In this document: positions 1 through 64,000 of the stretch, piece after piece
Layout: every line of letters begins with the position of its first letter
Numbering within the stretch: position 1 is the stretch's first letter
The notes under the pieces: generated by a model
Databases searched by the model: none
Told to the model about the DNA's origin: nothing
Seen by the model: only the letters and a program-made list of their open reading frames with translations
Program-made: the position numbers and the translations under genes
NCBI GenBank assembly: GCA_965207885.1
Contig: OZ242311.1
Location: forward strand, 5,696,001 to 5,760,000
DNA length: 64,000 nucleotides
From: Candidatus Latescibacterota bacterium
Lineage (GTDB): Bacteria > Latescibacterota > UBA2968
Direction: 5' to 3'

Positions 1-222
1 AGCCCAGCGATCCCACTCCCTCTCCAAAAAAGCGAGCGCAGCCTCCACGCCAGCCGGTTCATCGCCGTGCGTCCCCCCATTGATATACACAACAGGCGCG
101 TCTCCCTTGCCAGCAGACACGCACAAAACCGGCAAACCATCAACCTCCCCCAATATCTGCACATCAACACCAGACACCGCTTCCACGCGCCTGACAACAG
201 CATCGTAATCCCGTTGAACCAT
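1..222 (-). CDS. M14-family metallopeptidase / succinylglutamate desuccinylase-like protein (5' part; runs off left edge)
   Basis: Manual translation from ATG at 222: MVQRDYDAVVRRVEAV...VVYINGGTHGDEPAGVEAALAFL. HGDE is the M14/AstE zinc motif. The ATG overlaps the upstream TGA (TGATG). Not in the ORF track. Confidence 0.75.
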   Translation of the reverse strand, partial: MVQRDYDAVVRRVEAVSGVDVQILGEVDGLPVLCVSAGKGDAPVVYINGGTHGDEPAGVEAALAFLEREWDRWA

Positions 223-1181
223 CACATATCCCGAAGCGCATCAATCACCCGCGCGTGAATCTCACGGGCACTCACCACCACCCCGCGATTGTCCTCCATC
301 TGAGCAGCAGATACAAAATCCAGCGGCCTGCCAAACATATCGCTCACCTTCCCACCGGCTTCCTCAACAATAAGAGCACCCGCAGCGTGATCCCAGATAT
401 TCTCGCGATAACCCGGATATTCTGGCGACGGCAACCTCAAATACAACGCCGCATCGCCGCGTGCCACCGCACCGTATTTCACCTGACTATCCATCCTGAG
501 CGACGGCGATTCAATACCCACCGCCCGAGCCACAGCTTTGTGTGCATCGTGATCACCGTGTGACGACTCCACACTCTCGGCAAACCGCCACGCAGGTTCA
601 TCAATCCGAACAGCAGCAGCATCTCCACCCGCAAGAAGCATCGCCTGCGTCCCCTCTCCTCGCACCGCCACAAATAACACCCCACAATCACCCTCTACCT
701 CCTCCATATCCACAGGCAGAGCCGGACACGCCAGCGCGGCAACCTTCACCTCACCGCAATCGATAAGAGCTAGAGCCACCGCGTATTGATCCCCGCGCAA
801 AAAACCCTTTGTACCATCAATGGGATCGAGTGTCCAGAAACGCTCTGCAACATCCCCATTACCCGCATCAATCCAATCGCAAATTGTACCCTCATCCGCC
901 TGTGCATACGCCCGAACAAACTCGCACACAGTCTTCCGCATCGCCGTTTGCTCTCCACCCCGAAGCACCGACGCATCTTCCTCCGCCACAATCGGATCAT
1001 TGGGAAAAACCGACTTTAATCGTCTGCACACAAGCGCCTGCGAGCCAAAATCCGCAACCGTCACCGGACTGCGATCCTCCTTCTCCATCGCCCCAACAAG
1101 TGATTTTCGCACATCCACACAAAGCCGAGCCGCCTCGCGCACAGCCTCAACAGCGACCTCGCGCTCCCGATCATATCCCAT
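222..1181 (-). CDS. 3'(2'),5'-bisphosphate nucleotidase (HAL2/CysQ-like, inositol monophosphatase family)
   Basis: Motifs SPVTVADF, AEED, FWTLDPIDGTKGF, IWDHAAG. Confidence 0.9.
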   Translation of the reverse strand: MGYDREREVAVEAVREAARLCVDVRKSLVGAMEKEDRSPVTVADFGSQALVCRRLKSVFPNDPIVAEEDASVLRGGEQTAMRKTVCEFVRAYAQADEGTICDWIDAGNGDVAERFWTLDPIDGTKGFLRGDQYAVALALIDCGEVKVAALACPALPVDMEEVEGDCGVLFVAVRGEGTQAMLLAGGDAAAVRIDEPAWRFAESVESSHGDHDAHKAVARAVGIESPSLRMDSQVKYGAVARGDAALYLRLPSPEYPGYRENIWDHAAGALIVEEAGGKVSDMFGRPLDFVSAAQMEDNRGVVVSAREIHARVIDALRDM

Positions 1182-1189
1182 AAACACCC

Positions 1190-2089
1190 CTATTTCTTTT
1201 GTGCACCAAAATGATCCATCTCGCCGCGATCAATCCAACCCGGCAATCTAATCTTCTCCGACATCTTCCACGCCGTCAAATAAAGTGAAACCGTAAAACC
1301 CGCAGCCCTCTTTGCATGCTTCTCTGCAAAAGCGCGCACCGCAGGCTCATTCTTCCAATCCACATCTTTTGGAACGAGATACTGCTCCATAGACAACGCA
1401 GACTCAACCTCTCCGTAACTCTCGTGCATCTGTGCCACAATACCCGTCATCAAACTATCCACGGGCGCGGCAGTCAAACCCTCGGCAATCTCTTCGGGTC
1501 TCAAATCCAAATTCTGAAGCAACCCATCAATCTTCTCGTGAATACGCGTCCTCGACGACTTGCCATCTACCACGCGACCATTCCAATGAATCGTCAAATT
1601 CAGAGGCTGACAAACCTCCTGAGCAAAATGCGCCACATACCCGGCGTATATCAAACACTTATTCTGAATATGTGGATTATCGGGCCACTTGCGAAACTCT
1701 GCAAAAGAAAGAGCGAGTTGCCCGGTATATTCCGCTGTCACGTACGGCAACAACCCCACCTGCTCTGGCTTCTTCCCCAACTCTGCACATAGCCTTGCAA
1801 ACGCGTACCGCGACGCGGGCAAATCCGCCACCTCAAACAACTCCATATTAAAATAATGAACCGGATGACCAGCCTTCTCCAGATGAAGCGTACCGCGATT
1901 CTTCGCAACATCCGGATCAACCGCCGCATGAGCCACCATACCTGCGCCAGCCCTGAGAAAAGCAGGCGCATCTGCCGGAAGAGCCTGAACAGCCGCCCAT
2001 GTCAAAATGCCGTGCCCTCGCGGCCACCAGCCCCAGGCGGACGACCCGAATACAAACAGTACCAATAAAACCATACCCAATCGACGCAT
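1190..2089 (-). CDS. Secreted S1/P1 nuclease / zinc phospholipase C-like protein, paralog with altered metal ligands
   Basis: Signal peptide then WWPRGH, DPD, HYFN, AHFAQEVCQPLN, IHEKID; clearly paralogous to 2109-3002. Confidence 0.7.
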   Translation of the reverse strand: MRRLGMVLLVLFVFGSSAWGWWPRGHGILTWAAVQALPADAPAFLRAGAGMVAHAAVDPDVAKNRGTLHLEKAGHPVHYFNMELFEVADLPASRYAFARLCAELGKKPEQVGLLPYVTAEYTGQLALSFAEFRKWPDNPHIQNKCLIYAGYVAHFAQEVCQPLNLTIHWNGRVVDGKSSRTRIHEKIDGLLQNLDLRPEEIAEGLTAAPVDSLMTGIVAQMHESYGEVESALSMEQYLVPKDVDWKNEPAVRAFAEKHAKRAAGFTVSLYLTAWKMSEKIRLPGWIDRGEMDHFGAQKK

Positions 2090-2108
2090 CGATAATCTCC
2101 TTTCTTTT

Positions 2109-3002
2109 CTACTCCCCGTCCCAAACCTCTCGCTTCACATAATCTGCAATCTCCAAACGCTCGGACAATCGCCAGGCAGTCAAATAAAGCCGCGCGGTAA
2201 ACCGCGTCGCAGCGCGGGCGCGATCTTTTGCAAAAGCGATCACCTCGGCATTCGGTACCCAATTCTCCTCATCATATCTGGGAATATTCGGTCCCATTTC
2301 ATAAACCCGGTCAACCAGTGCAAACCCCTCCTCAAACTCCCGCATAATCTCAGACATCGTGTTTTCAAAAGGCGTCACATCCTGATTGCGCGACAAATCC
2401 CCTGGCTCCATCTTCAAAAACTGCACCAGGCCATCCACCTTCAGGTGAATACCCCTCTGCAACTTTTCGCCCCCCTCCTGCACGCGTCCATCATAGTGAA
2501 TCGTCAAATGCAAAGGCTGGCACATATCCTCGGCATAGTGCGCGAGAAAACCCGCATAAATCAGGCACTTACTCTGAATATGCGGATTATCGGGCCACTT
2601 GCGAAACTCAGCAAAAGCCACCGCCAGCCGCTCTGTCCACTCATTCACCGCATAAGGCACAAAACCCATCTTCTCGGGCGACACCCCATGCTCATAACAC
2701 AACTTCACAAACGCATAGCGACTCTCGGGCAACGCCTCCACATCGAGCATCTCGCGATCCAAAAAATGCTCTGGATACTCTGCGCCTCGCACCTGCGGCG
2801 TACCCCGGTTCTTACCCATATCGGGATCAATACTCAAATGCGCCACCGTCTTTGCCCCCTGCCTGAAAAACGCGGGAACCTCATCAGGCAAAGCCGCCAC
2901 AGCGGACAAAGTCAGAATATGATGCCCCTCCAGCAACCAGCCTCGAGCAGGAGAACACACCCCTGCGAGGAGTAAAACGGCAATAGCAAATCGTTTGATC
3001 AT
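2109..3002 (-). CDS. Secreted S1/P1 nuclease / zinc phospholipase C-like protein
   Basis: Signal peptide then WLLEGH, DPD, EHFLD, AHYAEDMCQPLH, IHLKVD; matches the tri-zinc ligand pattern. Confidence 0.75.
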   Translation of the reverse strand: MIKRFAIAVLLLAGVCSPARGWLLEGHHILTLSAVAALPDEVPAFFRQGAKTVAHLSIDPDMGKNRGTPQVRGAEYPEHFLDREMLDVEALPESRYAFVKLCYEHGVSPEKMGFVPYAVNEWTERLAVAFAEFRKWPDNPHIQSKCLIYAGFLAHYAEDMCQPLHLTIHYDGRVQEGGEKLQRGIHLKVDGLVQFLKMEPGDLSRNQDVTPFENTMSEIMREFEEGFALVDRVYEMGPNIPRYDEENWVPNAEVIAFAKDRARAATRFTARLYLTAWRLSERLEIADYVKREVWDGE

Positions 3003-3035
3003 TAATACCTCCTGGAGTCACACATAAAGAAAGAC

Positions 3036-3064
3036 AGCGGAGAAACTCAGAAAGTTTCTCCGCT
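3036..3064 (-). terminator. Hairpin downstream of tRNA-Sec (likely terminator)
   Basis: AGCGGAGAAACT-cagaa-AGTTTCTCCGCT, perfect 12-bp inverted repeat. Confidence 0.65.
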
Positions 3065-3072
3065 ATCAAAAA

Positions 3073-3170
3073 TGGCGGGAATGTGTGGGAATCGAACCCA
3101 CCAAGCGTGGGGTTAGCACGCAACAACGGGTTTGAAGCCCGCGGGGGACACCAGTTCCCCATCCACTCCC
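3073..3170 (-). tRNA. selC: tRNA-Sec (anticodon UCA)
   Basis: Minus strand GGGAGTGGATGGGGAACTGGTGTCCCCCGCGGGCTTCAAACCCG...GGTGGGTTCGATTCCCACACATTCCCGCCA: UCA anticodon loop, extended D stem, long variable arm, T-loop GTTCGATTC, encoded CCA, 98 nt; directly downstream of selD. Confidence 0.95.
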
Positions 3171-3172
3171 AA

Positions 3173-4216
3173 TCACGCTCGTACCTCAATCTCACCGGGA
3201 TGTTCTGCAACCACCTCGCCAATATCTCGAGCCATCACACCGCGCTCAATTAATGCCCCAAGAAAAGCATCAGCCACATCGGGCGCAAGTGCAATTAACA
3301 GGCCACCAGAAGTCTGCGGATCAAAAAACAAACGCCTCAAAGCCTCATCAACATCATCGGCAAATCTCACCGCATGCCCTCGCGCCGCCCGATTGCGCCG
3401 CAAACCACCGCCCTCGCGCCCCTCTGCAATCTGCAAAGCCAGATCAAAACGCGGCACATCAGAAGCCCGAATGCAAAACCCGACGCCACTCGCCTGCGCC
3501 ATCTCCAACCCGTGACCGAGCAACCCAAACCCCGTAATATCCGTACACCCATGCGCTTTATATGCAACCATCTCCTCAGCTGCAATGCGATTCAACTGCA
3601 CCATAGAATCTACGGCAATCTGCAAAGCATCTTCATCGATCTCGCCATTTTGATAGGCATCCGACATCAAACCCGTACCCAGCGGCTTGGTCAAAATGAG
3701 ACGATCGCCCACCCGGGCACCTGCATTGGTCTTCACATCATCTGGATGCACAACCCCCGTCACAGACAACCCGAACTTGGGCTCCACATCCTCCACAGAA
3801 TGTCCACCCACCAAAACCGCGCCAGACTCTGCCACCTTCTCCTGTGCCCCTCTTAAAACCTCGGCAATCACCTCTGGGGCGACATCATCACTCGGAAACC
3901 CGCAAATATTCAGCGCAGTAATCGGGCGCCCCCCCATCGCATACACATCGCTCAGCGAATTGGCTGCCGCAATCTGTCCATACGCATTCGGATCATCGAC
4001 AATAGGCGTAAAAAAATCCACCGTCTGAATAAGCGCCACATCCTCAGAAATCCGAAACACCCCGGCATCATCAGCCGTATTCATCCCCACCATCAAATCG
4101 GGATGCGCCACAGGCGACAACTTTTTTAAAATCACATCCAGCACCGCTGGATCGAGTTTCGATGCTCAACCACCGCAACTGACGAGCTGCGTCAATCTTT
4201 TAGCGCGATACTTCAT
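3173..4216 (-). CDS. selD: Selenide, water dikinase SelD, itself a selenoprotein (UGA at 4166-4168 = Sec17)
   Basis: MKYRAKRLTQLVSCGG-U-ASKLDPAVLD in frame with ORF 3173-4144; motifs DDAGV, TVDFFTP, NSLSDVYAMGG, DITGFGLLGH, DPQTSGGLL; SECIS-like hairpin after UGA; RBS GAGGAG. Confidence 0.95.
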
Positions 4217-5025
4217 TTTTTCAACTCCTCATCTTCTCTCGCCATCTGTTCCTTTTGCCAGCGATAATCGACCTTGCCATCGTAAAACATCCCGGGGTTC
4301 TCTATCGCCCACAACTGCTTTCGAATCAACCAATTCTTGGGATCCAGAACATACGCGCGCTTTAACTCTGCAATCGCGTCTTCCCGCTTCCCCTGTTTGA
4401 GCAACGCGATAGCGCGCTGAAATTTCGCATCGGCCTCCTGCTCATCCGCAGTCAGTGCGCGGGGTTTCGCACCCTTATCCCCATTGCGCCATGCGCCAGG
4501 AATAGCCCCCGATGTTATCCACTCGACCAGTTCTCCGCGCAGAGTTCCCTTGTCAATATTAACACTACCAACACTGCGGACAAGTCGCCCTTCTTCATCC
4601 ACAAAAATCCCAACCGGCACGAATTTGACATTATACGCTTTGCCAATCGCATTGTGCTGATCCAGCAATGCGCGATATGTGCCACCGGCCTTTTCAACCC
4701 AGGGTCTGGCAACCTCGGCACCCTGTGCATCCTGGGCAATGACCACCACCTCAACCTGTTCACCGTACTCCTGATAAAACGCTTGCCATCCAGGCAACTG
4801 AGCGCGGCACCCTCACCAGGACGCCCACATAAAAAACGCCGTCTTCTTCCCGCGAAAATCACTCGAAGAAATCAGTTCCCCAGTGTACAAATCTGGCAGT
4901 GTAAACACAGGCGGCGCGTGCCCAATACCCAGACCCACAGCAGTGTCATTCGGCACTTCTTCACCAAACAGGGTATGAGCCGCCCCACTCATCACCAGGA
5001 CCAATACAAATACTATTTTTTTCAT
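4213..5025 (-). CDS. Exported thioredoxin/peroxiredoxin-like selenoprotein (WASW-U-GC motif) with C-terminal TPR; UGA at 4813-4815
   Basis: ORFs 4813-5025 and 4213-4797 are in one frame separated only by a TGA at the catalytic Cys position of the TlpA WAxWC motif; hairpin TTGCC-TGGAT-GGCAA follows; stop overlaps the selD ATG. Confidence 0.88.
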
Positions 5026-5103
5026 CTCGTATCCAATCTAACAGAATTTGAACAATGTGCAACACACAAGCCCGTATTCATCTCGTATCCGAACCCGTGA
5101 ACA

Positions 5104-5140
5104 TCAAACCGCTCGGCAATCATCTCACCGAGCGGTTTGA
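5104..5140. terminator. Inverted repeat between msrP and the selenoprotein gene
   Basis: TCAAACCGCTCGG-N11-CCGAGCGGTTTGA. Confidence 0.55.
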
Positions 5141-5163
5141 CATGCAGCAAGTATTGTATTCCA

Positions 5164-6123
5164 CTAACCGTACAGATGCGCCACATAATCGCCATACCCA
5201 TTGTACATCCGGGTCGGCACGCGATCCATCGTCCCGATCAACCGCTCTGTTGCCTGAGACCAGCGCGGGTGTGGCACATTGGGATTTACATTAGACCAAA
5301 AATCGTACTCAGCAGGTGCCACCTTGTTCCAGAACGTCGGAGGTTGTCGTTTCGTGAACTCGATCTTCACAATGGACTTAATACTCTTATACCCGTATTT
5401 CCACGGCGTGACCAACCGAATGGGTGCCCCGTGCTGTTTGGGCAACGCATGACCGTAAATACCCGTCGTGAGCAACGTCAGTTCATTCGTCGCCTCTTCC
5501 ATTGTCAGCCCCTCAAAATAAGGCCACGGATACCAGGACTGCGTCTTGATACCCGGCGCCTGATCCGGGCGATTGAACGTCACCATCCGCACGTACTTTG
5601 CCGACGACGTGGGCTGCACATAATCGATCAATGCCTTCATTGGAAACCCCGTCCACGGCACCGTCATCGCCCATGCTTCCACGCACCGAAACCGGTACAC
5701 GCGCTCTTCCAGCGCGAACCGCTTGAGCAAATCGTCCAGATCATACGTCCCGGCCTTCTCCACATAACCCGAAATCTCAATCTCCCAGGGGCGCACCTCA
5801 AACTTATCCGTCAACTCGTGAACCTTACCCTTATTCGTGGTAAACTCGTAAAAATTATTGTACCGCGCGGCAACCTTCTCCTCCGTCAATTCCCGCTCCA
5901 CCGTGTACTTTTCATTGCGCTTTGCCGGATACAAACCCGGCAGCGACGGGGGAACTTCCACCTCAAACTCATCTTCTGCCATCGCGCAACCCGCACCAAT
6001 CACCGCACTCGCGCCCGCAACACCTATAGCCTGCATAAAGCGCCGACGATTCAGGTAAATGTCTTCAGGCGTAACCTCACCTTCGGACAACTGCCAGCCT
6101 TTGGGAATATGGATAAAAGCCAT
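5164..6123 (-). CDS. msrP: Protein-methionine-sulfoxide reductase catalytic subunit MsrP (YedY)
   Basis: VTPE..YLNRRRFM Tat signal, YNNFYEF, RFRCVEAW, GAPIRLVTPWKYGYKSIKSI, HPRWSQATER. Confidence 0.95.
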   Translation of the reverse strand: MAFIHIPKGWQLSEGEVTPEDIYLNRRRFMQAIGVAGASAVIGAGCAMAEDEFEVEVPPSLPGLYPAKRNEKYTVERELTEEKVAARYNNFYEFTTNKGKVHELTDKFEVRPWEIEISGYVEKAGTYDLDDLLKRFALEERVYRFRCVEAWAMTVPWTGFPMKALIDYVQPTSSAKYVRMVTFNRPDQAPGIKTQSWYPWPYFEGLTMEEATNELTLLTTGIYGHALPKQHGAPIRLVTPWKYGYKSIKSIVKIEFTKRQPPTFWNKVAPAEYDFWSNVNPNVPHPRWSQATERLIGTMDRVPTRMYNGYGDYVAHLYG

Positions 6124-6151
6124 CGCATGCCTCCATTTTTTTTACGGAGAA

Positions 6152-7459
6152 TTACCGCTGATCCATCGCCACATAATCGCGTTTATCTGATCCGGTATAA
6201 ATCTGGCGCGGACGGGCGATCTTCTGTTCGCTATCCCCCAGCATCTCTTTCCACTGCGCCAGCCAGCCGCACGACCGTCCCACTGCAAATAACACCGTCA
6301 TCATCCGCGTGGGCAATCCAATCGCCTGATAAATAATACCCGAATAAAAATCCACATTGGGATACAACTGACGCGAAATAAAATACTCCTCCTGCAGGGC
6401 AATCCGCTCCAACTCCAGCGCAATATCAATCAGGGGATTTTTACCCGTCACCTCAAACACACTATACGCGGTCTCTTTGACAATCGCCGCCCTGGGATCG
6501 TAATTCTTGTAAACCCGATGCCCAAACCCCTGCAACACCACCTCTTTGTTCTCCACCCGTTCGATATAAGCCGGCACCTTATCCACAGAGCCGATCTCAT
6601 TGAGCATATTGAGCACGGCTTCATTCGCGCCCCCGTGTGCCGGACCGTAAAGCGCCGCTGCTGCACCGGCCATAGATGAATACGGATCTGCCCCTCCACT
6701 GGCAATACCCCGCATGATACTGGTAGATAAATTCTGACCGTGATCGGCGTGCAAAATGAGCAACACTTCCAGCGCGCGCTCGAGCACCGGATCAGCCCGG
6801 TACGCCTCCCCCTCTGCCCCAAACAACATATTCAAAAAATTGCCGTAAAACCCCAACCCGGGATCTGACGACACATAAGGCGAGCCAGCACTGCGGCGAT
6901 GCACCGCAGCACCTATGGTCGCAACATTGCCGATCAACCGACAAATATGACGAATCTGTGCCTCTTCGGTTCCAAAATCTCCCTCATCGTCGTAAAAAAC
7001 CGACAGTGCCCCCAGCGCACCCACCAGCATACCCATCGTATGAGACCCTTTGGGAAAACCATCGATAAAAGACAAAATATCGTCTGAAATCACCGTTTGA
7101 GAATTTACCTGCTCGGAAAATCCATCCAATTGATCGCGGCTGGGCAACTCGCCATAAACCAGCAAATAAGCCACTTCGAGATAAGAAGACGCCGCCACCA
7201 ACTGCTCAATGGGATACCCGCGATAGCGCAAAATCCCCTTCGCCCCATCGATATACGTAACCGCACTGCTGCAAGACGCCGTATTGACATACGACGGGTC
7301 GTATCCCAACAGGCCAAAATCATTATCCGAACCCTTGATTTGGTTCAAATCTGCCGAACGCACATGGGCACCGTCCTCAGAATACGTGCCATAAGTAATA
7401 GGTAAATCATACTTTTTATCTGTCCGATTATCAATAACTTTAAGTGAATCCTTGCTCAT
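6152..7459 (-). CDS. gltA: Citrate synthase
   Basis: GILRYRGYPIEQL, ILHADH, LYGPAHGGANE, GFGHRVYKNYDPRA, YPNVDFYSG, RPRQIY. Confidence 0.93.
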   Translation of the reverse strand: MSKDSLKVIDNRTDKKYDLPITYGTYSEDGAHVRSADLNQIKGSDNDFGLLGYDPSYVNTASCSSAVTYIDGAKGILRYRGYPIEQLVAASSYLEVAYLLVYGELPSRDQLDGFSEQVNSQTVISDDILSFIDGFPKGSHTMGMLVGALGALSVFYDDEGDFGTEEAQIRHICRLIGNVATIGAAVHRRSAGSPYVSSDPGLGFYGNFLNMLFGAEGEAYRADPVLERALEVLLILHADHGQNLSTSIMRGIASGGADPYSSMAGAAAALYGPAHGGANEAVLNMLNEIGSVDKVPAYIERVENKEVVLQGFGHRVYKNYDPRAAIVKETAYSVFEVTGKNPLIDIALELERIALQEEYFISRQLYPNVDFYSGIIYQAIGLPTRMMTVLFAVGRSCGWLAQWKEMLGDSEQKIARPRQIYTGSDKRDYVAMDQR

Positions 7460-7507
7460 CACAAGCCCCTTTCTCATAATCCACCCATTTGGAGGAGAAT
7501 TGTTCTG

Positions 7508-8173
7508 CTATTGCGCTATAACCTGATAAACTCTACGCGAAATGCTCTCATCTGCAGGATCGGACGCCACAGAAACCGCATCAAAAACGCGCTGCAATGC
7601 CCGTTCATAAGATGCCCCACCCGCACAAATCGCAAGTGCCCCGCCCACCCGAAGTCGCATTTGCAACACGCGCAACATCGACAAACTGTAAGCCTGACGA
7701 TTCCCTGCTCGCGCCACCTGATCTGGCCCAACATCAATATGCATCGCAATACCGTGATAATTGCGCGGAGAACCCTGCACATAAGAACAAAAATCGCCCA
7801 CAATAAGCTCGACTCGTGCGTCATTCAGCAAATCGGCATTGGTCAAAAAGGTGCGATTCCATTCTACAATTTGCGGTTCAATTTCCACCACACAAACGGA
7901 CTGCACAGCCCTGTGCTTCAGCACCTGCCGCAACGTCACGCCCAATCCAAGCCCACCGATCAACACATCGGCATAGCTCTGACCTGGAGAAATGCCAGAT
8001 AGCGCGAGATCGGCAAGTGCGATCTCCAAATTGGAACTGCTACTCGCAATCACACACCCATTTATAGAAAGCACATGATGCACCTGCTCGTCAACCGTCA
8101 CCGCGTCAAGCCGAAAATTTCCATTTTGCGTCTGGACCGATGCCACATGACCTGACGTACTATCGCTCTGCAT
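7508..8173 (-). CDS. Spermidine-synthase-like SAM-dependent methyltransferase
   Basis: VLIGGLGLGVTL, VVEIEP, IVGDF. Confidence 0.7.
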   Translation of the reverse strand: MQSDSTSGHVASVQTQNGNFRLDAVTVDEQVHHVLSINGCVIASSSSNLEIALADLALSGISPGQSYADVLIGGLGLGVTLRQVLKHRAVQSVCVVEIEPQIVEWNRTFLTNADLLNDARVELIVGDFCSYVQGSPRNYHGIAMHIDVGPDQVARAGNRQAYSLSMLRVLQMRLRVGGALAICAGGASYERALQRVFDAVSVASDPADESISRRVYQVIAQ

Positions 8174-8336
8174 TCATCGCGCCTTTTTTTCTAAAAAACC
8201 AATTTGAGCCAGTGTTACAATATAACGGAGATTCCAAAATTTTCAAACACATTTGGTCGGAAAACGGGATCATTACCCACTTGATTTTTCAAACGCGAAT
8301 CCCTTTATTGACGCACCGCCCAACAGGAATACATTT

Positions 8337-9158
8337 ATGAGTCAACACATCGGCAACATTGAAATCATTGCAACACACATCCCCCGGGGGCATTATCGCT
8401 CAGTGCTCTTTGATTTTGACGGCACATTGTCGCTCATTCGCCAGGGCTGGCGCGAAATCATGATCCCCATGATGGTCGAAGTACTCTCCGAACTCAACAC
8501 CGGCGAAACCGAAGCGGAACACCGCGTTCTGGTCACCGAATTTATCGACCGCCTCACCGGCAGACAAACCATCTACCAGATGATTCAGCTCTGTGAAGAA
8601 ATCCAGAAACGCGGTGGCATTCCAGATGATCCCCTGACCTACAAACAGCGCTTTCACGACCTGCTCAACGCCCACATAGCCCATCGCATTCGCGGCCTCG
8701 AAACCGGCGAAATTGATCCCAACGACCTCATGCTACCCCATACCCGCGCACTGCTCGACAATCTATCCAACCGCGGCCTGGCACTTTATTTAGCCAGCGG
8801 CACCGACCTCGTCTTTGTCCGCCGCGAAGTCGAATTACTGGGCCTTACGACCTACTTTGAAGACCGCGTCTTTGGCGCATTGGACCAGCACGAAAATTTT
8901 TCCAAAGCTATGGTCATTCAGAACATGCTCAAAACCCACGCCATAGACGGCTCCGAACTCCTCGGTTTTGGCGATGGATACGTCGAAATCGAAAACGTAA
9001 AAGCCGTGGGCGGCACCGCAGTCGGCGTTGCATCAGACGAAGTCAAACGCAAAGGCATCAACGCCTGGAAGCGAAACCGCCTCATCGAAGTCGGTGCAGA
9101 TATCATCATCCCGGAATACCGCGAGCAAAAAACCCTCATCGCATATCTGTGTGATTAA
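8337..9158 (+). CDS. HAD-superfamily hydrolase
   Basis: FDFDGTLS motif I, LASGT, FSK, FGDGYVE. Confidence 0.85.
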   Translation: MSQHIGNIEIIATHIPRGHYRSVLFDFDGTLSLIRQGWREIMIPMMVEVLSELNTGETEAEHRVLVTEFIDRLTGRQTIYQMIQLCEEIQKRGGIPDDPLTYKQRFHDLLNAHIAHRIRGLETGEIDPNDLMLPHTRALLDNLSNRGLALYLASGTDLVFVRREVELLGLTTYFEDRVFGALDQHENFSKAMVIQNMLKTHAIDGSELLGFGDGYVEIENVKAVGGTAVGVASDEVKRKGINAWKRNRLIEVGADIIIPEYREQKTLIAYLCD

Positions 9159-9177
9159 CCACCCTAAAGGAGTTGCC

Positions 9178-10302
9178 ATGAAAATCACCAAACTCGAAAC
9201 CTTTCTCGTCAAACCGCGCTGGCTCTTTCTCAAAATGCACACAGACGAGGGCCTCATTGGCCTTGGCGAACCCATCCTCGAAGGACGCGCCCGTACCTGC
9301 GCTCAAGCCGTAGCAGAACTCGAACCCTATCTCATCGGCAAAGACCCCCGTCGCGTGGTGCATCACTGGCAGGCCATGTATCGCCATGCATTTTATCGCG
9401 GCGGACCCATTCTCACCAGCGCCCTATCCGGTGTTGAACAAGCACTTTGGGACCTCGCCGGAAAAGCCGCGAACATGCCCGTCTATGAAATGCTCGGCGG
9501 GCCCCTGCGCGACCGCATAAAAATGTACAAAGGCACGGGAGGAGGCGGCACGCCCGAACAGGCCGCTGCCGCAGTCAAAGAACGCAAAAAGCAGGGATTT
9601 ATCGCCATAAAGACCGGACCGGCCAAAATTCGCCCGGCGCGCATTGTCGAATCCCCGGCCTTTATCGATCACGCCGTCGAAACATTTGCCGCCATGCGCG
9701 AAGCGGGCGGGCCGGACTTTGACATCGCCATCGACTTTCACGGCGCCATATCACCGCAAACCGCCGCCATACTCATCAAAGCACTGGAACCCTATCAGCC
9801 GATGTTTGTCGAAGAACCCATCCAGTGTCAAGACATAGAAGGCATGGCAGAACTTGCACGCAAAACCCACTTGCCCATCGCAACAGGCGAACGCATCTTC
9901 ACCAAATGGGGCTTCCGCGACCTCCTCGAAAAACGCGCCTGTTCCATCATACAGCCCGACCTGTCACACGCTGGCGGCATCTTCGAGACCCGTCTGATCG
10001 CAGGCATGGCAGAATCCTATTACGCAGCCGTTGCCCCGCACTGTCCGCTCGGCCCCATTTCATTAGCCGCCTGCATCCAGCTCGACGCCAGCATACCCAA
10101 CTTTCTCGCGCAAGAACACACCATGTTTGGCGAAGACTATCTCAAAGAACCGTTCCGATTCAAAGACGGCTACGTCGAATTGCCCAAAGGTCCCGGCCTT
10201 GGCATTGAACTGGACGACGACAAAATGGAAGACAAAATTGGCCACGACTGGACCAATCAAAGATCCCTTCATCCCGATGACGGATCGGTCGTTGATTGGT
10301 AA
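9178..10302 (+). CDS. dgoD: Galactonate dehydratase (enolase superfamily)
   Basis: MKITKLETFLVKPRWLFLK, GEPILEGRA, FYRGGP, DFHG, EEP, ATGER, QPDLSHAGGI, APHCPLGP, DGSVVDW. Confidence 0.88.
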   Translation: MKITKLETFLVKPRWLFLKMHTDEGLIGLGEPILEGRARTCAQAVAELEPYLIGKDPRRVVHHWQAMYRHAFYRGGPILTSALSGVEQALWDLAGKAANMPVYEMLGGPLRDRIKMYKGTGGGGTPEQAAAAVKERKKQGFIAIKTGPAKIRPARIVESPAFIDHAVETFAAMREAGGPDFDIAIDFHGAISPQTAAILIKALEPYQPMFVEEPIQCQDIEGMAELARKTHLPIATGERIFTKWGFRDLLEKRACSIIQPDLSHAGGIFETRLIAGMAESYYAAVAPHCPLGPISLAACIQLDASIPNFLAQEHTMFGEDYLKEPFRFKDGYVELPKGPGLGIELDDDKMEDKIGHDWTNQRSLHPDDGSVVDW

Positions 10303-10324
10303 AATAGTTTCTTAAGGAGACCGC

Positions 10325-11062
10325 ATGTCACAACTCACCGGAAAAGTCGCGCTCGTCACCGGCAGTGGGCGGGGTATTGGTCGCGCTATTGCCATCGCCT
10401 TTGCCACAGAGGGAGCCGACCTCATACTCGCCGCACGCACCGCAGAACAACTCGACGCCGTTGCCGAAGAAATTCGCGCCCTCGGTCGCAAAGTTCTGTC
10501 CGTACCCACCGATGTCACAAATCGCCAGAGCGTAGATGCATTGGCAGAAAAAGTCCGCGGAAAATTTGACCGCCTGGACATCCTCGTCAACAACGCGGGC
10601 GGCGGCATAGAGCGCAACAGCATCCTCGACAGCGACCCCGATGTCTGGATCGAAGACGTCACGGTAAACTGCATCAGCGCCTACCTCGTCTCGCACGCCC
10701 TGCTACCCCTCATGATTGACTCCGGCGGTGGCAGAGTCATCAACGTGGGATCGGGCATGGGCCACCGCCCCACAGCGAGCAGTTCTGCGTATCACGTTGG
10801 CAAAGCCGGCATGTGGATGTTCACCCAATGTCTATCAGAAGAAGTCTGGGAACACAATATCACAGTCAACGAACTCATCCCCGGGCCGGTAGCCACACAT
10901 CTTACCGGCGGTCGCATGAGAGTGGGCGGTCCACCACCCTTCGCCCCCAGCGAAGTCGTCAAAGCACCCGAAGACGTCGTCCCACTCGCGCTCTTCTTAG
11001 CCACCCAACCCGACGGGGGACCGACCGCTCAAACCTTCAGCCTGACCCGTCGCCCGATTTAA
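10325..11062 (+). CDS. Short-chain dehydrogenase/reductase
   Basis: TGSGRGIG, NNAG, YHVGK. Confidence 0.9.
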   Translation: MSQLTGKVALVTGSGRGIGRAIAIAFATEGADLILAARTAEQLDAVAEEIRALGRKVLSVPTDVTNRQSVDALAEKVRGKFDRLDILVNNAGGGIERNSILDSDPDVWIEDVTVNCISAYLVSHALLPLMIDSGGGRVINVGSGMGHRPTASSSAYHVGKAGMWMFTQCLSEEVWEHNITVNELIPGPVATHLTGGRMRVGGPPPFAPSEVVKAPEDVVPLALFLATQPDGGPTAQTFSLTRRPI

Positions 11063-11084
11063 CCTCATCCCAAAAGGAACAACT

Positions 11085-13037
11085 ATGTCAAAAAAAATCA
11101 TCGCCTATGGCATGGACGGATTCATCACCCCCATGATGAAATACTTTGCCGACGAAGGCGTTATCCCAACTTTTAAACGCATGCTCGACGAGGGCGCAGT
11201 CAACGAAACCTTTCCCTCCTTCCCGGTCTGGACACCCACCAACTGGGCAACCCTCTCCACTGGCGCGCACACCGGCACCCACAGCGTCACGCGCTGGCGC
11301 GTCGAAGTAGGTCCCGGCGAACGCATCAACTCTTTTCACGGCCGCGCCAACAATGCCCAGCGCCTGTGGAACGCCCTCGAGCGAGAAGACCTCAAAGGCG
11401 TTGCCCTGCACTATCCGGCAGCGCATCCATCAGGCGTGGAAAAAGGGTATGTAATCGACGGATTTGGTCACCCCGGACACGCCAGCACCGACTATGAAAT
11501 CGCAGCCGCACAGGCTTATACCACCGCCGAGCACGTCGAAGAAATCGTGGAAATGGACCACGACGGCACAGCCGTGCGCCGGAGACAGCGAAGCATAGAA
11601 CCCATCCCCGCACTATCGCCTGCGGATGGCTGGACCAATCTTCCACAAAGCGCTGCCCCGCCCCTCGCTTCCACCATTGAAATCCACGCGCGCCTCGGCG
11701 GAGACATCAACCGCTTTCACCTGCTCGTCTTCGCCAGCGCCAACAGCGGATACGACACCCTGCGCGTCTCCCGATCTCAAAATGGCAACGACCACATCGC
11801 CGAAGCCAGCACGGGATCGTGGAGCAACTGGGCCATCGAACCCTTCAGCATTGAAAGCCGCGAACAACGCGCCTCTGTGCGCTTCAAACTCCTCGAACTC
11901 GAACCCGATGGCTCCCATCTCAAGCTCTACCGCTCTCAGATCACATATAGCGATGGCTTCACATATCCAGATGACCTCGCCGACGAACTCATCCAGCGAT
12001 TTGGCCCCTATCAAGAACACGCCTCCATGACACCCTACACGTCTGGCATGACCGACTTTGACACCGCCCTTGAAGAATGCGAATACCAGGGCCTCTGGTT
12101 TGCCGACGTCGCCAATTACATGCTCCACGAAAAAGATGCCAGTTTCTTTATCTGTCACTGGCACCTCTACGACTACATCAACCACATCCACCTCGACGGC
12201 GTCGATCCGGTTTGCCCGGCTTACGACCCCGACAAAGCCGACGACGTCATGCACCTCTTCCGCAAAGCCTACATCGTTGGCGACAAAATTTTAAAACGCA
12301 TGTGGGATGCCGCCGATGACACCACTTATGTCGGCGTGCTTTCCGACCACGGCGCATCGCCAGATGTGCGCATCGCCAATATCCGAAAATTCCTGCACGA
12401 CACAGGATTCACCGTCCTGAAAGAAGACGCCAGCGACAGCGTCGAGCGCGATGAAGTCCTCGAAAGAGAAATCGACTTTGAAAAAACCCGCGCCTACCTC
12501 AAAGACGACAAGGGATTCGACATCTGGATCAACGCCGAACCCGGTCCCAAATTCGACGAAATCGAACGCGATGTCCTCCTCGCCCTTCGCACCTGGGTCG
12601 ATGAAGAAATCGGTCGCAATGTCGTTGCCATCGCCCTGCCCAGGCGCGACGCGTACATACTCGGGCAATGGGGCGACCAGTGCGGCGACGTCATCTTCGC
12701 ATGGGATCACGGATTCGTCAGCGGGTACTACGGCCAGTGGAAAGGTATTGTGGGTGGCGGCTGCGTAGGTGCTCCCGAAGTCTTCGGCGCACACCACGGC
12801 GGCTTCATCCCCACGCGCAGCGACATCTCATCGAGCTTTGGTTCTTTTTTCCTATCGGGTCCCGGCATCAAAAAAGGCTACGAACGCCCCACCGACAAAC
12901 TCGGCTACATCCACGCCGCAGACGTCGTCCCCACGCTTTGCCACATCTTCGGCATTGCTCCCCCGGACCAGAGCCAGGGTGCGGTTGCCTACGATATTTT
13001 GGAAGGTCATGAGATGGTGCGGGAACGACCTGAATAA
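11085..13037 (+). CDS. Alkaline phosphatase superfamily protein (nucleotide pyrophosphatase/phosphodiesterase-like)
   Basis: GMDG, WTPTNWATLSTG..H, LSDHG, DVVPTLC. Confidence 0.8.
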   Translation: MSKKIIAYGMDGFITPMMKYFADEGVIPTFKRMLDEGAVNETFPSFPVWTPTNWATLSTGAHTGTHSVTRWRVEVGPGERINSFHGRANNAQRLWNALEREDLKGVALHYPAAHPSGVEKGYVIDGFGHPGHASTDYEIAAAQAYTTAEHVEEIVEMDHDGTAVRRRQRSIEPIPALSPADGWTNLPQSAAPPLASTIEIHARLGGDINRFHLLVFASANSGYDTLRVSRSQNGNDHIAEASTGSWSNWAIEPFSIESREQRASVRFKLLELEPDGSHLKLYRSQITYSDGFTYPDDLADELIQRFGPYQEHASMTPYTSGMTDFDTALEECEYQGLWFADVANYMLHEKDASFFICHWHLYDYINHIHLDGVDPVCPAYDPDKADDVMHLFRKAYIVGDKILKRMWDAADDTTYVGVLSDHGASPDVRIANIRKFLHDTGFTVLKEDASDSVERDEVLEREIDFEKTRAYLKDDKGFDIWINAEPGPKFDEIERDVLLALRTWVDEEIGRNVVAIALPRRDAYILGQWGDQCGDVIFAWDHGFVSGYYGQWKGIVGGGCVGAPEVFGAHHGGFIPTRSDISSSFGSFFLSGPGIKKGYERPTDKLGYIHAADVVPTLCHIFGIAPPDQSQGAVAYDILEGHEMVRERPE

Positions 13038-13831
13038 AGAAAATATGACACAACAATTTGCTCTTATTCTTATTGCCTGCCTGACGATTACATCCTGTAC
13101 CGCCACAAAGGGTGCAACCGAGGCTGAGTTCAGCTTTACTTTTCAAAGTGATGCCGAAGGCTGGACAGCCGGATTTGCCGATCTTCCCGCCAACTTCGAG
13201 CCATCAATCTACGAACTCGACTCCGGTTATCGCCCTCTTCCACCAGGTCTCGAAGGCAATGGTCTCTACATCCAGGGACATAATCGCAGCGACGACCTTT
13301 TCATGTTTTTCAAGAGGCGGATTGATGGGCTTAAGGCAGATGCGACCTACGCGGTATTCGCGTCCCTCGACCTGGCGACCAACGTCCCATCCAACTTAGT
13401 TGGTATCGGTGGCTCTCCCGGCGAGAGCGTGTACGTAAAAGCGGGCGCATCTACCGTTGAACCCGTAGCAGAGGGGGCAAACCTCAGACTGAACATCGAC
13501 AAGGGAAACCAGTCCAACGGCGGCGCGTCCATGGTCGTTCTGGGAAACGTCGCTCATCCCGAGGTCGTCGGCAGAGAGTTTCGGCTCAAGTCTCTTGACA
13601 ACGCCGACAATCCAGTGCATGTCACCACTGACAGCAAGGGCGGGCTCTGGCTAATCGTCGGTACCGACTCTGGCTTTGAGGGACTGAGCACGTTCTACTA
13701 CGCCCGCATTGCCTACACACTCAAAGTAGTGGAATCCCCTAACTCGGGGGCTTCTCTTCTCGGGCCGAGTAGCCGGGGTTTGGATTAGGTTTGCACAGTA
13801 CTCAATATTCATTTGTTGTGCGGGAACGACC
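13017..13831 (+). repeat. 14-bp direct repeat GTGCGGGAACGACC at 13017-13030 and 13818-13831
   Basis: Exact duplicate of the 3' end of the upstream gene, flanking the lipoprotein gene. Confidence 0.7.
13045..13788 (+). CDS. Hypothetical lipoprotein
   Basis: Lipobox-like LTITSC; beta-rich body (GWTAGFADLP, NRSDDLFMF, IVGTDSGFEG). Confidence 0.7.
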   Translation: MTQQFALILIACLTITSCTATKGATEAEFSFTFQSDAEGWTAGFADLPANFEPSIYELDSGYRPLPPGLEGNGLYIQGHNRSDDLFMFFKRRIDGLKADATYAVFASLDLATNVPSNLVGIGGSPGESVYVKAGASTVEPVAEGANLRLNIDKGNQSNGGASMVVLGNVAHPEVVGREFRLKSLDNADNPVHVTTDSKGGLWLIVGTDSGFEGLSTFYYARIAYTLKVVESPNSGASLLGPSSRGLD

Positions 13832-13871
13832 GGTTTAGATCACGGTTTTTGAAAGCTAATAGCGATAGATG

Positions 13872-13900
13872 TTGACATAAGTCCGGCAGAATGCGATACT
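13872..13900 (+). promoter_or_regulatory. sigma70-like promoter upstream of hicB-hicA
   Basis: TTGACA-17nt-GATACT. Confidence 0.55.
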
Positions 13901-13932
13901 TTCCACACATTGCGCCAGAGGAGGAGTACAAG

Positions 13933-14178
13933 ATGGTAGAAGGATATCGATTACATCTTCAGATCACGCGAGTAGAAAACGGCCAACACCTCGCTACCTC
14001 TGATGATTTTCCCGGTCTTGTGGCACAAGGAAGAACCGTGTCTGAAGCGATTGAAATTGCTCAAGACGTGGCAAGGAAACTAATTGAATCCTATCGGGAA
14101 CATGGCGACATTCTGCCAAAGGGTTTGCAGGCTATAAATACAGAGAGCGTTGAATTGGACGTTCTCGTAGGCGTGTGA
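13933..14178 (+). CDS. hicB: HicB-family antitoxin
   Basis: DFPGLVAQGRTVSEAIEIAQD; RBS GAGGAG. Confidence 0.85.
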   Translation: MVEGYRLHLQITRVENGQHLATSDDFPGLVAQGRTVSEAIEIAQDVARKLIESYREHGDILPKGLQAINTESVELDVLVGV

Positions 14179-14402
14179 TGGGTCGGCTGGCAGGTTTTAC
14201 GTATCGACAAGTGACCCGCAAATTGCGGCGGTTGGGATTCGAGTTTGATCGGCAAGCACGGGGAAGTCATGAGATCTGGTGGAACCCTGAGACGCGATAT
14301 CGAACTACTATTCCCAATCATCCTGGAGACTTACCAGAAGGAACTTTATCCGCAGTTCTGAAGCAAGCGGGTATAACCGCGGAAGAATTCCTTAGAGCTT
14401 AG
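14175..14402 (+). CDS. hicA: HicA-family toxin (mRNA interferase)
   Basis: LRRLGF..RQARGSH...TTIPNH..DLPEGTLSAVLKQAGI. Confidence 0.9.
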   Translation: MMGRLAGFTYRQVTRKLRRLGFEFDRQARGSHEIWWNPETRYRTTIPNHPGDLPEGTLSAVLKQAGITAEEFLRA

Positions 14403-14444
14403 GATGTGCGTATATCTCGCTATCTCCGTTAAATGAGGCCCATC

Positions 14445-14705
14445 ATGAAAACAGGATGTGCTTTCTGTGGTCATAAAGAACTCCGGTCTTGCCAAACGCA
14501 ATACATTTACCGGCACGATGGCAAATTTCTTATTGTAGATGATGTGCCCTGTCTCCAGTGTGCATATTGCGGCGAGCAATATTTTGAAGGTCGGGTATTG
14601 CGGAATATTGAAAAACGATTCAACGAACTCCATGTTCAGGGTCAGAAAGCGAGCAAGGAAGTTCAGATTCCCGTAGAACACTTCGCGGACCTTTGTCAGA
14701 CCTAA
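14445..14705 (+). CDS. YgiT/MqsA-type zinc-finger protein (orphan antitoxin-like)
   Basis: CAFCG...IVDDVPCLQCAYCGEQYF. Confidence 0.8.
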   Translation: MKTGCAFCGHKELRSCQTQYIYRHDGKFLIVDDVPCLQCAYCGEQYFEGRVLRNIEKRFNELHVQGQKASKEVQIPVEHFADLCQT

Positions 14706-14756
14706 AGTAGTTGGCAGATAAAGAGAGCGCAAGAGTTGGCGCAAGGAGAATAAATC

Positions 14757-15128
14757 ATGGCAGACTATATCCGTAGTTCGGGAAACGTTTTTAAGGATTT
14801 GGAGATTCCTTCTTCTGATGAAAGGTTGGCAAAAGCGAAGTTAGCATATAAGATCAACCGCTTGATCGCCGATCAGGGAATGAGCCAAAAGAAAGCCGCG
14901 GATTTTTTGGGAATAAGTCGATCAAAAATGACGGAACTGAGAAATGGTCGCTTAAAGGGTTTCACCATCGACTGTCTGTTCTCCCTGTTGGGAAAACTGG
15001 ATCACCCTTCTCCCACTCGACATCGAACAAACAAATCCGTAAAAGACCATGAAGCTTTTGGGATGTGGCGAGACAAAAAAGATATGGCAGATGTCGATGC
15101 TTACGTCCGCAATTCGAGAAAGGTATAG
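14757..15128 (+). CDS. XRE/HTH_37-type antitoxin with an apparently foreign C-terminal tail
   Basis: SSGNVFKDL, SQKKAADFLGISRSKMTELRNGRL; tail AFGMWRDKKD...YVR resembles another small-antitoxin family. Confidence 0.7.
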   Translation: MADYIRSSGNVFKDLEIPSSDERLAKAKLAYKINRLIADQGMSQKKAADFLGISRSKMTELRNGRLKGFTIDCLFSLLGKLDHPSPTRHRTNKSVKDHEAFGMWRDKKDMADVDAYVRNSRKV

Positions 15129-15209
15129 CTCATAAACACAGGGCACAGAAAAGGGCGTGCAAAATCGAATCGCACGCCCTTTTGTATTAAAATGAGACTG
15201 TTTTTCAGA

Positions 15210-15415
15210 TCATGATTCCCACTTGAGCTTTTTTTAGTCTGGACGCAATCACGGAGATACAGATTGATCAAACTCTGGTATGGAATACCTGTTTCGTCCG
15301 CCAAATCTTTAAAATATGCAATCACATCCGTTCCCAAACGAAGCGTGACCTGCTTTGTAAGATGTTTTGCATAGGGATTCTTGACGGATTTTGAGAAATC
15401 GTATTCTTTTTTCAT
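15210..15415 (-). pseudogene. BrnA-family antitoxin, frameshifted in a homopolymer run (reads to 15101 as deposited)
   Basis: MKKEYDFSKSVKNPY..KQVTLRL..VIAYFK..GIPYQSLINLYLRDC; adding one base to the T7 run at 15229-15235 gives the end KKKLKWES-stop at 15210. Confidence 0.7.
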
Positions 15416-15449
15416 TTTATGTAACATACAACCTCATTGTGCTAACGGA

Positions 15450-15686
15450 CTATAATTTATCATATTCTTCCGGCTCTACATCTGGCACATTTGCTAAAAC
15501 AGATTCAAACTTCTGGCGGCTACCCCGCTTAGCACGCTCTTCCAGATACTCAACCGTTGCCAGAGCCGACACCTTCTCTGCTACAGCCAGAGTAATAAAC
15601 TGATTTATAGAAATCCCCTCTGCCGCCGCCATTTGCTTAATACGCTTATGCAGTGAATCGGGCAGTCGAATGCTCAACGTTCTCAT
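15450..15686 (-). CDS. Ribbon-helix-helix antitoxin-like protein
   Basis: LSIRLPDSLHKRIKQMAAAEGISINQFITLAVAEK...VPDVEPEEYD. Confidence 0.8.
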   Translation of the reverse strand: MRTLSIRLPDSLHKRIKQMAAAEGISINQFITLAVAEKVSALATVEYLEERAKRGSRQKFESVLANVPDVEPEEYDKL

Positions 15687-15696
15687 GATAAAGCTC

Positions 15697-16746
15697 CTAT
15701 TCTAAACTGTTCTTTACCACTCTTATTCCTATCTTTTGTATCTCTGTTAATAATTCGTAGTTTATTTTTTCGGTGGACCAGTGTGCGATTGCGTCTCTGT
15801 GCTCCTTCAGCTCTTTGTATTGTTCCGTCTCTCTTTCTTCCTCTAAATCTATTCCTTTATTACTACAATACTCTCGCCCAAAATCCACCAGTGCTTGCCA
15901 TAAATTTAGATACCACAGTCTGAAATATTCTTCGTTCTTTGAATCTCCCAGTAACAATGCGTTCAATACCTCCCGTACGCTTATTTCTTCTCCTTCCTTT
16001 TTTAATTGGATTATTCTGTCTTCCAACTTCTGTATTGTTTCCTTTATCTCTGTACCCTTTGCTCTTCTCACTAAGTGCGCCCCACCATACGCAATCGATA
16101 TTTTTGGTTCCAGCCCATATACCGTCTTTCCGTCTGTCGTTTCGTAACAGAAGCATCTTGCCTCTTGTTTTAGATTATGTGTTGCTTCAGTCTCTAACTT
16201 TATTGCTGCCAATATCACCCTTTCTGCTGTTATGTTCTCCTTACCTCCAGGCCAATTTCCGCCTATTGTTTTGAAAATTATAATAGTATCTTCTTTTCCT
16301 TCTGTCGGATTCTTCCAGCATTCTCCTCGATTGAATTCTTTCTCTTCAGTCTCTCCCTCCTCTTCCATTACAACAAATACGCTTCTCCCGCAACGTTCAT
16401 TGATTTTCTTGCATGTCTCTCTCAATCCTGCATCTCTTGCATATTGTCCATATCTGCTTTTCTTCTTTAGATATTCTTCTATATCGTCCGTAATTGCTGC
16501 TACAAATCCTTTTTCATAGTGAAGTATTTTACTCTTTCTTTCCTCTTCTGTACCATCCCACTGTATCGGTATATTGTATATCTTCGTTACTCTGAATTTT
16601 TCGATCTTGCAGTCGATTCTTTCCGCTTTCCCTTCTCCTCCTGCTAGTCCGTCTGCCATGAGTTTTACGCCTGCCAGAGTAACACCACCTGTTTCTTTTT
16701 CTGCCAGACTCAAATCTCTCAAACTCTCTCTCTCTTGAGCATTCAT
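15697..16746 (-). CDS. Hypothetical protein with C-terminal HEPN-like RxxxxH motif
   Basis: Long AT-rich, purine-rich ORF; helical C-terminus LWYLNLWQAL...RDAIAH; RBS GGAGAGG. Confidence 0.6.
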   Translation of the reverse strand: MNAQERESLRDLSLAEKETGGVTLAGVKLMADGLAGGEGKAERIDCKIEKFRVTKIYNIPIQWDGTEEERKSKILHYEKGFVAAITDDIEEYLKKKSRYGQYARDAGLRETCKKINERCGRSVFVVMEEEGETEEKEFNRGECWKNPTEGKEDTIIIFKTIGGNWPGGKENITAERVILAAIKLETEATHNLKQEARCFCYETTDGKTVYGLEPKISIAYGGAHLVRRAKGTEIKETIQKLEDRIIQLKKEGEEISVREVLNALLLGDSKNEEYFRLWYLNLWQALVDFGREYCSNKGIDLEEERETEQYKELKEHRDAIAHWSTEKINYELLTEIQKIGIRVVKNSLE

Positions 16747-17001
16747 TTTCACCTCTCCGTTTTTAGTTCTTTATTTGTCTTCACCTTTCTTGTTCCCTGC
16801 TTCTGAATCCCTACTGAAGGTGCGAACTAAGCCTTCCATTTGGATTTGGCTGTCCTAAACAGATTTCGGCACCATCATGCAGAGTATTTGCTCTTGAAAA
16901 AAATAGAGTACCATTTTCGGCATTCTCTGTCAAGCAGTCGCAAAGTGTACAATGCTTTTGAAGGGTTCTCTCACTACTATTATCATTTGATCTTTATCAC
17001 A

Positions 17002-17763
17002 TCACCGACAACATCGGAACCCGATCCCCTTCCCCTGCCACCTGGGATTGAGACGTCCGCGCTCCTGCACCCGCACGGCTGGTGCGCCATTTACCCAACT
17101 GCCGCCGCGCATCACGCGCAAGCCCCCGCTCTCTGGTCCCTGGGGATTTTCCCGCGGACTATTGCGATAATAATCCACGCGGTGCCAATCCGCCACCCAC
17201 TCCCACACATTACCCGACAAATCCGCCACCTCAAAAGGACTCACACCATTGGGAAAACTACCCACAGTCGAGGGCTTGCCCACTTGCCCATTAAAATTCA
17301 ACCGCGTCGGATCGGGATCCTCATTGCCCCAGGGATAAATACGCCCATCTCCACCCGCGGCCTTTTCCCACTCCGCCTCGGAACACAACCGCTTGCCTGC
17401 CCACGCGCAAAAATCCTGTGCATCAAACCAGGTCACACCAACCACTGGTTGCCGCGCGGCATTAAACCCCACAGAATCGGCACACGCCGAAGGATCGCGT
17501 CCTGTCGTCGCAACGAATAATCTGTAATCCGCGTTCACCACCTCAAAGCGATCAATCCAGAACGCATCTAAAAACACCACATGCTCGGGACCTTCATCCC
17601 GCCCAAACTCATTGGTCCCCATCACAAATTCGCCCGCTGGAATTTCGACCATCTCCTCAACCAACTCGCCCTCTGATTCTGGCTGAACGGGATAATCATC
17701 GCCACAATTAGCTATCAGCCCCATCCCAATGAGCACGCACAAAAATTTTAAAATATCGCTCAT
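17002..17763 (-). CDS. Formylglycine-generating-enzyme (SUMF1) domain lipoprotein
   Basis: LIANC lipobox, IPAGEFVMG, RLCSEAEWEKAA, GNVWEW, RGGSW, GFRC. Confidence 0.88.
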   Translation of the reverse strand: MSDILKFLCVLIGMGLIANCGDDYPVQPESEGELVEEMVEIPAGEFVMGTNEFGRDEGPEHVVFLDAFWIDRFEVVNADYRLFVATTGRDPSACADSVGFNAARQPVVGVTWFDAQDFCAWAGKRLCSEAEWEKAAGGDGRIYPWGNEDPDPTRLNFNGQVGKPSTVGSFPNGVSPFEVADLSGNVWEWVADWHRVDYYRNSPRENPQGPESGGLRVMRGGSWVNGAPAVRVQERGRLNPRWQGKGIGFRCCR

Positions 17764-17845
17764 CTCAGCCTCCTGATGAGACCGCTAAAACAGCGGCATC
17801 CGAAAGAGGTTGTTTGTTCTCAAAATCGCGTGTATTTTTGCGTCT

Positions 17846-17905
17846 TGGATCGCGGCTCAACATCATAGCCTGCCCCGTAGTGCTTTTATACGGGGCCGCG
17901 ATGAC
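17846..17905. repeat. REP-like palindromic repeat copy 1 (with nested hairpin)
   Basis: TGGATCGCGGCTCAA...CCCCGTA-N9-TACGGGG-CCGCGATGAC. Confidence 0.75.
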
Positions 17906-17954
17906 ATCTGCACTCCCCTTATTCATCTCTATCCCCATCTGGACGGGAAATTCA

Positions 17955-18455
17955 ATGAACAAAGTCACCACATATTACCTCGAAATGAAAACGCCATCTT
18001 TGCTAAAAGAAAAAACAGAATCGAACGGACTGGATGTACATGAATGCGAAATCAAACAATATCAATTTAACAAATTCCTGTATCAATTCATAGGCGGACC
18101 CTGGGATTGGACAAACAAACTCTCATTGTCAGATGAACAATGGAAAGCACACGTAGAAAACGACAACCTGAGAACATGGCTTGCCCAGTACAAAGGCGCA
18201 CCTGCTGGATACTACGAACTCCAAAAGCAAGACGATGGCAACGTCGAAATCCTCTATTTTGGTCTGGCCACCAAATTCATCGGACAGGGCTTTGGGGGTT
18301 ATCTCTTATCTCATGCAATAAAATCCGCCTGGAAGTGGGGACAAACAAAAAGAGTATGGGTGCATACCTGCACCCTTGACCATCCACATGCACTGCAAAA
18401 TTACAAAGCACGGGGCATGGAAGTCTATCACATAGAAACCACTGACCATGAGTAG
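17955..18455 (+). CDS. GNAT-family acetyltransferase
   Basis: VEILYFGL..FIGQGFGGYLL, RVWVHTCTLDHPHALQNYKARG. Confidence 0.88.
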   Translation: MNKVTTYYLEMKTPSLLKEKTESNGLDVHECEIKQYQFNKFLYQFIGGPWDWTNKLSLSDEQWKAHVENDNLRTWLAQYKGAPAGYYELQKQDDGNVEILYFGLATKFIGQGFGGYLLSHAIKSAWKWGQTKRVWVHTCTLDHPHALQNYKARGMEVYHIETTDHE

Positions 18456-18471
18456 TGACACCAAAACCTTC

Positions 18472-18502
18472 TGGATCGCGGCTAAAACCACGCCGCGATG
18501 AC
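18472..18502. repeat. REP-like palindromic repeat copy 2
   Basis: TGGATCGCGGCTAAAACCACGCCGCGATGAC. Confidence 0.75.
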
Positions 18503-18559
18503 AAACGGGACGACACGGGGGCCGTTCCCTACAACACGCGAACAAACCAAGGAGAACTT

Positions 18560-19294
18560 ATGAGACTTGAAAACAAAAACATCGTCGTAACGGGCGGTGC
18601 ATCGGGCATAGGGCAGGCGGCAGCGCGATGCTGTGCCCGGGAAGGCGCGCGCGTAGCCGTCGTAGATCTGGACGGAGCGGGGGTGGACCGCACAGTTAGA
18701 GAAATCGAAAACGCGGGTGGGAATGCAGCGGGATATCACGCAGACATAAAAGAAGAAACTCAGGTACGCGCGCTCTTTGAAAATATCGGCAACGCCTTTG
18801 GACACATCGACGGCTTAATCAACGCCGCTGGCATACTCGAAGGCGCGCTCGTACCCGTCGATGAATTTGAAGAATTCACCTGGGACAGAGTCATAGACAT
18901 CAATCTGAAAGGCAGCTTTCTCGCCTCAAAATACACCGTACCCTTAATGGAAAAAGCCAGCAAAGGCGTCATCGTACTCATCGCCTCTGGCGCAGGTGTC
19001 AGAGGTGGCAGCTCATCCGTCGCCTATGGCTCCAGCAAAGGCGGTGTCCACGGCCTCTCCCTCGTATTGGCAACCCAACTTTCCAACCGCAACATCCGCG
19101 TCCACGGCGTATGCCCGGGCGGTATCGAAACACCACTCAAAATGCGCGTCGTACAAAAACAAGCCGACGCCGCGGGGCGCGACGTCACAAAAATGGCAAC
19201 CGGACTCGGCGACCCCGAAGGCGTGGGCAAAATACTGTCCTTCCTCGTATCTGACGACGCCGATTATCTTCGCGGCAGCATCTTCACGCGATAG
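18560..19294 (+). CDS. Short-chain dehydrogenase/reductase
   Basis: TGGASGIG, NAAG, YGSSK; RBS AAGGAG. Confidence 0.9.
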   Translation: MRLENKNIVVTGGASGIGQAAARCCAREGARVAVVDLDGAGVDRTVREIENAGGNAAGYHADIKEETQVRALFENIGNAFGHIDGLINAAGILEGALVPVDEFEEFTWDRVIDINLKGSFLASKYTVPLMEKASKGVIVLIASGAGVRGGSSSVAYGSSKGGVHGLSLVLATQLSNRNIRVHGVCPGGIETPLKMRVVQKQADAAGRDVTKMATGLGDPEGVGKILSFLVSDDADYLRGSIFTR

Positions 19295-19305
19295 GAGACC
19301 AGACC

Positions 19306-20169
19306 ATGCGCTTAGGTGTCGTAGGCCTTTTACCCCGGGATTTTCGCACCCTGCAATCGCCACATCTTCAAACCATCCAAAACCTCGGATTCACCGGCGG
19401 AGCCTTTCACTTCCCCGCAGAACTCTGCGAAGAAATCACAACCGCCGACACAGACCGGTGCCGCGCACTTTTTGCCGAACACAACCTCGACCTCGCACAA
19501 TTCTCCATCACATACCCCGAATGCCTCTTTGATCCCGATCCAGAAATCCGAAACGCAATCATCCACAAAATGAAAAAAGGCACAGAAATCGCCGCGGGCC
19601 TATCCGCACAAACCTATCTCCTGCGCCCGGGCAGCCGCAACCCCGCCGGAGGCTGGACGCCCCATCGCCAAAACCACACACCAGAAGCATGGGATCGCCT
19701 CATTGAAACCCTGCGAGAAATCGCCCCCACCCTCGAACAAAACGGCGTCACAGTCGTCATGGAAACCCACCTCGTCTCCATCCTCAAAAACCCGGAAACA
19801 TGCCGCCAAATGGTCGAAAGCGTCGGATCGCCCAACCTGCGCCTGGTCATGGACTACGTCAACCACTTTGAAACCCTGAGCCAGGTCTATGCCAGCACCG
19901 ACCGCCTGGACCACATCTTTTCCGAAATGGGCGCTTATTCCCCGGTCATGCACATCAAAGACATCGCCATCGGCAGAGGGCTTGTGGTCCACCTCGACGA
20001 AACCGTACCTGGCAACGGCGAACTCGACCTCGCCCACTGCTTCCGGCATTTCCAGAACCACCACCCCAACAACTACGGCCTCATCGAACACCTCAAACCC
20101 GACCTCATACCCGAAGCCGCCGCAAACACCCGCACCATCGCCACCCGTGCCGGTGTTCCGATAACATAA
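19306..20169 (+). CDS. Sugar phosphate isomerase/epimerase (TIM barrel)
   Basis: VVMETH, LVMDYVN, MHIKD, PGNGELD, IEH. Confidence 0.85.
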   Translation: MRLGVVGLLPRDFRTLQSPHLQTIQNLGFTGGAFHFPAELCEEITTADTDRCRALFAEHNLDLAQFSITYPECLFDPDPEIRNAIIHKMKKGTEIAAGLSAQTYLLRPGSRNPAGGWTPHRQNHTPEAWDRLIETLREIAPTLEQNGVTVVMETHLVSILKNPETCRQMVESVGSPNLRLVMDYVNHFETLSQVYASTDRLDHIFSEMGAYSPVMHIKDIAIGRGLVVHLDETVPGNGELDLAHCFRHFQNHHPNNYGLIEHLKPDLIPEAAANTRTIATRAGVPIT

Positions 20170-20173
20170 AAAA

Positions 20174-20201
20174 CGGCGTCCAATCAAAAGATCGGACGCC
20201 G
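20174..20201. terminator. Hairpin terminator between convergent units
   Basis: CGGCGTCC...GGACGCCG flanked by A runs. Confidence 0.65.
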
Positions 20202-20211
20202 CAAAAACCAT

Positions 20212-20334
20212 TCAATTCGGACAAATCCAGCGTTTTTTCCACTCCCGCATAATGTGAAAATGCTGTTGCACCTTATGATAACGGCGTAAAATCTCGAGCA
20301 CCTTTAACCGCAAAATATACTTTTCCTGATCCAT
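20212..20334 (-). CDS. Possible 40-aa small protein
   Basis: MDQEKYILRLKVLEILRRYHKVQQHFHIMREWKKRWICPN, preceded by GGGGAGAGG and followed by the terminator. Confidence 0.35.
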   Translation of the reverse strand: MDQEKYILRLKVLEILRRYHKVQQHFHIMREWKKRWICPN

Positions 20335-20388
20335 AACGCCTCTCCCCATTGTGATAGTTGAGCGATTGCCCATTCTCCCAGCCCCCTC

Positions 20389-20420
20389 TGGATCGCGGCT
20401 CAACACCATGCCGCGATGAC
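20389..20420. repeat. REP-like palindromic repeat copy 3
   Basis: TGGATCGCGGCTCAACACCATGCCGCGATGAC. Confidence 0.75.
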
Positions 20421-20425
20421 GGGTT

Positions 20426-21877
20426 TCATCCTTCGCATTTCTCAGTGAACTGGTCTGGACTGCGACCAGTTGTACCCCGTTCCACACTCCTATCTCCTTC
20501 CCGATACCGATCTAAAATCCCCAGCAATTCCTCTGCCACCTCCGACTTTTCCAAGAATAAATTATACTGCTCTTCCGGATCGGATACCATATCGTAAAGC
20601 TGCATCGGCGGTGCATCTTCTGGCACATCTGCCTCCCGCAAACTCCAGCCCCCCGACCCGCGACAAGTCACCAGCTTCCATTGATCTTTGCGAATCGCAA
20701 ACTCCCCGCTAATCGAATGATGCACCGTCGCCTCCCGAATCGTATCCTCCTGATCGCCTCGCATATACGGCAAAATATCATAACTATCCTCACCCGCATC
20801 CCCTGGCAACTCCACATCGCAAATCCCGGCAACAGTCGCCAGCAAATCCGTCAAACACACCGTCTTATCACAACGCGACCCCGGCTCAATCACCCCCGGC
20901 CACGAAGCGATAAACGGAATGCGATGCCCGCCATCCCACGCATCGGACTTCTGCCCCCGATAAATATAATTCCCCAAATGATCGTACTTCTCCTTCAGCC
21001 CGATCGGCTCTTCGTGACAGCCATTATCACTCGTCACAATAATCAGCGTATCATCTCCCAACCCATTGCGCTTCACCGCCGACAAAATCCGCCCAACACT
21101 CCAATCGTGCTCCGTCACATAATCCCCGTATTCCCCCGCCTGACTTCGCCCTGCAAACCGCCCCCGCGCAAAATGCGGCGTATGCGGCGAAGGCGCGGGA
21201 AAATACAAAAAGAACGGCTTATCCCCATTCTCCTTCGCGTGCTGATTGATAAACCCCTCGGCGCGAATCGTCAACTCCAGCAAACACGTATCATGCATAA
21301 ACCCCGGCGCACACGCACCCCCGCGCCAAAATTCTGGCCTCGGCGAATCCGCAGTCTCCTCAACCGGCTGCTCCACCACCACCCCATCTTCAATATAACA
21401 ATACGGAGCCATATCCAGCGACGCCGGAATAATAAACGAATAATCAAAACCCACCGTATGGGGTCCATCCGTCAACGGCGCAGAAAAATCCACCGTCTCT
21501 CCATTCACCCTCTCCGCCCCATCTCGTACCTGCCAGCCCAAACCCAAATGCCACTTGCCCACACAAGCCGTCGTATAACCCTCATCGCGCAACAGCGAGG
21601 GCACAGTCATCCGCCCATCTTCGATCAACGGCTCGGAATACCCATTCAAAACCCCGCGCTTCAACCGCGACCGCCAGCAATAACGCCCCGTCATCACCCC
21701 GTAACGCGTGGGCGTACACACCGCAGAATTGCTATGTGCATCCGCAAAAATCATCCCCTCAGACGCGAGTTGATCCGTATGCGGCGTTGGAATCTTCGAA
21801 TCGGGATTCAAACAACTCACATCTCCATATCCCCAGTCATCTGCCAAAAGGTAGATAATATTTGGCTTGCGCATCAT
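20426..21877 (-). CDS. Arylsulfatase (Cys-type)
   Basis: PNIIYLLADDWG, CTPTR sulfatase motif, GKWHLG, TSDNG, GQK...GGHRIP. Confidence 0.92.
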   Translation of the reverse strand: MMRKPNIIYLLADDWGYGDVSCLNPDSKIPTPHTDQLASEGMIFADAHSNSAVCTPTRYGVMTGRYCWRSRLKRGVLNGYSEPLIEDGRMTVPSLLRDEGYTTACVGKWHLGLGWQVRDGAERVNGETVDFSAPLTDGPHTVGFDYSFIIPASLDMAPYCYIEDGVVVEQPVEETADSPRPEFWRGGACAPGFMHDTCLLELTIRAEGFINQHAKENGDKPFFLYFPAPSPHTPHFARGRFAGRSQAGEYGDYVTEHDWSVGRILSAVKRNGLGDDTLIIVTSDNGCHEEPIGLKEKYDHLGNYIYRGQKSDAWDGGHRIPFIASWPGVIEPGSRCDKTVCLTDLLATVAGICDVELPGDAGEDSYDILPYMRGDQEDTIREATVHHSISGEFAIRKDQWKLVTCRGSGGWSLREADVPEDAPPMQLYDMVSDPEEQYNLFLEKSEVAEELLGILDRYREGDRSVERGTTGRSPDQFTEKCEG

Positions 21878-21948
21878 ACAAACTCCCTTCATCATGTCTA
21901 TTCAAAAGCCACAAAAATCATGATCACCATAATACACCCATCCATACC

Positions 21949-22986
21949 ATGACACAACCTCATTTTCTCCAAACACTCCAGCGCCACACGTCCAACCCCT
22001 TCTTGACCATCGAAGACATCACCTGGGACTACAAAAAAAAGCGATCCATCATGTTTCCCAGCGTCATCGACATGAGCGACAAACTCAACAGCCCCATTGA
22101 TCGCTACTACATGTATCTCGCCTCACACGGCGGCAGAGAAATCGGCTTTGCAACCGCGCCAACGCTCGAAGGCCCCTGGACAATGCAAAAAGAAGCCGTC
22201 CTCCACCTCGACAATTGCCCTGCCGTCAAGGGCCACCTCAGCTCGCCCGAAATCATTTATTACAACAACCGCTTCATCCTCTACTACCACGGCGGCTGTC
22301 CGCCAGAAGTCCTCGAAGAACAAAACCGCCGAATGCCGACCCACTATTATCGCCGCATTCAAAACTCAGGCGCCGCCACCTCAACCGACGGCATCCACTT
22401 CGACATACACCCCGACCCCCTCCTCCTCCCCATCACCACACCCGATCACTGGCGTGCGGCCACCAACATGTATCTGCGCGTCGTGCCCACAGAAAACGGA
22501 TGCCACGGCTTCTTCATGACCATGACCCGCGAAGAAGCGGATTACAATAATGAAACCAAAAAACTTCCCAAAGAACAACGGAGAGGTCGCCCCCATCCCA
22601 CAAGCATCGGCCATGCCTATTCGCCCGACGGATTAGATTGGACCCTCGACGAAACCGGTGCCATCCTCACCGCCGAAGAAATATATGGGGAACACCAGCG
22701 CATTCGCCATATTGGATGCACGCTCATCGACGACACACACATCCTGGCAACCTATTCTTGCTTTGCCAACATCAATGCAACCTTTGAAAGCATCTTCGCT
22801 GCCACATTACAAATCAACGGCCAGGCGGTACGCCTTGTTCACAAACACGGAACAATCCTAACACCCCAGGGAGAATGGGAAAAGCAAAATGTGCGCGATC
22901 CTTTTCCCATATTTCACGATAAAAAACTCTATCTCTATTACGCCGGTGGCGGAGAAAAAGGCATTGGGCTGGCTATCAGCGCGTGA
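21949..22986 (+). CDS. Five-bladed beta-propeller glycoside hydrolase-like protein (GH32/43/130-like)
   Basis: FPSVI, YYMYLASH, HLSSP, STDGIHF, SPDGLDW, VRDPF, LYYAGGGEKGIGLA. Confidence 0.65.
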   Translation: MTQPHFLQTLQRHTSNPFLTIEDITWDYKKKRSIMFPSVIDMSDKLNSPIDRYYMYLASHGGREIGFATAPTLEGPWTMQKEAVLHLDNCPAVKGHLSSPEIIYYNNRFILYYHGGCPPEVLEEQNRRMPTHYYRRIQNSGAATSTDGIHFDIHPDPLLLPITTPDHWRAATNMYLRVVPTENGCHGFFMTMTREEADYNNETKKLPKEQRRGRPHPTSIGHAYSPDGLDWTLDETGAILTAEEIYGEHQRIRHIGCTLIDDTHILATYSCFANINATFESIFAATLQINGQAVRLVHKHGTILTPQGEWEKQNVRDPFPIFHDKKLYLYYAGGGEKGIGLAISA

Positions 22987-23042
22987 TTGTTTTCTGAACG
23001 CAAAAACATCATTTCTTTTATTGTGTATAACACGAGGTCTTC

Positions 23043-24488
23043 ATGCCCAACAAACCAAACATCCTCTGGATCTGCACCGACCAGCAGCGCTTTGACACCC
23101 TCGGCTGTTATGGCAACCCTTATGTACACACCCCCAACCTGGACCGCCTCGCCGAACAAAGCGTCCTCTTCGAAACCGCCTTCTCTCAAAGCCCCGTCTG
23201 CACGCCCAGCCGATCCAGCTTTCTCACCGGACGCTACCCGCGCACTACGCGCTGCCGACAAAACGGCCAATCCATACCCGGCGACGAAATCCCCGTCACC
23301 AAACTACTCCACGACGCCGGATACGTATGCGGCCTATCCGGCAAACTCCACATCTCGGTCTGCAACCCCAGCGCGTGCCACGGCACAGAACGCCGTATAG
23401 ACGACGGCTATGACCAGTTCTTCTGGTCGCACGACCCCGCCCCCAGATGGCCCACCAATGACTATCACCAGTGGTTGCGCGACAAGGGCCTGAAACGCGA
23501 TGTCCAACCCTTCCCCGACTCCCGATACGTACAGACACTCCCCTCTGAAGAACACAGCCAGACCACCTACTGCATCCAGCGCGCCATCACCTTCATCCGC
23601 CGATGCGCTGAAGAAGGCATGCCCTGGACCTTCTCCCTCAACCCCTTTGACCCGCATCACGCCTTTGATCCCCCGCGCGAAGACCTCGAACGCTACCGCG
23701 ATATAATCGACGACATACCCCTGCCCAACTACACCGAAGGCGAACTCCACGACAAACCCATCTGGCAACGCATTGATCACGGCGGCTCTTACGGCGGCAA
23801 AGGCATGTATGCGTACGACCAAATGATCGACACCGATCACCGTTGGGTCACCGCGGCGTATTGGGCCATGGTCGATGTCATCGACCGGCAGACCGGCCAC
23901 CTGCTCGACTGCCTTGAAGAAACCGGTCAACGCGACAACACATACATCATCTTCACCTCTGACCACGGCGAAATGCTAGGCGACCACGGCATCTACCTCA
24001 AAGGTCCCTTCTTCTACGAACCCGCTGTGCGCGTCCCCCTCCTCATCTCAGGACCGGGCCTTCGCAACGACGGCTCGCGATCATCTGCACTCTTCGAACT
24101 CGTTGACCTCGCGCCCACTATCCTCGAATGGGTCGGCCTCGACCGCCATCCCGCCATGCAGGGCCGCACGCTCCAACCCATCCTGAAAGGTGACGCGCCC
24201 CTCAACCAGCACCGCGACGACATCTACTGCGAATATTACAACGCCATGCCGGGCCACAAAAATCCGCCAGCCCATGCCACCATGGTCCGCACCGACCGCT
24301 ACAAACTCGTCGCCGCACACGGCACTGGCGAAGGCGAACTCTACGACCTCGAAACCGACCCCACTGAAACGCACAACCAGTGGAACAACCCCAACTACAC
24401 CACCGTGCGCCTCGACCTCATGACCCGCCTTGCCGACCGCCTGGCCTGGACCGTTGATCCCCTGCCCCCGAGAGAAGCGGGATTTTAA
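23043..24488 (+). CDS. Sulfatase (Cys-type)
   Basis: PNILWICTDQQR, CTPSR, GKLH, FTSDHGEMLGDHG. Confidence 0.92.
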   Translation: MPNKPNILWICTDQQRFDTLGCYGNPYVHTPNLDRLAEQSVLFETAFSQSPVCTPSRSSFLTGRYPRTTRCRQNGQSIPGDEIPVTKLLHDAGYVCGLSGKLHISVCNPSACHGTERRIDDGYDQFFWSHDPAPRWPTNDYHQWLRDKGLKRDVQPFPDSRYVQTLPSEEHSQTTYCIQRAITFIRRCAEEGMPWTFSLNPFDPHHAFDPPREDLERYRDIIDDIPLPNYTEGELHDKPIWQRIDHGGSYGGKGMYAYDQMIDTDHRWVTAAYWAMVDVIDRQTGHLLDCLEETGQRDNTYIIFTSDHGEMLGDHGIYLKGPFFYEPAVRVPLLISGPGLRNDGSRSSALFELVDLAPTILEWVGLDRHPAMQGRTLQPILKGDAPLNQHRDDIYCEYYNAMPGHKNPPAHATMVRTDRYKLVAAHGTGEGELYDLETDPTETHNQWNNPNYTTVRLDLMTRLADRLAWTVDPLPPREAGF

Positions 24489-24501
24489 TAAGGAGCATTT
24501 C

Positions 24502-26187
24502 ATGCCCGAAACACAACCGCGACCCGAACATCCTCGTCCGCAATTTCAGCGCAACACATGGTTGAACCTCAACGGCACCTATAACTTCGCCATAGACTCT
24601 GGAAAATCCGGCGAAGCCAAAGGTTGGCCCCAAAATCCCGCTGAGTTAGACTGCGCCATCACCGTCCCCTTCTGTCCTGAATCCAGCCTCTCAGGCATAC
24701 AATACACGGACTTCATGCCCTCGGTCTGGTATCACAGAACCCTCGACATCCCCGACGAATGGACGGACAAGCGCGTACTCCTGCACTTCGGCGCGGTCGA
24801 TTACCACTGCAAAGCCTGGGTCAACGGTCGGCTCATCGGACAGCATTACGGCGGCAGTTCATCCTTCACATTTGACATCACAGACGCGCTCACGTCTGGC
24901 GCGAACAACCTCGTCGTCTGCGCCAATGACGACACGCGCTCTGGCGACCAGCCATCGGGCAAACAATGCCCCGACCTCTATTCCCGCGGCTGCCACTACA
25001 CGCGTGTCACGGGAATATGGCAAACCGTCTGGCTCGAAGCCGTACCCGAATCGCGCATCGAAACGGTACGCATCGTACCCGACCTCGACAGCAGCCGCTT
25101 TGTACTCACCCCCACATTCAAAAACGCGCATCGCGGACACAGCTTTCGCGCCGTCCTCCTCAACGGCAAAGAAGAAGTCGCGGTCTCCACCATGCCCGCC
25201 ACGAGCGGCACTGCCATGTCCTTGCGCATCAAAAACCCGCAACCCTGGTCGCCAGACAACCCCCATCTCTACGACCTCCGCTTTGAACTCCGCGACAACG
25301 ACACCACCATCGACACAGCCAACAGCTATGCCGGCCTGCGAAAATTTCACATCGAAGGGCACAAATTCTACCTCAACAACACCCCCCTATTCCTGCGCCT
25401 TGTACTGGACCAGGGATTCTATCCCGACGGAATATGGACTGCCCCATCCGACGAAATGCTCAAAGGCGACATCGAAAAATCGCTCGCAGTAGGCTTCAAC
25501 GGCGCGCGCCTGCACCAGAAAGTATTCGAAGAACGCTTTCACTACTGGGCCGACAAACTCGGATATCTCACCTGGGGCGAATACTGCGACTGGGGCATGA
25601 ACTTCGGCTCACCCCAATCTATTCACAACCAGCAGCGCGAATGGCGAGAAATTGTCCAGCGAGACCTCAACCACCCCTCTATCCTCGCGTGGACCCCATA
25701 CAACGAAACCCGGGGCGGCGCGACCAACCACTTTGAAGCACACCGCCGGGCCGTACAGGAAACCTACGACCTCACCAGAGCACTCGACCCCTCTCGACCC
25801 TGCCACGACACCAGCGGCTACGTACACGTCTGCACAGACATCTACACCGTACACGACTACGAACAGGACCCCGTCAAATTCCAGGCAACTTATGCACCCG
25901 TATCTCCCGACGACTGGAAAAACACACCCATCCGCTTTCCCGAACTGAATGTGCCCTATCAGGGCCAACCCTATGTCGTCGATGAATACGGCGGCACATG
26001 GTGGGACCCCAATGCCGTCGAAACAGAACAGGACGCAGACCGCAAAAGCAGCTGGGGCTATGGCAAGCGCCCCACCGACATCGAACAAGAACAAAACGGC
26101 ATCTACACCTATGACCGCCGGGAAAAATTCGACGCAAAACGCCTGAAAAAATACTTCGGCGCCCCGGCGGCGATAGAAGAGGAGTAA
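24502..26187 (+). CDS. Glycoside hydrolase family 2 (beta-galactosidase/glucuronidase-like), probable C-terminal internal deletion
   Basis: HPRPQFQR..WLNLNG, LHFGAVDY, GIWQTVWLE, LDQGFYPDG, WTPYNE, DEYGG. Confidence 0.88.
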   Translation: MPETQPRPEHPRPQFQRNTWLNLNGTYNFAIDSGKSGEAKGWPQNPAELDCAITVPFCPESSLSGIQYTDFMPSVWYHRTLDIPDEWTDKRVLLHFGAVDYHCKAWVNGRLIGQHYGGSSSFTFDITDALTSGANNLVVCANDDTRSGDQPSGKQCPDLYSRGCHYTRVTGIWQTVWLEAVPESRIETVRIVPDLDSSRFVLTPTFKNAHRGHSFRAVLLNGKEEVAVSTMPATSGTAMSLRIKNPQPWSPDNPHLYDLRFELRDNDTTIDTANSYAGLRKFHIEGHKFYLNNTPLFLRLVLDQGFYPDGIWTAPSDEMLKGDIEKSLAVGFNGARLHQKVFEERFHYWADKLGYLTWGEYCDWGMNFGSPQSIHNQQREWREIVQRDLNHPSILAWTPYNETRGGATNHFEAHRRAVQETYDLTRALDPSRPCHDTSGYVHVCTDIYTVHDYEQDPVKFQATYAPVSPDDWKNTPIRFPELNVPYQGQPYVVDEYGGTWWDPNAVETEQDADRKSSWGYGKRPTDIEQEQNGIYTYDRREKFDAKRLKKYFGAPAAIEEE

Positions 26188-26193
26188 TCCCCC

Positions 26194-28113
26194 ATGGACC
26201 CCCGATGGCAAAACCTCCCGCACACCAACACCGAATTTACGCCCGCAACATATCCCGACCGCGAAACCTGGGAACGAGAAAAGGCGAGACTCAAAAAGCA
26301 AATCCTCTTTGCCGCAGGACTCTGGCCAATGCCCGAAAAACCCCCGCTCGACATCCACATCTACGACCGCATTGAACGAGACGGGTACACCATCGAAAAA
26401 GCCTACTTTCAGAGCTTGCCCAACTTCTACGTGGGCGGCAGCCTCTTTCGCCCCCTCAACCCACAACCCAAAAGCCACCCCGGCATCTTAAGCCCACACG
26501 GACATGCACAACTGGGCCGCATACAACACGGGGACACATCCTATCCGGGCCGGGGCATCACCTTTGCCCGAATGGGCTGCACGGCCTTCATGTGGGACAT
26601 GGTCGATTACAACGACAGCGCCCGACATCTCTCCGGCGCATACCAGGAAGAAACCTACGGTGTTGTACACCGCGCCCCCTGGCCCCACAAACAAGATGAC
26701 CGCATGCTCTGGAACATCGGCATCCTGGGCTTTCAACTCTGGAACAGCATCCGCGCACTCGACTTCCTCTGCGAACTCCCCGAAGTCGATACCAACCGCC
26801 TGGGCTGCACGGGCGAATCGGGCGGAGGCACTCAAACCTATAACCTCTATGCCGTTGACGACCGCCTGCACGTCGCCGCACCCGTCTGCATGGTCTCCGC
26901 CTACATGCAAGGCGGCTGTGTCTGTGAAAACGCCCCCCTATTGCGCATCGACACCAACAACGTCGATATCGGCGCCACCTTCGCGCCCAAACCCCTCATC
27001 CTCGTCAGTTCCTCACAGGACTGGACGCAACACACCCCCGACGTCGAATACCCCGCCATCAAACGCATATACGACCTCTACGACGCCGACGACAGCATCT
27101 CTCAAATCCAGATAGACGCACCCCACGGCTACAACCTCGAAATGCGCGAAGCCGTGTACCGCTGGTTCGCCCGCTGGCTCGACCTGCCCTATGGCGACGA
27201 CTTTCGCGAACCCCCCTTTGAAGTTGAAGAACACAAAGACATGCTCGCCTTTTTCAATGGCCTGCCCGACGGCGCAATCACCCAACACGCAGACCTCATC
27301 CGCCAGTGCATCGCCGCATCCAAAACCGCACTGGAAACCTATCGCCCAAACACCCCCGACGCCCTCGCCGCAAATCGACGCACCCTGGGCGAAGCCCTGC
27401 GTATAACCGTTGGCTACGACCACAGCACCGTCACATATCAACACAACACTCAAAAAGACGGCACACTCATCGGCAACCGCCGCAATGTGCGCGTCCCCAT
27501 CCGCACCTTCACACCCGAAACCCCGTCCGACACATCCACCCTCTTAATTCACCCGCACGGCCTGGACGCCCTGTACTCACCCATCATCGAGGCCCTCCTC
27601 GACAAAAATCACACCGTCTATGCCATAGACCCCTTCGGCACGGGCCAAAACATCGGCGAAGAAAATCCCGAAGAACCGCGCGGAGGCGGGAAATTCTTCA
27701 ACACCTTTAACCGCACCGATGACGCCGAACGCATATACGACATCGCACTCGCATTGCGCCACATCCCCGATGGCCCGGTAAACATCGTCGGCTTTGGCAA
27801 TGCCGGACTCTGGACCATCATCGCAGGTGCAATCACAGAACGCACCGACCTGCAAATCGCATCCGACATCAACGCATTCAACACCGCAACCGAAAACGAC
27901 TATCTCAAACACCTGCCCATCCCCGGCATACTCAAAGCGGGTGGATTGCCAAACGCCGCAGCACTCATCGCCCCGAACAACTTGCTCTTACACAACACGG
28001 GCGATACCTTCGACACCTCCTGGGCAGAAGCGGCCTACGCGCTTTATCCCGAAGCAACGCTGACAATAAAAGATGACCTTGCAAAAAACGAGGACCTGAT
28101 CGATTTTTTGTAA
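26194..28113 (+). CDS. Alpha/beta-hydrolase, acetylxylan-esterase-like
   Basis: ILSPHGH, IRALDFL, TGESGGGTQT nucleophile elbow, GGCVCEN. Confidence 0.8.
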   Translation: MDPRWQNLPHTNTEFTPATYPDRETWEREKARLKKQILFAAGLWPMPEKPPLDIHIYDRIERDGYTIEKAYFQSLPNFYVGGSLFRPLNPQPKSHPGILSPHGHAQLGRIQHGDTSYPGRGITFARMGCTAFMWDMVDYNDSARHLSGAYQEETYGVVHRAPWPHKQDDRMLWNIGILGFQLWNSIRALDFLCELPEVDTNRLGCTGESGGGTQTYNLYAVDDRLHVAAPVCMVSAYMQGGCVCENAPLLRIDTNNVDIGATFAPKPLILVSSSQDWTQHTPDVEYPAIKRIYDLYDADDSISQIQIDAPHGYNLEMREAVYRWFARWLDLPYGDDFREPPFEVEEHKDMLAFFNGLPDGAITQHADLIRQCIAASKTALETYRPNTPDALAANRRTLGEALRITVGYDHSTVTYQHNTQKDGTLIGNRRNVRVPIRTFTPETPSDTSTLLIHPHGLDALYSPIIEALLDKNHTVYAIDPFGTGQNIGEENPEEPRGGGKFFNTFNRTDDAERIYDIALALRHIPDGPVNIVGFGNAGLWTIIAGAITERTDLQIASDINAFNTATENDYLKHLPIPGILKAGGLPNAAALIAPNNLLLHNTGDTFDTSWAEAAYALYPEATLTIKDDLAKNEDLIDFL

Positions 28114-28122
28114 AAAACCTTC

Positions 28123-28181
28123 TGGATCGCGGCTCAAGCATGCCCCTGCATGATTTAAGCAGGGGACCATACCGCGATGAC
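28123..28181. repeat. REP-like palindromic repeat copy 4 (with nested hairpin)
   Basis: TGGATCGCGGCTCAAG...CCCCTGC-N9-GCAGGGG...CCGCGATGAC. Confidence 0.75.
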
Positions 28182-28236
28182 GGCTCTATAACGCCTGATT
28201 TGCTGACCGCTTAACATATAAAACAGGAAAACAACC

Positions 28237-29502
28237 ATGAACGACCAAATGCAACACGCCCGCGACGTCGCGCTCAACATCCTCAAACCGTCACAGCGCG
28301 ACATAGAACACGGCCTGGAACTTCACGAACACGCCCTCGTCATCGAATCCTACGGCCTTGGTCTGCGCTCACCCGTCGATCCCGACCCCGTCAACGCAGC
28401 CATAGCAGCAGGCGCATCTGACCGCGAACTGCAAGACCTCACCGAAGACATGGGCATGACCCGCTGGGCACTCACCCCTGAACTCCGACGAGAATACCGG
28501 GAAATCTGGCGTGCCTCTGGCGTCACCTGCACCTTTCAAAACGCAGGCGAAGAATGCAACGACCCCCTGCGCATCATCAAACGCCTTGCTCGACACACAT
28601 ACAACACCGACGCCATGCCCGACTTACTCCAGCGCGTCACCACACCCGACGACATCGCGGCAGCCCACAAAGCGGGCAAACGCTGCACCTATCTCACCTG
28701 CAACGGCATTCCACTCGCCGGCGACCAGGCCAATCCGGACGAAGAACTGCGCTATATCCGCGTCTTTGCACAACTGGGCGCGCGCATGATGCACCTCACG
28801 TACAACCGCCGCAACCCCATCGGAGATGGCTGCGGCGAACCCAACGACGCGGGCTTGAGCGACTTTGGACACGCCACAGTCGCCGAAATGAACCGCCTCG
28901 GCATCATCATAGACCTCGCCCACACCGGCTGGCAAACCTGCCTCGACACAGCAAAAGCATCCGCACAACCCGTCGTCGTCAGCCACTCCGTCGCCTGCAC
29001 AGTCAATGAACACATCCGAAGCAAACCCGACAACATCATCCGCGCGGTACTCGACACCGGAGGCACCATGGGCATCACCAATGTACCCGCATTCCTCGGC
29101 GGCAGCGGCGACATCAGTGCATTCCTCGACCACATCGACTACGTCGCCAAAACCTTTGGCACTGACGCCGTCACCATCGGCACGGATCGAGGCTACCCCT
29201 CAAAATACAGCGCCGAAGCCAACCGCAAACTCAACCCCCGTCCCAGACAGCGCAACCGCTGGGAGGCACTCTGGCCGCCCGGAGACCCGCTCCGTTCCCC
29301 CGAATGGCGACAACCCCACCAGGAACAAAGCCTCACCTGGACCAACTGGCCCCTCTTCACCGTCGGCCTTGTACAACGGGGCTACAGCGACGACGACATC
29401 GCAAAAATCATCGGCGGTAATATCCTTCGCGTAGCAAAAGACGTCTGGAAAGATTCGGCTTATGCCGTCTCAGCTGAAAATATCCAAAAGAGGCCGAAGT
29501 GA
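28237..29502 (+). CDS. Membrane dipeptidase (peptidase M19) family protein
   Basis: HLTYNRRN, GLSDFG, MNRLGIIIDLAH, VSHS, HIDY, IGTD, GGNILRV. Confidence 0.85.
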   Translation: MNDQMQHARDVALNILKPSQRDIEHGLELHEHALVIESYGLGLRSPVDPDPVNAAIAAGASDRELQDLTEDMGMTRWALTPELRREYREIWRASGVTCTFQNAGEECNDPLRIIKRLARHTYNTDAMPDLLQRVTTPDDIAAAHKAGKRCTYLTCNGIPLAGDQANPDEELRYIRVFAQLGARMMHLTYNRRNPIGDGCGEPNDAGLSDFGHATVAEMNRLGIIIDLAHTGWQTCLDTAKASAQPVVVSHSVACTVNEHIRSKPDNIIRAVLDTGGTMGITNVPAFLGGSGDISAFLDHIDYVAKTFGTDAVTIGTDRGYPSKYSAEANRKLNPRPRQRNRWEALWPPGDPLRSPEWRQPHQEQSLTWTNWPLFTVGLVQRGYSDDDIAKIIGGNILRVAKDVWKDSAYAVSAENIQKRPK

Positions 29503-29573
29503 TGCGTGGAGTTTCTGTTGACTATAGGATTAGAAATTAATAAAATAGCGCGACAACAATAAAAAGGTAGAAG

Positions 29574-29978
29574 ATGCCAGCACGAATCGAGTTAAATCCG
29601 CCATGGCCGTGGGCAAGCAAATTCCGGATTGCCCAGGGCGTGCAGGTTGGAAACAGAGTATATGTCTCGGGACAGGTCGCTTTTGACCCACGGGGCAACG
29701 TGGTTGGCCGGGACAATATGGGCGCACAGGCAAGTCAAGTGTTCGAGAATATCCGAGCGGTTCTCGCCGAAGCGGGTGCGACAATGGATGACGTGGTAAA
29801 AATTACGGCGTTCATCACCGACATGAGCCGGTACGCGGACTATACTGCGGCGCGTGCAGAGGCGTTTCCGAATAATATCCCTGCCAGTGCCACAGTCGCA
29901 ACACCAACACTGGTAAGCCCCGATCTGCTCGTCGAGGTTGATGCGGTTGCGGAGATTGGCAGCGGGAAAAGAGCGTGA
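29574..29978 (+). CDS. RidA/YjgF family protein
   Basis: VYVSGQV, AGATMDDVVK, PASATV, LVEVDAVA. Confidence 0.88.
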   Translation: MPARIELNPPWPWASKFRIAQGVQVGNRVYVSGQVAFDPRGNVVGRDNMGAQASQVFENIRAVLAEAGATMDDVVKITAFITDMSRYADYTAARAEAFPNNIPASATVATPTLVSPDLLVEVDAVAEIGSGKRA

Positions 29979-30040
29979 TTGCAAACCGCTTTTCATTCCG
30001 CGGGCATCTTCATTGTGAAAGCATACTTTTAGGAGAAATC

Positions 30041-31174
30041 ATGGGCATCGACAAAGCGCGTCAAATCTACGAAGACCTGGGCGTTGTTCCTGTAATCAAC
30101 GCATCGGGATATCAAACAGTCATCGGCGGGTCGCGTGTGGGCACTGAAGTGCAAGCTGCAATGGACACAGCGAATCGCTACTTTGCGGACATGGACGAAC
30201 TACTCAAAAAAACCGGTACACTCATCGCCGACACCCTCGGCGCAGAAGCGGCAATGGTCACACCCGGATGCGCGGCGGCATTAGCTCTCAGCTCAGCCGC
30301 CTGCATGTCGGGTAGCGACCCCGAAAAAATGGAACAACTACCCGATACCACGGGCATGAAACACCACATTTTGATACAAAAAAAACAGCGCTATCACTAC
30401 GACCCGGTACTCACTGTTTTCGGCGCCAAACTCATAGAAGTCGGCGATGAAAACGGAACAACCGAAGCCCAACTCGAAGCCGCCATATCAGACCAGACCG
30501 CAGCCATCCACTATTTCGCCCCCGGAGGCCAGGAAGGCGTCCTATCCCCCGAAGACGTCGTCCGCATCGCCCACGCCAACGGGATACCCGTCATCGTCGA
30601 TGCAGCAAGCCAGGTCTATCCCCTCGAAACCATGCTAAAATATCCCGACATGGGCGCAGATCTGATCGGCTACGGCGCCAAATACATTGGCTCGTGTCAC
30701 TCCACGGGTATCCTATGCGGGCGCAAAGACCTGATCGACGCCGCCTTTCTCCACTCCTTCATCGGTTATGAAACCTCCCCCTACGACACCATAGGCCGCC
30801 CGCTAAAAGTGGATCGGCAAGAAGTCATCGCCGTCGTCGTTGCCCTGCGCGAATGGTTCAGCATGGACCACGGAGCGCGCCTATCCGCCTACAAACGCAA
30901 AGCCGAAGCACTACTCTCAAACCTGAAAGACATCCCCCACATCGCAGCCAAATTCTCGGCCGACTCACGAGGCCTGAGCGATGGCGTACACATCACCGTT
31001 GATGAAACCGCACTGGGCAAAACTGCGGTGCAAATAATCGAAGAACTTCGACAGGGCAATCCAGCCGTATGGACACGCGGCAGTGCAAACACCTTTCGCG
31101 TTGCCGTAACAAATCTCATCGAAGACGACCAGGAAATCGTCACCGCACGCCTGCGCGAAGTATTGACTGGATAA
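30041..31174 (+). CDS. SelA-like / DgaE-family PLP-dependent enzyme
   Basis: LGVVPVINASG..T..GGS, GAEAAMVTPGCAAAL, PVIVDAA, IGRPLKV. Confidence 0.75.
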   Translation: MGIDKARQIYEDLGVVPVINASGYQTVIGGSRVGTEVQAAMDTANRYFADMDELLKKTGTLIADTLGAEAAMVTPGCAAALALSSAACMSGSDPEKMEQLPDTTGMKHHILIQKKQRYHYDPVLTVFGAKLIEVGDENGTTEAQLEAAISDQTAAIHYFAPGGQEGVLSPEDVVRIAHANGIPVIVDAASQVYPLETMLKYPDMGADLIGYGAKYIGSCHSTGILCGRKDLIDAAFLHSFIGYETSPYDTIGRPLKVDRQEVIAVVVALREWFSMDHGARLSAYKRKAEALLSNLKDIPHIAAKFSADSRGLSDGVHITVDETALGKTAVQIIEELRQGNPAVWTRGSANTFRVAVTNLIEDDQEIVTARLREVLTG

Positions 31175-31200
31175 TCTCGCGACACCAAATCCCAACACAA

Positions 31201-31234
31201 AAAACGCCATCAGCAAAATAGCTGATGGCGTTTT
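31201..31234. terminator. Bidirectional terminator; member of a 3-copy repeated element
   Basis: AAAACGCCATCAGC-AAAATA-GCTGATGGCGTTTT between convergent genes. Confidence 0.8.
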
Positions 31235-31288
31235 ACTTACCTCCGCACCGTAATATTTTGAAGACCTGTAACGGAGACAAAATCTATA

Positions 31289-31942
31289 CTATTGCCCGAA
31301 TCTTACAATCTGAAAAAAGTTATCCGTTTGGATGATTTGTCCTCTGGTATTGGATTTTAGAGAATCCAAAAGAGAAGAGAATTTCTCTCCACTCATTGAC
31401 ATTACAACCGGTGTGACACTTATTGTATCGGATAAATTAAGCATCCCTCGAAGATAGGTTTCAGGCACACTGCGAAGTGTGAGAACACCGATAGTATCAG
31501 ACATACTCCCACTCACGCGAATACTATCAGTGAGTCTCGCCAAGTAAAAATAATATATATCTTCGGGAGGTGGCATCCACGCACCTTCGGGCAAATGCCT
31601 CACCGTTCTGAAACTGAGGGTGCCTCTTATAGCAAGATACGGATCATTGACGAAATATTCTCCAGAGAAACTCTCAAACTGTCTATACATTGGATTACCA
31701 GTATAACGAAAATAACGATCAGCACGGGTGCCAAAGGAATAAGTTAATAACGTCCATGTCGCCATCCAAGAACCAGCGAGGTTGTCATAACTCAGTTCTT
31801 TATACTGGGGTTCTGGTCTTGGTTCTGGCTTCTGTTCCGGTCCCGTTATCGATTCTGGCTCTGGCTCTATATCTGGTCCAGCACTTTTATTCCCGCAACT
31901 CAGGATGAAAAACGCAAGCAGAATACACCAAAAGCGGGTCAT
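31289..31942 (-). CDS. Hypothetical lipoprotein
   Basis: FFILSC lipobox, Pro/Glu linker; RBS GCGGAGGT. Confidence 0.65.
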   Translation of the reverse strand: MTRFWCILLAFFILSCGNKSAGPDIEPEPESITGPEQKPEPRPEPQYKELSYDNLAGSWMATWTLLTYSFGTRADRYFRYTGNPMYRQFESFSGEYFVNDPYLAIRGTLSFRTVRHLPEGAWMPPPEDIYYFYLARLTDSIRVSGSMSDTIGVLTLRSVPETYLRGMLNLSDTISVTPVVMSMSGEKFSSLLDSLKSNTRGQIIQTDNFFQIVRFGQ

Positions 31943-31973
31943 GGCGACCTCCGCTTAAGTTTAGATAGTTATT

Positions 31974-32801
31974 TTATGGCTGCGAGACTTTTGGACCTTC
32001 TCGTAATATTCGCACGCCTACTCTTGGATCTTTCATGGCATAATAATAAATATGAGGAAAAAACATATCGCCTATGTCGCCTGCGTCCGTGGTATCATAA
32101 CTGCCTCCTTTTCTATAAGTAATTATACCCGCTGGATAAGCATCGCGGTAATCCAGTACCATCTCCCACACATTGCCATACATATCATAAAATCCCCAGG
32201 GATTGGGCAATTTAGTACCCACAATTTGCGCGCTATCTACATTCTTGCCCCACCATGCGTAGTCGCTTAGAGCACCAGAGCGATTGCCAAAGAAATAGGA
32301 TGTTATTGCACCTGCGCGACTGGCATATTCCCATTCCTCTGAAGTCCGTAATCGGTATATGCCGCCGTCATTTTGAAGGACTGTTAACTTTTTGGCGAAA
32401 TCTTTTGCTTCAATCCAGGAAATATTGTAAGCAGGATAATCTAGTTCAGGAAAACCGTCTTCGTCCTCGTCTTTCCTGGGCCAATGCGAGGTGTGCATAA
32501 CGTGTTCCCACTGTTGCTGAGTGAGTTCATATTTCCCAAGATAATAGCCGTTGGGAATTTCCATTATACCAAGCAGGTAATCTAAAATTTCTCTTGTCGA
32601 TGGATTTCTAAGGGGTGTTGCCACTATAAGCGTGCCTGGTTCAACCCATATAAAGGCCATTTTCGCCCCGCCCGGCAGGTCAATGATCAGATCGCCTTCC
32701 GCGTGATTGGGGATTGGTTCTGGCTCTATTTCTGGTCCCGTGCTATTACCGCCACAATTCAGGATGAAAAACGCAAGCAAAATGTACCACAAACAGTTCA
32801 T
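31974..32801 (-). CDS. FGE-sulfatase (SUMF1/CLec-fold) domain lipoprotein
   Basis: FFILNC lipobox, GKYELTQQQW, RLRTSEEWEYA, PNPWGFYDMYGNVWE, KGGSY. Confidence 0.8.
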   Translation of the reverse strand: MNCLWYILLAFFILNCGGNSTGPEIEPEPIPNHAEGDLIIDLPGGAKMAFIWVEPGTLIVATPLRNPSTREILDYLLGIMEIPNGYYLGKYELTQQQWEHVMHTSHWPRKDEDEDGFPELDYPAYNISWIEAKDFAKKLTVLQNDGGIYRLRTSEEWEYASRAGAITSYFFGNRSGALSDYAWWGKNVDSAQIVGTKLPNPWGFYDMYGNVWEMVLDYRDAYPAGIITYRKGGSYDTTDAGDIGDMFFPHIYYYAMKDPRVGVRILREGPKVSQP

Positions 32802-32858
32802 GGCTACCTCCGCTATTTAACGGACGGTTGACAGAATATTCAGCCATTATTACCTCTC

Positions 32859-33644
32859 TCAAGCTCGTGCGAGATCGCGATACGCTCTGAACAAATCTGA
32901 ATAATAAGCCACAAACATCCACAGATCGCCCACCCCCTTATCGGGGCGTCGCTCTGTCTCTGCCGACATGTATCCCTGATATCCCTTCTCGTGCAGCAGC
33001 CGGAACAACTCGCGATATGGATAGCCCTGTCCAGCCAGATCGTGCATATGCACATGATCCAACCAGGGCCATACCGTATCCAGCGCCTGTTTCACAGACC
33101 CATCCACCACATCTTGCGGCACCGAATTCCACACCAACCCAAAATTCTCGTGATCCACCTGCTCAGCCACTGCCCTGCACGCTTGCCAGTCGAACTCCCC
33201 GTGCAACTCCAGACACGGCTTCACCCCCTTCTCAGCGCCGTAATCACACAGCGGCTTCAGCGCCTCTGCCACCTGAGCAATCGTCTGTTCCCTGGGCACC
33301 TCTGCTGGAAAATTATTCCCAAACACGCGCACGCGTGGCGCACCCAGATCCGATGCCAGATCCATCCGAACCATCGTCTGCTCAATATGATCTTGAAGCT
33401 CGTCTGGATCCGTATCGTGATACCGATTGCCCGTAGCAACACTCATAATATCGATCCCCATCGCCTCGCAATCTGCCACCACCTGCTCTCGCTCTGCCCC
33501 GTCAATCGACGCCTCCACCCCGTGACCGTGTCCCGCATCCGTGCGAAACTCCACCCCTTCAAACCCGTGATCCTTCAACATCTGCAACAAATCCCGTCGG
33601 GAAAGATTCTTCAAAACACCATAAGTCATCCACGAAAGTCTCAT
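32859..33644 (-). CDS. Sugar phosphate isomerase/epimerase
   Basis: GFEGVEFR, LELHG, HVHMHD, SAE. Confidence 0.82.
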   Translation of the reverse strand: MRLSWMTYGVLKNLSRRDLLQMLKDHGFEGVEFRTDAGHGHGVEASIDGAEREQVVADCEAMGIDIMSVATGNRYHDTDPDELQDHIEQTMVRMDLASDLGAPRVRVFGNNFPAEVPREQTIAQVAEALKPLCDYGAEKGVKPCLELHGEFDWQACRAVAEQVDHENFGLVWNSVPQDVVDGSVKQALDTVWPWLDHVHMHDLAGQGYPYRELFRLLHEKGYQGYMSAETERRPDKGVGDLWMFVAYYSDLFRAYRDLARA

Positions 33645-33747
33645 TCTGATTCTCCTATTAAGTTGAAATTACCTATCTCGATAAACTAAACATCCGCAAG
33701 CGAAGTTACAAAATCAACATTTTTTGCGTCCTTATCTCCCAGATATA

Positions 33748-33775
33748 TTGACAAACGGGCATGTTGATCTATAAT
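33748..33775 (+). promoter_or_regulatory. sigma70 promoter of the methyltransferase gene
   Basis: TTGACA-16nt-TATAAT. Confidence 0.7.
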
Positions 33776-33842
33776 ATACTGAAAGGGTAGAATCTCGGAA
33801 GATTTTTCATATCTAAAACCATCTAAAATCTCACCGCGTAAA

Positions 33843-35777
33843 ATGATAGATATCAACGAACAACGCAATATACTGAGCCAGGTTGATCTTCTTAGATATA
33901 ACCTCGTTGTAAATGGCAAAAAGAAAAACCACCTTGGCCAGTTCTTTACACCGGCTCCAATAGCTGAGTTCATGGCACAGATGTTCCGCATATCAGAAGC
34001 CTCTGTTCATTTACTTGATGCTGGTGCCGGAATAGGTTCTCTTTCTGCTGCTTTTGTCGATTATGTGTGTACACAGAAGCATCCCCCAAAGGAATTTACA
34101 ATTACAGCCTATGAAATTGATGCTTCATTGACGCCATTTTTAGAAAATACATTGAAAGCTTGCCGCTCAAAATGTGAGCAACTGGGCATTCATTTTAGCT
34201 ACAAGGTGATCAATGAAGATTTTGTCAAGGCTGCTACATCTGCACTCAGACAAGATCTGTTCTCTCCCCATATTGAGAAGTTCAATTATGCTATTCTCAA
34301 TCCCCCCTATAAAAAAATCCAGAGTGCTTCTGAACACAGGAAATTATTGCGCCGCCTTGGGATTGAAACGAGCAATCTTTATACAGCTTTTCTTGCAATA
34401 ATAAAAAAATTACTGACAGACGAGGGACAACTCGTTGCAATTACACCGAGAAGCTTCTGCAATGGACCTTATTTCAAAGCATTTAGAAATGACTTTCTCG
34501 AAGAAATGGCATTAAAGAGAATTCACATCTTTGAATCCAGAAAAAGGGCCTTCAGCGATGATGATGTACTGCAAGAAAACATCATTTTCCATGCGATCAA
34601 ATCTAAGGCAAAACCATCGAAGATAGCGATTTCATCTCATGCATCTCCAGGAGATCCTCTATTCTGGAGAGATGTCGAATATAACCATGTGATACATCCA
34701 CAGGACCCCGACAAGTTCATTCATATCATAACAGATGAGACAGACCATCAAATAGCCGAAAAGATGAAGCATTTTCAATCAACTCTGGAGGAACTCGGCA
34801 TCTCGGTATCAACGGGCAGAGTTGTTGATTTCCGGGCGAACAAATTCTTGAAACAGGTACCAAATAAAAAAACCGTGCCCTTAATTTACCCCCTGCATTT
34901 CCAGCAAGGTTTTGTTGAATGGCCCCAAAAAAATAGTAAGAAACCCCATGCCATTATTTTTTCAGAAGAATCCAAAAATTTATTGGTCCCGTCTGGCACG
35001 TATGTTTTAGTAAGGCGTTTCTCTTCAAAGGAAGAAAAACGCAGGGTCGTAGCTGCTATCTATGATCCAGAGCGAATAAAATCAGAAACAGTAGGCTTTG
35101 AAAACCATCTGAATTATTTCCATTGCAATGGAAAAGGGATGCCTGTACATCTTGCTAAAGGACTGGTAGTTTTTCTCAATTCAATGATGGTTGACGCCTA
35201 CTTCAGGTTGTTCAACGGCCATACTCAGGTAAATGCTACGGACTTGAGAAGTCTTAAATATCCTTCAAGAGAAAAACTCGAATCTCTGGGGGCAAAAATT
35301 AAGGACAGATTACTGGATGTTGATGCGTTGGATGATTTAATTGAACAAGAGGTCTTTGATATGGCAAATGAAAGCGGGAAACCAGATCCAATCAAAAGAA
35401 AACAAAAGATAGAAGCAGCACTCGCAATTCTGAAATCTATTGGTATGCCAGGTGCTCAGCAGAATGAGCGTTCAGCATTAACCCTGCTGGCATTGATCGA
35501 TGTAAAGTCTGAAACACAGTGGGAGGATGCGAATAATCCCTTAATTGGCATTACACCCATCATGAATTTTGCGGCTGACCATTATGGGAAACAATACGCA
35601 CCAAATACGAGAGAGACAGTTAGAAGACAGACAGTACATCAATTTTTAGATGCTGGCATTATCCGCATCAACCCCGATGACCCTGATAGACCGACCAACA
35701 GCCCCCATACGGTATATCAAATTGAAGATTCTACCCTTGACCTGATCCGGTCTTATGGCAGTGCAAAATGGAATTGA
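33843..35777 (+). CDS. BsuBI/PstI-type N6-adenine methyltransferase fused to the N-terminal part of a BsuBI/PstI endonuclease (catalytic C-terminus missing)
   Basis: LGQFFTP, LLDAGAGIG, NPPY, FNGHTQVNATDL; then QQNERSALTLLAL, GITPIM, YAPNTRETVRRQTVHQF, NSP.TVYQI, ending abruptly. Confidence 0.85.
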   Translation: MIDINEQRNILSQVDLLRYNLVVNGKKKNHLGQFFTPAPIAEFMAQMFRISEASVHLLDAGAGIGSLSAAFVDYVCTQKHPPKEFTITAYEIDASLTPFLENTLKACRSKCEQLGIHFSYKVINEDFVKAATSALRQDLFSPHIEKFNYAILNPPYKKIQSASEHRKLLRRLGIETSNLYTAFLAIIKKLLTDEGQLVAITPRSFCNGPYFKAFRNDFLEEMALKRIHIFESRKRAFSDDDVLQENIIFHAIKSKAKPSKIAISSHASPGDPLFWRDVEYNHVIHPQDPDKFIHIITDETDHQIAEKMKHFQSTLEELGISVSTGRVVDFRANKFLKQVPNKKTVPLIYPLHFQQGFVEWPQKNSKKPHAIIFSEESKNLLVPSGTYVLVRRFSSKEEKRRVVAAIYDPERIKSETVGFENHLNYFHCNGKGMPVHLAKGLVVFLNSMMVDAYFRLFNGHTQVNATDLRSLKYPSREKLESLGAKIKDRLLDVDALDDLIEQEVFDMANESGKPDPIKRKQKIEAALAILKSIGMPGAQQNERSALTLLALIDVKSETQWEDANNPLIGITPIMNFAADHYGKQYAPNTRETVRRQTVHQFLDAGIIRINPDDPDRPTNSPHTVYQIEDSTLDLIRSYGSAKWN

Positions 35778-35797
35778 AGGCAGGATGCGACAACTTA

Positions 35798-36610
35798 TTA
35801 CGGGTCGGGGAGTTCGTCTTGGGACAGAAGCAACTTGATTGAGCGCGGTTGGCGGGGAACTCTCGATATCAAACCTCGTTTTTCCAGGGTCTTGAGCATG
35901 CTGTTGACAGAAGGGCCTGTGACGCAAAAATACCTCTGTATATCCGCCTGGGCCGGAGGATAACCATTCAACTTCGTATAATAATAGATAAATGTCAGAT
36001 ATTGTCCCTGTCTATCGGTATATACGAGTGCCTTCTCGCGCTTGAAGACCTTGTAGAAGTCGAGAAAAGATAGCATCCGATTGCTTTCTTCAAGATCAAA
36101 ATTCTCAGGGTCGAATGTCCCCCCAATCCACTCTGAATACATTTCATGCTCTGGATGATTTTTGTTCTGAAGCGCGCTTAAAAATTCTTCGTACCCCCAA
36201 ACGCCACCCACGTCCTCTGGTGGACATGCGCGTTTTCCCGTCAAACATACAGGATAAAGCACCTCGGCTTCTGGCTCCTTGATTTGTTCAACCCGAATAA
36301 TGTGTTCCCAGCTATCGCCGAAGTCATATTTATATGTAAACCGCACCCCAACCTCAACAGCGACCTGCTGAAGAGAGATTTCATTTGCATCTTGCATATA
36401 ATCCATCATTTCCCAGTCTTCCAAGCCTGGATGAGGGGTGCTATAATAGATATCGTCAACGATGAACTGATGAAGATGAGCATCTTCCCAACCCATCACA
36501 ACCTGAATCACCTGGTGTAGTTCTCCAAGTGAGATATTGCCATCAACCTCAAACCGCCGCCATATCGACGGCCTGAAACCCATTAGCGTAATTTTGAGTC
36601 GGTAGATCAT
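35798..36610 (-). CDS. Plasmid pRiA4b ORF-3 family protein with C-terminal LexA/MarR-like wHTH
   Basis: PSIWRR, LHQVIQVVMGWEDAHLHQF, YDFGDSWEH, CPPEDVGG; tail TDRQGQYL..PPAQADIQ..LEKRGLISR. Confidence 0.85.
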   Translation of the reverse strand: MIYRLKITLMGFRPSIWRRFEVDGNISLGELHQVIQVVMGWEDAHLHQFIVDDIYYSTPHPGLEDWEMMDYMQDANEISLQQVAVEVGVRFTYKYDFGDSWEHIIRVEQIKEPEAEVLYPVCLTGKRACPPEDVGGVWGYEEFLSALQNKNHPEHEMYSEWIGGTFDPENFDLEESNRMLSFLDFYKVFKREKALVYTDRQGQYLTFIYYYTKLNGYPPAQADIQRYFCVTGPSVNSMLKTLEKRGLISRVPRQPRSIKLLLSQDELPDP

Positions 36611-36644
36611 AATGTATTCTTTTTCTAAATTGGTGTAATATCCG

Positions 36645-36962
36645 TTATTTTATACCCGCAGGTCTTATTTCTTCAAGTTCGTCTTTCAAAGATTGCTCTA
36701 CACGCCACAAATCACAAGCTTGTTGCAGACGCAACCAGAGTCCGGGACCGTTGCCTACAAGCTTACCGATTCTGAGTGCCATTTCTATAGTAACCGGATG
36801 CGTACAGGCCAGAACGCGATGCAATTGTTGACGGGAAACACCGAGTCGCCGAGCGGCTTCACTAACCGATAACTCAAGCGACGGCAATACATCTTCGCGC
36901 AGAATCTCACCCGGATGAACAGGTGTGCGCTCCAACGGACGTTTGACAGAATATTCGGCCAT
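36645..36962 (-). CDS. higA: HigA-family antitoxin (orphan)
   Basis: PVHPGEILREDVL, SVSEAARRLGVSRQ, MALRIGK, WLRLQ. Confidence 0.88.
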   Translation of the reverse strand: MAEYSVKRPLERTPVHPGEILREDVLPSLELSVSEAARRLGVSRQQLHRVLACTHPVTIEMALRIGKLVGNGPGLWLRLQQACDLWRVEQSLKDELEEIRPAGIK

Positions 36963-36969
36963 TGTCACC

Positions 36970-36996
36970 TCAATGATATTGCTCAAGATTGACCCT
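36970..36996 (-). pseudogene. Remnant 3' end of a HigB toxin gene
   Basis: Minus strand AGG GTC AAT CTT GAG CAA TAT CAT TGA = RVNLEQYH-stop, resembling the VDxxDYH terminus of HigB proteins, directly before higA. Confidence 0.55.
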
Positions 36997-37080
36997 TAGA
37001 GTTTGAGACCGGCAATCATGACAGTTCAGGTTGGCATCGCGACAATTAAAGTACGGCTAAAGCACAAGCATCTTGACTAC

Positions 37081-40000
37081 TCAACCATTAAACACTTCTT
37101 CAATCAATTTTTTGATGTAGAGGGAGTCGATACCACCTCTTGGATCGTCACGGGTGATAATCAGCGTGCCGTTGGCCCCACCACCATCCTTGTGCGTATG
37201 CGGCAGGATACCATTTTCACGGTACCACCGCTTCTTCTCTTGCCAACGTTGCTTATAAGCGTAATCACCGAGCATGCCCAAATGCTCCCATATATACTTC
37301 ACACCCCTGTCGTCGTCTTCAATCGTGAAGTCCGGAAACTTATCTTGAGGAATGCCGCCAATAACCAACTGTAGCTCGTAATCGTAGTCAATATTCTTCT
37401 CGTGCAGCAGGTTGGCGATGATGACCTCGGATTTGGACCGGACTAGCTCACCACGTATCGTGTTGTGGATGAGTCGCTCTTCCAAGAAATGCCCCTTGAA
37501 CTCCATCGGTTTTGGTGGACCGAAGAGATTAGTCAATCGACAAGCTGTGGCCGAGTAACGTTCCGAACTAAACTTGTGCAGATCGGTAGCCGTTCCTTGA
37601 AGCAGTACGACCACCTTATCCTTTTGGCGCGTGAGTGCTGTATAGAGCAATTCTCGAGTAACCATGATCGGCGAACGAGGCAAAATTAGTAGCACCTTGT
37701 TGAACTCGCTACCTTGTGCCTTGTGAATAGTTAGCGCATAAGCCAATTCGAGACTGGCTTCGCCTTCCTCCTTAAAGTCACTATCGTAGAATGTGAATGA
37801 TGTGCCCCGCTGGGTGGAGAACTCAATCTCAAGGTTCTTGGGCGTCCAATTTCGTTTCGTAGTCCGCCGATGACCCACAACGATTCCGATCTCTCCGTTT
37901 GCCAGATAGCCAGTGTTATCTGGCCTCGGGAACATCCGCTTTTTGGGTACTGGCCAGTTGCGGTTGTTAATCACTTTGTCACCGTAGATAATCTGCTGGT
38001 CGCCCTTCGGCTTCGGAATTTTGCGATCTCCTTTTGGCCTTTGGGCCTGTTCGATCTGCCACCTCTTGTAGTGAGTATGAATAAATCGGTTGAGCGTATC
38101 AACGCCCCACGGTTTCTGGCGGACAGGACTTAAAATCTGCCAATCCTCGGCCGCGATTCCCGAACCTTCCCAATTGCCAAACTTGTGATTGAAATAGATG
38201 GATTTGTGCCACTCTCTACCACCAAGGCTGATGCCGAAAGCCTGCCACTCTTCAAGCTTCGGATCAAACTGAAGTACCCTACTCAAGATCCCGGGTAGCA
38301 CTGTCTCAAGTTCATCAGGTGTCTCCCACGAAATAAATTCGACAGTCTGGCTTTCACGCTTCCCAGAGAGGATATCAAATACCTGATCGTCCCCGACACT
38401 CGTCTCCCCACTACCAAACCACGAAGCGAGAAGTAGGTCGTCACGTTCACCTGCTCCCTCCTGTCGGCGCGGGATCATCAGTTCAGCAAAACCGGGAGCA
38501 ATGTGGGGTTTATCAGCCGAGAAGTCGTCGCGTTTCAGACGGGCAACGATATCGACGAATGGTCGTCCTGCGCCGATTGGAGGAAGCTGGCGGTTATCGC
38601 CAACGAAGATCAAGCGGTCCACCCCGATCAAGGATTCGATCAGTGCTGCCATCATCTCCTCTGTGAGCATCGAGCATTCATCAACGATCACCGTCTTGGC
38701 AACCCTCTCTCCACGTTCGCCCTTCATGAAGTATCGCTGAATATTACCGTCATAGCGGCCCGTACTACTTAAGTGCTGTGCAAGAGTGAAGGCCCGGCAA
38801 TTTTTAATACCTGCCTGCCGGGCTATGTCCTCCATGCGGACACGAGCCTTGCCGGTAGGTGCGAGGAGACGCACACCATCGCGATGTATCTCAGACTGGG
38901 CACAAAAGACCGATAGCAATGTTGTTTTGCCCGTACCTGCTCGCCCAATCAGGACACTGAATCGAGATGCCGCGAGTTCCTCAAGAGCCTCTGTTTTCTC
39001 AATACGTGCCGCGTTCTCTCGTTCCCGCTCTTCTGGATCATTTGGTAATACCTCTTGTCTCTTTTTGAGGAACGTATCAAGTACCTTTCGCCAGTTCACA
39101 TTCAGATCATGACGTTTGGCTGAAATTCGCTTCTCGACAGTAGAGCGAATAAGGTCGCCAGCCTTGCCTAAGCGCTCAAGCTGATAAGCTGGCCGATCAT
39201 CAGCCATCTTCACGATACGGATCTCATTCTCGAAAACCTCGTCTTCAGCAACACCAAGCAGATCGGCTGTGATCTGAGCTTTTTGCTCTTCTTGATCTTT
39301 TGTCCCTTGACGCAGGTCGCTGACGACATCGTCTCGGGGTCGAAGAGTGTCACCGTTCTGGGCAGCGACTTCAAGGTTGCGAATGGTAAGAGCACGAAGT
39401 CGTCGGACATCAACGGTCGTTTTTACCAATGAAGGCTCGGGGATGGGAAAGGCATTTCGGAGTTTCGCGTTCGGAAACATGCCACGATCAACGACCCCGA
39501 TCGAAACAGGCTGACCAGAAAGGCGCGTCGCTTCGTACACTAAATACGGATTTGCCGTGATATCCCCATCCGTTAGGTAAATGCCTTTGTCTGCACGATC
39601 CTCTGGTGATACTAAGAGAGTAGCCTGATCCTGAGTCAGATCCATCCGACTAAGCAACTCAAGGAAAGCGCGACGTCCATCGCTCATCCGATTCCAAGCT
39701 TTGGCGATAGTAATGTCGATATGTCGAGCCAACTCGGACGGTAATGCCGCGTCAGGATTTGAGAGTGTCTTGAACCAAGCTGGCCAAGGATTTGCTTCCT
39801 CTCCTACCTTATCAAGAAGAGCCTGAGCAATGAAGTTTCCCATGCCGACGCCCATTGCCGAGAGCACTGCACCGAGTCCCGGAAACGGACCGCGTTTGTT
39901 CCAAAGACGACCCAGTTCCCGATCAATCCATTGCTCGCAGGGATCGGACGCATATCCGAACAAATTGGAACAGCGATGCAACGCACCGCGCATCTCTAGC

Positions 40001-40905
40001 AGGGCACTGATCGCCGCATCATTACCGACATGCTCGGTGGCATACGAAAACTCAATGAACCGGTCTTCCGGTGCAAAGGCGACGACTTCCGCGGGATCAA
40101 AAGCACGGCCCTCATCACTCTGCGCCATCGCCTCGTGATATGGCAACAGGAAACCATCTTCAAATCCTGGTCGGATTGAGTGAACAACCATGCGTTCCCA
40201 GAGAAGGCTTCGGAGTTTGCCACCGGGCGGACCATCGTACACATACTCGGTAAGGTCACCGATCCTCTTCACACGTCCAACGCCGATAAGAACGCGTCGG
40301 CCGGTGTCTTCAACGAGGGGTACCTGCTTTGCATAGATGAAGACCAACGATTCTTCGGTTTGAACATGATTCCAGAAGCAATTGAGCAAGACGCGGTGAT
40401 TGCGATGGTCCTGAAACCAGTTCGTCTTAAATGAGAGTTTCGGCTCCAACTCCAGACTCACTTCGTCCAATGGTAAACGGTCTACTAAGCCAGCGACTCT
40501 CTTCTCCGGTTGTCCAAAAACTTCACCCAGATTCATCCATCGAAACGGGAGTGCTGCTAGCGTATACGGCGGGTGCCGCAAAGGAGTCGGGCGGAAGTGT
40601 CCATGTGTCTGCGGACTGTACGCGACGTACGGATGCTGTTTATCTTGTAAGAAGTCAAAGTCGGCCATGAAAGTGGCCCGTTCATTGACACACGGCGGAA
40701 ACCGGACCTTCTTAGCGATCAAATCTTCTAATGAAAGACCTTTTACTGCCTCCTCGGCTTTCTCATCTTTGGAATCCGAGATGTTCTGCAACTTGAGGCA
40801 GGCCGTGTTGAACTTTGGGTTCTTGCATACGGAGCCATTCCAGCCGTTGTCATGCCAGGGCACACGGACGGAAATGTGGCGAAGTGGATATGAAAAGTCA
40901 TGCAT
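37081..40905 (-). CDS. Large RecD2-like SF1 helicase with extended N-terminal domain and C-terminal PD-(D/E)xK-like nuclease
   Basis: GRAGTGKT, LAPTGKA, VDECSM, VGDNRQLPPIGAG, YALTIHKAQGSEF, LYTALTR; C-terminal VRSKSE..PDFTI..WEHLGML. Confidence 0.85.
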   Translation of the reverse strand: MHDFSYPLRHISVRVPWHDNGWNGSVCKNPKFNTACLKLQNISDSKDEKAEEAVKGLSLEDLIAKKVRFPPCVNERATFMADFDFLQDKQHPYVAYSPQTHGHFRPTPLRHPPYTLAALPFRWMNLGEVFGQPEKRVAGLVDRLPLDEVSLELEPKLSFKTNWFQDHRNHRVLLNCFWNHVQTEESLVFIYAKQVPLVEDTGRRVLIGVGRVKRIGDLTEYVYDGPPGGKLRSLLWERMVVHSIRPGFEDGFLLPYHEAMAQSDEGRAFDPAEVVAFAPEDRFIEFSYATEHVGNDAAISALLEMRGALHRCSNLFGYASDPCEQWIDRELGRLWNKRGPFPGLGAVLSAMGVGMGNFIAQALLDKVGEEANPWPAWFKTLSNPDAALPSELARHIDITIAKAWNRMSDGRRAFLELLSRMDLTQDQATLLVSPEDRADKGIYLTDGDITANPYLVYEATRLSGQPVSIGVVDRGMFPNAKLRNAFPIPEPSLVKTTVDVRRLRALTIRNLEVAAQNGDTLRPRDDVVSDLRQGTKDQEEQKAQITADLLGVAEDEVFENEIRIVKMADDRPAYQLERLGKAGDLIRSTVEKRISAKRHDLNVNWRKVLDTFLKKRQEVLPNDPEERERENAARIEKTEALEELAASRFSVLIGRAGTGKTTLLSVFCAQSEIHRDGVRLLAPTGKARVRMEDIARQAGIKNCRAFTLAQHLSSTGRYDGNIQRYFMKGERGERVAKTVIVDECSMLTEEMMAALIESLIGVDRLIFVGDNRQLPPIGAGRPFVDIVARLKRDDFSADKPHIAPGFAELMIPRRQEGAGERDDLLLASWFGSGETSVGDDQVFDILSGKRESQTVEFISWETPDELETVLPGILSRVLQFDPKLEEWQAFGISLGGREWHKSIYFNHKFGNWEGSGIAAEDWQILSPVRQKPWGVDTLNRFIHTHYKRWQIEQAQRPKGDRKIPKPKGDQQIIYGDKVINNRNWPVPKKRMFPRPDNTGYLANGEIGIVVGHRRTTKRNWTPKNLEIEFSTQRGTSFTFYDSDFKEEGEASLELAYALTIHKAQGSEFNKVLLILPRSPIMVTRELLYTALTRQKDKVVVLLQGTATDLHKFSSERYSATACRLTNLFGPPKPMEFKGHFLEERLIHNTIRGELVRSKSEVIIANLLHEKNIDYDYELQLVIGGIPQDKFPDFTIEDDDRGVKYIWEHLGMLGDYAYKQRWQEKKRWYRENGILPHTHKDGGGANGTLIITRDDPRGGIDSLYIKKLIEEVFNG

Positions 40906-41167
40906 AAATGGTCTCTTCCAATCAAGAATGTGAACAGTTTTAAAAAATTTAAAATAACGTGCCATTCGTGCAACTTAGAGATCGTAAACAATCAAGTCAA
41001 TGATCCACCCTAATCGGCAAGATAGCATATAAAAGTAGGGGACAAAAAAGCAGCAAAAAAAGAAAGGACGTCTCAAGTTATACGACTTCAAGATTCATGC
41101 AAGGGTATTTCTTCTGGTAGGTATAAAACGAGAGTAGCAGTCACAGCGGGCTTCACCTATAAAAAAG

Positions 41168-41210
41168 ACGCCATCAGCTATTTGCCGATGGCGTTCAGAC
41201 TTACCTCCGC
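41168..41210 (-). repeat. Hairpin/terminator element copy 2
   Basis: ACGCCATCAGC-TATTT-GCCGATGGCGT...CTTACCTCCGC, as at 31204-31246. Confidence 0.7.
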
Positions 41211-41279
41211 TGCGCTCCACGAATTAGTATAGCTTCCTCAGATGAAGCATAACATTATAAAATTAAAGGGTTAAAGGGA

Positions 41280-42930
41280 TTAAAGTTGATTGTCGTCGGT
41301 AGACAACAATTTCTTTATTCTTCCCTTTATATTATCAGATACGGATGTCAATTTTTGTTTCGCCTCGTCAGACAACAAAGCAGTATGCATAAGAGCATCT
41401 CGAACAGGCTTGTATTGTTTCGCGTCGGTAGTTAAACCACCGGCAGGACCACCCTGTTGAGGATCAACTAATTTTGCCAGGGGATCCATATCTAAATAAC
41501 TTAAATCATCATTATTTTTTCTTACATCGATACTTAGGTTACCTTTCGTTTTGTTATTATCCTCCCGTTCTCTCAATTGTTTAATTGATTTCTGTTCTCT
41601 ATCAGGCAGTTGAATATTGTTTTCCTCAATATATTTTCTAATTAAATTTTCTGAAATGAAACACTCTGCATAGGAAGTAAGATTGTATTCAGCATCATCT
41701 TGCAAACCGTTGACCCAATCGTCGACTTTTTGTTTATTTTTTGAATCTTTCGGCAAATCGTATTCTTCTGAAATAGCATTAAAAAAACTCTCCTGCTTTT
41801 CTCTTTGAAGCGGGAATATTTTCATTCTCTGGATCCCCATCTTTTCTGTGTTTTCTCCTCAATGGATCCCAATCATTAATAATTTTTAAAATATTTTTTC
41901 GAAAATTTTCCAAAAACTCTTTATACTTCGGATCATCGGCGATAATACCTTCTCGACTGCTGGTAAACCTGTCTTCGTCATCGTCCAAATCGTCAAAATG
42001 AATTTGACCGTAAAAGTAATTTTCCGTGAGTCTTGCAGTTGGAATATGTTTCAAAATATCTCTTTCACGTAATCTACCATTAACAAAAAGATCAACGCTG
42101 GCTCTTTCATCAGTTGTCCATATTTTTAGATCTCTCGGCTTGTCAACGGAAGCTATAAAACCCTTTACACTATCGTCCATTTGAATCGATTCAGTCTCCA
42201 ACAAAAAATTTGTGAGCTTTTCGCTAATATATGGATCCTTAAGATTATTTATGTTCCAAAGAAATTGGGTTTTCTCTGCCAAACTATTGAGATGATCAAG
42301 CGTGATTTTTTCTTCGTTAATAAAAATATTGAAAGAGTTGTCCAAAAGAGAAAACCGAAAATAGAGTGCTATTATTCTCTTCAAAAAATCCTCAGTATTC
42401 CTTATTTCGCCCCTGATATTTTCAAACTGTATTATTGTGCCATGTTCGTGATTGCTCGTATATTTGGAAAATATATTCTCTTCATAATTTCCCAGTGAAT
42501 ATTGCTGAGGAGTTAAATCTTCAGTTATTGCCTCATCAAGCTCTGAATTATCAATAACCCCACCAACATAATCGCCGCTTTTCACCTTTGAAATCACGGC
42601 TATTTTGTCCGCACATGACAGGAGAGCCAGCTTCCCGATACCTTTTCTGCCTATGAATGGTCTGCCTTTTCCGGAAGTAGATTCTCCGCCTCTTCTTTTA
42701 GAATATCCGATTTTCAGAAATTTTGTTTGAAAATCGTCCGCCGTCATTCCAATACCGTCATCTTTGATCACGAAATTGTTATTCTCTCTGTCAATATAAA
42801 TTTTAACATTGACAGCGTCTGCATCCCAAGCGTTCGAAATTGCTTCGCCGAGAACGGTGACAAAACTCCGATATAGATTTCGCCCTAAATGGTTAAGGAC
42901 GCTCAACGATATTTCAAATGTAAATGGCAT
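41280..42930 (-). pseudogene. GHKL (MORC-like) ATPase fused to a Swt1-like HEPN domain, split by a one-base homopolymer frameshift
   Basis: EAISNAWDADA, IKDDGIGM, GRKGIGKL; removing one base from the A7 run at 41781-41787 joins GEFF to NAISEEY...; C-terminus ENLIRKYI, LSYLD, RDALMH. Confidence 0.75.
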
Positions 42931-43996
42931 GTTGCTCCAAGTGATTTATGATACTTTTACCGATTATTGATCCAAGTTCTACTGGTACAGCATTTCCGAT
43001 AAATTTTGCGACATGCTTGACCACAACTGGTTTACTCGGGTCGCTGAATTCATAGTCCTTTGGAAATGTTTGAAAAATAGCCGCTTCACGCAAACTGATG
43101 GCTCTATTTTGCTCAGGGTGTCCGAATCGACCATTTCCCAACCCATTGCATTGTGTCGTCATTGTGGGAGCTGGTGCGTCCCAGCGCATACGTCCATAAA
43201 CGGTGCCTCGGTATGTTTTTCCAGACTCTTTCTTGTGGCAATCTAAGACCAAACTTTCTTCCCAACTGCGGGAATTTCCTCCATCATGTTGTGTTGATTT
43301 TATCCGTTTCAGGTTCTTTGGACTAAGGCTGCTTGCTCTATGGAGAGGATCATTTTTGCTGATTTCTCCTGCCTCAATTGGTTCAAGATCTTCTATGACA
43401 TCACGAACCGTAATTTTTTTGTTTTTATGTGTCTTTTTTATTAACTGAATTTCACCGAAGCGAGACGCTAGCACTATTAGACGCTTTCGGCTCTGAGGAA
43501 TGCCGTATTCCGAGACATCAATGATCTCGTATTTGTTGTTTTTATTAAATTTATAACCATTTTTGATGAGCGTATCCATAAATGTTTTAAAAATGGGATA
43601 CTTTTCTATACTTGCAAGACCGCTGACATTTTCCATAAAAACAATATCTGGCAAAGTTTCTTGAATTAAGTCAGCAAACTTTTCAAGTGGTTCCAATTGC
43701 TTTTCGGCGATTTGTTTTAAGTTTAATTTTGAAAACGGTTGACACGGCGCGCAACCAACCAGCACTCTTACAGTTTCTGCTTTTATCCCAAATAACCGGT
43801 CAATTTCCTGCGCGGAAACCTCAAGAATATCTTTATGTATAAATTTTGCTTCATTGTTGTATTCGTAACCAAATCGACAGGAATTGTCGTTGTCTATCCC
43901 GGCAACTACGTCAAAACCTGCTTTAATAAGGCCATGGGATAAGCCGCCTATGCCACAAAACAAATCAATCACTTTTAATTTTTTGTTTTTATTCAT
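42914..43996 (-). CDS. DNA (cytosine-5)-methyltransferase
   Basis: DLFCGIGG, APCQPFS, ENV, PQSRKR, REAAIFQTFP, IGNAVP. Confidence 0.93.
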   Translation of the reverse strand: MNKNKKLKVIDLFCGIGGLSHGLIKAGFDVVAGIDNDNSCRFGYEYNNEAKFIHKDILEVSAQEIDRLFGIKAETVRVLVGCAPCQPFSKLNLKQIAEKQLEPLEKFADLIQETLPDIVFMENVSGLASIEKYPIFKTFMDTLIKNGYKFNKNNKYEIIDVSEYGIPQSRKRLIVLASRFGEIQLIKKTHKNKKITVRDVIEDLEPIEAGEISKNDPLHRASSLSPKNLKRIKSTQHDGGNSRSWEESLVLDCHKKESGKTYRGTVYGRMRWDAPAPTMTTQCNGLGNGRFGHPEQNRAISLREAAIFQTFPKDYEFSDPSKPVVVKHVAKFIGNAVPVELGSIIGKSIINHLEQHAIYI

Positions 43997-44134
43997 AATA
44001 AAAATAACTCAAAATATGACCTAAAATTTCGGAAGAGGAAACATTTAATCTCCCTTAATAGGGCAAGCAGACAAAAACTTTAAAATTATAGTCATTTTTG
44101 TTCTTTTTGACAAATCCCATTGATAAAGTAAACA

Positions 44135-44175
44135 CCATCAGCCAAATAGCTGATGGCATCATGGCTTACTCTCGC
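44135..44175 (-). repeat. Hairpin/terminator element copy 3 (degenerate)
   Basis: CCATCAGC-CAAATA-GCTGATGG...CTTACTCTCGC. Confidence 0.6.
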
Positions 44176-44190
44176 ATTTCAGCAACTAAT

Positions 44191-44900
44191 TTACTGCGTC
44201 CACTGCAACGCTGTGTTAGCGAGTGTTATGTCACGTATATCCCTTTGTATAGTGGCTGATATTTCTTCTGCACTGCTATTGTTTACGTCAATAATTTGGT
44301 CGCTAAACTGCGAAAAAATGAACGCGGTATATGTGGATTGTTCAAAGTCGAACCGCGTTGGATGAGATAACGTGCTCGTAATTTGAGTATCTCAAGCATT
44401 TTTGATGGCGTATAGCCTTCATCATCCATTTCTGATAGGTACCTATCCCGATTCCACTGTCGTTTATGCAATGCCTGTGCATCACTCAGACTGTATTTGC
44501 TCTTCTCACCGCAAATAATGTACAAATCTTCAAGATTGAGTTTATCCGCAATACGTCTTTCTATGGCAAAATCAGGCGCAATATAACTCTCGACCTTTCC
44601 GATCCAGCCCTCCATATCATCAGGCCCAAGCGTGAGCAGTCCTTGTAGCTCTATCCCTGAAGCGTCGTAAAAGCCAAATACCCATATCCGAGCACGCCAT
44701 TTTGCAATATGATCAGGGCCTACATCTCTTGCAGTTGAAACGGAACCGCGTGTTGTTGATTTGAGTTCTATAGGCGCAGAGAAGTTCTGTCCGTGCGCTA
44801 CAAAATCGAGAAAGGCATCCACCTCAGAACGGCCTTCTCCTTTTCGAAGCCCTATGAGCTGACACATTTCCCTTTCTCGTTGATCGTCTTGAACAGCCAT
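44191..44900 (-). CDS. Putative type II restriction endonuclease; likely frameshifted near the 3' end (stops at 44283 as deposited)
   Basis: VDA...IELKS PD-(D/E)xK-like core; abuts a C5 methyltransferase; one extra base in the A6 run at 44313-44318 extends the frame to 44191. Confidence 0.6.
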
Positions 44901-46025
44901 CTAAACACCCAACGCACTTGACACAGATTTTGCGATTGCGTAACCCACCGGTGGACAAACAGAATTACCAATTTGCCCAAGTATCTGGTAAGCTGCGCCT
45001 TGAAAGACCCAATCTTCTGGAAATCCCTGAAGCAACGCGCAATCCTGAACAGAAAGCCTGATATGACCATTCTCCGGAGGAAAAATCAGGGCTTCCTCTC
45101 TGGATTTTTGCACGCCATTGGGCCAAATCTGGAGTTTTTCCCATACCTTTTGACTCGCCTTACTATTCAAAATACTGGTCGATTTTCTGGGACCCGTAAA
45201 ACCAGAACGAAGAGTAGGCGCAAAGCAATCAAAACCAATATCTTCCAGACCCAAAGCAGCCCTCGTTCCCATCGTATGTCTGCCAGAGTAGAACAAGCTA
45301 TCTTTGGAGAAATGGGTTGGTTCAGGAATTTTGTAACGATTGGCTACCTCAAGAGACCGAAAACCGACAAAAATAACGCGCTTCCTGATTTGTGGAACGC
45401 CGAAATCGGATGCCACAGCTTTGAACTTTGCGATATAGTAATGCGGTGTCAGTGGCGCGAGAATCACGTCGTTTACATACTTTTCGAACTTTGGATCGAG
45501 CAGACCCGGAACATTCTCAACAACGAAAGTCTCGGGCATAAGCGTCAGCACAGCATCAATAAATGCTGGCAACATATCCCTGTCGTCTTTGCCTCCACCC
45601 CGCTTTCCAGCAATCGAAAAAGGCTGACACGGAGGACCTCCGTGAATGAGATCTACTTTACCTTTATAGACTGACCAATCTGCTTTTGTAACATCCCCCT
45701 TTGAACCATAAAAAACATTCCATTGCGGACGGTTTTGTTGTAGTGACGCACCGCAAATATCCAGGATATCAAAACTGGCAACATGCTCAAAACCCGCATA
45801 TTCAAAACTAAGGTCCAAACCGCCACCACCTGAAAAGAGCGAAAGGGATCTCAAGCCGTTTTGACGTTGTTTAGGCATCAACTTCTCTGGTTTTAGAACA
45901 GGCTCATTGATTTTGCCCAGTTCATGTTGCAACTCACCATTGATTGCAGCCTTTTTCCTGAGCCTGGACCGAGTAGAAATCTCTCGATACCACTCCCGTT
46001 TGGCCTTCGATATATTGTATGGCAT
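44901..46025 (-). CDS. DNA (cytosine-5)-methyltransferase
   Basis: SLFSGGGG, GGPPCQPFS, ENVPG, PQIRKR, LQGFP, IGNSV. Confidence 0.93.
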   Translation of the reverse strand: MPYNISKAKREWYREISTRSRLRKKAAINGELQHELGKINEPVLKPEKLMPKQRQNGLRSLSLFSGGGGLDLSFEYAGFEHVASFDILDICGASLQQNRPQWNVFYGSKGDVTKADWSVYKGKVDLIHGGPPCQPFSIAGKRGGGKDDRDMLPAFIDAVLTLMPETFVVENVPGLLDPKFEKYVNDVILAPLTPHYYIAKFKAVASDFGVPQIRKRVIFVGFRSLEVANRYKIPEPTHFSKDSLFYSGRHTMGTRAALGLEDIGFDCFAPTLRSGFTGPRKSTSILNSKASQKVWEKLQIWPNGVQKSREEALIFPPENGHIRLSVQDCALLQGFPEDWVFQGAAYQILGQIGNSVCPPVGYAIAKSVSSALGV

Positions 46026-46137
46026 TGTATTCTCTCTAAATCTTTGTAATAAACGACAACTCTGTACAAATTATAGCTATGCTTATCCGTTTTGCCCACC
46101 CTAAAATAATCGCAACATCATCCAGACTTCACAGAAC

Positions 46138-47247
46138 CTACAACCTATCCACCTGAGTCTCTCCGTGCTTCAGCTCTTCCATAAGCTCATCGTATTGATC
46201 CCGATCAACCGGCATCGCGACCTCCTCTTTTCGCAGAGCCGAAAGCACAATCGCGTTAATCAGCTCCAGTGTTCGCCGCGCCGTCACCCCATCTGTAATC
46301 GCCTCTCCGCCATCCAGAATCGCCGAAACAAAACTCTCCACCAGTGTTGGTCCCCCCTCATCGGACGGCACATCCTCCCATCTAATGTTTGGCTGATGCC
46401 CCTTTGCCCCCTTTATAAACGCCCGCATAGGCGCCTCGTACCGCCCCAGGCGAAACACATCGGGCACCTTTGAATTGGCATTCTTCTCATCCCGAAACTC
46501 AATCGTACCCAGATCCCCTGAAATCTGCCTGTAATTCAACCGCCTATCGCACGTACTCAACTGCACATTCGCATGGGCACCACAGGCAAAACGGATATTG
46601 GCAACAACCGTATCCTCAATCTCCACACTGTGTCCCCAATTGCACATCATCGCAGAAACCGCAACCGGATCACCCACCATCCAGCACAGCAAATCCAGAT
46701 CGTGGCTGGTCTGATTCATCAGCACCCCACCCCCTGCGTGCTCCCAGGTACACCGCCATACATCCCGGTCGTAATACACCTCTGGCCGCGTCTCAATCCA
46801 CATCCACAGCACCCGGTAAATCTCTCCCAATGCCCCCTCATCAATCAGCCGCTTCAGCGCGCGATTGCCGGGAAACGTGCGATAATTGTGCCCCACAGCC
46901 AGCTTCAAATCCCGCGCCTGTGCCGCCTCGATCATCCTATCCGCTTCGGAAACCGTATTCGCAATGGGCTTCTCCACAAAAGTATGCAACCCCGCCTCCA
47001 AACAATCCAACCCCATCGGCGCGTGAAGATGGTGCGGCGTAGCAATCACCACCGCATCCAGATCCTCGGCCTCGATCATCTCCCGGTAATCGCCCCAGGC
47101 GCGCGCACCCCGTTCTTCTCCAACCTGCCGCGCATAATCCAGATCCAAATCCGCCACCGCCACCAACTCTGCCCGATCCAGCCCTGAAATCTCCCGCACA
47201 TGCTGCCCGCCCATACCCTTCAAACCGACCACACCGAACCTGACCAT
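46138..47247 (-). CDS. Gfo/Idh/MocA oxidoreductase
   Basis: GVVGLKGMG, IATPHHLH, VEKP, GGGVLMNQTSHDLD. Confidence 0.92.
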   Translation of the reverse strand: MVRFGVVGLKGMGGQHVREISGLDRAELVAVADLDLDYARQVGEERGARAWGDYREMIEAEDLDAVVIATPHHLHAPMGLDCLEAGLHTFVEKPIANTVSEADRMIEAAQARDLKLAVGHNYRTFPGNRALKRLIDEGALGEIYRVLWMWIETRPEVYYDRDVWRCTWEHAGGGVLMNQTSHDLDLLCWMVGDPVAVSAMMCNWGHSVEIEDTVVANIRFACGAHANVQLSTCDRRLNYRQISGDLGTIEFRDEKNANSKVPDVFRLGRYEAPMRAFIKGAKGHQPNIRWEDVPSDEGGPTLVESFVSAILDGGEAITDGVTARRTLELINAIVLSALRKEEVAMPVDRDQYDELMEELKHGETQVDRL

Positions 47248-47273
47248 AACGCTCTCCTTTTTACTTTCCTATA

Positions 47274-47302
47274 TTGACAAACGACGTATCAATCCATAAT
47301 AT
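47274..47302 (+). promoter_or_regulatory. sigma70-like promoter of the deiodinase-like gene
   Basis: TTGACA-17nt-TAATAT, then RBS GGAGG. Confidence 0.6.
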
Positions 47303-47328
47303 ATTCAAAAAACCCCGGAGGACTTCCC

Positions 47329-47892
47329 ATGTCCAAAACCTTCCAAAATCGCGCCGAAGCCTTTGCCTGGCTCAGCCAAAATGACCCCCGTGCGCCCAAA
47401 GCCGGAGATCCCGCGCCAGACTTTGAACTATCGGACATCAACGGCGAAAATCCCGTGCGCCTCTCGCACCTTTGCAAAGACAAACCCGTTGCACTCATCT
47501 TCGGCAGCTTCACCTGACCGCCCTTTGTCCGCGAGGCAGTTAGCCTCCGCAACCTCTATGCAACATATCACAAACAGATCCACTTTCTCGTAATCTACAT
47601 CCGCGAAGCCCACCCAGAAGACGGCTGGAAACTCAAAGACACGGGCATCTACGACCCAAAAACCCTTGCAGAACGCCGAAAAGTTGCAAAAACATGCGAA
47701 GATGCCATGCAATACGGCATACGCACCTATGTTGACGACATGGACGACGCCGTCATGATCGACTATGTCGCCTGGCCCGAACGCCTCTACCTGATCGGCA
47801 CGGACAACCGCATCGCCTACGCCGGCAAACACGGTCCCTATGGATTCAGCCCCAAAGAACTCAAAGCGGCAATAGATCACATCACCCGTTGA
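47329..47892 (+). CDS. Iodothyronine deiodinase-like selenoprotein (UGA at 47515-47517)
   Basis: Continuous frame: GDPAPDF..KPVALIFGSFT-U-PPF..IYIREAHPEDGW..VDDMDD..AWPERLY; hairpin GAGGC-AGTTA-GCCTC after UGA. Confidence 0.92.
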
Positions 47893-49349
47893 AATTTCTC
47901 AAACGCCTCCTCCCAGGCATCCGCATCCGTCGGGCTATACGTCTTAATCGCGGTAGAAGCGCGCACAACATCCCGGAGTTCATCCAGAGAACCAATCTGC
48001 CCCTTGCCCATCGCCTGCATCAAAAGATTGCCCATTGCAGTCGCCTCAGCCGGACCTGACAGCACCGCGCGCCCCGTCGCAGAAGCGATAAACTGGCACA
48101 AAAGCGTATTGTGTATGCCCCCGCCCACAATGTGAATATCCCCCAGCGTCTTGCCCAATACATCTTCGAGCTGACCCAGAACATAGCGACATTTGAGCGC
48201 CAGGCTCTCCAGCGCCGTGCGAATAATATCCCCTTCACTATCGGGTAGCAATTGACCGGTGCGCTTGCAAAAATCCCGAATGCGAGACGGCATATCCCCT
48301 GGCGTACCAAAATCGGCGTGATCCGGATCGATAAACGACGCGAGCCGATCCGACGCCATCGCCAGCCCCATCAACTCTTCCCACGAATAATCCTTCCCCG
48401 CCAAAGCCCACACGCGGCGGCACTCCTGCACAATCCACAGCCCCGAAATATTCTTCAAAAACCGAATCGTATGATCAACACCGCCTTCATTGGTAAAATT
48501 GTGCGCGAGCGCACGCTTATTAATCGCGGGTGCGGGCAATTCCGCCCCCATCAACGCCCAGGTGCCACAACTGATATAAACCGCATCGGGCGAAAAAAGA
48601 GGCACAGCCGCAACCGCCGACCCCGTATCGTGACAAGCCGGTGCAATCACATCAATCGGTGTAACACCCATCTCATCCGCAATACTCTTGCGCATGGGAC
48701 CGAGCACCGTACCTGGCGACACCACATCCGGAAGCATATCCGTGGGAATATTGAGCGCATTGAGCATTGATTTTGCCCAGGCATTCTCGCGCGGATTGAA
48801 GAACTGCGTAGTAGTTGCATTGGAATACTCACACACCTTCATACCCGTGAACCAGAAATTGAACAAATCGGGCATCGTGAGAAACGTACGCGCAATATCG
48901 AGTTGGGGCGATTGCGACAGACGCTGCGCGAGCAACTGATACAGCGTGTTGAGCTCCATAAACTGAATACCCGTCTGCTCAAAAATCTCCTCGCGAGAAA
49001 CCCGCTCAAACGCGACATCCATCATCCCCTGAGTGCGCGCATCGCGGTAACAAAAGGGATTGCCGAGCAAATTGTCCTGCGCGTCGAGCAAGCCATAATC
49101 GACCCCCCACGTATCACAGCCCATGCCATTGAGCGGTTCCCCAGACCGAACAGCGAGACGCAACCCCGTACACATCTCGTCAAACAGCCGCAGCGCGTCC
49201 CAATAATAATGATTGCCAACAGGTATTCCCTGATTGGGAAACCGGTGAATCTCTTCAATATCGAGACGCGCGCCATCAAAACGTCCCAAAACAGCCCGGC
49301 CGCTGGACGCACCCAAATCATAAGCGAGATAATTGGTCGTCGATGCCAT
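47877..49349 (-). CDS. rhaB: Rhamnulokinase (FGGY family)
   Basis: DLGASSGR, EIHRF.N, DTWGVDYGL, TGIQFMELNTLYQL, HDTGSAV, FTNEGG, EATAMGN. Confidence 0.88.
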   Translation of the reverse strand: MASTTNYLAYDLGASSGRAVLGRFDGARLDIEEIHRFPNQGIPVGNHYYWDALRLFDEMCTGLRLAVRSGEPLNGMGCDTWGVDYGLLDAQDNLLGNPFCYRDARTQGMMDVAFERVSREEIFEQTGIQFMELNTLYQLLAQRLSQSPQLDIARTFLTMPDLFNFWFTGMKVCEYSNATTTQFFNPRENAWAKSMLNALNIPTDMLPDVVSPGTVLGPMRKSIADEMGVTPIDVIAPACHDTGSAVAAVPLFSPDAVYISCGTWALMGAELPAPAINKRALAHNFTNEGGVDHTIRFLKNISGLWIVQECRRVWALAGKDYSWEELMGLAMASDRLASFIDPDHADFGTPGDMPSRIRDFCKRTGQLLPDSEGDIIRTALESLALKCRYVLGQLEDVLGKTLGDIHIVGGGIHNTLLCQFIASATGRAVLSGPAEATAMGNLLMQAMGKGQIGSLDELRDVVRASTAIKTYSPTDADAWEEAFEKFQRVM

Positions 49350-49455
49350 AAAAAACTCCATGCTCTGATGTTTCGCATTGTGTTTATAAAATTCAGTGGC
49401 TATTATAGGACGCGGTTGCGAAGTGTCAAGTATTTCGTTATCAGGAGTGTGTATT

Positions 49456-51081
49456 ATGAGCAAAGAATTGAAAGCAGTTTTTCATTTTTGGAAGCGTTTT
49501 GCACGTCAAAATGGCCTGAATCGCCGCGATTTAATCAAAGGCGTCGCCACCGCAAGTCTCGGTCTCGCAGCCGGAACCTTCGGCGCGCCACAGATCTACG
49601 GAAATTCAAACGTAGCGAAATCAAAACGACGCAATCGTATCCAACTCGAAAACGCCGAGCGTGGAACGCGCGACTGGTTGCTCACTAAGACCGACATCAC
49701 CGACATCGAACCGGTGGAGTTGTGGCGTTCCCCGCGAATCGAGGGCTACTGCTCCGAGACGAGCGTGAGCGCTGGCGACACGATCAAGATCATGGTGAGC
49801 ACGAATCCAGTGTCCCAGTTTGATCTGGAGATCTTCCGCACAGGCTATTACGGCGGAACCGGCGGTCGTTTCATGAAGCGCTTTGATTCTATACAGGGCA
49901 AAACCCAGGCCGATCCGTCGATAGGCGAAAACCGTCTGCGCGAATGCAAGTGGGAACCTACCGTAGAATTCGAGATTCCAGACGATTGGCTGAGCGGCGT
50001 CTATCTGGGCAAACTCACCGCGAAAGAAGGGGGCGTGCAAAGCTACGTCATATTTATTGTGCGCGATGATCGCCCCTGCGATTTGCTCTTCCAGTGCAGC
50101 GACATGACCTGGCAAGCCTACAACAGCTGGCCTACCAACGAGTGGTCTCTTTACCACAACGACAAAAATGGCTACACGGGACATAAGAAAAGGAAAAAGT
50201 GGAGCACCAACGCGAACGATACCGGGTGGGTGAGTTTTGACCGTCCCTACGCGCAGTTCTGCCAGGATCATCTTGTCAAGAATCCCAAGTCCGTGGGCAC
50301 GGGCGAATTTCTTCTTTGGGAATTCCCCCTCTCCTATTGGATAGAGCAGCAGGGCTACGATGTGTCGTATATCTCAAATGTGGATACGCACAGGCACGGT
50401 CCGAGATTACAACGCGCGAAAGGTTTTATCTCGGTAGGGCACGACGAGTATTGGACGCGGGAAATGTATGATAATGCCAGCGCGGCCCGAGACGCGGGCG
50501 TCAACCTTGCGTTCCTGAGTGGGAACTCCGTTTGGGGCGTTGTACCTTTGTTGCCCTCTGCCGAGGGGCAGCTCCACCGGATCATGCGACGCGAAGATAA
50601 GTTCCTTGGCGAGGAACTCAGCAACATGTTGAACAAGCGACGCGGCACCCCCGCCAAGTATCCAGCGGGACCGGACGCGAGGCTGCTCATGGGCGGACGA
50701 ACGGCCGGCATTGGCGGAGGTGACTGGACCTGCACCCAACCCAATCACTGGATCTATGATGGCACTGGCATGCAAAAAGGTGACACCATCGATGGACTAA
50801 TAGGCTGGGAATGGCATGGATCGCCTGCTCTCGAACTGCCTAACTTTGAAGTTCTGGCCGAGGGACCGATGCTACCGAAGAGGTACAGTCCTCATGCCGC
50901 TACGATCTACGATGGGCCAAAGAATAATGTCGTATTCAACGCCGGGACGATCTGGTGGGCACAAGGTTTGTCGTCGCCTCCCGGCCACGTATTGCCCGCA
51001 CATAGGCATGCCAAACCGAAAGGTCCGGACCCGCGCGTGCAGCGTATGATGGAGAATGTGTTTAATCGGTTTGTGAAGTAA
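49456..51081 (+). CDS. Tat-exported N,N-dimethylformamidase beta-subunit-like protein
   Basis: NRRDLIKG Tat motif, IEGY, SGVYLGKL, TWQAYN.W, VSFDRPY, SVGHDEYW, NLAFLSGN. Confidence 0.78.
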   Translation: MSKELKAVFHFWKRFARQNGLNRRDLIKGVATASLGLAAGTFGAPQIYGNSNVAKSKRRNRIQLENAERGTRDWLLTKTDITDIEPVELWRSPRIEGYCSETSVSAGDTIKIMVSTNPVSQFDLEIFRTGYYGGTGGRFMKRFDSIQGKTQADPSIGENRLRECKWEPTVEFEIPDDWLSGVYLGKLTAKEGGVQSYVIFIVRDDRPCDLLFQCSDMTWQAYNSWPTNEWSLYHNDKNGYTGHKKRKKWSTNANDTGWVSFDRPYAQFCQDHLVKNPKSVGTGEFLLWEFPLSYWIEQQGYDVSYISNVDTHRHGPRLQRAKGFISVGHDEYWTREMYDNASAARDAGVNLAFLSGNSVWGVVPLLPSAEGQLHRIMRREDKFLGEELSNMLNKRRGTPAKYPAGPDARLLMGGRTAGIGGGDWTCTQPNHWIYDGTGMQKGDTIDGLIGWEWHGSPALELPNFEVLAEGPMLPKRYSPHAATIYDGPKNNVVFNAGTIWWAQGLSSPPGHVLPAHRHAKPKGPDPRVQRMMENVFNRFVK

Positions 51082-51207
51082 GGTCCAACAATTACTGGGA
51101 TGTTATTGGCTAATGGATGCCAAAAATGTTTTGAGAGATTGCGTGAGAGACGATTTTAAGATAGATTATAAAAAATAAAATTCTGAAAGCACAACAAGAG
51201 ATTTAAA

Positions 51208-51897
51208 ATGTCGGATATAATATCTCCCGTAAACGACGAGAATACAGTACAGCTCGACCCCGAGTCCCTCGTGGCGCGTATCATAGCAGAGCTTCAAGCC
51301 AATCCCGAAGCTCAAAGTCTCTTGTTGCGTGCGTTGCTCACCAACGAATTTCTCGGTATGCCGGTACGCCTTGAACGTATCGAAGCCGATGTTGCAGAAC
51401 TCAAAGTGGATGTTGCCCAACTCAAAGTAGATGTTGCCCGACTCAAAACGGATGTCGCTCACCTCAAAGGCGACAGCCTTGAAGTGAAACTCCATCGCAG
51501 GATTCGCCCCTTGCTCAGCCAAAGGCTCAACCTGCGCCGCGCACAGGTCCTGCAAAGCCCCATCCAGGACACCCACGCTGAGTTGTATGAGCCAATCGAA
51601 GCAGCTTTTGACGAAGGTCGCATCACAGACGCGCAGGAAACCCGCATCCACGTAACTGACCTCATAATTCGCGCCCAGCGCAAAGCGGATCGCTCGCCGG
51701 TGTGGGTAGCAGTTGAAGTGTCCAACGAGATTCACCGACGCGACCTGGACCGGGTGCGTCAAACGGCCGATGCGTTGGGTGTGGTCTTCCAAACGTCTGT
51801 CCTCGCAGTCGTTGCAGGATATCACATTGCACCTCGGGATCAAGCGCGTGCCGAAGAGTCCGATGTTCACACTCTTCTCATTGCAGAGAATAACTAA
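51208..51897 (+). CDS. Hypothetical protein with heptad coiled-coil repeat and PD-(D/E)xK-like C-terminus
   Basis: VAELKVD/VAQLKVD/VARLKTD/VAHLKGD; TDLII...VAVEVS...DLDRV. Confidence 0.7.
   Translation: MSDIISPVNDENTVQLDPESLVARIIAELQANPEAQSLLLRALLTNEFLGMPVRLERIEADVAELKVDVAQLKVDVARLKTDVAHLKGDSLEVKLHRRIRPLLSQRLNLRRAQVLQSPIQDTHAELYEPIEAAFDEGRITDAQETRIHVTDLIIRAQRKADRSPVWVAVEVSNEIHRRDLDRVRQTADALGVVFQTSVLAVVAGYHIAPRDQARAEESDVHTLLIAENN
51388..51471 (+). repeat. Coding tandem repeat, 4 x 21 bp
   Basis: GATGTTGCAGAACTCAAAGTG / GATGTTGCCCAACTCAAAGTA / GATGTTGCCCGACTCAAAACG / GATGTCGCTCACCTCAAAGGC. Confidence 0.85.
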
Positions 51898-51941
51898 AAA
51901 GAACCTTTCAAATCCCGATTTCGTGATTGAATTAATAGCCA

Positions 51942-52142
51942 ATGAAACCGGAATACGATTTCTCCAGAGCCGAAAGAGGAAAATTTTACCGCAAGGGTGC
52001 TGAAATCCGGCTGCCAATTTACCTCGATGCAAAACTCCAGCACCGGCTTGAACAGGTCGCGAAAAAAAGAGGCAAAGATTTGGGCGAAGTAGTGAATCAA
52101 ATTTTGACAGAGGAAGTGGAACGCGTTGAAGCATTGCTCTGA
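51942..52142 (+). CDS. BrnA-like / RHH antitoxin (orphan)
   Basis: MKPEYDFSRAERGKFY..LPIYLD..VNQIL. Confidence 0.75.
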   Translation: MKPEYDFSRAERGKFYRKGAEIRLPIYLDAKLQHRLEQVAKKRGKDLGEVVNQILTEEVERVEALL

Positions 52143-52205
52143 TGAGAACAGGAATATCGAACTGAGGATAGCGACTGATGTACTCCACATATTGCAAAAT
52201 TTTAA

Positions 52206-52234
52206 ACCCCTGGAGAGATACACTCTTCAGGGGT
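52206..52234. terminator. Hairpin upstream of the CARF-activator gene
   Basis: ACCCCTGGAGAG-ATACA-CTCTTCAGGGGT. Confidence 0.45.
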
Positions 52235-52281
52235 AATTTCGATAGATTTGAATTACAAGCAATGTTACAAACATTCATAGA

Positions 52282-52309
52282 TTGAAACTTTAGAGGTACT
52301 GGTTATACT
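52282..52309 (+). promoter_or_regulatory. sigma70-like promoter of the CARF-activator gene
   Basis: TTGAAA-16nt-TATACT. Confidence 0.5.
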
Positions 52310-52324
52310 ACAAAAGTCAATGCA

Positions 52325-54031
52325 ATGTCTCAAAAGGATAATGATATGCAACACAAATTGGTCGCTGTAGTCGGCAACACACCGCAAGTTATGACAGAAA
52401 CGTTTTGGGCATTGTACGACGGCAAAGTGCCCATCGATGAAGTATATGTGATAACCACAACGGTAGGACAAAAAACCTGTCAGAAACGCCTTTTGGACGA
52501 AGGACGTTTTGAAAAGATGCTGTTGGATTACAATATCGCCCCTAACACCGTCGCATTCGGTCCCGATCATATCTATGTATTTGAAGACGCCGAAGGCAAT
52601 TTTTTAGACGATATTCGCACCTCAGAAGACAATCGCATTGCGCGAGATGGCATTTTTCAATTGATAGAAACACTGACGCATGACGATCAAGTGGCGTTGC
52701 ACTGCTCGCTTGCCGGTGGAAGAAAGTCTATGGGCTTTATACTGGGAGCAGCCATTCACTTTTTTGGGCGACCACAAGACCGACTTTATCACGTTCTGGT
52801 TTCTATGCCCGAGATTGAGAGAAGCGATGCATCCTATTATTATCCACCAGAGAAACCTGAACCGATTATGGTGTTTAATCGCAGTACAGGTCGAGAAGAA
52901 CCTCTAATTGTCAATGGTCAGAAAGTCATGAGCGATGCTGTGAGCATTGAGTTGGCGGACGTACCATTTTGTCGATTGCGCGATGTGGTGCAGTTTGTAG
53001 CACCCGGACAATACACCGAAGACACCCTGAGATTGACACAACAGGCAGTCAATGATTACGCAAAGCAGATGCGAGAGGCGTATATAGACCAGGTCGCATC
53101 GGGCGCAGAAGATGCGTTTCCAGAAATCATCGGTCAGAGTGACAGCATTCGGGATGTTAAGAATAGCATTAGACGATACGCGCCTTATAGTCATTCAGTA
53201 TTGATCACAGGTCCTACTGGATCTGGCAAAGACCTCGTTGCTGCTGCACTGCACAAAGCGAGTGATCGGACAGGGAAATATCGCCCAGAAAACTGCGCCA
53301 GATTGGGAGAATTGGCGGAAAGTCAATTGTTTGGTCATGAAAGGAATGCATTTACGGGCGCAAACAAGCAGTATCGAGGTTTGTTTGAACAAGCAAATAA
53401 TGGCACGCTCTTTCTCGATGAAATCAATTCGCTTCGCCCCGATATCCAAGGCATGCTTTTGCGGGTCATGGAAGATGGTGTGATAAGACGAATGGGTAGT
53501 GATAAAGCTATCCCGGTAAATGTGCGCCTTGTTGCCGCGACCAATGAAGATCTGGATACAGAGGAGAGCGGATTTCGAGGCGATCTTCTTGGCCGTTTTT
53601 CTTTAACCATTGCGTTGCCGCCGCTAAAAGACAGGCGGGAAGATATTCCATTACTTGTCCATCACTTTTTGAAAAGTTTTTCAGAAGAGTATGGAAAAAA
53701 TTTCGCGGGTTTTACGGAAGAAGCCATGCGCGCATTGCAGGCTTATGATTGGCCCTACAATGTCCGAGGGTTAAAGACTGCTATTGAACGGGCAGCTATT
53801 GTGACGCCAGAAGATCAATGGATTACGCCCGATGTGTTATTTGAGCAAAAGGATGCGGATATATTTCAGGGTTCGTTCGACGAGCAAGTGGCGCAATTAG
53901 AGAAAAAACTCATACAAGACGCGCTGGCGCAGAAGGGCAGTATTACACAAGCTGCTAAGATGTTAGGTATGGAGCGGTCAAAGCTGAGTAGAAGAGCTAA
54001 AAAATATGGCTTGACTGAGAAGGCGTCGTAA
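52325..54031 (+). CDS. CARF (Cas_NE0113/SSO2081-like)-sigma54 enhancer-binding AAA+-Fis HTH fusion regulator
   Basis: N-terminus VGNTPQVMTET, VITT, LDDIRTSEDN, LHCSLAGGRKSMG, QDRLYHVLV; centre GPTGSGKD, ESQLFGHERNAFTGA, TLFLDEI, RLVAATN, LPPLKDRREDI; C-terminus ITQAAKMLGMERSKLSRRAKKYG. Confidence 0.9.
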   Translation: MSQKDNDMQHKLVAVVGNTPQVMTETFWALYDGKVPIDEVYVITTTVGQKTCQKRLLDEGRFEKMLLDYNIAPNTVAFGPDHIYVFEDAEGNFLDDIRTSEDNRIARDGIFQLIETLTHDDQVALHCSLAGGRKSMGFILGAAIHFFGRPQDRLYHVLVSMPEIERSDASYYYPPEKPEPIMVFNRSTGREEPLIVNGQKVMSDAVSIELADVPFCRLRDVVQFVAPGQYTEDTLRLTQQAVNDYAKQMREAYIDQVASGAEDAFPEIIGQSDSIRDVKNSIRRYAPYSHSVLITGPTGSGKDLVAAALHKASDRTGKYRPENCARLGELAESQLFGHERNAFTGANKQYRGLFEQANNGTLFLDEINSLRPDIQGMLLRVMEDGVIRRMGSDKAIPVNVRLVAATNEDLDTEESGFRGDLLGRFSLTIALPPLKDRREDIPLLVHHFLKSFSEEYGKNFAGFTEEAMRALQAYDWPYNVRGLKTAIERAAIVTPEDQWITPDVLFEQKDADIFQGSFDEQVAQLEKKLIQDALAQKGSITQAAKMLGMERSKLSRRAKKYGLTEKAS

Positions 54032-54055
54032 GTATCACGGGTAAAAGGCGAGCAA

Positions 54056-54076
54056 AATTGCACATCGCGTGCAATT
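54056..54076. promoter_or_regulatory. Palindromic candidate upstream activator sequence
   Basis: AATTGCAC-ATCGC-GTGCAATT perfect 8-bp inverted repeat about 180 bp before the sigma54 box; related half-sites at 54069-54082 and about 54140-54153. Confidence 0.6.
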
Positions 54077-54251
54077 CTACACACTGGCCCGACATGCTGG
54101 TATGGTAGTGGTTTTCTCGTTTTTTATTTACCAAACGTGTGTATATTTGCACGATTGAACATATCGTTGTCCATTTCCTGTTTGAAAAAAATATCACACA
54201 ACCTGTTGTTTTTTTTGATCTCTGAGGAAATTCGGAGATTTTTTTTGTGTT

Positions 54252-54267
54252 TGGCACGCGATTTGCA
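54252..54267 (+). promoter_or_regulatory. sigma54 (RpoN) -24/-12 promoter of the cas operon
   Basis: TGGCACG-CGAT-TTGCA, exact match to TGGCACG-N4-TTGCW, 47 nt before the cas6 ATG. Confidence 0.88.
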
Positions 54268-54314
54268 GATACAATGAGAGCTATCGCAAAATTCCAGATA
54301 CAAAGGAGATACTG

Positions 54315-55286
54315 ATGTTTACACTCGAATTCGCGTATATGCGCCTGCATTTCAAGGCGCGAGAGCATTTGCGCCTGCCACCCTATAAAGGCTCCACATT
54401 TCGCGGGGCTTTTGGCGTGGCATTTAAGCGTGCGGTTTGTATTGTGCAACACGGCGAGTGCGAACGGTGCCTGGTTCGGACCCAGTGCGTGTATCCATAC
54501 ATATTTGACACACCTGTAGATAATGCACAGGGCATCTTCCGCGGGTATAGCGAGGCACCCCATCCCTATCTGATCGAACCCCCACTGGAGACCAAAACCG
54601 ATTACACACCGGGCGACGACTTTGCCATTGGTCTGACCCTGATAGGCCGGGTACTGAATTACATGCCCTATTTCATCTATACATTCCAGCGAATGGGAGA
54701 CACAGGTATTGGACGAGGACGCGGCAAATGCGATCTCATTTCAGGCGAAGCACTGCACGCGGATGGAACCTGGCAGGCGGTGTACGACGGAGCGAGCGAA
54801 GTGTTGCAACAAGATGTACCCCATCTGACCGCGCAAGATCTGATACACAACGAAATAGGATCTCGGATTCGCCTCTCATTTGTAACGCCCACACAACTCA
54901 AAGCAGACCGGATATTGCAGCGCGGATTGGATTTTTCCGTGCTCATACGCGGGCTATTGCGGCGGTATTCGGCATTGGCCGCATTTCACGCAGACGGACC
55001 GCCAGATATAAATTATGCCGACTACATCGCGGCGGCAGAGAATATTCAAACCACATCCCACAACTTGACCTGGCGCACATGGCAACGGTATTCAAACCGC
55101 CAGAACCGACGCATGAGCGTGAGTGGTTTTACGGGAGATGTGGTCTTTGAAGGCGACATGACACAATTCCACCCCCTGCTGGCTCTGGGTGTGCCGATGC
55201 ACGTTGGCAAATGGACCAGCTTTGGGATGGGACAATACAAGTTTTATCAATCCACAATCAACCGAATGGATGAACAACATGGGTAA
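54315..55286 (+). CDS. cas6: CRISPR pre-crRNA processing endoribonuclease Cas6
   Basis: GSTFRGAFG, CERC...C.Y, PHPYLIEPP, FVTP, HVGKWTSFGMG glycine loop; RBS AAGGAG. Confidence 0.92.
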   Translation: MFTLEFAYMRLHFKAREHLRLPPYKGSTFRGAFGVAFKRAVCIVQHGECERCLVRTQCVYPYIFDTPVDNAQGIFRGYSEAPHPYLIEPPLETKTDYTPGDDFAIGLTLIGRVLNYMPYFIYTFQRMGDTGIGRGRGKCDLISGEALHADGTWQAVYDGASEVLQQDVPHLTAQDLIHNEIGSRIRLSFVTPTQLKADRILQRGLDFSVLIRGLLRRYSALAAFHADGPPDINYADYIAAAENIQTTSHNLTWRTWQRYSNRQNRRMSVSGFTGDVVFEGDMTQFHPLLALGVPMHVGKWTSFGMGQYKFYQSTINRMDEQHG

Positions 55287-55629
55287 TCAAGCCAATCAAG
55301 GGTACGATAAATATTATTCTGAAGACAGCTTCTGGAAGAAGTTGCTCAACTTTGCACGCACCGCGGGCCGGGAAGTCGTCGAGAATGCTCTGTCGCTCTA
55401 CTACACTGCCCAGGCACCTGACACACCAACCTGGGCCAAAACGGTCATCACCGGGGCACTGGGGTACTTTATTCTTCCGGCCGATGCAATTCCCGACCTG
55501 ATTCCTGCTGTCGGTTACGGCGATGATCTGGGTGCGCTGGTCGCGGCACTTGCAGCCGTGGCGGCTCATGTGACACCTGAGATCAAAGCCCGCGCAAAAG
55601 AAAAAGCAGCCGAGTGGTTTGGTGAATAA
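55279..55629 (+). CDS. YkvA/DUF1232 family small membrane protein
   Basis: YSEDSFWKK, ALGYFILPADAIPDLIPAVGYGDDL. Confidence 0.85.
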   Translation: MGNQANQGYDKYYSEDSFWKKLLNFARTAGREVVENALSLYYTAQAPDTPTWAKTVITGALGYFILPADAIPDLIPAVGYGDDLGALVAALAAVAAHVTPEIKARAKEKAAEWFGE

Positions 55630-55648
55630 ATGGTATAGGAGATGTATC

Positions 55649-56788
55649 ATGCGCTTTGTTCTATCAACCATTGGTACAAGCATCTTGACAAATTTCATCG
55701 ATAAAACAAATTTTGGTGAAGCTAAATGGCAGGGTATGCTACGGGATTCGGCGAATCTCAAACCAGATGAATTATCGCATGAAACTACAGAAGTGATTGA
55801 AACACTCGTTGACCGGGCATTGACGCAACTCCTAAGAGATGATGTAGCTACCAATCGCCGGATTAGTGCCGAATTGAACGGTATCTATGGTATTTATGAA
55901 GGTCAATTGCCTCATAACAGTCGAGACCAGCACTATCTCATCTGCACTGACACTGCCCAGGGACAGAAGACGGGCAAACTGATTCAGGATTTTCTTGAAA
56001 ATAAAGGGTTTGTCGCAGGTATTGTTACGCCTGATAGACTTTCAACACAAGGCCCGGAATCTTTCACCACAGGTACAAAAGACCTTATCCGCTGGCTGGA
56101 GGAAAACGTGCCGTGGCGACGCGATGTGGGCTATCGCGTAATCTTCAATCTCGTTGGTGGCTTCAAAAGCCTACAAGGTTATATGAATACTTTCGGTGCT
56201 TTTTACGCCGATGAGGTCATTTATATATTTGAGGCACCAACTGCTGACTTAATCAAAATTCCGCGTCTGCCAATTCAGATTGATACAACCGTGATTCAAA
56301 ACCATCGGGTGCAATTTGCGATGATGGATGCTGAAAAACTGTATCCTGTTGAGGAACTCGAGGGGATTCCAGAAACACTGCTTGAATTTATAGAAGAGAA
56401 AGGCCAGACTTATGCGGGATTATCGGCGTGGGGCCAGTTGATCTGGAACCTCACGAAATCGGATTTATTGACAAAAAAACTATTGCATTTTCCACGATTG
56501 GGATATGGAAAAACTTTCAGGGATGACTTCGACAATCAGAATGATTCCAGGAAACGTCTTAAACTGCAAGAAACCCTGGCAAGGGTCTCATATCTACTTG
56601 AACAGAACAATGGCAACCGGGCACTGCTTATGCGAGATGGTGGACTGCAATTTGAAAAATTTACCAATAGAGAGAGTATTTACAAATTCCGCATTGATCG
56701 CACTATCCGCGTCAGTTGCTCGGTTTCTGAAGGTGGATTGATCCTTCGGCACTATGGACATAAAAATGTCGTGTACGAAAATCCATAA
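55649..56788 (+). CDS. cami1: CARF (APE2256/SSO1393-like)-RelE fusion, Cami1-like cOA-activated mRNA interferase
   Basis: STIGTSILTN, SAELNG, TDT..G, FNLVGGFKS, YIFE, LIKIPRLP; RelE-like tail GGLQFEKF...YKFRID..IRV...LRHYGH. Confidence 0.78.
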   Translation: MRFVLSTIGTSILTNFIDKTNFGEAKWQGMLRDSANLKPDELSHETTEVIETLVDRALTQLLRDDVATNRRISAELNGIYGIYEGQLPHNSRDQHYLICTDTAQGQKTGKLIQDFLENKGFVAGIVTPDRLSTQGPESFTTGTKDLIRWLEENVPWRRDVGYRVIFNLVGGFKSLQGYMNTFGAFYADEVIYIFEAPTADLIKIPRLPIQIDTTVIQNHRVQFAMMDAEKLYPVEELEGIPETLLEFIEEKGQTYAGLSAWGQLIWNLTKSDLLTKKLLHFPRLGYGKTFRDDFDNQNDSRKRLKLQETLARVSYLLEQNNGNRALLMRDGGLQFEKFTNRESIYKFRIDRTIRVSCSVSEGGLILRHYGHKNVVYENP

Positions 56789-56863
56789 AAAGGATAGAAA
56801 GACAATGGATTACCTACACATTATCATATTCTTATCGCTATATACAAAGGAGGTCTTCGCATC

Positions 56864-58483
56864 ATGGCCTGCGAATCGTTTGTCATCGTAATTGATACCC
56901 CTTCTATCAAGAGGTATGTATTTGGAACCGACCCCTTAAATGAGATACGAGGTGCGAGCGCACGTTTAGATTGGCTAAATCGAATCAAAATGGAAGAACT
57001 TTTGTGTGAACACCTCAGTAAGGCAGATGTAAAATCGATTTACGCCAATGGTGGTTCGGCACAGTTTTTAGTTCATGAGAGTGACAACCTCACTGTGAAT
57101 ATGGCCTGTACAAATATGGTTCGGTATATCCGCAATCAAACGGGTGGCGAAGTCCGGGCAGTTTATGGTATCGCACCGCTCAAAGACGAAGCTTCCTATC
57201 AAGAGGCGGTGCATAGGGCACATTTTCAGTTGCGCTGTCAACGCGAATTTGGGACCAGCTACCGCAGTGCGTCTTTAATACCGACCATGATGGAATGTCA
57301 ATCAGCCTCGCATCTGCCCGCGGCTCATATTGTGAATCGAGGCGCAGATGGTATAGGCATGTTATCTAAGGCGAGTTACCAAAAGGAACTGCGGGGGCAT
57401 GAAGCCCGCCGTCATGGACTCTGGGACGGATGGATGGATCACTTGAAAACCACGGGACCGTGGCCAGGAGAGGAGCAGTGGAATAAACTGCGGTGTAAGA
57501 GCATGACAGATATAGGTGACCACTCGTCATGGCGCAACTACATTGGCGTGGTTTATGCCGATGGAAATGCCATGGGACAAATTGTCCAAGCACTCAATCA
57601 TCCAGAGACATTCCGCCAATTTAGCGAAATTGTTGATAATAGCATTCGACAATCATGTTTCACCGCACTCAGCCAAATTTTCCAGACTGAAATCGAAAAC
57701 ATTCGGGAGGCTTTTGAACAAAACCGCCGCTTTGAACACCTTGCCGCCGATATTCTGCTCTTGGGAGGAGATGATTTGCTGGTGGCCGTACCAGCTAACT
57801 CTGCACTCGATTTCGCCTTGAAGGTCACAGAAGAATTTGAACGCTTGACACAAGAGAAAATTGCTGCCCTGAAAGACGCAGAATCTCGGCAGTTCTTCCG
57901 CGACCGACTTGGGGATCGGGGTTTCACAATTTCTTGCGGTGTTGCCATAGCAAAAAGCAACTATCCCTTTTACCTGTCATTGGATCTGGCCGAGCAATTG
58001 TTGAAAAATGCCAAACGGAAAGACAGCTATGGGGCACAACTCGAAACACCCGGTGAAGCTCGCATTGACTTTCATGTTGTGACTGGTGCGAATAGCCATG
58101 CCCTCAAAGAGGTTCGTGAAGAAACCTATCAGATAGCAAGCAATGCACGCCGCACGCTCAGACCCTTGTCTTGCCCCCAGTTGGAATTACTGCACAACAG
58201 TGTACAGAAACTACGCAACGTGAAATTTCCACATAGCAAATTGCACGAACTTCGAGAAGCAGCACTGGCAAAAACGGAGAATCAAGCCGACTGGCGCATT
58301 CGCGACATTTTCGTCCGGTGTCGGCATGATCGAAATAGCTCTGAACGTCGTGCATTGTGGCAAGCGGTGCATAACCTGTGCCCCCAGGGATATACGTTTG
58401 ATTTTCCCTGGTTCATAAAAAATGGCCAACGCCTTCTGTGTGTAGCGGACATAGTGGATATTTACAACTTATTCCGAAAATAG
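56864..58483 (+). CDS. cas10: Cas10 (short, no HD domain; intact GGDD palm)
   Basis: DTPSIKRYVF...EIRGAS, YANGGS, YADGNAMG, LLLGGDDL, ISCGVAI, AEQLLKNAK, IDF. Confidence 0.9.
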   Translation: MACESFVIVIDTPSIKRYVFGTDPLNEIRGASARLDWLNRIKMEELLCEHLSKADVKSIYANGGSAQFLVHESDNLTVNMACTNMVRYIRNQTGGEVRAVYGIAPLKDEASYQEAVHRAHFQLRCQREFGTSYRSASLIPTMMECQSASHLPAAHIVNRGADGIGMLSKASYQKELRGHEARRHGLWDGWMDHLKTTGPWPGEEQWNKLRCKSMTDIGDHSSWRNYIGVVYADGNAMGQIVQALNHPETFRQFSEIVDNSIRQSCFTALSQIFQTEIENIREAFEQNRRFEHLAADILLLGGDDLLVAVPANSALDFALKVTEEFERLTQEKIAALKDAESRQFFRDRLGDRGFTISCGVAIAKSNYPFYLSLDLAEQLLKNAKRKDSYGAQLETPGEARIDFHVVTGANSHALKEVREETYQIASNARRTLRPLSCPQLELLHNSVQKLRNVKFPHSKLHELREAALAKTENQADWRIRDIFVRCRHDRNSSERRALWQAVHNLCPQGYTFDFPWFIKNGQRLLCVADIVDIYNLFRK

Positions 58484-58497
58484 AGAGGAGTTTACCC

Positions 58498-59235
58498 ATG
58501 AAATCCCAACGCCTAAATTTGTGCTACCACATTATTTGGCAAGGACGCTGGCATGTTGGCAGCGGCTATCAGTCGGCAGTGGCGGACCGCTTGTTGCGAC
58601 GACTACCCAATAATGCACCATTTGTTCCTGGCTCTCAGATCAAAGGTGTTCTGCGCCATCAATGCGAGCGGTTGGCACTGGCCCTTGATCTCAAAGTGAT
58701 CAATCCCCATGCTGGCATTGAAGAAGACGAACAAAATCTGATCAAGCATTTTACGCCGTTAAAAAAATCGGACCTGATGGTCGATAGGTTATTTGGCAGT
58801 CGCTATCAGGGAGAGTGCCTATTTGTGACGAATGCGGTGCCGATGTCGTCTGCAGAGAAAAGTATGACTTCCGTACAGGCACGCACAGCCATTGATCGCG
58901 TCACGGGGACTGTGATGGAACAACACTTGTTTACAACTGAATTGACAGAGGGTGATGTCAACTTGCGAGGAAAAATACGCGCACGGCATCCTGCTGGTGT
59001 TCTGACACAAGATGAAGATGGCTTTCCTTGGGAGTATGCCCTTTTGATAGCAACCCTGCTGTCGCTGGATGCTCTCGGCGGCGATAAGAGTCTTGGCCTC
59101 GGGCGGTGTGAGGTCCAAATCGAACCAGAGTCGTTGTATTGGAACGACCAACGCATTTCGTTAGATGAAGCTCTTCAAAGTTTTCAAGAGGAAGACTGGG
59201 GCGAGTGGGTAGATATTTTGCGTGAGGAGTCATGA
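58498..59235 (+). CDS. cas7: Cas7-group RAMP (Csm3-like)
   Basis: WHVGSG, PFVPGSQIKGVLR, RLFGS, TAIDRVTG, LGGDKSLGLG. Confidence 0.85.
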   Translation: MKSQRLNLCYHIIWQGRWHVGSGYQSAVADRLLRRLPNNAPFVPGSQIKGVLRHQCERLALALDLKVINPHAGIEEDEQNLIKHFTPLKKSDLMVDRLFGSRYQGECLFVTNAVPMSSAEKSMTSVQARTAIDRVTGTVMEQHLFTTELTEGDVNLRGKIRARHPAGVLTQDEDGFPWEYALLIATLLSLDALGGDKSLGLGRCEVQIEPESLYWNDQRISLDEALQSFQEEDWGEWVDILREES

Positions 59236-60482
59236 TGAGAAAAAAAATACCTTTGACAGCACAATTACTTGCGCCAGTAGCTATCAAACGCGATCGACAA
59301 TCCGAACGTTCTGGAGGCGTGCATTCTATGGCTGGTACGATGGTTCGCGGTGCCCTAGCTGCTCTCTATTTACAGCATCATGGAGAAGTAGATGATACCT
59401 TCAATCATTTGTTCTTAGATGAGAATTCATGTCGATTTGGACCATTGGACCCCGGTCCGCGCTGCTTCCCATTAACTACCGCGGAGTGCAAACGGGAAGG
59501 AATAAAACATGCCCTCGTGGACCAACTGTGGTTTCGGATCGCCCAACACTACCTGACTGGCAGTGTGCCAGATAATGCCGAAACGCCCTGGCGTCAATGT
59601 GACATATGTAAAGCCGACTTGAAGAACCTGAACGGCTTTTGGGAAAAAGAAAACGGTCGTCTGCAGGAAAAAAGTAATGAGCGGCAACAGGTCGCCGCCC
59701 ATGTTGGCATTGACCGTCACACCACCACCGCGGCGGAATCAATATTGTACACCCTTGAAGCCTTACAGCCTTCCGGTCAAGAGGAAGACCTGTACGGCTG
59801 GCTCATGGCTGACGACGATGCGCTTACTGCCTTGAAACAACTCTTGCAGAATGAAGATTACCGCATCTCGGTGGGCCACCATCGCACGCGCGGTTACGGA
59901 GATCTGCGCTTACAGTTGGGCAATCCTGTGGAGAAGAATGATTCACAGCCGCGCATAGAAGATTGGGAACAATGGAGCCGCGATCTGATTGCGTTTCTGA
60001 GTTCACCGCCGCTTTCCATTCCCGATCTCGATCCAGATGATTTTTACTTTAGTTTGTCGTTTCCCACTGGCGCAGTGTTTGTGGACCGCTTTCTGTGTTA
60101 TACTCTCGATCCAGCAGACCTGATTTCATGGTTGTCGCCTATGCCTTCTGCAGATGCCGCGTTTCCAATTCAGAATCGTCCGACCCGACAACTCGCATCA
60201 GGGGGCACAATGTGCTGGATCGCTGCCGTAACCCGACATGAGCGTTTGCGCGGCTGGAATGCAGCTCACGGCTTGCCGCGTCAGGATGAATGGGCCGTAG
60301 TACGAGGGTCAGTCTATGTTTACCGCTTTACAGGCACGGCCACAGAACGCGAGACACTCATTGAACAACTTGCAACCTTGTCCGAAGAAGGCGTCGGTCT
60401 GCGGCGCAATGAAGGCTTTGGCATGGTGATCGTGTCCGATGATTTCCATCGCCAATTTTGCAAACAGGAGGTGCAATCGTGA
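59232..60482 (+). CDS. csx10: Csx10 (Cas5-group RAMP of type III-D)
   Basis: GTMVRGALA, HVGIDR, VG..RTRGYG, GWN....PR, GSVY, GVGLRRNEGFG. Confidence 0.8.
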   Translation: MMRKKIPLTAQLLAPVAIKRDRQSERSGGVHSMAGTMVRGALAALYLQHHGEVDDTFNHLFLDENSCRFGPLDPGPRCFPLTTAECKREGIKHALVDQLWFRIAQHYLTGSVPDNAETPWRQCDICKADLKNLNGFWEKENGRLQEKSNERQQVAAHVGIDRHTTTAAESILYTLEALQPSGQEEDLYGWLMADDDALTALKQLLQNEDYRISVGHHRTRGYGDLRLQLGNPVEKNDSQPRIEDWEQWSRDLIAFLSSPPLSIPDLDPDDFYFSLSFPTGAVFVDRFLCYTLDPADLISWLSPMPSADAAFPIQNRPTRQLASGGTMCWIAAVTRHERLRGWNAAHGLPRQDEWAVVRGSVYVYRFTGTATERETLIEQLATLSEEGVGLRRNEGFGMVIVSDDFHRQFCKQEVQS

Positions 60483-60904
60483 TCGTCTTGAACACCGGTT
60501 TGATCCAAAAAGTTGATCTCTACATTGACGAGAACCATAAAACATTTTCAGAACTGGGAGATCGTTTCTTTGACGTATTTAGCTATGACAAACGGAATGA
60601 TCGCATTAATACGCAAATCCGGAATCTGCAACAAATTACCTGCTCCGCTACGCGCTTTGCGGATATCGAAGATTTTGTAAAAAACCAAATGGGAAAAGAA
60701 GAAACTAAAGACCCCAAATGGAAGAAAGTGGGAGACAGCACCTTAAAAAAATTAAAGGAGTTGCGCGACAAAAGCCAGGAATTTGATTCCGATCCCGCTA
60801 ACCAGATGGCACTGCGTCTCCGTCTCGCTCGTGGTTGGGTGCGTGCCGTAGTCAGTCAGTATCTCTATCGCGTTGCATGCGATCAAATGGGAGAGAGGCC
60901 ATGA
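60479..60904 (+). CDS. Cas11/Csm2-like small subunit
   Basis: Helical; TQIRNL, FVKNQMGK, W; position within the effector operon. Confidence 0.6.
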   Translation: MIVLNTGLIQKVDLYIDENHKTFSELGDRFFDVFSYDKRNDRINTQIRNLQQITCSATRFADIEDFVKNQMGKEETKDPKWKKVGDSTLKKLKELRDKSQEFDSDPANQMALRLRLARGWVRAVVSQYLYRVACDQMGERP

Positions 60905-61422
60905 CATGCGTTGATTTACTATCTGATACCACCTACTGTGAACAGGCTGTTCAACAACTGGATCGACTATTGGGTGACATGAATCAATTCCCCGTAAAGC
61001 GCACGCAGATCTACGGCCTGCGACAAATCGCCCAGCAACAGCCCAGAGAAATTCAAGGATTTGCCAATCATCAGCGCGAGCGTGCCCAGCGCAAGCAGGA
61101 AAACGCCTCCGAAAACACCAAACCGAGATACCAGCCTGAAATCGATTTCTGGGCTCTGGTGGCCGATTTGTGCAGCAATTCGAGTTCTAATTGGTCTGTG
61201 GAAGAGGAAGGACACACCCATCTTCCTGAAGAACTACAAAATATTCCGGCAAGGCGGAAAGGCATGTCACATGAGGAACAACGGTATTTAAACGAACTCA
61301 AGAGGCATCGAAGGGAATTACTCGAACAATGGACAAACGAGCATATTCCAGCGTTTTTTGAACGGTTTTGTACACACGCTTTATACCGCTTGGGAAAGCA
61401 AAAAAACTCGAAAAAGGAGTAA
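60901..61422 (+). CDS. Second small helical protein, possibly Cas11-like
   Basis: TQIYGLRQ, FANHQ, FW; ATGA-coupled to the upstream gene. Confidence 0.5.
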   Translation: MTCVDLLSDTTYCEQAVQQLDRLLGDMNQFPVKRTQIYGLRQIAQQQPREIQGFANHQRERAQRKQENASENTKPRYQPEIDFWALVADLCSNSSSNWSVEEEGHTHLPEELQNIPARRKGMSHEEQRYLNELKRHRRELLEQWTNEHIPAFFERFCTHALYRLGKQKNSKKE

Positions 61423-61425
61423 AAC

Positions 61426-62277
61426 ATGACGAATGACGATGCATTGGCTGCCAGTTTTGGATTGAGACAAAAGATCCGACTTACTGCATCTCTTGTGTTT
61501 GATACTGCATGGCGCATTGGATCTGGTAAAGAGGGCGAAACCATGAGTGATTTGGGTGTGGTGCTTGATCCTATAGGTCAACCGGTGCTTCCAGGTTCCT
61601 CTCTCAAGGGAAAATTGCGAAGCACCTGTGAAACTCTGTCACATGCGCTTGGGTTGAGAGCCTGCATGTTGAATCACAACGCAAGCGGTGTCAAATGCAC
61701 AAGTGATGTGAACTATTATCGCACTGTTCGTGAAACATATCAGGAAGCATTGCAAAAGGGGTTACAGGATCGCCTGCAATGGATTGAAGAGAACACCTGC
61801 GACGTGTGTAAATTATTCGGATCACCAATGCAGGCAAGCCGGCTTTGTATAAGCGATGGCCTGCTTAAAGAATGGGCCTCTATTGTGCAAGTACGCGATG
61901 GCGTCGTGATTGACCGCGATAGCCAGACAGCTGTCAATGGTCTTAAATACGACTATGAAGTTGTTCCGCCCGGTAGCCGATTTAAAATTTGTATTGATCT
62001 CGAAAACCCAACTGACCAGGATGTGGCCTTACTCGGTGCCGCTTTATTTGAATGGCACTCTGGTAGCAGTATTGGAGGTTTTACAAGCCGTGGACTTGGA
62101 CGCTTTCATCTGGAGGATATTCAGCTTGTCGGTGTTGACATGGCCGACAGTGAGCAACGCATGAAGTTCCTGACCGGGAAAAAGGCTAAAGATCGTCTTT
62201 CTGATTGGGACAGTTGGGATATCTACTTCACCAGGTACATCAAACAGCAATTAGAACCTGATACTCAGGAGGATTAA
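61426..62277 (+). CDS. cas7: Cas7-group RAMP (Csx7-like)
   Basis: WRIGSG, PVLPGSSLKGKLRS, CDVCKLFGS, RDGVVIDR, IGGFTSRGLG. Confidence 0.88.
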   Translation: MTNDDALAASFGLRQKIRLTASLVFDTAWRIGSGKEGETMSDLGVVLDPIGQPVLPGSSLKGKLRSTCETLSHALGLRACMLNHNASGVKCTSDVNYYRTVRETYQEALQKGLQDRLQWIEENTCDVCKLFGSPMQASRLCISDGLLKEWASIVQVRDGVVIDRDSQTAVNGLKYDYEVVPPGSRFKICIDLENPTDQDVALLGAALFEWHSGSSIGGFTSRGLGRFHLEDIQLVGVDMADSEQRMKFLTGKKAKDRLSDWDSWDIYFTRYIKQQLEPDTQED

Positions 62278-62279
62278 CC

Positions 62280-63236
62280 ATGTTGCGGAAATGGCTTTGT
62301 CAAGCCGATGTAAAAATTGCCATCGAACCGGTTGATCCGGTGTTGATTAAGAGCGGCTATGCTACCAGAGATGGTGCAGATATGGTGCCAGTATCAACAT
62401 TTAGAAATGAGGAGAGAATCTATTACTTTCCAGGAACATCTCTCAAAGGCGTGTTGCGTAGCCATTTGGAGCGAATTGCCCGTACCTTGCAGCAAGGTAG
62501 TGTGTGTATTCCCTACTATCGAAATAACAGCACCCCAATACCTGTTGCAGCGGAACAGCACGCCCATGGCTGCGGATTTCGTTCACGAGGTGGAAGGAAT
62601 GGAGAGGCTACATCGGCCAGGTACGCGGATTCGTGCGCCATATGTCGGTTGTTTGGCTCACTGAAATTTGGCGGACGTTTTAGCGTTGGAGATGCCTACC
62701 CCTTGCCGGACCATAAACCCACTTTAGAATCGCGCAACGGAGTGGGTATTGACCGTTTTACAGGTGGATCGGTATCAGGTGCTTTGTTTGACCTGCAAGT
62801 TCTGGTCGGCGGTAAATTTGAAGCAAATCTACGGTTGACAAATTTTGAACTCTGGCAATTGACCGCTCTCAATCTATTGCTTGCCGATCTACAAGATGAG
62901 ATGATTACCATAGGTTCGGGACGAAGTAGAGGTCTCGGGCGCGTGCGCGGCACTGTCACTTCGTATTCTTTAACCTATGTACAGGAGGAAAGTCATCTCG
63001 AAGGTTTATATCAACTCGCAACCTCGGAGGAGCAGCAAGCCTACCGGTTGCACGACTGGAAGCCCGATAGTCCGATTGAGCTATCAACGCCTGAGTCGCA
63101 TGGTTTGCGGCAGGAATACGATCTGAGTTCCGATTGGCTCCAGCATTTGCAACCGCTCGTTCCAGCCTTTGAGGCATTTTTGCGGTGGCACGGCGGACCT
63201 CAAGGGCAGATATCCCAACAAGGGGATAGGTCATGA
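62280..63236 (+). CDS. cas7: Cas7-group RAMP
   Basis: PVLIKSG, YFPGTSLKGVLRS, CAICRLFGS, RNGVGIDRFTGG, IGSGRSRGLG. Confidence 0.88.
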   Translation: MLRKWLCQADVKIAIEPVDPVLIKSGYATRDGADMVPVSTFRNEERIYYFPGTSLKGVLRSHLERIARTLQQGSVCIPYYRNNSTPIPVAAEQHAHGCGFRSRGGRNGEATSARYADSCAICRLFGSLKFGGRFSVGDAYPLPDHKPTLESRNGVGIDRFTGGSVSGALFDLQVLVGGKFEANLRLTNFELWQLTALNLLLADLQDEMITIGSGRSRGLGRVRGTVTSYSLTYVQEESHLEGLYQLATSEEQQAYRLHDWKPDSPIELSTPESHGLRQEYDLSSDWLQHLQPLVPAFEAFLRWHGGPQGQISQQGDRS

Positions 63237-63826
63237 CTACCTTCTTAAAAACGGCGGATTTGACACCAGATCAGTTTCTCGATCTGATTACCAATCTCGA
63301 CCACGATGACACACCCCAGCAACGGATCTGGCTGGAAACACCTGATGGTTGGGCCTTCAATTGGTGGTGCGGCCTGGCTGGCGACCTCTCTTGGTGTGGT
63401 GCAGGCCGCGAGCCGGTTGAAAAATCTGCCCGTGATTGTCTGACCCGATCTACCTCCGGGCGATTGTTTGCGCCTGACGGTGAACTGCGCTGGCGCGTTA
63501 TTCCCTCTCTGGGGGAATCGTGCTGGCGTACCGTTTTCCTCGGTAACGCCGATTGGGTGGGTACTGCATTAAACGACTACTCAGATAAACTACATGATCT
63601 GCATCCACATCAGGACAGCTTTTTTTTGTGGGGCCAGCAAACCGATGAGACACCGAATGAGTGGATTGAACTACGTATTCCACATCGCTTCAATTATCCG
63701 ATTAGCGATAACCCTCGCAGCGTGAGCGTTGTTGTTGAGCAGTGGAGCGACGATGCCGGTGAGCCTCACTTTGTCCGATTGTGTGATCTCAAACCCTATC
63801 AGGAGAACAGTGATGCCGCAAGGTGA
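63233..63826 (+). CDS. csx19: Csx19 (type III-D)
   Basis: GRLFAPDGELRWR, FLWG, ELRIP, FVRL; position before the large Cas7. Confidence 0.7.
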   Translation: MTTFLKTADLTPDQFLDLITNLDHDDTPQQRIWLETPDGWAFNWWCGLAGDLSWCGAGREPVEKSARDCLTRSTSGRLFAPDGELRWRVIPSLGESCWRTVFLGNADWVGTALNDYSDKLHDLHPHQDSFFLWGQQTDETPNEWIELRIPHRFNYPISDNPRSVSVVVEQWSDDAGEPHFVRLCDLKPYQENSDAAR

Positions 63827-64000
63827 AAATTTCTGGAATCCTTATCGCTGGGTTACCATCAGCGATCAACCCGTCGAATACGACGACCTACCTTATCAAC
63901 ATGTAGTGAACGACCTTTCCGGCCGTATCTGGTGCGAACTTGAAGCCCTGACGCCATTCATCGTCGGTGACGGACATGGAATGTTTGTCAAGCATTCCCA
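63813..64000 (+). CDS. Large Cas7-with-insertion RAMP of type III-D (5' part; runs off right edge)
   Basis: Manual translation MPQGENFWNPYRWV...LSGRIWCELEALTPFIVG; FxNPY and L.TP motifs. Confidence 0.75.
   Translation, partial: MPQGENFWNPYRWVTISDQPVEYDDLPYQHVVNDLSGRIWCELEALTPFIVGDGHGMFVKHS

Follow-up and report, generated by a model that had tools for sequence, protein, structure and literature searches.

What might a sigma-54 activator with a CARF sensor domain do when its gene lies directly ahead of a type III CRISPR-Cas operon, and what signal would it read? This question is raised by a locus in the window (the whole stretch of 64,000 nucleotides analysed here, from a Candidatus Latescibacterota bacterium), whose features are collected in Table 1. 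We think it fairly probable, judging from sequence, that cyclic oligoadenylate (cOA), probably cA4, activates this enhancer-binding protein.

Table 1. Features of the activator gene, the P1 promoter region and the type III-D operon (positions in the window).
Feature	Position	Strand	Remarks
Candidate sigma-70 promoter of activator gene, TTGAAA-16-TATACT	52282..52309	+	10/12 matches
CARF-bEBP gene	52346..54031	+	Pfam and NCBIfam profiles, motifs, PADLOC; 561 aa
CARF (PF09623) of activator	about 52379-52990	+	
Long linker helix of activator	between CARF and AAA+	+	
Sigma-54 AAA+ of activator	53126-53602	+	
AAA lid of activator	53627-53845	+	
Fis-type HTH of activator	53888-54007	+	
Predicted upstream activator site 1, GAGCAAAATTGCAC	54050..54063	.	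202 nt ahead of -24 box
Predicted upstream activator site 2, GTGCAATTCTACAC	54069..54082	.	183 nt ahead of box
Predicted upstream activator site 3, GTGTATATTTGCAC	54139..54152	.	113 nt ahead of box
Weak terminator-like hairpin and T-run	54217..54248	+	10 pairs, 3 G-C
Sigma-54 -24/-12 box TGGCACGCGATTTGCA (P1)	54252..54267	+	sole exact match in window
cas6 (PF10040 type)	54315..55286	+	Pfam 4.6e-19; PADLOC Cas6 7e-100
DUF1232 small protein	55279..55629	+	two moderately hydrophobic segments
Cami1-type CARF-RelE effector, 379 aa	55649..56788	+	PADLOC CARF7--CARF_RelE 1.8e-127
Cas10, short form, GGDD intact	56864..58483	+	539 aa
RAMP protein	58438..59235	+	Pfam 3e-19
Csx10-type RAMP (type III-D signature)	59232..60482	+	TIGR02674 8.4e-40, under curated cut-off
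Small-subunit (Csm2/Cas11-like) candidate	60458..60904	+	PADLOC Csm2 III-D 4.3e-05, weak
195-aa protein	60835..61422	+	conserved in locus L101
Csx7-type RAMP (Cas7)	61426..62277	+	TIGR02581 1.4e-38, over cut-off
RAMP protein	62280..63236	+	2.6e-26
Csx19-like protein	63233..63826	+	PADLOC 1.2e-04, weak
Csm3/Cas7-type RAMP gene, 395 aa	63729..64000	+	start only; truncated by window end

A first-pass annotation, made from the letters alone, had read the operon as cas6-DUF1232-cami1-cas10-RAMPs of type III-D. Profile searches recover this order, and the subtype is supported by Csx10 (under its cut-off), by Csx7 (over it) and by weak Csm2 and Csx19 matches. The 195-aa protein at 60835..61422 has no family match among Pfam and PADLOC profiles. 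The DUF1232 gene starts in an overlap with the stop of cas6, and in 5 relatives it has a separate sigma-54 promoter. The call of cami1 rests on its profile match and on a structure model (pLDDT 89.3) with the fold of Cami1 (8phj/8phb, 4.6e-17 for 8phj) and RelE/YafQ fold matches at the C-terminus; the accessible part of PMC11229360 describes Cami1 as a family of effectors that cA4 activates. Cas10 begins straight at the palm domain, without an HD domain, and its GGDD is intact in the sequence, as had been claimed.

The activator had been given 568 aa, which is right for the full open reading frame (52325-54031), but the product likely starts at M8 (52346) and has 561 aa, like the representative of its database cluster. 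The described fusion of CARF, AAA+ and Fis-type HTH was recovered by Pfam (Cas_NE0113, 1.4e-34, residues 19-222; Sigma54_activat, 2.8e-49; AAA_lid_14, 1.5e-22; HTH_8, 1.7e-09), by NCBIfam (TIGR02584, 3.6e-49, exceeding the family cut-off) and by direct reading of Walker A GPTGSGKD, the NAFTGA loop and Walker B LFLDEI. This loop departs from the canonical GAFTGA, which we count against our preferred reading; many relatives carry GAYTGQ. Among 100 homologs that are 480 aa or longer, the CARF motifs G-[NS]-TPQV-TET, AGGRKSMG and DDIRT are near-invariant, and so are Walker A/B, the x-A-[FY]-T loop and the arginine fingers of the AAA+ domain. The best explanation of these sequences is a bacterial enhancer-binding protein (bEBP) whose predicted regulatory domain is a CARF like those of Crn1, Csx14 and Cad1. 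As to the sigma-70 promoter that the gene was thought to own, a candidate is present, but sigma-70-like sites in the scanned region do not exceed chance (4 seen, 4.3 expected from shuffles).

The CARF matches the PADLOC profile CARF5--CARF (3.3e-66) and belongs to the PF09623/NE0113 family. It is of another type than that of RtcR, as first proposed: the Pfam search found no RtcR N-terminal domain in the activator, and the PADLOC RtcR models match only residues 135-480, i.e. the AAA-HTH part. In the structure model (pLDDT 89.3) a long helix (residues 225-252) at the end of the domain runs into the AAA+ domain. The top PDB folds for the model are two Crn1 ring nucleases, Sis0455 and Sso2081, and the CARF of Cad1 bound to cA4 or cA6 (E 2e-06 to 2e-05). 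The pocket residues named in the accessible part of the Sso2081 paper (Thr10/Ser11, Glu17, Asp75, Gly104-Arg105-Lys106) correspond to N11/T12, E18, D89 and G125-R126-K127, which are here invariant or almost so; in its residues the pocket agrees with those of the cA4-binding Crn1 and Cad1 CARFs. A homodimer model of the CARF scored 0.71 (best control 0.00). Of proteins whose structures are pairs of one chain, 20 of 30 attain this mark, as does 1 of 23 with single-chain structures. Across three runs contact agreement was at least 35% and partner pLDDT at least 82, and the two-fold axis passes through the GGRK motif; this pass may echo solved CARF dimers.

It could be argued that the CARF senses a ligand other than cOA, in the manner of RtcR, and reports damage instead of target recognition. 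RtcR-type CARF activators are reported to respond to tRNA halves that end in a cyclic phosphate (accessible text of PMC7790460 and PMC10159003), the same response is predicted for RtcR homologs that precede CoCoNuT defence operons (PMC11090510, in the portion available), and the two RNases of this locus would yield cyclic-phosphate ends. We consider this quite unlikely, given the non-RtcR type of the domain, the retention of the cA4-holding residues known from Crn1 and the cA4/cA6-bound CARFs as nearest folds. Another view would make the CARF mainly a ring nuclease or cOA sponge, uncoupled from the AAA+ domain, with other inputs setting transcription. PF09623/Csx14 proteins are grouped with Crn1 ring nucleases in the accessible part of PMC12409355, NCBIfam names TIGR02584 a ring nuclease, and the best 150 CARF-domain relatives (50% clustering) are mostly about 360-400 aa long, 7 of the 10 given to Pfam having a CARF without AAA+. 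Such uncoupling is nevertheless very unlikely, as the N-terminal CARF fusion is retained in 107 of 120 homolog clusters among the matches listed, with both halves conserved, which is hard to explain without coupling. The N-terminus is the regulatory position of enhancer-binding proteins, and where Crn1 has its catalytic Ser this CARF has Thr, which we count against our preferred reading as well.

The exact sigma-54 box reported before cas6 lies 221 nt past the activator stop. An exact TGGCAC-N5-TTGCW occurs once in the window, with 0.11 expected and at least one in 10 of 100 shuffles; on window evidence alone P1 would be a weak call, and its strength derives from conservation in relatives. The three predicted activator sites upstream follow a 14-bp consensus, GTGCA-N4-TGCAC, from which those at 54050 and 54069 each deviate by one mismatch. 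The palindrome described earlier, TTGCAC-N5-GTGCAA (54058-54074), is present and has no second exact copy in the window, but it is better read as the inner halves of these two adjacent sites. The position of site 1 (202 nt) is common to loci L101, L102, L103 and L111, L118 having a site at 205, and a site 103-113 nt before the box occurs in 9 of 12 other fused-activator loci examined. The hairpin (fold energy -12 kcal/mol, z -2.26) immediately precedes the -24 element and probably shields P1 from read-through of the activator gene. A scan of the cas operon found no sigma-70-like sites beyond chance level.

The survey of homolog neighborhoods that the first-pass annotation had suggested links the homologs to type III cas genes, conserved -24/-12 boxes and conserved upstream sites, and the proposal withstands this test. 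A box lies 137-280 nt past the activator stop in all 11 related full-length-fusion loci (8 exact, 3 with one mismatch); none with at most one mismatch occurs in 4 same-phylum loci in which the CARF is unfused to AAA+, and 79 unfused metagenome loci (829,533 bases), taken as a control, contain 1 exact box. Allowing at most one mismatch to a motif that was derived from the very loci scored, 39 predicted sites fall within the 6.0 kb that precede boxes, whereas the remaining 236 kb of these loci hold 11 and the 830 kb of controls 22. L108 has no site at this threshold, and in L106 and L110 the palindrome at P1 is a variant one. The modules after the activator, all on the same strand, are III-D, fused-RAMP III-D, III-B (Cmr) and III-A (Csm). 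Control of the whole cas operon, as originally suggested, agrees with the layout in the window, but the gene set varies: in L104, L107, L108 and L109, 4 of the 11 full-length loci, cas6 precedes the activator gene and is no part of the sigma-54 unit. DUF1232 is the first gene after the box in L104, L107 and L108 but not in L109, where the box precedes unrelated genes (PvdO-like, ankyrin) and Csm1 lies 12 kb further on.

A single genus accounts for eight of the 12 genomes that have full-length fusions. Since the promoter-cas6 segment is much more conserved there than the activator (between the window and L105, cas6 is 94% and the activator 48% identical), conservation of P1 may come largely from recent shared ancestry or recombination, not selection. 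Independent support comes from another family (L104, L107-L109), by the promoters P2 and P3, and by L118, a distant metagenome locus of high G+C that was fetched once the motif had already been defined. Identity of its fusion to the window protein is 46% over the CARF and 43% over the AAA+ part. Sites lie 205 and 184 nt ahead of a one-mismatch box that is followed by cas6, Csm1/3/5 and cas1.

Just past the window, the locus (L117) continues with a CARF-HEPN RNase (Csm6/Csx1-type) and a 33-repeat CRISPR array. P3, a second exact sigma-54 box, is found about 13.5 kb past the window end, before PrimPol-cas1-cas2, and is also directly preceded by a hairpin and T-run, of different sequence. Predicted sites lie at 202/183/113 nt from P1, 133/112 nt from P2 and 138/118 nt from P3. 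The 6.2-Mb genome has 17 strict sigma-54 boxes, rpoN (424 bits) and a second type III locus; just 2 site pairs 14-45 bp apart exist in it, both preceding exact boxes that adjoin CRISPR genes. The predicted regulon would extend to P3, outside the window. One could object that box and palindromes owe their conservation to something else or to recent descent, sigma-70 transcribing the cas genes and the activator serving unrelated ones, as most supporting loci are kin and window shuffles yield exact boxes by chance. We hold this to be extremely improbable: the layout repeats at P2 and P3 amid different flanks, in another family and in L118, the paired sites occur nowhere else in the genome, and the operon has no sigma-70-like site beyond chance.

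The sequence itself shows the domain architecture, the promoter boxes and the site pattern, all of them conserved, in a genome that has rpoN. We infer from it a circuit in which the activator, as a dimer or higher oligomer, would bind the 14-bp sites about 110-205 nt upstream of sigma-54 promoters. Its CARF dimer would bind Cas10-made cOA, most likely cA4, upon which the AAA+ ring would assemble and open the sigma-54 promoter complexes. P1 would drive cas6, DUF1232, Cami1, cas10 and the RAMP genes and, because there is no clear terminator between, probably also the CARF-HEPN RNase and the array; P3 would drive PrimPol-cas1-cas2. With both promoters under cOA-activated control, positive feedback would therefore result, and target RNA recognition would raise crRNA processing, interference, effector dosage and spacer uptake jointly.

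P1 had been taken as silent without its activator. Box and rpoN are in place, but strict silence would leave no Cas10 for the first signal, so that basal Cas10 expression must have another source; read-through of the weak hairpin and the second type III locus are candidates. The start-up problem would be removed if the activator worked ligand-free and cOA turned the locus off, a negative feedback limiting Cami1 and HEPN toxicity, as Cas10 would already be made before infection. The linker helix of the model would permit this, since work on NtrC1 and DctD reportedly shows that such a linker allows the regulatory domain to govern ring assembly either way, and a ring-nuclease-like pocket would bring expression back. 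We regard this opposite sign as unlikely, however: most characterised enhancer-binding proteins are turned on, not off, by their signal, and the dedicated DUF1232 promoter in relatives suits an induced over a housekeeping role. The RtcR CARF, too, is tied to operon activation by its signal in the accessible literature.

No description of this wiring was found in the searchable literature. The closest known kind are RtcR-type CARF activators, known from the rtcBA operon for RNA repair and, as homologs, from the front of R-M and CoCoNuT defence operons; they share the N-terminal CARF, the NtrC-type sigma-54 AAA+ domain, the C-terminal HTH and a gene at the 5' end of the operon presumed driven; RtcR homologs have already been predicted to control defence operons (accessible parts of PMC4012209 and PMC11090510). 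The window CARF differs in family (PF09623/NE0113), its neighbors are type III cas genes with a predicted-active Cas10 instead of rtcBA, R-M or McrBC genes, and its expected ligand is cOA instead of cyclic-phosphate RNA. Csa3, of which Csa3a activates adaptation genes, has in common with the window protein a CARF sensor joined to DNA binding and cas-gene regulation by cA4, the latter being a prediction here. As described in the available text of PMC8699464 and PMC8844856, Csa3 senses cA4 and controls genes both of CRISPR and of DNA repair. Csa3 is a CARF with a winged HTH, acting directly at ordinary promoters, whereas the window protein has a Fis-type HTH and interposes an ATP-driven AAA+ motor and sigma-54 promoters, which would make an all-or-none switch.

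CalpL-CalpT-CalpS likewise passes a type III cOA signal to transcription via an alternative sigma pathway; as far as PMC11229360 is accessible, CalpL combines a SAVED sensor with a cA4-activated Lon protease, and anti-sigma proteolysis frees the way for an ECF sigma-70-family factor. In the window system the sensor is fused to the activator, without protease or anti-sigma, and transcription would depend on the housekeeping RpoN. Finally, Crn1/Csx14 ring nucleases and the Cad1 CARF are the nearest relatives of the sensor in sequence family and fold, sharing conserved phosphate- and base-binding residues and, in the dimer model, a GGRK motif predicted to lie on the axis. The window CARF has Thr instead of the catalytic Ser, and its ring-nuclease activity is putative. 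Those proteins are stand-alone enzymes or deaminase fusions, whereas the window CARF is fused to a transcription motor, a regulator ahead of the type III operon through which an infection signal probably turns on the whole immune locus.

The activator combines an N-terminal Cas_NE0113 CARF domain (PF09623, 1.4e-34) with a sigma-54 AAA+ domain (Sigma54_activat PF00158, 2.8e-49; AAA_lid_14, 1.5e-22) and a Fis-type HTH_8 domain (1.7e-09), as assigned by Pfam. M8 is its likely start, and the resulting length equals that of the database cluster representative. Direct reading of the sequence bears out the Walker A, NAFTGA and Walker B motifs named in the first-pass annotation, and the Walker motifs and arginine fingers are kept across 100 homologs. 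The sigma-54 contact loop reads NAFTGA in the window and GAFTGA, GAFTDA, GAFTNA or GAYTGQ in relatives, with the F/Y-T core retained. The C-terminal position of the HTH, with predicted sites ~100-200 bp upstream of a -24/-12 promoter, is a feature that the activator shares with bacterial enhancer-binding proteins. The host genome encodes a single rpoN (TIGR02395, 424.2 bits, above cut-off) and contains 17 strict sigma-54 boxes; the AAA+ domain finds ~30 other tblastn matches there, and the activator is the sole CARF fusion of the genome.

Two known classes of CARF regulator were compared with this architecture. The RtcR model of NCBIfam covers residues 231-545 only and scores 241 bits, where the cut-off is 650, the RtcR models of PADLOC align to the AAA-HTH part only, from model position 135 onward, and the RtcR N-domain is absent among the Pfam matches of the activator. 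Neither rtcB nor rtcA adjoins the gene, which is followed by cas6, DUF1232, Cami1 and cas10 and preceded by an unrelated gene. The Csa3 layout, in which CARF is joined straight onto a winged HTH with no ATPase, is not that of the activator, which has both AAA+ and a Fis-type HTH. Upstream of the activator, a divergent 370-aa ORF of no known family contains a 21-nt tandem repeat of 3.9 copies (window 51388-51469).

The sensor domain has the Rossmann-like fold of CARF proteins and their motifs on strands 1 and 4, and belongs to the NE0113/Csx14 (Crn1-related) branch. It scores 167.6 bits with TIGR02584 (cut-off 80.65), and the PADLOC CARF profiles assign it to CARF5 (CARF5--CARF, 3.3e-66). The nearest folds to its model (pLDDT 89.3) are the Crn1 ring nucleases Sis0455 and Sso2081, together with the Cad1 CARF solved with cA4 or cA6. 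In Sso2081, Thr10/Ser11, Glu17, Asp75 and Gly104-Arg105-Lys106 are reported to hold or cleave cA4; the equivalent positions in the activator are N11/T12, E18, D89 and G125-R126-K127 (numbering from M8), with Thr where Sso2081 has Ser11. These pocket positions are invariant or nearly so in sets of 34 and 100 sequences. Through these conserved positions the domain may bind, and perhaps cleave, cA4, although Thr takes the place of Ser11. The predicted homodimer of the CARF domain scored 0.71 (best of three controls, 0.00), a mark attained by 20 of 30 proteins whose solved structure is a same-chain pair and by one of 23 whose solved structure is a single chain. The predicted runs had contact agreement of at least 35% and partner pLDDT of at least 82, and placed the GGRK motif on the two-fold axis; resemblance to CARF dimers of known structure may account for this prediction. 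In the model, the domain ends in a 28-residue helix that would lead into the AAA+ domain.

With the CARF part as query, 159 proteins were retrieved at E <= 0.001 from a large collection of proteins; among the 120 matches listed, 107 combine PF09623 with PF00158. CARF relatives clustered at 50% numbered 2488. Most of the best 150 of these 2488 are ~360-400 aa long, the length of Csx14-like proteins, and the two proteins of this length given to Pfam both had CARF without AAA+. About seven of the best 150 are fusions (P0033, P0039, P0069 and P0111 from precomputed Pfam domains; P0306, P0347 and P0257 from a Pfam run), which marks the CARF-AAA+ fusion, as judged by sequence, as a rare offshoot of a big CARF family. 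A profile search with the full-length alignment drew, through its Walker A pattern, 80 generic enhancer-binding proteins matching residues ~190-568 only, and these loci (L002-L081) were excluded.

Within the host phylum, 19 of 168 species genomes have a match to this CARF. We compared 16 regions from this phylum. The fusion is full-length in 11 (L101-L111), L112 is truncated at the edge of its contig, and the CARF protein is unfused in four (L113-L116); another fusion from the same phylum (L097) lies on a contig that stops just past the gene. The same type of cas6 adjoins the CARF gene in all 16 loci. Two gene orders occur, activator-cas6-DUF1232 and cas6-activator-DUF1232, and DUF1232 was seen beside fused activators only. 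Eight of the 12 genomes with a full-length fusion belong to one genus, within which the promoter-cas6 segment is far more conserved than the activator gene; this difference suggests recombination rather than independent conservation. Loci with the cas6-activator order (L104, positions 51-1466; L108, L109 and L112) have a gene predicted to encode AAA-ATPase_like and PD-(D/E)XK (PDDEXK_9) domains upstream of cas6. An 845-aa RAMP of the TIGR03986 family in L102 (6968-9505) has an N-terminal cold-shock domain (CspA/CspE-like, 6.9e-14), an RNA-binding module joined to a type III backbone protein.

Features of the activator locus and of the related promoter P3 (window positions unless marked as genome)
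Feature	Position	Strand	Remarks
Activator ORF	52325-54031		likely start M8 at 52346, giving 561 aa
First GTGCA-N4-TGCAC site	54050
Second GTGCA-N4-TGCAC site	54069
Third GTGCA-N4-TGCAC site	54139
Weak hairpin and T-run	54217-54248		-12 kcal/mol, z -2.26; ends 4 nt ahead of the -24 element
P1 box	54252-54267		TGGCACGCGATTTGCA
cas6	54315-55286	same as activator
DUF1232 protein	true start ATG 55279	same as activator	start overlaps cas6 stop
Cami1-type CARF-RelE effector	starts 55649	same as activator	379 aa
P3 paired sites	genome 5773361-5773394		~13.4 kb past window end

The exact sigma-54 box reported ahead of cas6 (P1) was recovered as the sole exact TGGCAC-N5-TTGCW of the window, where 0.11 are expected and 10 of 100 shuffles contain at least one. 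It lies 48 nt ahead of the cas6 ATG, with a Shine-Dalgarno sequence between. The palindrome described after the activator gene is unique in the window; comparison with relatives recasts it as the inner halves of two adjoining 14-bp sites, the first two GTGCA-N4-TGCAC sites of the table, and each of the three sites in the window has one mismatch. For the sigma-70 promoter ascribed to the activator itself, a 10/12 match does stand upstream of the gene, but such sites are no commoner than in shuffles. An IHF site at P1 was considered and dismissed: by eye, the promoter has no match to the IHF consensus, only an A/T-rich tract.

Sites paired at 14-45 bp occur at two places only in the host genome, P1 and P3. 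At P3 the sites are followed by a hairpin and T-run unlike those of P1, an exact box TGGCACGCTTTTTGCA, one degenerate CRISPR repeat, a sigma-70-like site, and then the genes for TPR-PrimPol (PADLOC 'adaptation polymerase', 6.2e-79; Pfam AEP-TOTE, 3e-46), cas1 (1.5e-100) and cas2 (8.7e-24). P3 is conserved in L105 and L110. In the P3 region (14361-14560 of L117, the host genome region running past the window end; genome 5773361-5773560), L105 has a repeat-spacer-repeat with a palindromic 'spacer', and a transcript of this mini-array could act as a regulatory RNA.

A survey of homolog neighbourhoods, proposed in the first-pass annotation, upheld linkage of the activator to type III cas genes and to a -24/-12 box. 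All 11 full-length loci have the box 137-280 nt past the activator stop (eight exact, three with the single mismatch TTGCG), irrespective of which gene, cas6 or DUF1232, comes next, and the four unfused loci of the phylum have none at up to one mismatch. A second exact box, P2, lies directly ahead of DUF1232 in L101, L102, L103, L105 and L106, and is preceded by a pair of sites at 133 and 112 nt; the window has no P2, since cas6 and DUF1232 abut there. In the same five loci, AATCAATATGTTA occurs on the reverse strand ~60-75 nt before the P2 box, a sequence which we take to fit the IHF consensus. Four kinds of module follow the activator, all on its strand: III-D like that of the window (L101 and L103), fused-RAMP III-D with a TIGR03986 RAMP, a Csx10 fusion and Csx19 (L102, L104 and L107), III-B with Cmr1, Cmr2, Cmr3, Cmr4 and Cmr6 (L105 and L106), and III-A with Csm1 to Csm5 (L108 and L110). 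The exception is L109, where unrelated genes follow the box and Csm1 lies 12 kb further on. This pairing of the cassette with III-A, III-B and III-D modules suggests that it is a portable regulatory unit.

At up to one mismatch, GTGCA-N4-TGCAC was found 39 times in the 6.0 kb lying within 300 nt upstream of the boxes. What is left of these loci (236 kb) has 11 copies and the unfused controls (830 kb) have 22, the motif itself having been derived from the fusion loci. Distances of 202, 183 and 113 nt recur at P1, and of 138 and 118 nt at P3. L108 has no recognisable site, and L106 and L110 carry a variant. An insert of ~40 nt (CTGTCAGAATCAGGATGGGCAGG...) just past the P1 box is common to L102, L106 and L110, where cas6 is thereby further from the promoter; the insert resembles a small element, either mobile or derived from a repeat.

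The site motif and its spacing had been fixed before a distant metagenome locus, L118, was examined. A metagenome profile search matched at least 592 stretches, from which 80 NE0113-type CARF loci were compared; L118 was the sole fusion among these 80, and the 79 unfused loci, mostly Csx14-like, served as controls. The L118 protein shares 46% identity with the window activator over the CARF part and 43% over the AAA+ part, has the canonical GAFTGA loop, and is encoded in DNA of high G+C. L118 carries GTGCAGCGGTGCAC and a second site with one mismatch, 205 and 184 nt before the box TGGCATTGCGCTTGCA, which itself lies 280 nt past the activator stop and is followed by a small ORF, cas6, Csm1, Csm3, Csm5 and cas1. 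The 79 unfused loci contain one exact box in total, on the opposite strand and far from the CARF gene.

The genes downstream of P1, on the strand of the activator, make up a type III-D system, as first proposed. Cas10 (539 aa, without an HD domain) has the intact GGDD claimed for it, and is accompanied by RAMPs, among them Csx10 (8.4e-40, below the curated cut-off) and a Csx7-type Cas7 (1.4e-38, above cut-off), by Csm2-like and Csx19-like proteins with weak PADLOC matches, and by an adjacent CRISPR array. The Cami1 call also stands: the PADLOC profile CARF7--CARF_RelE matches over the full length (1.8e-127), and the AlphaFold model (pLDDT 89.3) finds Cami1 (8phj/8phb, 4.6e-17) by Foldseek, with a C-terminus matching RelE/YafQ toxins. 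A Sis0811-type ring nuclease was considered for this protein and rejected, as those sequence matches cover the CARF part only and both profile and fold favour CARF-RelE. Past the window end the operon continues with a 395-aa Csm3-type RAMP and a 423-aa CARF-HEPN RNase (PADLOC CARF1--CARF_HEPN, 7e-86; Pfam Csm6 HEPN, 4.5e-28), followed on the same strand by a CRISPR array in which a 37-nt repeat, ending ATTGAAAC, occurs 33 times. The stretch of ~13 kb from cas6 to the array has no plus-strand terminator and no sigma-70-like site above chance.

A group II intron ORF (RT, maturase, HNH; L117 5602-7386, minus strand) divides the array into 25 and ~8 repeats. Between the array and the adaptation operon lie two dynamin-like GTPase genes and a PIN toxin pair (L117 8933-12818 and 13271-13950), probably an inserted defence island. 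A second type III locus in the genome (4078589-4095396) has the fused-RAMP III-D form and includes a separate cas6, of another subtype, as well as a Csm6-like gene and Csx19. Neither a CARF activator nor a strict sigma-54 box was found in or near it, and it could be the source of the first cOA. A copy of the intron ORF, 50% identical, lies inside this second locus (4083279-4084952).

Taken together, the protein motifs and promoter elements make it very probable that the protein activates sigma-54 transcription from P1 and P3, and from P2 in relatives. That its signal is cOA made by Cas10, probably cA4, and that this signal activates is the reading we favour with less assurance. We base it on the class of CARF, on its conserved pocket, on the constant association with systems that make cOA and on the Cami1 of the locus, which depends on cA4. 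As far as is known, signalling in type III CRISPR systems is mostly by allosteric activation of effectors already made. We suggest only tentatively that the activator opens a third, ATP-driven route from cOA to transcription, in which the whole locus would form an infection-triggered, all-or-none sigma-54 regulon of crRNA processing, Cas10 complex, Cami1 and HEPN toxins, array and PrimPol-Cas1-Cas2, with DUF1232 as a new effector. With a sigma-54 promoter to itself in five relatives, DUF1232 would then be supplied through induced transcription and not through allosteric activation. A sigma-54 activator fused to CARF would be a switch-like, ATP-dependent amplifier through which target recognition sets how much Cas complex, toxin and adaptation machinery is made. 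The cis-elements (sites at fixed distances, -24/-12 boxes and putative hairpin insulators) are precise enough for direct reporter and protein testing, and a cOA-responsive promoter system is a possible biosensor.

PADLOC-DB 2.0 has no full-length model of the activator fusion. In the literature searched we found CARF activators of the RtcR type only and no NE0113-type CARF-sigma-54 activator fusion in a type III locus; a prior listing in a CARF census or in supplements is possible. Csa3 and CalpL/CalpS are reported to link cA4 to transcription by other means (PMC8699464, PMC8844856, PMC11229360), and RtcR and RtcR-like CARF-AAA+-HTH proteins are predicted to drive defence operons (PMC4012209, PMC11090510). 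The CARF-AAA+-HTH design of these proteins is the same as that of the activator; the CARF family, the neighbouring genes and the ligand, which for the activator is a predicted one, differ. If our reading is correct, the RtcR design would have arisen with a second CARF family.
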